DNA of 11,778 nt from positions 1 to 11,778 of the forward strand of contig NZ_JAYKGW010000114.1 in assembly GCF_035285525.1 (NCBI RefSeq), read 5' to 3'. The notes beneath the pieces were generated by a model. That model searched no databases and had not been told where the DNA came from. It was given only the letters and a program-made list of their open reading frames with translations. The number at the start of each line of letters is the position of its first letter. Position 1 is the stretch's first letter. The DNA is from Okeania sp. (lineage in GTDB: Bacteria; Cyanobacteriota; Cyanobacteriia; Cyanobacteriales; Microcoleaceae). Both the position numbers and the translations under genes were made by a program. Positions 1 through 11,778 of this stretch are shown one piece after another.

Positions 1-135
1 TTCTGGGTCAATTGATTGCAGTAATGTGGCCACTAATTTTGATGATGATATTTTTGGCGTCATGGGTAATATTTTACCATACTAGCTGCACTTTTTCTCT
101 TCTTACCCCAATTTATTGAGCGGATACGGGGAGGA

Positions 136-1341
136 TTGCATTTTAGTCTTCATGTTCCCAATCCCAATGGTGGCAGAATTCGGGTTTCTATGAAGGAAAA
201 CGAAGCATCAGCACCTTGGCAAACTTTAACCACTATCCGCTCTCGCTTAAATGACACTGTTTTACGCAGGGATTCCCTCGAGCTGGTCAGTGGCAATTAT
301 GATACCGACTCACATCCTGCCGCTCACGAACCCAATCAAATTGGTTTTGCCACACAAGGTTTTGAAAACTTCCACTTTGAAGTACCAGATGATTTGCGAG
401 GCAAAACTGCAACACTTCGGTTTGAGTTAGAAGGAAATACCCCCATTTATCTTGATGATGTCTTCTTTCAAAGCGTTCATCTCAAACTAGGAAATCCCAC
501 CTTGACCGATCCTGCAGATGGAGCAAACCAACAAAAAGCGAGATTTGATGTAGCTCAACCCAACAACTATTTGATTGAAAAACCACAGTATGTCTTATCT
601 TACAATAACCGCGAAAGAGGACCAAACTGGGTAAGTTACCAACTGAATAACTCCTGGATTGGTGCGCAAGAACGCAGACAGAACGAAGCGTGGGATAGGG
701 ATTTTCAACTTCTACCACCACTAGAAGGAACTCAAGGACAATGGTACACGGGGACTGGAAGACAAATTCACAGAGGACACATGACTACGAGATCGCACCG
801 AAACAGAAATCTCAAAGATCAGCAATCTACTTTTTACACTAGCAGTATGCTTCCACAGCATGCCCATAATAATTCTGACAGTTTCCAATCGGCGTGGTAT
901 AACCTCGAAGGATATGCCCGAGATCAACTTGTTTTGACCGAGGGGAAAGAACTCTATATTATATCTGGTGGATTTGGTTCGGCACCTTTACCGAATAATC
1001 CACCGATTCCTGCCAATCATCCTCTCAGAGTAAATGGTATCAACTACCCCGAGGCAACTTGGAAAGTCATCGTAGTTCTTGAACCAGGTCAGGGCGTTGC
1101 AGATATTACAGAAGACACGCGAGTTATTGGTGTGATTACGCCCAACAATGCAAGACCAACCGATTTAACGCCAGAGCAATTGGAGGCTTGGCGCAACTGG
1201 GGAGAGTGGCGTTTCAGTGTTGACGATATTGAAAGTGTAACGGGACTAAACCTCTTGTCGAACATTCCCGAAGAAATTCAAGACCAAATTGAAGAAAGGG
1301 TAGACAATGGTCCTACCGAACGAACTGGCGTTGTGTCTTAG
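136..1341 (+). CDS. DNA/RNA non-specific endonuclease (Serratia nuclease/NucA family, beta-beta-alpha-Me) preceded by part of a beta-sandwich; 5'-truncated or frameshifted paralogue of the C-terminal module of the 4913-8119 product
   Basis: 401-aa ORF. HRGH at nt 769-780, then SSMLPQHAHNN and AWYNLE, matches the DRGH / Mg-ligand Asn / Glu pattern of the Serratia-NucA family. The tail ITPNNARPTD...WRNWGEWRFSVDDIESVTGLNLLSNIPEEIQ is typical of the family. The whole ORF aligns with roughly the last 440 aa of the 1068-aa protein, e.g. TATLRFELEGNTPIYLDDVFFQSVHLKLGNPT vs PAKLTFTLEGDSEVFIDNVFFKSAHIKLGNPT, and YVLSYNNRERGPNWVSYQLN vs YTVSYNTQTKTPNWVSWQVN. Start is uncertain (TTG 136 or ATG 190); the frame is closed upstream by TAA 67-69. 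Confidence 0.8.
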   Translation: MHFSLHVPNPNGGRIRVSMKENEASAPWQTLTTIRSRLNDTVLRRDSLELVSGNYDTDSHPAAHEPNQIGFATQGFENFHFEVPDDLRGKTATLRFELEGNTPIYLDDVFFQSVHLKLGNPTLTDPADGANQQKARFDVAQPNNYLIEKPQYVLSYNNRERGPNWVSYQLNNSWIGAQERRQNEAWDRDFQLLPPLEGTQGQWYTGTGRQIHRGHMTTRSHRNRNLKDQQSTFYTSSMLPQHAHNNSDSFQSAWYNLEGYARDQLVLTEGKELYIISGGFGSAPLPNNPPIPANHPLRVNGINYPEATWKVIVVLEPGQGVADITEDTRVIGVITPNNARPTDLTPEQLEAWRNWGEWRFSVDDIESVTGLNLLSNIPEEIQDQIEERVDNGPTERTGVVS

Positions 1342-1368
1342 CAAGAGCAGTTAGCTCGTTTTCGTAGA

Positions 1369-1396
1369 AGTCGTTCCTGCTATACCAGGAACGACT
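1369..1396. terminator. Hairpin between convergent genes (possible bidirectional terminator)
   Basis: Perfect 11-bp stem AGTCGTTCCTG (1369-1379) / CAGGAACGACT (1386-1396) with 6-nt loop CTATAC. It lies between the stop of the plus-strand nuclease gene (1341) and the stop of the minus-strand PRP gene (1511). No clean U-tract on either side. Confidence 0.4.
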
Positions 1397-1510
1397 GAAA
1401 TTCGATTGATACTGCATTTTATGTTTTTTTATCAAAATCATGGCAACCAAATGCTGAGTACAACTTCCCAAAATTCGCATTTTCAGAACAACAACCTGTT
1501 TATAGTCCAT

Positions 1511-2806
1511 TCATTCCGACCAATCAGGTCCGCATACGACATATCCATCCTCAAGAATTGTGTTCAAAAAGAAAGCTCCTATCCCACAATGCCAATTCTT
1601 AGCACCTTTAAAATTAGAGACCACCAATATAGCATTCTCCGTTGCAAATCCCCTACATTCTGCTCCCTCAAATTTAGCACCACTGAGAACAGCTTCAGTA
1701 GCATCAGCGTATATGAGGTCTGCTCTAGTCAAATCTGCTCCAGTCAAATCTGCTCCAGTCAAACTTGCGTAACTGAGGTCGGCGTAACTGAGGTCGCTAC
1801 CGAGCAACTTCGCACCCCTTAAATTCGCATAACTGAGGTCGGCACAACTGAAGTTACTCATAACCATCTTGACCCCCTTTAAATTGGCATAACTAAGATT
1901 GGCACCTCTAAAATCCACAGCACCTAAATCAGCTTCAAACAAATTGATCTCACTCAAATCTGCTTCAAACAGAGATTGACCCGTAAATCTGATCCTGACA
2001 AAATTTCTTTCACCTTTAGCATAGCGTGTCAGCAACTCCCCTGCATCTATAGGAATTTTCGGATCGGCATTATATACAATTTCCGAATTCAGATTCGCAT
2101 CAGTTAGATTAACACCTTCCAATTCTGTATATTCTAGATCGACATCGCTGAAATCGGCATCAACTAAGGTGACATCAGTAAGACGGGAATAGTACATAGT
2201 CGCTTCTTTAAGGTTAGCACCGTTGAAGTTGACTCGTTCCAAAATCGTATTAGTAAAATTTGCTTCTCTGAGGTCAGCACCGCTGAAATTGGTGTCAGTA
2301 ATCTGGCAATTACTAAAATCTGCTTCTCTGAGGTCAGCAATGTTAAAGTTCGCTTGAGTTATAACACAACTGCTGAAATCGGCTTTTTGTGCATCAGTCT
2401 GACTCAGGTCAGTTCCTACCAGAATAGTATTAGCTAGGTTAGCGTCATATAGACAAGCACTACTAAGAATAGCATTACTCAAATCTGCTCCTTTTAAATT
2501 TGCTCTCAATTCTGATTCTACTGGACTCAAGCGAGCATTTCGTAAGTTAGCACCTGTAAGATTAGCATCAACTAAGGTAGCCATTTCTAAATTAGCCATT
2601 TCTAAGTTGGTCTGGCTTAGGTTAGCACCTTCCAAGCGAATACCTCTTAAAAAACCCTTTCTCAGATTTGCCCCGCTTAAGTCAGCACCAGTCAAGTTAG
2701 CATATTCCAGTTTACCACCTCCAATATCTGGCTTCAAAAGCTCGAGTTGCTGAAAATCTCTTTCCCCACGAGCGTAGCGTAACCGTAATTCTTCTGCTGG
2801 TTTCAT
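1511..2806 (-). CDS. Pentapeptide-repeat protein, two-module (431 aa)
   Basis: ATG-initiated ORF made almost entirely of A(D/N)LxX-type pentapeptides, e.g. ANLTGADLSGANLRKG and SDLSYADLSYASLTGADLTGADLTRADL. Two modules each open with a cap motif: AEELRLRYARGERDF at the N-terminus and AGELLTRYAKGERNF internally. The C-terminal tail NFKGAKNWHCGIGAFFLNTILEDGYVVCGPDWSE is paralogous to the tail of the 163-aa PRP. Confidence 0.9.
   Translation of the reverse strand: MKPAEELRLRYARGERDFQQLELLKPDIGGGKLEYANLTGADLSGANLRKGFLRGIRLEGANLSQTNLEMANLEMATLVDANLTGANLRNARLSPVESELRANLKGADLSNAILSSACLYDANLANTILVGTDLSQTDAQKADFSSCVITQANFNIADLREADFSNCQITDTNFSGADLREANFTNTILERVNFNGANLKEATMYYSRLTDVTLVDADFSDVDLEYTELEGVNLTDANLNSEIVYNADPKIPIDAGELLTRYAKGERNFVRIRFTGQSLFEADLSEINLFEADLGAVDFRGANLSYANLKGVKMVMSNFSCADLSYANLRGAKLLGSDLSYADLSYASLTGADLTGADLTRADLIYADATEAVLSGAKFEGAECRGFATENAILVVSNFKGAKNWHCGIGAFFLNTILEDGYVVCGPDWSE
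1712..1797 (-). repeat. Intragenic 15-bp tandem repeats (one pentapeptide unit each) inside the 431-aa PRP gene
   Basis: AGTCAAATCTGCTCC is identical at 1727-1741 and 1742-1756, with degenerate flanking units. CGTAACTGAGGTCGG (1768-1782) is followed by CGTAACTGAGGTCGC (1783-1797). These encode ADLTGADLTGADLTRADL and SDLSYADLSYA. Confidence 0.9.
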
Positions 2807-2892
2807 AATTTAATAATTTAATAATAAGTCAATAATTTTCTGTTTCTGAATAGTCTAGCAAAAATTATGTACCATTTTCTCAACAACCATTA

Positions 2893-3384
2893 TTACTCCC
2901 ACAGGTAAGGCCCGCGCACGAACTCTCCATCAGGAAAGACTGTTTTGCAAATTAAAGCTCCCCTACCAATGCAACAGTTTTTAGCACCTTTGAGATTGGC
3001 AGCAACTAAGATTGCCCCCTCAAGCTTACATTCGAGAAGCTCGGCTTCTTTTAAGTCCGCACCAGTGAGAATAGCTTCTCTAAGATCGGCGTAACTAAGA
3101 TTAGTATTTGTCAAGTCTGCACCACTTAGATCGGTTTGCTTCAAGTTAGCGTGACTGAGAATTGCTCCCTTAAGGTTATTGCCCAGCATTTTGGCCTGAC
3201 TCAAGTTGGCACGAGTCAGATTTGTCTTTTCAAAACTGTTCGCGCCCATGATATCTGCTTCAGATAAATTTATCTCTGTTATATCTGCTTCGCTCAGATA
3301 CGCAGATAAGTGAATGCTAGTAAAATCCCTTTCCCCTATGGCATATTGTCGAAGCAAATCTTCGGTATTCAGGTTTTTCTTCAT
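2893..3384 (-). CDS. Pentapeptide-repeat protein, single module (163 aa)
   Basis: ATG start with cap EDLLRQYAIGERDF, then pentapeptide units (ANLSQAKMLGNNLKGAILSHANLKQTDLSGADLTNTNLSYADLREAILTGADLKEAEL). Tail NLKGAKNCCIGRGALICKTVFPDGEFVRGPYLWE. A strong Shine-Dalgarno sequence lies upstream. Confidence 0.9.
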   Translation of the reverse strand: MKKNLNTEDLLRQYAIGERDFTSIHLSAYLSEADITEINLSEADIMGANSFEKTNLTRANLSQAKMLGNNLKGAILSHANLKQTDLSGADLTNTNLSYADLREAILTGADLKEAELLECKLEGAILVAANLKGAKNCCIGRGALICKTVFPDGEFVRGPYLWE

Positions 3385-3390
3385 TATTGT

Positions 3391-3397
3391 TCTCCTT
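3391..3397 (-). promoter_or_regulatory. Ribosome-binding site of the 163-aa PRP gene
   Basis: The minus strand reads AAGGAGAacaataATG, i.e. AAGGAGA six nt upstream of the ATG at 3384-3382. Confidence 0.6.
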
Positions 3398-3613
3398 TTA
3401 AAAAAAAACTAACTGGTTTTGACTTCGTATCCAATCAAATTAATTTCTCTCTGGTCAACATTGAAAACAAAAATATCTTACATAGGCTTAGAAATACTGG
3501 TATTTCCTCCCCTAAAATTAGTATTTGTGAAGGGGAAATAGGGTTGAAAATATGCTAAAATTCAGTTTTTGAAGATGTATAATTTCTGACCTCAACAGCG
3601 ATTGCCTTCAACT

Positions 3614-3877
3614 TCAATCTGGCAGAATCGTCTTACCCTCAACGACTGCACCACTAAAATCTGCATTACTTAAATTAGCGTTGTCAAAGTTGACTTCTTC
3701 TAAAATAGCCCCGCATAATTGGGCATAACTCAGATTGACTCCCTTAAGAGAAACCTGATGAAACTTAGCACCGCTGAGGTCTGCTCCTTTTGAAAGCACT
3801 ATCAGTGATGCCGTTTAAGGTGGCAAAAAGTACATAGATTTATGATGGTTCTTCCATTGTGGAAGAATCGTCTTGAT
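3614..3877 (-). pseudogene. Decayed pentapeptide-repeat gene remnants (capless 61-aa fragment plus a C-terminal tail remnant)
   Basis: Read in the same frame as the upstream 303-aa PRP, past its TAA: IKTILPQWKNHHKSMYFLPP-stop (3818-3877), which resembles the PRP-303 tail NTILPDGTVKTDPHHAFL. Then TASLIVLSKGADLSGAKFHQVSLKGVNLSYAQLCGAILEEVNFDNANLSNADFSGAVVEGKTILPD-stop (3614-3814). The ORF track starts this piece at GTG 3799. It has no RYxxGERDF cap and no ATG. Confidence 0.6.
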
Positions 3878-4789
3878 TTAATCTCCTAGCTCCCACATTT
3901 TTCTCAGAAAGGCATGATGGGGATCGGTTTTAACAGTTCCATCAGGCAATATCGTATTGTAATATACAACACCTTCATCGCTACCAGTCAAGTTTTCAGC
4001 ATTGGTCATGTCAGTACCAGTAAGATTAGCGCCATCGAAAATAATAGAAGTTAAACGAGCGTTAGTTAAATTCGCATTAGTTAAGTTAGAACCAGACCAT
4101 TTTGTATAGTCTAAATTAGCGCCACTCAAATTGACATCGGTAAAATTGGTATCACTAAAGTCGGCAGATTCTAAATTAGCATTTTCCAGATTCGCATTAC
4201 TCAGGTTGACTTTATCAAAAATAACCCTCTCCAAACTGGCACCGCTTAAGTCAACATTTCGCAAGACTATCCCGTAGAATTTTCTTTCTCCTGCCGCATA
4301 ACGTCTGAGAAACTCTTCAGCAGTCAGAACTCGGTCGGGGTCATTTTCAATCTGGCCATCTGGCATTACAGTATTGCAAAAAAGAGCATCAGTTAAATTA
4401 GCATCAGTCAAATTAGCATCAGTCAAATTAGCACCAGTCAAATTAGCACCAGTCAAATCAACGAACTTCAAAATTGTGTTAGCCAAACTTGCATATATTA
4501 GATTGGCGTAACTCAGATTTGCTCTCTCCAAATTGCTATTTCTGAAATTAGTACCAGTTAAATTCGAGTTAGTTAGAATAGTATTCAGCAGACGACAACC
4601 ATTAAGATTGGTATAACTCAAATTAGCATCAGTCAAGTCAGTACGAGTCAAATGAGCATTACTTAGATCTGCATCGCTAAGATCGATGCTCGTCAGTTCG
4701 GTATCGCTTAGATCGACTGCTTTGAGAACGATTCCGCTAAAGTCTCTTTCTCCATCGTTATATCTTTTCAAAAATTCTTGAAGTTCCAT
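3878..4789 (-). CDS. Pentapeptide-repeat protein, two-module (303 aa)
   Basis: ATG start preceded by AAGGA. Cap QEFLKRYNDGERDF, pentapeptide units, first tail NTVMPDGQIENDP, second cap AEEFLRRYAAGERKF, more units, second tail NTILPDGTVKTDP. Confidence 0.9.
   Translation of the reverse strand: MELQEFLKRYNDGERDFSGIVLKAVDLSDTELTSIDLSDADLSNAHLTRTDLTDANLSYTNLNGCRLLNTILTNSNLTGTNFRNSNLERANLSYANLIYASLANTILKFVDLTGANLTGANLTDANLTDANLTDALFCNTVMPDGQIENDPDRVLTAEEFLRRYAAGERKFYGIVLRNVDLSGASLERVIFDKVNLSNANLENANLESADFSDTNFTDVNLSGANLDYTKWSGSNLTNANLTNARLTSIIFDGANLTGTDMTNAENLTGSDEGVVYYNTILPDGTVKTDPHHAFLRKMWELGD
4386..4460 (-). repeat. Five tandem 15-bp units inside the 303-aa PRP gene
   Basis: GCATCAGTTAAATTA / GCATCAGTCAAATTA / GCATCAGTCAAATTA / GCACCAGTCAAATTA / GCACCAGTCAAATCA, contiguous over 4386-4460, encoding DLTGANLTGANLTDANLTDANLTDA. 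Confidence 0.9.
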
Positions 4790-4912
4790 AAGTTTTTCCT
4801 TGAACGCTACTACAAATTCATTGTAACACGAGCGATGCCATTACTACATCCTGACAGCAAATGAAATGATTTCAGTTCAAATAATTATAAGCGGGAGTCA
4901 TTTCTACCGGAA

Positions 4913-7900
4913 TTGAATATTTCTGAGAAACGGAATTTGCTGACTAGACCTTGGAATGGAATTGGTGATTTTAATCCGAAGCGCATCTTGACCGCAACTT
5001 GGAAGCTAGATACAGTAACGGATACAGGAAAGTGGTATGGCCACGATGGCCAAACTGAAATTTCTCTGCCCACAAGCGGTCTGCCTAACACTAACTCTAG
5101 CTTGACTCTGCCAGAAGAATTGACTTTGACTGCAGGGCAGACTTATCATTGGGCAGTTGAAGTTATCGATCGCAATGGAAATTCGGAGCTTGAGTCTCGC
5201 AGTTTCCAGACCGAAAATTCCGAACATAATCTTGACAATACTTTCAGCAGCGTCAGCGTGGTTACTCATGGCTTTAAATTGCCTACAGAAAGTCCGGGAA
5301 TACCCGATAATATTTACAACTTAGGCAATAATATCGCTGAGTCTGGTGGCGAGGGTTTAATGATGAGGTACAATCGCCAAACAGGTGGTTGGGATGCCAT
5401 TGACAAAGAGGGCCGCCTTTTGTCAGATGTTAAGATTTCTGATTATTACGGTAAACCTTTAGTGTTACTAACTGATTGGTCTTCTGATAACCAATCGTCA
5501 ATTCCTGACTCTGGTTTCAGTGAAGGAGCAGCAGATGCTTTCTTTGCTTCTCTGGTTCAACTCGACCAACAATTAGGAGGAACAGTTGCAAATATTGAGG
5601 GCAAACTGGTCAACAAACATGGTGCTGTTTTTGACTCCCCGTTACATTTTATTGGTTTCAGTCGTGGTGCTGTAGTCAATAGCGAAATGATTCAGAGGAT
5701 TGGAACTCACTTCCCCCATGCTGGAGGACCACTCAACGCGGATGGTACTCCTCAAGTGGATTCTGAAGGTTCCGAAATTCGGGATTTACAAATGACAACT
5801 ATTGACCCCCATGATTTTGAACAGCCTGGGTTTTCTTTCCCAGAATGGATCCCATTCATAGGTGGAGAAGGATTTGGTGATTTCAACGATCCAGAAGTAC
5901 AGGTTTGGGAGAATGTTACCTTTGCAGATAATTACTATCAGACTGTACCGAAGTTAGACCCTAATTTCTTAGAATTGACAGCAACGCCAGCAGGTCGCTT
6001 GATTGAGAATGCAGATTTGAATATCTTTTTGGGTACGAACTCCGCTGAAGAGAATTATGAGAATAGTCGAGCTGGTTTTACTAGGGAAACTGATGGCAAC
6101 TTCTGGCCTATTGCTCCTAGTTTTCCCTGGGAATTTGATAAGAAGTTGCCCCTAGCAGGTCGTGGTGCAGTTCACGGACGGGTGCTTTCTTGGTATGATG
6201 GTACTACTAATTTGTCGGTGACGAAATCCCCAGATGAGTTGTATCGTCGTTTGGGAGATGGACATCACAACCATTTATATGACTCAGATTTTTCGGGGGT
6301 GGCGAATCCTTGGTACACTCCAGACCATAATAAGGCTACTTTTGAGTTAGGGGATAAGAATGCACCGTGGGAAGGTATCGGTACAGGTTGGTTTTATTCA
6401 GTGCTTGGTGGTGGTAAGGATTTGCGGCCGGAGTCGAAGTTGTCGGAGCGGGTGTCTATGAGTTTTGATAATACTAGCGATCGTGAAAGTCAAGGTGATT
6501 TTGCAGTACCGACTTTGTTTAATGGTAATTTTGATGCAGTTTTTAATCCTAATGGTTTACTGCGTAATTCTCTTTCTGATGGGATTCCGGGATGGTCTGG
6601 AAGTAGTCCTTCAAACTCATCGTCTTCTGATAGTGGAAGTAGCGCCAATGTCAATTCATTAGTTGAATGGAGTAACATTGGTTTACCACTACGGTATCGG
6701 CAGGGTGCTGGTTATGATGGAACTACAGCCAACTATGCCTTGAAACTAGATAGTAATTTCCCAAAAATCACTCATAATCCTTTTGTTATACCTGAATGGG
6801 GGAATTTAAGGTTTGATGTTTATGCTCCTAAAGAAAGTGGGAAGTTGAAAGTACAACTGGAAGTTGAAGGGGCTAATATACCAGTCAAGACAATAGATTT
6901 GGCTATAGATGCTGGTACGGTTCAAATAGGAGATAAACAAAAAGTTGATAAAATCAAAGAAATATATGGAGACAATGTTAATAGTATTGGATATAGAAGA
7001 AAGGGCGGATTTGAAACCTTCCAATTTCCCTTTCAAAAACTCTCTAGCGATGAATGGAAGAAATTTATGGGAAAACCAGCTAAATTAACATTTACTTTGG
7101 AAGGAGATTCTGAAGTTTTCATAGACAATGTTTTCTTCAAAAGCGCTCACATTAAGTTAGGAAATCCGACTAATGCACGATGGGATGCGACTCAAGAAAC
7201 ACCAACAAATTTGCTAGTAGAAAAACCAGGTTATACAGTTTCTTATAACACTCAAACCAAAACACCAAACTGGGTAAGTTGGCAGGTTAACAAAACATGG
7301 ACTGTGCCAAAGAAAGCCAGACTGGGTATTGAATTTATAGACGATCCTTTCTTCTCTTTGCAATCATCCCATCCTAATTGGCCAAAAGTAAATGGAACAA
7401 TATTTACGGGCTTAGGGATGGATAGAGGTCATTTAATTCCAGACAGAGACAGAAACAGAAATCCAAAGGATACCATAGAAACTTACATGGGAAGTAATTT
7501 AATTGCACAATCAATGGATAATAATCGACGATTTACAGACATTCCATTGACTGGTTCTGCTTGGTTTAACATCGAAAAAATGATAGGCAATGATGTTGAG
7601 GCTGGAAAAGAGTATTACGTTGTCGCTGGAAGTTTAGGTAATGACTGGAGTTCACAGAAAAAAAGTAATGCACCAGAATTGCTTGAAAAGCTAATAAATC
7701 AGGGAGATACAAATCCTCAAAAATTTAACAATAATATTTCAATTCCTGAATGGACTTGGAAGAACGCGATCGCTTTACCGAAACCGGGTATGGAGGTTAC
7801 ATCAGAAGCAGAGGCATTTGTGTATATTACGCCTAATCATGCAGAACCAACAGACAATGAGTTGCCGATAGAACATCCACTCAATCAATTGTTGGGTGAA

Positions 7901-8119
7901 GAACGTGACCCTATAGAAAGTCGGGATCAATGGAGAAATCCTGAAACTTGGAGGATAGGTCTTCAACAACTTCAAGACCTTCTTAACAGCAGAAAAGACC
8001 CCCAAAATCCTGAGGAAACTGACCCTCGTTTTAACTTCCAGTTTGATTTCCTTTCTCATATTACCGATCAAGAAGTTCGAGGTAAGTTGATGAAAGACGG
8101 AGAATATGTTCCTTTTTAA
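4913..8119 (+). CDS. Large multidomain protein: N-terminal Ig/FN3-like domain, lipase-like alpha/beta-hydrolase, Ser-rich linker, beta-sandwich, C-terminal DNA/RNA non-specific endonuclease (Serratia/NucA family)
   Basis: Longest ORF in the window (1068 aa). Motifs read from the translation: LTAGQTYHWAVEVIDRNGN (beta domain, aa ~25-100); VVTHGF (nt 5264-5275 code THGF) and nucleophile elbow GFSRG (nt 5654-5668) with TTIDPHD and AVHGR as acid/His candidates (alpha/beta-hydrolase, aa ~112-470); GSSPSNSSSSDSGSS linker (~nt 6598-6657); nuclease motifs DRGH (nt 7421-7432), SNLIAQSMDNN and AWFNIE. Start codon is uncertain: TTG at 4913, with no in-frame ATG until about aa 150. No signal-peptide-like N-terminus. 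Confidence 0.85.
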   Translation: MNISEKRNLLTRPWNGIGDFNPKRILTATWKLDTVTDTGKWYGHDGQTEISLPTSGLPNTNSSLTLPEELTLTAGQTYHWAVEVIDRNGNSELESRSFQTENSEHNLDNTFSSVSVVTHGFKLPTESPGIPDNIYNLGNNIAESGGEGLMMRYNRQTGGWDAIDKEGRLLSDVKISDYYGKPLVLLTDWSSDNQSSIPDSGFSEGAADAFFASLVQLDQQLGGTVANIEGKLVNKHGAVFDSPLHFIGFSRGAVVNSEMIQRIGTHFPHAGGPLNADGTPQVDSEGSEIRDLQMTTIDPHDFEQPGFSFPEWIPFIGGEGFGDFNDPEVQVWENVTFADNYYQTVPKLDPNFLELTATPAGRLIENADLNIFLGTNSAEENYENSRAGFTRETDGNFWPIAPSFPWEFDKKLPLAGRGAVHGRVLSWYDGTTNLSVTKSPDELYRRLGDGHHNHLYDSDFSGVANPWYTPDHNKATFELGDKNAPWEGIGTGWFYSVLGGGKDLRPESKLSERVSMSFDNTSDRESQGDFAVPTLFNGNFDAVFNPNGLLRNSLSDGIPGWSGSSPSNSSSSDSGSSANVNSLVEWSNIGLPLRYRQGAGYDGTTANYALKLDSNFPKITHNPFVIPEWGNLRFDVYAPKESGKLKVQLEVEGANIPVKTIDLAIDAGTVQIGDKQKVDKIKEIYGDNVNSIGYRRKGGFETFQFPFQKLSSDEWKKFMGKPAKLTFTLEGDSEVFIDNVFFKSAHIKLGNPTNARWDATQETPTNLLVEKPGYTVSYNTQTKTPNWVSWQVNKTWTVPKKARLGIEFIDDPFFSLQSSHPNWPKVNGTIFTGLGMDRGHLIPDRDRNRNPKDTIETYMGSNLIAQSMDNNRRFTDIPLTGSAWFNIEKMIGNDVEAGKEYYVVAGSLGNDWSSQKKSNAPELLEKLINQGDTNPQKFNNNISIPEWTWKNAIALPKPGMEVTSEAEAFVYITPNHAEPTDNELPIEHPLNQLLGEERDPIESRDQWRNPETWRIGLQQLQDLLNSRKDPQNPEETDPRFNFQFDFLSHITDQEVRGKLMKDGEYVPF

Positions 8120-8175
8120 AGTGGCAGTATCTGCTCTTTGAGAACCCGATCGGTTAGGCTTTTTGAGGGATAGTC

Positions 8176-8207
8176 TGTCGGAACAACTTTTGATAATTGT
8201 TCCGACA
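8176..8207. terminator. Hairpin downstream of the large nuclease gene (possible terminator)
   Basis: Perfect 11-bp stem TGTCGGAACAA (8176-8186) / TTGTTCCGACA (8197-8207) with a 10-nt loop, 57 nt after the TAA at 8117-8119. No strong U-tract. Confidence 0.35.
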
Positions 8208-8299
8208 ATGTCCATTATAGCAATGTGCGCACTTAATATTTACAAATTCCAGGAGATGTCCAATAACTAAAAGTCTGATATTATAAGCTATTCATTCTT

Positions 8300-8327
8300 C
8301 CTGTTCCCTATTCCCTGTTGCCTGTTC
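8300..8327. repeat. STRR-like heptanucleotide tandem repeat (4 units)
   Basis: CCTGTTC CCTATTC CCTGTTG CCTGTTC, contiguous over 8300-8327. Short tandem heptamers are a known feature of heterocystous cyanobacterial intergenic DNA. Confidence 0.6.
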
Positions 8328-8351
8328 CACGGCAGCGCAGCGCTATATTTT

Positions 8352-8665
8352 TTAGGACTTACACAGAGACGCTACATATAGCGTCCAAAACTATTGCGTG
8401 GCTTTGTTGCATGAAAGTAGCGTTCTTAGCATCCATTCCGCATTAAGGGATAAATATTAAGTGGGATGGGCATCCTGCCCGTCCGAAAATATGGGCATTC
8501 CTGCCCGGTGTGAAAATATAAGAAACAGCAAACTTGCAGGATGCCTGTTCCACAAAACTATTAAAATCATCCCACATTATTTTTTGTACACCTTCTTCAT
8601 GCAACAAAGCCCTATTGCGCAATAGTTTTTTAACTCTATAAATAGTACCTTTGCGTAAGTCCTAA
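8352..8665. mobile_element. MITE-like non-coding element with nested inverted repeats (unclassified)
   Basis: Outer arms TTAGGACTTACACA (8352-8365) and TGCGTAAGTCCTAA (8652-8665) pair at 13/14 positions. AAAACTATTGCG (8387-8398) pairs with CGCAATAGTTTT (8618-8629). GGCTTTGTTGCATGAA (8400-8415) pairs with TTCATGCAACAAAGCC (8596-8611), 16/16. GTGGGATG (8461-8468) pairs with CATCCCAC (8568-8575). GGCATCCTGC (8469-8478) pairs with GCAGGATGCC (8536-8545). There is no ORF inside. Confidence 0.45.
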
Positions 8666-8674
8666 TTTTATTGT

Positions 8675-9628
8675 TTACAAAAGTTTTTCAATATTTTTAT
8701 TTGCTCTAACAGGATAATTGCTCGAACCTTGTAAAAAGAATCCGTCTTTTAAAGTTATATTGTGGAAGAAAGCTAGAGATTCACCACTGCATCTTAATTC
8801 TGCATCTTGAAAGTTGACTTCAATGAAGTGAGTGCAAGTCGTATCTGCACAGATTGTTGCTTCTCTCATATCAACATAAATAAAGCTAGCACTATTCAAC
8901 TCGCAATCCAGTTTAGCTCCTCTAAAGTCACAATTTATGAATTGGGATCCATTCCAATCCCCACTCAGGGTAGCATTACTCAAATTACAATTGCTAAAGT
9001 GGGCGCAAAACAGATTAACATCCCGTAATTCAGCACCACTGAGGTCAACTCCATGCAAAATCGCCTTTTCAAAGTTTCTTTCCCCTGCTGCATAGCGACT
9101 AAGAAGTTTTTGAGCGTCTAATCCTCTACTAGGATTAATTATTAGCTTCCCATCAGGTCTAGTGCTATAATGAACAATAGGGTCTCTTGGTATTTTGATG
9201 TCAGTTAAATTAGCATTTGTGAGATTACTACCAATAAATTGAGTTTCATCTAAATTAGCTCCACTCAAATTAGCATAACTTAGGTCAGAATTAGTAAAAT
9301 CGGCACAAATGAGATTAGCTCCGCTCAAATTAGCATAACTCAGGTTTGTACCTATGAAATAGGTGTGCCGGAGACTAGCTTTTTTGAGATTAGCTCGACT
9401 GAAATTAGCATTTCCTATATGCCCTTCTATGAATGCGCTTTCGAGACTAGCGCCACTTAAATTGATATCCATCAGGAGGGCATCAAAAAAATAACATTTT
9501 CTTAAATCTATACCCGAAAAATCTCTCTCACCATTTTCATACTGTTCTGAGAAATTATCTTCAATTTGTCTTCTGGAAAAATCTCTCTCAACATTTTCAT
9601 GCTGTTCTAAGAATTTCTCTTGATCCAT
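8675..9628 (-). CDS. Pentapeptide-repeat protein, two-module with duplicated N-terminal cap (317 aa)
   Basis: ATG start. Duplicated cap FLEQHENVERDF / FSEQYENGERDF, then units such as GTNLSYANLSGANLICADFTNSDLSYANLSGANLDETQFIGSNLTNANL. Linker STRPDGKLIINP, second cap AQKLLSRYAAGERNF, then a more divergent Cys-rich second module ending NITLKDGFFLQG. Confidence 0.9.
   Translation of the reverse strand: MDQEKFLEQHENVERDFSRRQIEDNFSEQYENGERDFSGIDLRKCYFFDALLMDINLSGASLESAFIEGHIGNANFSRANLKKASLRHTYFIGTNLSYANLSGANLICADFTNSDLSYANLSGANLDETQFIGSNLTNANLTDIKIPRDPIVHYSTRPDGKLIINPSRGLDAQKLLSRYAAGERNFEKAILHGVDLSGAELRDVNLFCAHFSNCNLSNATLSGDWNGSQFINCDFRGAKLDCELNSASFIYVDMREATICADTTCTHFIEVNFQDAELRCSGESLAFFHNITLKDGFFLQGSSNYPVRANKNIEKLL
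9254..9345 (-). repeat. 60-bp-period duplication (one beta-helix coil) inside the 317-aa PRP gene
   Basis: ATTAGCTCC(A/G)CTCAAATTAGCATAACT(T/C)AGGT occurs at 9254-9285 and 9314-9345, identical at 30 of 32 positions. Both copies encode (N/D)LSYANLSGANL. Confidence 0.85.
9516..9615 (-). repeat. 60-bp-period duplication of the cap-coding segment of the 317-aa PRP gene
   Basis: GAAAAATCTCTCTCA(C/A)CATTTTCAT(A/G)CTGTTCT(G/A)AGAA(A/T)TT occurs at 9516-9555 and 9576-9615. The copies encode FSEQYENGERDFS and FLEQHENVERDFS. Confidence 0.85.
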
Positions 9629-9870
9629 AACTTGTCTTCCAATATATCTATCTCTACATTATCAACTATAGTCAAAACTAACTATACAAGCAATCATTAA
9701 TTTTAAGTTAGATATAGCTCTGCCCTCGGGGTTTTATCAAGTTCTTCCCAAAGATTATCTTAATGATACTGGAGAAAATATAACGTTTATATCTCTTCGT
9801 ACTGACATTCCTGATGCTCCATTCGATCCTTAATTTCTTTCCATAACAAGAAAGTATTTTGAAGGGAAAG

Positions 9871-9909
9871 AAAATAGCAATCCTATTACAGTAGGGGGAT
9901 TGCTATTTT
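9871..9909 (-). terminator. Intrinsic-terminator-like hairpin
   Basis: Stem AAAATAGCAATCC (9871-9883) / GGATTGCTATTTT-type arm (9897-9909), including the perfect 10-bp core ATAGCAATCC / GGATTGCTAT, with a 13-nt loop. There are T-runs on both strands. It sits 6 nt downstream of the TAG (9916-9918) of the minus-strand 90-aa ORF. Confidence 0.5.
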
Positions 9910-9915
9910 TTCTAA

Positions 9916-10188
9916 CTATTTATTGTTACATCCATCGTTACAAATGCTGCCATCAGGCAAGATCGTATTGCACAAAATAGCACCTCTTAGATCGACTCGT
10001 TTAGGTTGATTATATAGCAATGAGCGCTGGCATCTTTGCATGCTACGAATATCTTCATTTGTAACATAAGCTCCTACTACATGACTGATATTTTTGATGT
10101 GCGATAGCTTCGCTGTGCCTCCGGCAATCGCAACTCGGTCCCCCTGTCGTGAGCCAAATATGTTTTTCTCTGCCAGATATGACATCAC
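9916..10188 (-). pseudogene. Probable remnant of a pentapeptide-repeat gene (only the C-terminal tail is recognisable)
   Basis: The 90-aa ORF ends RVDLRGAILCNTILPDGSICNDGCNNK, matching the TILPDG tail of the neighbouring PRPs. The upstream part has no cap motif, contains only weak units (GAYVTNEDIRS), and is occupied by a copy of a 31-bp dispersed repeat. Confidence 0.4.
10101..10131. repeat. 31-bp direct repeat, copy 1
   Basis: GCGATAGCTTCGCTGTGCCTCCGGCAATCGC, identical to 10196-10226. Similarity continues for 8 more nt with two mismatches (AACTCGGT vs GTCTCGGT). Confidence 0.85.
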
Positions 10189-10195
10189 ACGGTCC

Positions 10196-10226
10196 GCGAT
10201 AGCTTCGCTGTGCCTCCGGCAATCGC
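10196..10226. repeat. 31-bp direct repeat, copy 2
   Basis: GCGATAGCTTCGCTGTGCCTCCGGCAATCGC, identical to 10101-10131, starting 95 bp later. The ends GCGAT...ATCGC are complementary (split HIP1-like halves). Confidence 0.85.
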
Positions 10227-10337
10227 GTCTCGGTTTTACCCCATGCCACCATGTTTACCTCCCAGTCTTATAGACTTGCACCTTGAAATTTAATTCCGAG
10301 GAATTGGTTTAACCACTACGGAAAAACTTGAGGATTT

Positions 10338-11203
10338 TCAATTGACTGCTGCATCAACACAGTCTCTAAAATTGTCAAATTCCTTTATTCTTTGTCTAAT
10401 CCAATTTTTTAATACAAACCACCAACGTTCTATCTTATTAAAATTTGGTGATTAGGGTGGTAAATACCAGATTTGACACCCTTTCTTGGCCACTAATTCT
10501 TCTATATAAATTGATTTATGAAACGTTGCATTATCTAATATGATCACTTGTCTTGGTTGTAATTTTGGTAGTAAACAATTTTCCAACCAGTTTTCAAATA
10601 AGTCACGATTACAACTTCGGTGTAAATGTTAAAGGAGCAAACATTGGGGAATTGATTTATCGCTGCCACCCGTCCTTACTCTCTCAGTTCTTTTTCCTGA
10701 CTTCATACCTGCTACTCTTTTCCCTTTAATTCCATAACCATAAGGATAATCTTCTCGATTATCTATTCCAGTTTCATCTACATAAACAATGTCTTTCTTG
10801 TCTATTTGATGAGTGTTTAAAGATAAATTCTTCTCTTTCTAGTACGTCTCTTTCTTGATAACCATATGTTTTTTTTTACGAGTAAAACCAATTTTTTTTA
10901 AACCTCTACCAATAGTAAAACGACTACAATTTCCCCATTTTCCAGCCATTTGTTTTTGAGTTTGATCGTGATTAGCCTCAACAAATTTTTCAAATTCTTC
11001 CCAATCTTTAATTTTAGATTTTTGAGGAGGAGGTACATTTGCCTTAGAGGCTATTGAGCCTGTGGTTAAATATATATCTCGCCATTGATGAAGAGTAGGC
11101 CGACTTATACTTAATAAACGACTCAGATAACTGATAGACATACCATTAATAATCAGATTAATAGCCCGTCAAATCCCAAATCTTGACTGTAAGGATGTAC
11201 CAT
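10338..11203 (-). mobile_element. Degraded IS630/Tc1-mariner-family transposase gene (pseudogene); element ends not defined
   Basis: Minus-strand reading starts with MVHPYSQDL... from the ATG at 11203-11201, then frameshifts into the 100-aa HTH-like ORF (MSISYLSRLLSISRPTLHQWRDIY...). After the TAG at 10839-10841 the same frame continues: ...DIVYVDETGIDNREDYPYGYGIKGKRVAGMKSGKRTERV...(local frameshifts, TAA 10629-10631)...SCNRDLFENWLENCLLPKLQPRQVIILDNATFHKSIYIEELVAKKGCQIWYLPP-TAA(10452-10454)-SPNFNKIERWWFVLKNWIRQRIKEF...VN-stop (10338-10340). The D (VYVDETG), D (ILDNATFH) and E (NKIERWW) layout is typical of IS630. Confidence 0.8.
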
Positions 11204-11441
11204 AACACTCAAACTTGATTTTAAAGATACTTAAAGTAACTTAAACTATAAAATGTCAATACCTAAAGACCCATTCTTAAAACTTTAGTCTTTGGCGTTG
11301 GCGGAGCCTAGCGGCAGCTATATCGCCTAATTTATCAAAAAAGCAGGCCATACAGTATTAATACTACATGAGACTATTGTTGTAATATGTAAAGATGCCA
11401 GCGATCATTGCTATACTGGCCGCAGCTACCCTGACTCTTTT

Positions 11442-11778
11442 GTGACAGGTTTTACTGTTACCTATGATATTTCTTCTGTGGATGTCATAGCTATCCCACA
11501 AGTAGGATTGCCAGTGGTGACTGAAGTAGGAGTCCAACGAGCCGAAGACGGTTTAGCAACTTTTGAAGCTAACTTGAGTCTCTCAGCACCAGAGTCAGAC
11601 CCCACTCAAGCACCAGTGTTGCAGGGGGCAGAATTGAAGTTTAATGATCAGAATGGAGACCCTTTTCCAGATAACGAACCGGTTTTATTCCTAACTGCTG
11701 ATAACGCTCTCATAGATGATAACGATCTACCAACATCGACAGGCAGTCAGTTGACAGATTTGCAGGTGAAGTTTTATG
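11442..11778 (+). CDS. Hypothetical protein, N-terminal part only (ORF runs off the right edge)
   Basis: The frame is open from 11331 to the window end, about 149 codons, which is long for AT-rich DNA. The earliest canonical start is GTG 11442. Translation: VTGFTVTYDISSVDVIAIPQVGLPVVTEVGVQRAEDGLATFEANLSLSAPESDPTQAPVLQGAELKFNDQNGDPFPDNEPVLFLTADNALIDDNDLPTSTGSQLTDLQVKFY. It is acidic and I recognise no family. It is not in the supplied ORF track, presumably because it has no stop in the window. Confidence 0.4.
   Translation, partial: MTGFTVTYDISSVDVIAIPQVGLPVVTEVGVQRAEDGLATFEANLSLSAPESDPTQAPVLQGAELKFNDQNGDPFPDNEPVLFLTADNALIDDNDLPTSTGSQLTDLQVKFY

Follow-up and report, generated by a model that had tools for sequence, protein, structure and literature searches.

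NuiA, a dedicated intracellular inhibitor, plugs the active site of the Anabaena nuclease NucA, a small secreted enzyme. The pentapeptide-repeat proteins (PRPs) MfpA, Qnr, McbG, and AlbG, acidic right-handed quadrilateral beta-helices with the dimensions of B-DNA, act on a DNA-binding enzyme, protecting gyrase from small-molecule or peptide poisons, and serve in self-immunity against DNA-directed toxins. Polymorphic toxins, including CdiA-CT/CdiI, Rhs-CT/RhsI, and MafB/MafI, join an exchangeable C-terminal toxin to a conserved body through a short conserved junction motif and have a tip-specific partner gene directly downstream; truncated orphan cassettes and multi-partner arrays accompany them (PMC3482391, PMC4436062). 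The catalogue of Zhang et al. (2012; PMC3482391) lists Imm36, SUKH, and NTF2 as the immunity families of Tox-NucA, gives no cyanobacteria for this toxin, and does not contain the word "pentapeptide". In colicins, it is the pore-formers whose immunity gene directly follows the toxin gene on the other strand, whereas the immunity genes of nuclease colicins are co-transcribed (Jamet & Nassif 2015; PMC4436062). Finally, PRP genes adjoin nuclease-type or ART-type toxins, GH-E His-Me toxins included, in proteobacteria (PMC5714182), and a T7SS antitoxin of Mycobacterium chelonae is annotated as a PRP (preprint 10.64898/2026.07.13.738213); these are passing remarks with no demonstrated role and concern other phyla, toxin families, and delivery systems.

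Here we describe a cyanobacterial locus that shares the listed features of polymorphic toxins, but has a pentapeptide-repeat beta-helix as the partner, usually convergent rather than co-directional, and a different junction motif (..DNVFF) and carrier body. The gene layout is that of the pore-forming colicin operons, although the toxin is a nuclease and the proteins are unrelated. One of its nuclease domains is the closest relative of NucA in both sequence and fold, and a dedicated intracellular active-site inhibitor would be expected; in contrast to NucA, however, the nuclease sits at the C-terminal end of a giant protein, a NuiA homologue is missing, and the candidate inhibitor has an unrelated fold. 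The PRPs differ from the topoisomerase-protecting ones in their presumed target, the toxin nuclease itself, and in a cyanobacterial N-terminal cap, ELLRRYAAGERDF, common to Np275/Np276 and HetL-type proteins; they score far under the NCBIfam cut-offs for Qnr and MfpA. We consider it probable that the system is polymorphic-toxin-like, with PRPs serving as cognate immunity proteins of the nuclease tips, and that the locus is an island of such cassettes. A pairing of PRPs as immunity proteins with these nucleases is absent from the polymorphic-toxin catalogue (PMC3482391) and from a PRP review.

The analyzed window is an entire Okeania contig of 11.8 kb, and the within-genome searches therefore span 11.8 kb. 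Its plus strand carries two NucA-type nuclease ORFs, and its minus strand five PRP ORFs or fragments and one remnant. All ORFs reported by the first-pass annotation are present at their coordinates, and the Pfam search that it proposed detected Endonuclease_NS in both nuclease ORFs and PF00805 in the PRP ORFs; the motifs HRGH..NN..NLE and DRGH..DNN..NIE were both found as well. In a tblastn search with 68 PRPs as queries, PRP-like coding sequence was confined to the minus strand, at positions 1459-2851, 2872-4840, 8645-9658, and 9925-10086. The count of seven intact PRP modules, each a cap plus a helix (2+1+2+2), is correct, but of the three or more decayed copies claimed along with it only two are clear, at about 3536-3826 and 9925-10086. 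In profile searches no window ORF matched NuiA, in agreement with the initial reading, or Imm36/DUF600, SUKH, or Imm-NTF2.

Both toxin genes are truncated at the 5' end. The orphan cassette ORF1 (136..1341, plus strand; Endonuclease_NS, E 9e-36) has stop codons upstream, and its homology to full-length relatives begins at about nt 130, corresponding to residue 632 of the large ORF, with 31% identity to residues 632-981 of the latter. What remains is the end of a pre-toxin beta-sandwich, at about 136-474, followed by the whole of an HRGH-type NucA-like nuclease tip, at about 475-1341; tips of this type also terminate the 1452-aa protein P0040 and an orphan in locus L070 (normalized score 0.78). 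Residue 1 of the large 1068-aa product (4913..8119, plus strand; Endonuclease_NS at aa 769-977, E 3e-22) aligns with residue 787 of P0002, a homologue of 1689 aa; a stop codon at 4862-4864 marks the break in homology. The encoded body (about 5240-6050) is alpha/beta-hydrolase-like, with a GFSRG elbow and weak lipase/hydrolase fold matches; it is followed by a pre-toxin beta-sandwich with the last residues VFIDNVFF (about 6734-7144), by a DRGH-type NucA-like tip (7145 to about 7990), and by a tail. The alignment of this tip with NucA (E 1e-22) opens at SAHIKLGNPT, the tip starts where the crystallized NucA chain has its N-terminus, and its AF2 model superimposes on NucA with a TM-score of 0.86 (1ZM8/2O3B), the catalytic residues being conserved. 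Both of these truncated toxin ORFs may be unexpressed.

Full-length relatives are multidomain proteins of 1,100–3,000 aa with a conserved body and a variable tip. Their beta-propeller, cadherin/Ig-like, DUF4114, and alpha/beta-hydrolase-like domains are of kinds usual in extracellular proteins; a conserved pre-toxin beta-sandwich, ending in [VIY][YF][LI]D[ND][VI]FF, precedes the exchangeable tip. In the commonest case a full NucA/Endonuclease_NS nuclease, its catalytic DRGH, N, and E intact, forms the tip, and truncated orphan cassettes are common. Among 37 species-level assemblies, we found 74 genes that end in a nuclease tip and have at least 800 bp of downstream DNA. A crude pentad detector called a PRP ORF within 600 bp downstream of 62 of them, and inspection raised the count to about 69-70 of the 74 (seven of the 12 misses are PRPs, one has an IS between the genes, and one falls at an assembly gap); L001, L003, L081, L082, and L083 are hand-checked examples. 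No PRP follows any of the 13 relatives in which the nuclease domain is internal. Spacing is fixed at 8-300 bp, and orientation is strongly biased, 56 of the 62 PRP genes being convergent and six co-directional, the latter with gaps of 8-24 bp, like classical toxin-immunity operons. Since the loci share phylogeny and are not independent, the P values overstate the significance of the adjacency (about 1e-64 with the local background inflated on purpose), of its restriction to terminal tips (Fisher P = 5e-9), and of the orientation bias (3e-11).

The enrichment of PRP genes beside Endonuclease_NS genes, proposed earlier as a check, is thus strongly positive and more specific than expected. Immunity genes of polymorphic toxins are mostly co-directional, and among colicins the opposite-strand layout goes with pore-formers and not with nucleases; both count against an immunity role for the PRPs. 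The convergent orientation, already raised as a caveat by the first-pass annotation, is confirmed, but it proves to be a conserved hallmark rather than a weakness of the association; as in the colicins with an opposite-strand immunity gene, it implies independent expression. The reverse link is weak. PRPs with the same cap are widespread and mostly lie beside unrelated housekeeping genes, and such a nuclease is near only four of 34 well-flanked loci and 13 of 80 overall (about 12–16%), so the fold is not dedicated to this role and nothing is claimed for PRPs in general.

The two partners change together. Similarity among nucleases correlates with similarity among PRPs (Mantel r = 0.42, reached in none of 2,000 permutations; 0.29 for body versus PRP), and in 35 of 68 cases the cassette with the best-matching nuclease also supplies the best-matching PRP, with about one expected by chance. 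Both partners differ between neighboring cassettes of one genome. Conservation is higher in the body than in the tip (55% identity overall versus 26% in the tip for P0003, 50% versus 25% for P0004), and in P0002 an identity of 65% along the body is lost directly past VYLDNIFF, where an ART-PolyVal-like tip begins. This tip is followed at 8 bp by an unrelated 71-aa ORF, a pairing that recurs in L107/L111, and P0016, which has no nuclease, has an ankyrin-repeat gene downstream. Signal peptides are absent from the PRP partners, of which at least 62 of 68 carry the ELLRRYAAGERDF cap at the N-terminus. Their acidity (median pI 4.7) has little weight as evidence, since the nuclease domains, at a median pI of 5.4, are also acidic.

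Candidate partners can be proposed within the window by homology. PRP-431 (1511..2806, minus strand; 431 aa, two modules; PF00805, E 5e-77) is convergent to ORF1 across a gap of 169 bp, has a net charge of -25 and a pI of 4.5, and shares 38% identity, in its C-terminal module, with the PRP that accompanies the ORF1-type nuclease of L070; it is the candidate cognate immunity gene for ORF1. PRP-163 (2893..3384, minus strand; 163 aa, one module; E 2e-30), with Np275/Np276 and HetL as the closest solved structures, is 47-53% identical to nuclease-adjacent PRPs of L070 and L044. Of the type seen in the C-terminal module of PRP-431, it is a candidate for an additional or orphan immunity gene and perhaps also a partner of ORF1. 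PRP-317 (8675..9628, minus strand; 317 aa, two modules; E 7e-37) is the candidate immunity gene for the DRGH-type tip. The tip has a nuclease match of 0.89, and the PRP of that match ranks first for PRP-317 (0.76). Moreover, tip and PRP-317 together (6622-8218 and 8665-9650) occur in three copies in Okeania sp. KiyG1 (L004) at 86-92% nucleotide identity, whereas the toxin body is not conserved and is unrelated at the nucleotide level. For PRP-303 (3878..4789, minus strand; 303 aa, two modules; E 5e-62), 77% identical to one PRP of the multi-PRP array downstream of a nuclease gene in L042, the cognate nuclease is absent from the window, making it a candidate orphan immunity gene; it contains a 15-bp tandem repeat at 4385-4458. 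The decayed gene at 3536..3826 on the minus strand (tblastn extent; 61-aa ORF at 3614-3799; PF00805, E 2e-15) matches a portion of a 146-aa PRP segment of L042 at 74% identity. The minus-strand remnant at 9925..10086, detected by tblastn within an ORF (9916-10188) that has no Pfam match, corresponds to the C-terminal ends of nuclease-linked PRPs, among them L044_13233 (76% over 21 aa) and L044_16863 (43% over 54 aa). The extra and decayed PRPs look like orphan immunity genes, and the earlier suggestion that the array reflects toxin/immunity diversification fits the orphan cassettes and multi-PRP arrays.

In the mechanism that we propose for the filamentous, Oscillatoria-type cyanobacteria that carry these genes, the giant toxins would be exported, and each nuclease tip is paired with its own acidic, signal-peptide-less PRP encoded directly after it, usually on the opposite strand and hence requiring its own transcription. 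As for export, neither a secretion signal nor dedicated export genes were identified, the N-termini of the full-length homologues being ambiguous, which counts against the proposal. The PRP would bind the tip in the cytoplasm of producer and kin cells and block its access to DNA, probably with the B-DNA-sized beta-helix acting as a substrate mimic, by analogy with the action of NuiA on NucA. Such a PRP, changing along with its toxin, suggests a toxin antidote of a new kind, and with it a first general role for some of the puzzling PRPs.

The nearest relative of the tip, NucA, is a secreted nutritional nuclease, the body is alpha/beta-hydrolase-like, and recognized toxin-delivery machinery was not found near the examined loci. 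The proteins could accordingly be nutritional or eDNA-degrading exoenzymes, lipase-like and nuclease in one, with the PRP protecting only the producer before export and no conflict between strains. We regard this as rather unlikely: several cassette types lie side by side in a genome, together with orphan tip-plus-PRP modules and multi-PRP arrays, and this diversity, the replacement of tips by an ART-like domain that has another small partner, and the lower conservation of the tip argue for a diversifying conflict system. Distinctly unlikely, in our opinion, is that the PRPs, instead of inhibiting the nuclease, serve each tip as a specific chaperone or adaptor in its folding, export, or activation, like the PRP-containing accessory proteins of certain type VI systems. 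PRP domains are indeed associated with T6SS effectors and adaptors (DUF2169/PRP; TseG with a YjbI-type PRP domain) (PMC10933656), and no immunity role was assigned to the PRPs beside GH-E toxins (PMC5714182). However, neither DUF2169 nor a secretion gene lies alongside the PRPs at the examined loci, the PRP co-varies with the toxic tip and not with the conserved body, and PRPs persist as orphans or arrays where full-length toxins are lacking, the window being an example, which fits immunity genes and not export helpers.

Very improbable is the alternative raised by the first-pass annotation, that the pair works inside the cell in abortive infection or as a kind of toxin-antitoxin module, the nuclease being released in the cytoplasm once a labile PRP is lost. 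STAND/AAA NTPase genes adjoin one related locus, and the reported absence of a signal peptide holds for the ORFs as called; the latter is uninformative on localization, since the N-termini were lost by truncation, and full-length relatives have domains typical of exported proteins. In addition, no window protein matches a PADLOC defense model, and there are no phage genes nearby. The abundance of PRP genes in cyanobacteria, mostly in housekeeping surroundings, would favor chance co-location, but this is hardly credible given the contrast between terminal tips (62-70 of 74) and internal domains (0 of 13), and as far as comparative genomics reaches it is refuted by adjacency, fixed spacing, orientation, and co-variation.

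A stable hairpin with an 11-bp stem (8176..8207; dG -20.3 kcal/mol, z -4.3) lies 57 nt past the stop codon of the large nuclease gene. It is 100% identical across the three L004 cassette copies, whose flanks show 86-92% identity, and is a candidate shared terminator of the convergent nuclease/PRP pair.

The window spans an entire contig, 11,778 bp long, from an Okeania sp., a filamentous cyanobacterium of the sea. Two forward-strand ORFs of the window, at positions 136-1341 (ORF1, an orphan nuclease ORF) and 4913-8119 (the large ORF, 1068 aa), carry the Endonuclease_NS domain (PF01223), with Pfam scores of 124.1 and 79.8 bits against a gathering cut-off of 23. On the reverse strand, ORF calling combined with Pfam yielded pentapeptide-repeat protein (PRP) ORFs of 431, 163, 61 (a fragment), 303, and 317 aa; PF00805 was matched in five window ORFs with E-values from 5e-77 to 2e-15, and in-register pentads occur in runs of 10-27, the family being recognized by eight or more A(D/N)LXX-type repeats in a row. 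A tblastn search with 68 PRPs as queries confined PRP-like coding to the reverse-strand segments 1459-2851, 2872-4840, and 8645-9658, and detected a C-terminal PRP remnant at 9925-10086 on the same strand. The first-pass annotation of this DNA had described two nuclease ORFs flanked by PRP genes, no small co-directional ORF in the place expected for a NuiA-type inhibitor, and at least three decayed PRP copies. The gene arrangement was borne out by both Pfam and tblastn, and profile searches likewise found no NuiA-family match in any window ORF, with small intergenic ORFs searched to E 0.1; decay was also observed, but the number of clear decayed copies is two. There was no Pfam match to Imm36/DUF600, Imm-SUKH, or Imm-NTF2 among the window ORFs and the checked neighbors in four homologous loci (L001, L003, L081, and L082), where the checked downstream neighbors are all PRPs. 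Six window proteins matched no PADLOC anti-phage model, and the window has no match in Rfam and no near match in the plasmid collection. Its right end contains a decayed IS630-family transposase (10452-11141, reverse strand), in which the HTH (10839-11141) and a DDE_3 fragment (10452-10586) lie in separate short ORFs.

The C-terminal toxin domain, or tip, of the large ORF is most similar to Anabaena NucA both in sequence (E 1e-22) and in an AlphaFold2 model, where it superposes on 1ZM8/2O3B (E 1e-16, TM 0.86); the alignment starts with SAHIKLGNPT versus SVHLLLGNPS, at the N-terminus of the crystallized NucA chain. The DRGH and DNN motifs and the glutamate of WFNIE align with those of NucA, and across 46 homologs G839, H840, N862, and D853 are invariant and E888 is nearly so; the corresponding motifs of ORF1 are HRGH, NN, and NLE. 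The tip is apparently an active NucA-type nuclease.

By sequence alignment, both window nuclease ORFs are 5'-truncated. The first residue of the large ORF corresponds to residue 787 of the 1689-aa homolog P0002 (65% identity), with similarity extending about nine codons 5' of the TTG start and ending at a stop codon. ORF1 has stop codons just 5' of it, and its sequence matches aa 632-981 of the large ORF from the first residues on. Given this truncation relative to longer homologs, the absence of a signal peptide from the window ORFs is uninformative. The homologs, found in Microcoleus, Tychonema, Okeania, Phormidium, and Kamptonema, are mostly 1,100-1,860 aa long, with neighbors of up to 3,078 aa, and many of them contain a lactonase-type beta-propeller, cadherin/Ig-like domains, or DUF4114, which are typical of extracellular proteins. 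A Sec signal or known trafficking domain was not seen at their N-termini, where start sites are uncertain, and the flanks of the examined loci showed no secretion genes. At seven loci (L012, L030, L045, L058, L059, L068, and L077) conserved protein sequence at the 5' end of the large ORF reaches the upstream stop, and the first Met comes 250-340 codons further in. The AlphaFold2 model of the large protein, built with 46 homologs, has a mean pLDDT of 75.7. Its body, i.e., the conserved carrier part (aa 1-636; pLDDT 70.5), gives weak matches to alpha/beta-hydrolase or lipase folds (E ~1e-4); the hydrolase-like module within it (aa ~110-380, window 5240-6050), in which the GFSRG nucleophile elbow, DPHD, and H421 positions are conserved, could provide a second enzymatic activity of the carrier. 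The beta-sandwich 5' of the tip ends in a conserved junction, (V/Y)(F/Y)(L/I)D(N/D)(V/I)FF.

A nuclease gene followed by opposite-strand PRP genes was first seen in two homolog neighborhoods, and many neighbors without a precomputed Pfam label turned out in hmmscan to be PRPs. A scan of a single genome for each species, using an alignment of the pre-toxin plus nuclease region, gave 77 loci, in which nuclease domains were called by HMM and PRPs by a pentad-run heuristic, with overlaps resolved against antisense false positives. Seventy-four genes with 800 bp or more of downstream sequence have the nuclease domain at their end; a PRP ORF lies within 600 bp downstream in 62 of them, a lower bound since the heuristic still overlooks about 10% of irregular PRPs, or in 62-70 allowing for inspection. 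Inspection of the 12 misses showed seven PRPs unrecognized by the heuristic, one transposase between nuclease and PRP, and one assembly gap; in the L014 orphan fragment the nearest PRP is ~700 bp away, and any downstream PRP is absent in only two cases, L052 and the L063 fragment. The PRP is convergent to the nuclease gene in 56 of the 62 cases and co-directional in six, and the nuclease-PRP pairs come from 37 assemblies, all of Oscillatoria-type filamentous forms. In contrast, no downstream PRP was found for any of the 13 relatives with an internal nuclease domain (giant proteins from Nostocales, Pleurocapsales, Prochloron, and others). The enrichment of PRP genes near Endonuclease_NS genes, a check suggested with the first-pass annotation, was confirmed. 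PRP density in the 1.5 kb downstream of tips is 6.8 per 10 kb, against a background of 0.95 per 10 kb that is itself inflated by PRP arrays. The corresponding P values, all of which ignore the relatedness of loci, are ~1e-64 for the enrichment, 3e-11 for the convergent bias, and 5e-9 for the contrast between C-terminal and internal nuclease domains; the effect size is independent of them.

Giant Nostocales and Pleurocapsales proteins of up to 5,784 aa (L008, L026, L036, L041, L061, L064, and L066) have an internal nuclease domain followed by extended series of [ST]Q[IV]G/S-type five-residue repeats and a C-terminal HExxH metallopeptidase-like domain, and none of these seven loci has a PRP neighbor. 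The pentad runs in the giant Nostocales tails were considered as nuclease-PRP fusions and rejected, the repeat being of the [ST]Q[IV]G type and not A(D/N)LXX.

Moreover, the two partners vary together. Pairwise similarities of nuclease domains and of PRPs are correlated (Mantel Spearman 0.42, reached by none of 2,000 permutations), more strongly than those of body and PRP (0.29), and the best nuclease match in another locus also gives the best PRP match in 35 of 68 pairs, where about one is expected by chance. Adjacent cassettes within one genome usually differ in both partners, and similar nucleases go with similar PRPs. The only parts of the window conserved with Okeania sp. KiyG1 are 6622-8218, comprising the last ~500 codons of the large ORF plus 100 bp, and 8665-9650 (PRP-317, the 317-aa PRP), both present there in three cassette copies at 86-92% nucleotide identity; the body of the large ORF has no nucleotide similarity to that genome. 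As for the remaining window PRPs, the partner of the ORF1-type nuclease in Oscillatoria princeps is similar to both PRP-163 and the C-terminal module of PRP-431. The counterparts of PRP-303 and of the 61-aa fragment, at 74-77% identity, belong to an array of several PRPs that follows a nuclease gene in L042.

The carrier proteins themselves are built like polymorphic toxins. Body identity among the compared homologs is 43-65%, against 25-26% for the tip; identities overall and in the tip are 55% and 26% for P0003, 50% and 25% for P0004, and 43% and 26% for P0057. In P0002 the body and the junction are kept, and divergence begins directly after VYLDNIFF, where the nuclease gives way to an ART-PolyVal-like domain (E 6e-7, just below the Pfam cut-off). 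In L081 (10594-11294) this ART-like tip precedes, by 8 bp, a co-directional 71-aa ORF without a Pfam match, and the same pairing recurs, in two copies, in L107 (5645-6592)/L111 (2928-3875). The small ORF is conserved at ~65-71 aa and within ~10 bp of the ART tip, with homologs in L006, L007, and L074, and is a candidate new immunity family for an ART toxin. P0016 has the same body and another C-terminal region, without the DNVFF junction or the nuclease, with an ankyrin-repeat gene downstream; that region being unrelated, P0016 serves as a consistent example only. The ankyrin-repeat protein (680 aa; L082, 4406-6448) is encoded co-directionally 46 bp after the P0016 gene, and the C-terminal region of P0016 contains a QELGHNFG (HExxH-like) motif. 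P0045 was rejected as a non-nuclease control, since it corresponds to the 5' portion of a nuclease gene that is split. Many loci contain, after the full-length genes, truncated short nuclease ORFs that have downstream genes of their own, which fits the published definition of orphan modules (PMC4436062); short nuclease ORFs with PRPs occur in L001, L003, L004 (KiyG1), L016, and L044. Genes for an RHS-repeat protein and STAND/AAA NTPases adjoin nuclease-PRP arrays (L083, 15972-18331; L001, 18557-25388), which suggests conflict-system islands.

The association is much weaker when read from the PRP side. The nuclease-linked PRPs look cytoplasmic, lacking a signal peptide, and at least 62 of 68 carry the ELLRRYAAGERDF cap, also present in the solved Np275/Np276 structure. 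When metagenomes were scanned with the motif of this cap, EL[LY][RE]RYAAG, 80 PRP loci were obtained, of which 13 have a nuclease-domain ORF, including seven of the 11 best-matching ones; among loci flanked by 1.5 kb or more on each side the count is four of 34, so that the nuclease-linked share of cap-bearing PRPs is ~12-16%. Ten convergent neighbors at the remaining loci encode products such as RecJ, EF-G, TPR proteins, and a phosphorylase. Thus the tip predicts a PRP, whereas the PRP fold and the cap do not predict a nuclease. ELLRRYAAGERDF-cap PRPs adjoin RecJ, EF-G, and purine/uridine phosphorylase genes in L092, L096, L163, and other metagenome loci, and this position beside housekeeping genes marks the cap as a general cyanobacterial PRP feature. 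By NCBIfam cut-offs the window PRPs are not members of the Qnr or MfpA families, the best scores being 87 bits for Qnr (cut-offs 240-500) and 76 bits for MfpA (360).

PRPs, defined in 1998 and most abundant in cyanobacteria, form beta-helices of B-DNA size that bind DNA enzymes (MfpA, Qnr), and some confer self-immunity to DNA-directed toxins (McbG, AlbG). NucA-type nucleases are toxic when retained, and NuiA blocks the NucA active site (2O3B). Against this background our data leave little doubt that the nuclease tip and the PRP are functionally coupled, and the PRP is probably an inhibitor or immunity protein of the tip, as the first-pass annotation had proposed; its central idea is supported by the very comparative test that it put forward. 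Action through DNA mimicry in the nuclease cleft is a more tentative proposal: the PRP would bind the groove and block access of DNA, in a manner similar to NuiA, the window system not being a member of the NucA/NuiA pair. The linked PRPs are acidic (median pI 4.7), which is weak support for mimicry because the nuclease domains are acidic too. The opposite-strand layout would allow the immunity gene to be expressed independently of the toxin gene.

Like polymorphic toxin systems, the one described here combines a conserved N-terminal region with alternative C-terminal toxins, includes cassettes of an orphan tip and its partner without the N-terminal region (ORF1 and the large ORF), and has a tip-specific gene directly downstream, although the predominantly convergent orientation is atypical. 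It is best classified as a system of the polymorphic toxin-immunity type, with the PRP as the probable immunity fold. The T6SS modules of DUF2169/PRP adaptors and effectors differ in that their DUF2169, VgrG, and PAAR genes are missing from the window and the annotated homolog neighborhoods; in T6SS work PRPs were described as parts of effectors or adaptors (PMC10933656). The polymorphic-toxin catalog never mentions pentapeptide repeats, and for Tox-NucA it gives Imm36, SUKH, and NTF2 as immunity families and no cyanobacteria (PMC3482391). YjbI-like PRP genes beside GH-E toxins were noted in a survey of His-Me finger nucleases with no immunity role assigned (PMC5714182), and a 2021 review ties no PRP to a nuclease and calls PRP biochemical functions in cyanobacteria "almost completely unknown" (PMC8145042). 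A mycobacterial T7SS antitoxin with a PRP annotation receives a passing mention in a 2026 preprint (10.64898/2026.07.13.738213). A literature search on PRPs with nuclease inhibitors, DNase immunity, or NucA/NuiA found nothing beyond these reports.

The pairing with nuclease toxins, near-obligate and tip-specific, gives one group of PRPs a concrete function that is cheap to test; it would extend the immunity proteins of polymorphic toxins by a new fold, bring cyanobacteria into the range of Tox-NucA systems, and provide the first PRP aimed at a nuclease instead of a topoisomerase. Possibly, PRP beta-helices are a programmable DNA-mimic immunity scaffold, and a considerable part of the expansion of PRPs among filamentous cyanobacteria is cognate or orphan immunity against NucA-type polymorphic toxins for kin discrimination between filaments, with each PRP surface matched to the groove in which one nuclease variant binds DNA. 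If the DNA-mimic mechanism is true, these cassettes would supply naturally diversified nuclease/inhibitor pairs for specificity studies, orthogonal kill-switch parts for cyanobacterial biotechnology, and a handle on conflict between strains of Microcoleus, Okeania, and Tychonema, which form mats and blooms.

Finally, several noncoding and repetitive elements accompany the genes. A scan for sigma-70 promoters and terminators gave no more sites than shuffled sequences, and is therefore uninformative on independent transcription. A stable hairpin at 8176-8207 (dG -20.3, z -4.3), perfectly conserved in all cassette copies, may terminate both convergent transcripts. The segment 8219-8664 (~446 bp) is absent from all three KiyG1 cassettes, in which the 3' flank of the nuclease gene runs directly into the PRP stop codon; this segment contains a 27-bp tandem repeat (8466-8519) and nested inverted repeats, 8352-8390 with 8627-8665 (TTAGGACTTAC...) and 8400-8415 with 8596-8611, and resembles a MITE-type insertion that separates the convergent genes. 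Within PRP genes, 15-bp tandem repeats, perfect or nearly so, occur at 4385-4458, 1719-1796, and 2572-2606, the one in PRP-303 being 4.9 copies of a single pentapeptide codon unit, which suggests that helix length changes via slippage or recombination.

Follow-up and report, generated by a model that had tools for sequence, protein, structure and literature searches.

Gene content of the window

The window, the whole stretch of 11,778 nt analyzed here, carries on its forward strand one unbroken open reading frame (ORF) of 1068 codons from Okeania sp. (4913..8119), the product of which has the same sequence as an NCBI entry labeled "DNA/RNA non-specific endonuclease [Okeania sp.]." The first-pass annotation, made from the letters of the sequence, had described an uninterrupted ORF joining a lipase-like alpha/beta-hydrolase, a beta-sandwich, and a complete non-specific nuclease; the frame has no break, and all three domain calls were borne out. 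The motifs on which these calls were based lie where they had been placed: VVTHGF occupies amino acids (aa) 116-121, GFSRG spans aa 248-252 with S250 encoded at 5660-5662, DRGH spans aa 837-840 with H840 encoded at 7430-7432, and DNN and NIE follow at aa 869-871 and 886-888, respectively. The N terminus is hydrophilic, as had been noted, and the protein contains no cysteine. TTG is the sole start codon at the 5′ end, and the first ATG is codon 150. The earlier remark that all start candidates before about aa 150 are TTG codons holds for six TTGs but overlooks one in-frame GTG at aa 116.

The N-terminal segment (aa 1-109, 4913..5239) is an incomplete Ig/FN3-like domain, assigned from weak Ig matches and comparison with relatives, whose first strands ("EVNLFVSTF...") are absent from the target. 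It is followed by the lipase-like alpha/beta-hydrolase (aa 110-515, 5240..6457), with an H119-G oxyanion motif, a G-F-S250-R-G nucleophile elbow, the candidate acid D298, and the candidate base H421. Identification of this domain by sequence profiles failed, in that the region matched no Pfam or NCBIfam model and neither single-sequence nor family-profile searches of the PDB returned a lipase or esterase; structure comparison alone revealed the fold. An AlphaFold2 model of aa 96-570 (pLDDT, 78; pTM, 0.86) retrieved only alpha/beta-hydrolases (lipases, esterases, and cutinases) among the top 50 Foldseek matches in the PDB, with E values of 1.5e-5 to 1e-2 and low TM-scores of 0.2 to 0.45, and this check upheld the proposed hydrolase fold of the middle region. 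In the model, S250 occupies the strand-helix turn between strand 244-249 and helix 251-266.

The remainder of the protein is a CBM-like beta-sandwich joined to a NucA-type, Mg-dependent non-specific nuclease, here termed the cassette. Junction motif J1 (aa 518-562, 6464..6598; FDNT...RGDFAVPTLFNGNFDA...IPGWS) is the best-conserved stretch of the family, and identity to the closest relatives collapses there. The beta-sandwich (aa 535-745, 6515..7147) proved to be a CBM-like jelly roll; the Ser-rich stretch that had been read as an interdomain linker (aa 564-577) is a loop within it, located right after IPGWS, and a second junction motif, J2 (ITHNPFVIPEWGNLRFD), lies within the same domain at approximately aa 622-645. 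The beta-beta-alpha-metal nuclease (aa 745-1068, 7145..8116) matches the Pfam model Endonuclease_NS (PF01223; E value, 3e-22) and, as a single sequence, NucA of Anabaena (1zm8/2o3b; E value, 3e-21), while the family profile covers residues 4-239 of the 241 in NucA 1zm8/2o3b (E value, 3e-62), as expected of a complete domain. It extends to the C terminus of the target (FDFLSHITDQEV...). The residues D837-R-G-H840, N871, and E888 are all present and align with the catalytic His, the Mg-ligand Asn, and the conserved Glu of NucA, which we take to be H124, N155, and E163 in NucA numbering.

A second orphan cassette (136..1341, forward strand) encodes 401 aa comprising a partial CBM and an intact NucA-type nuclease; it is approximately 30% identical to the target cassette and begins exactly at J2. 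Convergent to it are three pentapeptide-repeat protein (PRP) genes on the reverse strand (1511-2806, 2893-3384, and 3878-4789), with a PRP remnant among them (3614-3799, reverse strand); the PRPs of this block share N-cap (Y..GER.F) and C-end (T.[ILMF][PE]DG) motifs. A fourth PRP gene (8675..9628, reverse strand), convergent to the target, encodes an acidic, two-module protein of 317 aa (pI 5.0) and is the candidate cognate inhibitor or immunity protein. A third family copy is cut off by the contig end after its N-terminal part (11430..11777, forward strand), which is 92% identical to aa 74-189 of the relative P0002; an IS-like element has taken the place of its first ∼73 codons. Near the target are IS630-like and MITE-like elements as well as PRP remnants. 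Searches of the window for tRNAs and Rfam families found none, and an anti-phage defense system was rejected, as PADLOC matched neither nuclease nor the PRPs.

5′ truncation and exchange of the nuclease cassette

The target is a 5′-truncated ("orphan") member of a scaffold-plus-nuclease family limited to filamentous cyanobacteria, lacking, as judged by alignment, the N-terminal 600 to 900 or more residues of its relatives. Full-length members are 1,700 to 3,600 aa long (>6,000 aa in Nostocales), and target residue 1 aligns to residue ∼600-910 in relatives of 1,700 to 3,600 aa. The breakpoint lies at 4862..4912: homology to relatives sets in directly past an in-frame stop (4862-4864), at nt 4883-4898 and ahead of the TTG, with ∼30 nt (4883-4912) of family homology preceding the start codon. 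A frameshift or fusion artefact was rejected because tblastn with five full-length relatives found no match upstream of 4883 in any frame. The upstream neighbor is a divergent PRP gene, and a scan for promoters and terminators gave counts no higher than the shuffled expectation, with no promoter-like site in 4790-4912. The truncation accounts for both the TTG start and the missing export signal, and neither is thus a pointer to an unusual delivery route. The conspicuous feature of this ORF, a large hydrolase-nuclease protein that lacks an export signal, stems from the 5′ truncation, and NCBI treats the truncated ORF as an ordinary endonuclease gene. The gene is not decaying, with a dN/dS of 0.2 to 0.27 relative to P0002 and all family-invariant residues present.

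The scaffold of full-length members consists of Ig/cadherin/DUF4114 repeats, a lactonase/YncE-like beta-propeller, an Ig/FN3-like domain, and the lipase-like hydrolase, and these proteins carry Big_2, Big_9, cadherin, He_PIG, DUF4114, and PKD domains. In the target, the reported lack of a visible export signal was confirmed by the absence of a transmembrane segment, an RTX motif (GGxGxD), a PEP-CTERM sequence, and an N-terminal hydrophobic segment; nor was any RHS, FHA, PAAR, LXG, or RTX segment present in it or in its long relatives, in agreement with the earlier view that no trafficking domain is recognizable. The longest gene calls showed no recognized trafficking domain or signal peptide, and a hydropathy scan of 120 homologues found no convincing Sec signal, full-length gene calls included, with true N termini being uncertain. 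The near-absence of cysteine (44 in 156,518 residues of the family) and the extracellular-type CBM, Ig, cadherin, PKD, and DUF4114 domains nevertheless argue for export.

Sequence identity along the proteins is mosaic. Residues 1-550 of the target are 70 to 96% identical to P0002, P0003, P0004, and L006, versus 24 to 44% past aa ∼550, and the Microcoleus relative P0005 has the reversed pattern (nuclease, 65%; hydrolase, 41%). Across 45 genes, the similarity of the nuclease is uncorrelated with that of the hydrolase (rho, 0.004). The family contains at least 14 nuclease types with a median identity of ∼33%, versus 46 to 96% for the scaffold, and ART-PolyVal and Peptidase_M10 domains occur as alternative C termini at the nuclease position. 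Some relatives (P0064, P0107) have cadherin/PKD domains beyond the nuclease, which is atypical of C-terminal toxins. The N termini of nuclease ORFs at 80 loci are scattered throughout the interval −2600 to +868 (target coordinates); 5′-truncated copies recur across many genomes, and orphan cassettes with a partner gene are also found at loci L001, L002, L003, L010, and L036. These comparisons identify the CBM-plus-nuclease end as a recombining cassette, apparently swapped among paralogues and strains at the conserved junction motifs together with a PRP gene. DNA repeats between cassettes were limited to the PRP-internal 15-nt periodicity and two inverted-repeat pairs, with no shared intergenic recombination site.

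The hydrolase remains outside the exchanged unit. The target and 75/98 relatives keep S250 and H119-G, which are jointly replaced (by Gly and Arg) in the other 23, while D298 is found in 98/98 relatives and H421 in 97/98. Because the domain is borne on the conserved scaffold, is not swapped, and is kept in the approximately one-quarter of members that have lost both the Ser and the HG His, it resembles an accessory or entry module, probably functional in this subfamily, more than a second toxin of equal rank. The same observations leave the earlier proposal of an effector with two warheads poorly supported.

Pentapeptide-repeat partners and candidate functions

A PRP gene lies within 1.5 kb downstream of 73/83 nuclease ORFs and is convergent in 68, compared with 1/82 background windows and 2/7 genes with non-nuclease C termini. 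PRP type tracks nuclease type (adjusted Rand index [ARI], 0.50; P = 1e-4; shared ancestry uncorrected), and this also holds within one hydrolase cluster (ARI, 0.40; shared ancestry likewise uncorrected). In Tychonema, the DNA of loci L013 and L018 is 92 to 96% identical save for one block, which comprises the 3′ end of the gene and the PRP, and locus L017 retains an extra PRP of the L013 type. The PRPs are acidic (median pI, 4.6), as is expected of DNA mimics that protect a cell against a DNA-directed toxin. Those in the window have the tandem A(D/N)LXX pattern with at least eight repeats and match PF00805, with an E value of 1.7e-30 for the 163-aa protein (2893-3384) and E values of 7e-37 to 5e-77 for the other three; their PDB matches are Np275/276, All3740, Qnr, and MfpA. 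NuiA gave no match in a Pfam scan of 9 of the 23 window ORFs of ≥60 aa, which included all those flanking both nuclease genes. The PRP gene is convergent to the nuclease gene and not cotranscribed with it, which is unusual for immunity genes.

Based on these patterns, we estimate a probability of roughly 60% that the target is an orphan cassette of a polymorphic nuclease-toxin system in which a DNA-mimicking PRP is the candidate immunity protein. Under this model, the full-length protein would be exported or displayed on the surface, the CBM-like module would bind a surface glycan, the esterase/lipase would assist at the envelope, and the nuclease would kill nonkin cells. A cytoplasmic PRP, a beta-helix with the shape and charge of DNA, would fill the DNA-binding groove of the nuclease and thereby act as cognate immunity. 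For the window copy, in which the catalytic motifs of both enzymes are intact, a role as a reserve cassette that can recombine into a full-length gene is more probable than independent delivery as an effector; one such gene, a possible recipient, starts at 11430.

The first-pass annotation had left a choice between an antagonistic toxin and a scavenging enzyme, and the hypervariable recombining cassette, the orphan copies, the ART and M10 C termini, and the covarying neighbor gene favor the former. A scavenging role, in which a secreted or surface-anchored enzyme degrades extracellular DNA or RNA together with esters or lipids in mats and the PRP is an intracellular safety inhibitor with no antagonism involved, would fit the closest solved relative, the secreted scavenging nuclease NucA with its dedicated inhibitor NuiA. 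It would also fit the CBM-like and Ig-like domains typical of extracellular enzymes, the essentially cysteine-free composition, and the relatives in which the nuclease is not the last domain. In a housekeeping exoenzyme, however, one would not expect 14 nuclease types (median identity, ∼33%) recombining independently of a scaffold that is 46 to 96% identical, nuclease and PRP replaced together at syntenic loci with extra PRPs retained, arrays of 5′-truncated cassettes, or ART or M10 in place of the nuclease, and we regard this explanation as unlikely.

Slightly less probable still is that the target is a dead fragment that rearrangement of an IS-rich region left behind, without present function even as a recombination reservoir. 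The loss of 600 to 900 or more N-terminal residues and of the first Ig-like strands, the dependence on a TTG at the 5′ end (the GTG and ATG following only at aa 116 and 150) with no promoter-like site upstream, and the nearby IS630-like and MITE-like elements and PRP remnants could all be read this way. Yet the 1068 codons are unbroken, the family-invariant residues and both sets of catalytic motifs are intact, dN/dS relative to P0002 is ∼0.2, an intact partner PRP has been kept, and similar truncated copies recur in many genomes. We give very little weight to an intracellular suicide, defense, or programmed-cell-death effector of a multicellular cyanobacterium, with the nuclease held by the PRP and freed upon infection or damage. 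The missing signal peptide, a STAND/WD40 gene near one homologue, and the enrichment of NucA-centered conflict systems in multicellular bacteria (PMC7159879) count for it; the lack of PADLOC matches for both nucleases and the PRPs, the extracellular-type domains and scarcity of cysteine that point to export, and the absence from the window of a linked peptidase, NTPase, or EAD module count against it.

The orphan-cassette reading would have consequences beyond this locus. The swapped nuclease end and the neighboring PRP gene look like a previously undescribed toxin/antidote system: our literature search found no description of a PRP-NucA pairing or of this cyanobacterial family, and the scaffold and candidate immunity type are absent from Zhang et al. 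2012 (PMC3482391) and from a 2021 PRP review. A bolder proposal, which we advance tentatively and hold somewhat short of even odds, is that a cyanobacterial PRP subfamily, with an N-terminal "EELLRRYAAGERDF" cap and a C-terminal "NTIMPDGS" end as its hallmarks, provides type-specific DNA-mimic immunity to NucA-type toxins and that the scaffold is a new, cyanobacterium-specific delivery family for polymorphic toxins. If so, the scaffold proteins would be exported independently of a signal peptide and would mediate discrimination of kin or competition between filamentous cyanobacteria that form mats, with relevance to how strains coexist and compete in the mats and blooms of Microcoleus, Tychonema, and Okeania. 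Polymorphic toxin/immunity systems, with their cassette swapping and orphan modules, would extend to filamentous cyanobacteria. PRPs are very abundant in cyanobacteria, with roles largely unassigned, and one class of them gains a concrete and cheaply testable candidate function, nuclease inhibition by DNA mimicry.

Comparison with known systems

The nuclease shares with NucA/NuiA of Anabaena sp. PCC 7120 (1zm8, 2o3b) its family, the DRGH His, the DNN Asn, and the NLE/NIE Glu. Both are cyanobacterial, and just as NucA has a dedicated protein inhibitor gene, the partner gene here is a candidate inhibitor. Unlike NucA, a single domain of ∼270 aa with a Sec signal, the nuclease described here ends a multidomain protein of 1,000 to 3,600 aa and is hypervariable and recombining, and its partner is a PRP rather than NuiA. 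The hydrolase resembles, by Foldseek, the pancreatic lipase family, DUF915 cell surface hydrolases (3lp5, 3ds8), and the type VI secretion effector Tle1; it has their HG oxyanion motif and GxSxG elbow and, as in pancreatic lipase, a candidate acid after strand beta6. It differs from these enzymes by its large insertions, the lack of a Pfam, NCBIfam, or PDB lipase profile match, the joint loss of the Ser and HG His in ∼23% of the family, and its position in a conserved scaffold rather than at a variable toxin position.

Like the Tox-NucA polymorphic toxins (Rhs, CdiA, and LXG; PMC3482391), the family couples N-terminal and central regions that are conserved to a C-terminal nuclease that varies, and it has conserved junction motifs, alternative toxin domains in the same position, and 5′-truncated orphan cassettes retained with a partner gene, two of which lie in the window (136-1341 and 4913-8119). 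It departs from them in having no RHS, FHA, PAAR, LXG, or other known trafficking module, in a swapped unit that includes the CBM-like domain, and in a partner gene that is convergent and encodes a PRP instead of Imm36, SUKH, or NTF2; the Tox-NucA phyletic list of Zhang et al. 2012 (PMC3482391) does not include cyanobacteria. The neighbors are bona fide, acidic PRPs like the DNA mimics MfpA, Qnr, and AlbG/McbG, but those proteins protect DNA gyrase, whereas the proposed target here is a nuclease. A PRP-nuclease pairing has been mentioned only in passing, for YjbI-like PRPs beside GH-E toxins (PMC5714182). Finally, the candidate roles recall the colicin E DNases and their Im proteins, in which a receptor-binding module precedes a C-terminal nuclease, an acidic inhibitor coevolves tightly, and specificity types have diversified, although the folds are unrelated, the gene organization is different, and colicins are plasmid-borne and depend on lysis for release.

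Truncation and family membership of the ORF

Okeania sp. is a marine filamentous cyanobacterium, and the window is a complete contig of 11,778 bp. The first-pass annotation described a single unbroken ORF of 1068 aa at 4913–8119 (+), which was borne out; NCBI lists the identical protein under the name "DNA/RNA non-specific endonuclease." All of the motifs quoted for it were found: VVTHGF (aa 116–121), GFSRG (aa 248–252), DRGH (aa 837–840), DNN (aa 869–871), and NIE (aa 886–888). The statement that only TTG codons could serve as starts ahead of aa 150 was correct for six in-frame TTGs but missed one GTG at aa 116; the first ATG is at aa 150. A stop codon lies in frame at 4862–4864.

More than 190 homologues, mostly 1400 to 1860 aa long, were collected for comparison. 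The first residues of the ORF align with residues ∼600 to 790 of these proteins, and with residue 911 of one relative that is at least 2010 aa long. Homology detected by tblastn begins at nt 4883 to 4898, upstream of the TTG and directly after the stop, and no family homology was found in any frame further upstream of nt 4883; a divergently oriented gene for a pentapeptide-repeat protein (PRP) starts at 4789. In the N-terminal region (aa 1–109; plus strand), only the C-terminal part of an Ig/FN3-like domain remains; its opening strands ("EVNLFVSTF...") are absent. In 80 related loci, the N termini of the nuclease ORFs are scattered over all positions between −2600 and +868 in the coordinates of the target, and 5′-truncated copies, or orphans, are thus a property of the family. 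The domains originally proposed for the ORF stood, and its interpretation was supported in part: the toxin option is favored, but the lack of an export signal is not the delivery puzzle that it was taken to be, because the truncation explains it. No promoter-like site was found ahead of the ORF. Its dN/dS of 0.2 to 0.27 relative to the homologue P0002, together with the intact motifs, indicates that this orphan has not decayed.

Relatives were sought in one genome per species, and 205 were found, nearly all from filamentous cyanobacteria (Microcoleus, Tychonema, Okeania, Lyngbya, Phormidium, Oscillatoria, and Kamptonema); Nostocales genera with relatives are Tolypothrix, Calothrix, Nostoc, and Rivularia. 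Some relatives are plasmid-borne, and many genomes carry several copies. One member (L051, contig JBCCOE010000155.1) lies on a contig binned as Bacteroidota, which is probably a binning error and not a genuine occurrence outside cyanobacteria. Long members include additional Big_2, Big_9, cadherin-like, He_PIG, DUF4114, PKD, and lactonase/YncE beta-propeller domains. Cysteine is nearly absent, with 44 in the 156,518 residues of the target and 120 homologues and none in the 1068 aa of the target; adjacent PRPs contain ∼2%. The scarcity of cysteine and the types of domains argue for export or a surface location, and no Sec signal was visible in the gene calls at hand.

Other pieces of the family are present in the window. 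A second orphan of 401 aa (136–1341, +) begins exactly at the junction motif J2 described below (LHFSLHVP here, LRFDLHVP conserved) and comprises a partial CBM and an intact nuclease, with HRGH, HNN, and NLE motifs and ∼30% identity to the corresponding part of the target; three PRP genes follow it. A third copy (11430–11777, aa ∼74–189) shares 92% identity with P0002 and is cut off by the end of the contig. The start of its homology, at aa 74 of P0002, is abutted by a decayed IS or MITE (10013–11415), in which 51-nt inverted repeats (10013–10063 and 11365–11415; 76% complementary) enclose a 100-aa fragment of an IS630-type HTH transposase (10839–11141, −). A 39-nt direct repeat is located at 10101–10139 and 10196–10234. 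The spacer between the stop codon of the target and the next PRP gene is unusually long (555 bp, versus a typical 30 to 250 bp) and contains a pair of 39-nt inverted repeats (8352–8390 and 8627–8665) separated by ∼236 nt, which may represent a MITE insertion.

Domain architecture

The target carries, on the plus strand, a lipase-like hydrolase (aa ∼110–515), a beta-sandwich (aa ∼535–745), and a nuclease (aa ∼745–1068). The middle region was unmatched in every sequence library searched. An AlphaFold2 model of aa 96–570, built from 70 homologues (pLDDT, 78; pTM, 0.86), had as its best 50 Foldseek matches in the PDB only alpha/beta-hydrolase lipases, esterases, and cutinases. Matches included DUF915 surface hydrolases, pancreatic and lipoprotein lipases, CALB, Geobacillus lipases, Legionella lpg2422, and the T6SS effector Tle1. 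The scores were modest (E values of 1.5e-5 to 1e-2 and TM-scores of 0.2 to 0.45) because the domain carries large insertions. In the model, S250 is placed exactly at the strand-helix turn, or "nucleophile elbow," H119-G after the first core strand, where the oxyanion-hole HG motif sits, and D298 after strand beta6, where pancreatic lipases have their acid. The predicted placements of S250, H119-G, and D298/H421 are consistent with an active lipase.

The hydrolase domain by itself forms ∼500 clusters at 50% identity. T-H-G-F and G-F-S-R-G are found in 75/98 aligned domains, including that of the target, and the remaining 23 have T-R-G-x-E and G-F-G-Q-G, having lost the serine and the HG histidine jointly, as one expects if a true active site was inactivated in one subfamily. 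These proteins keep the domain, which shows that it serves more than catalysis. Residues H245, E258, Q261, R262, D291, T295, D298, DNYYQ339–343, H421 (97/98), and W427-Y428 are invariant or nearly so (at least 96/98). They span aa 245–428 (window ∼5645–6196), persist in the serine-less subfamily, and suggest another conserved site, one that would bind a metal or ligand and is left unexplained by the esterase reading.

The AlphaFold2 model of aa 515–750 (pLDDT, 82) is a predicted CBM-like jelly roll, with Foldseek matches to CBM61, CBM28, CBM17, CBM4, a gingipain adhesin domain, and the receptor-binding domains of iota toxin and CDTb. The Ser-rich run, previously read as a linker, is instead a loop inside this domain. 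The nuclease matches Pfam Endonuclease_NS (E = 3e-22) and Anabaena NucA (1zm8/2o3b; E = 3e-21), and a family profile covers the entire NucA chain (E = 3e-62). The catalytic histidine H840, the Mg-ligand asparagine N871, and E888 are all in place. The nuclease extends to the C terminus, so the target has no separate C-terminal signal segment.

Cassette recombination and PRP linkage

Compared to P0002, P0003, P0004, and locus L006, the target is 70 to 96% identical over aa 1–550 and 24 to 44% identical over the rest, whereas the Microcoleus homologue P0005 is 36 to 60% identical in the front and up to 84% identical in the nuclease part. The hydrolase of L006 is the closest to that of the target (73%), yet its nuclease is the most distant (24.5%). 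Among 45 non-redundant genes, the similarity of two hydrolases shows no correlation with that of their nucleases (Spearman, 0.004); 14 nuclease types were distinguished, and the median identity is 33% for the nuclease versus 46% for the hydrolase. Near-orthologous Tychonema/Microcoleus genes are 85 to 100% identical for ∼1300 residues and 15 to 45% identical immediately past ITHNRFVVPEWGNLRFDLHVP. Two conserved junction motifs were recognized on the plus strand: J1 (RGDFAVPTLFNGNFDA...IPGWS; aa 528–562), where the breakpoint of the target lies, and J2 (ITHN.FV.PEWG.LRFD; aa ∼622–645). Other C termini in relatives are ART-PolyVal (P0002), Peptidase_M10 (P0205), and several of unknown type. From these alignments, the hydrolase is the scaffold part, and the nuclease is the exchangeable cassette.

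P0002 (L001, 6171–11464) is the nearest relative of the target over aa 1–550, with the ART-PolyVal end in place of the nuclease. It is directly followed on the same strand by a 71-aa Cys-containing ORF, which may encode another immunity protein; the next PRP lies further downstream beside nuclease fragments. At five loci (L007, 8816–12862; L057, 1–3810; L038, 7901–12990; L053; and L060), two ORFs stand in place of the single gene, with the break precisely at the hydrolase/CBM junction; the break is an in-frame stop in both L007 and L057, and in L038 the two ORFs overlap by 4 nt. The split genes could be recombination scars or a real two-polypeptide variant.

On the minus strand of the window, all four sizeable genes (1511–2806, 2893–3384, 3878–4789, and 8675–9628) encode PRPs of one subfamily, with an N-cap (Y..GER.F) and a C-terminal end (T.[ILMF][PE]DG); several consist of two modules fused in tandem, and two more remnants are present at 3614–3799 and 9916–10188. 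Genes left blank in the pre-computed annotation of related loci are PRPs as well, with a common N-terminal cap (M..EELLRRYAAGERDF.G.DL) and C-terminal end (NTIMPDGS.RNDNC). A PRP was located within 1.5 kb downstream of 73/83 nuclease ORFs, convergent in 68, versus 1/82 background windows, all of them over 5 kb away from the ORFs of the family, and 2/7 non-nuclease C termini. Among the 83, the exceptions are mostly giant Nostocales proteins.

The PRP type tracks the nuclease type, with shared ancestry ignored in all three measures: the adjusted Rand index is 0.50 (permutation p = 1e-4) overall and 0.40 inside one hydrolase cluster, and the partial correlation between PRP and nuclease, with the hydrolase controlled for, is 0.30 (p = 0.001). 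The closest PRP to that at 8675–9628 adjoins P0005, whose nuclease is also the most similar. Two Tychonema loci, L013 and L018, are collinear at 92 to 96% DNA identity outside a single block (L013, 11677–13611), which holds the 3′ end of the family gene and the PRP; this block replacement is the most direct evidence for joint nuclease-PRP exchange. Locus L017 keeps an L013-type PRP in addition to its own. The PRPs are acidic (median pI, 4.6; net charge, −5.7 per 100 aa). Their position convergent to the nuclease cassettes suggests that they are DNA-mimic inhibitors of the nucleases.

Proposed function and comparison with known systems

Beyond the domain architecture, truncation, cassette recombination, and PRP linkage and co-replacement established here, we infer that the full-length proteins are nuclease toxins, exported or displayed on the surface. 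The CBM-like module would attach to a surface glycan, and the esterase, where active, would help at the envelope. By analogy with established PRPs, which act this way on gyrase (PMC8145042, PMC7980463), the PRP rod, DNA-like in shape and charge, would plug the DNA groove of the nuclease in the producer and its kin. Orphans such as the target ORF may be stored cassettes. We favor this toxin reading over a scavenging role, and the main interest lies in the PRP-nuclease pairing and in a scaffold specific to cyanobacteria.

The immunity families listed for Tox-NucA are Imm36, SUKH, and NTF2, and the phyletic range given does not include cyanobacteria (Zhang et al. 2012, PMC3482391). A 2021 review of PRPs makes no mention of a nuclease link. 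The only precedent found for a PRP beside a nuclease toxin comes from a paper remarking that YjbI-like PRP genes adjoin GH-E nuclease toxins of unknown immunity (PMC5714182). The family resembles the Rhs/CDI/LXG polymorphic toxins in its Tox-NucA ends and orphan modules and can be likened to the colicin E DNase/Im pairs in its mode of working. Unlike these systems, it carries no known trafficking module, its swapped unit takes in a CBM-like domain, and its partner gene is convergent and encodes a protein of a class outside the listed immunity families.
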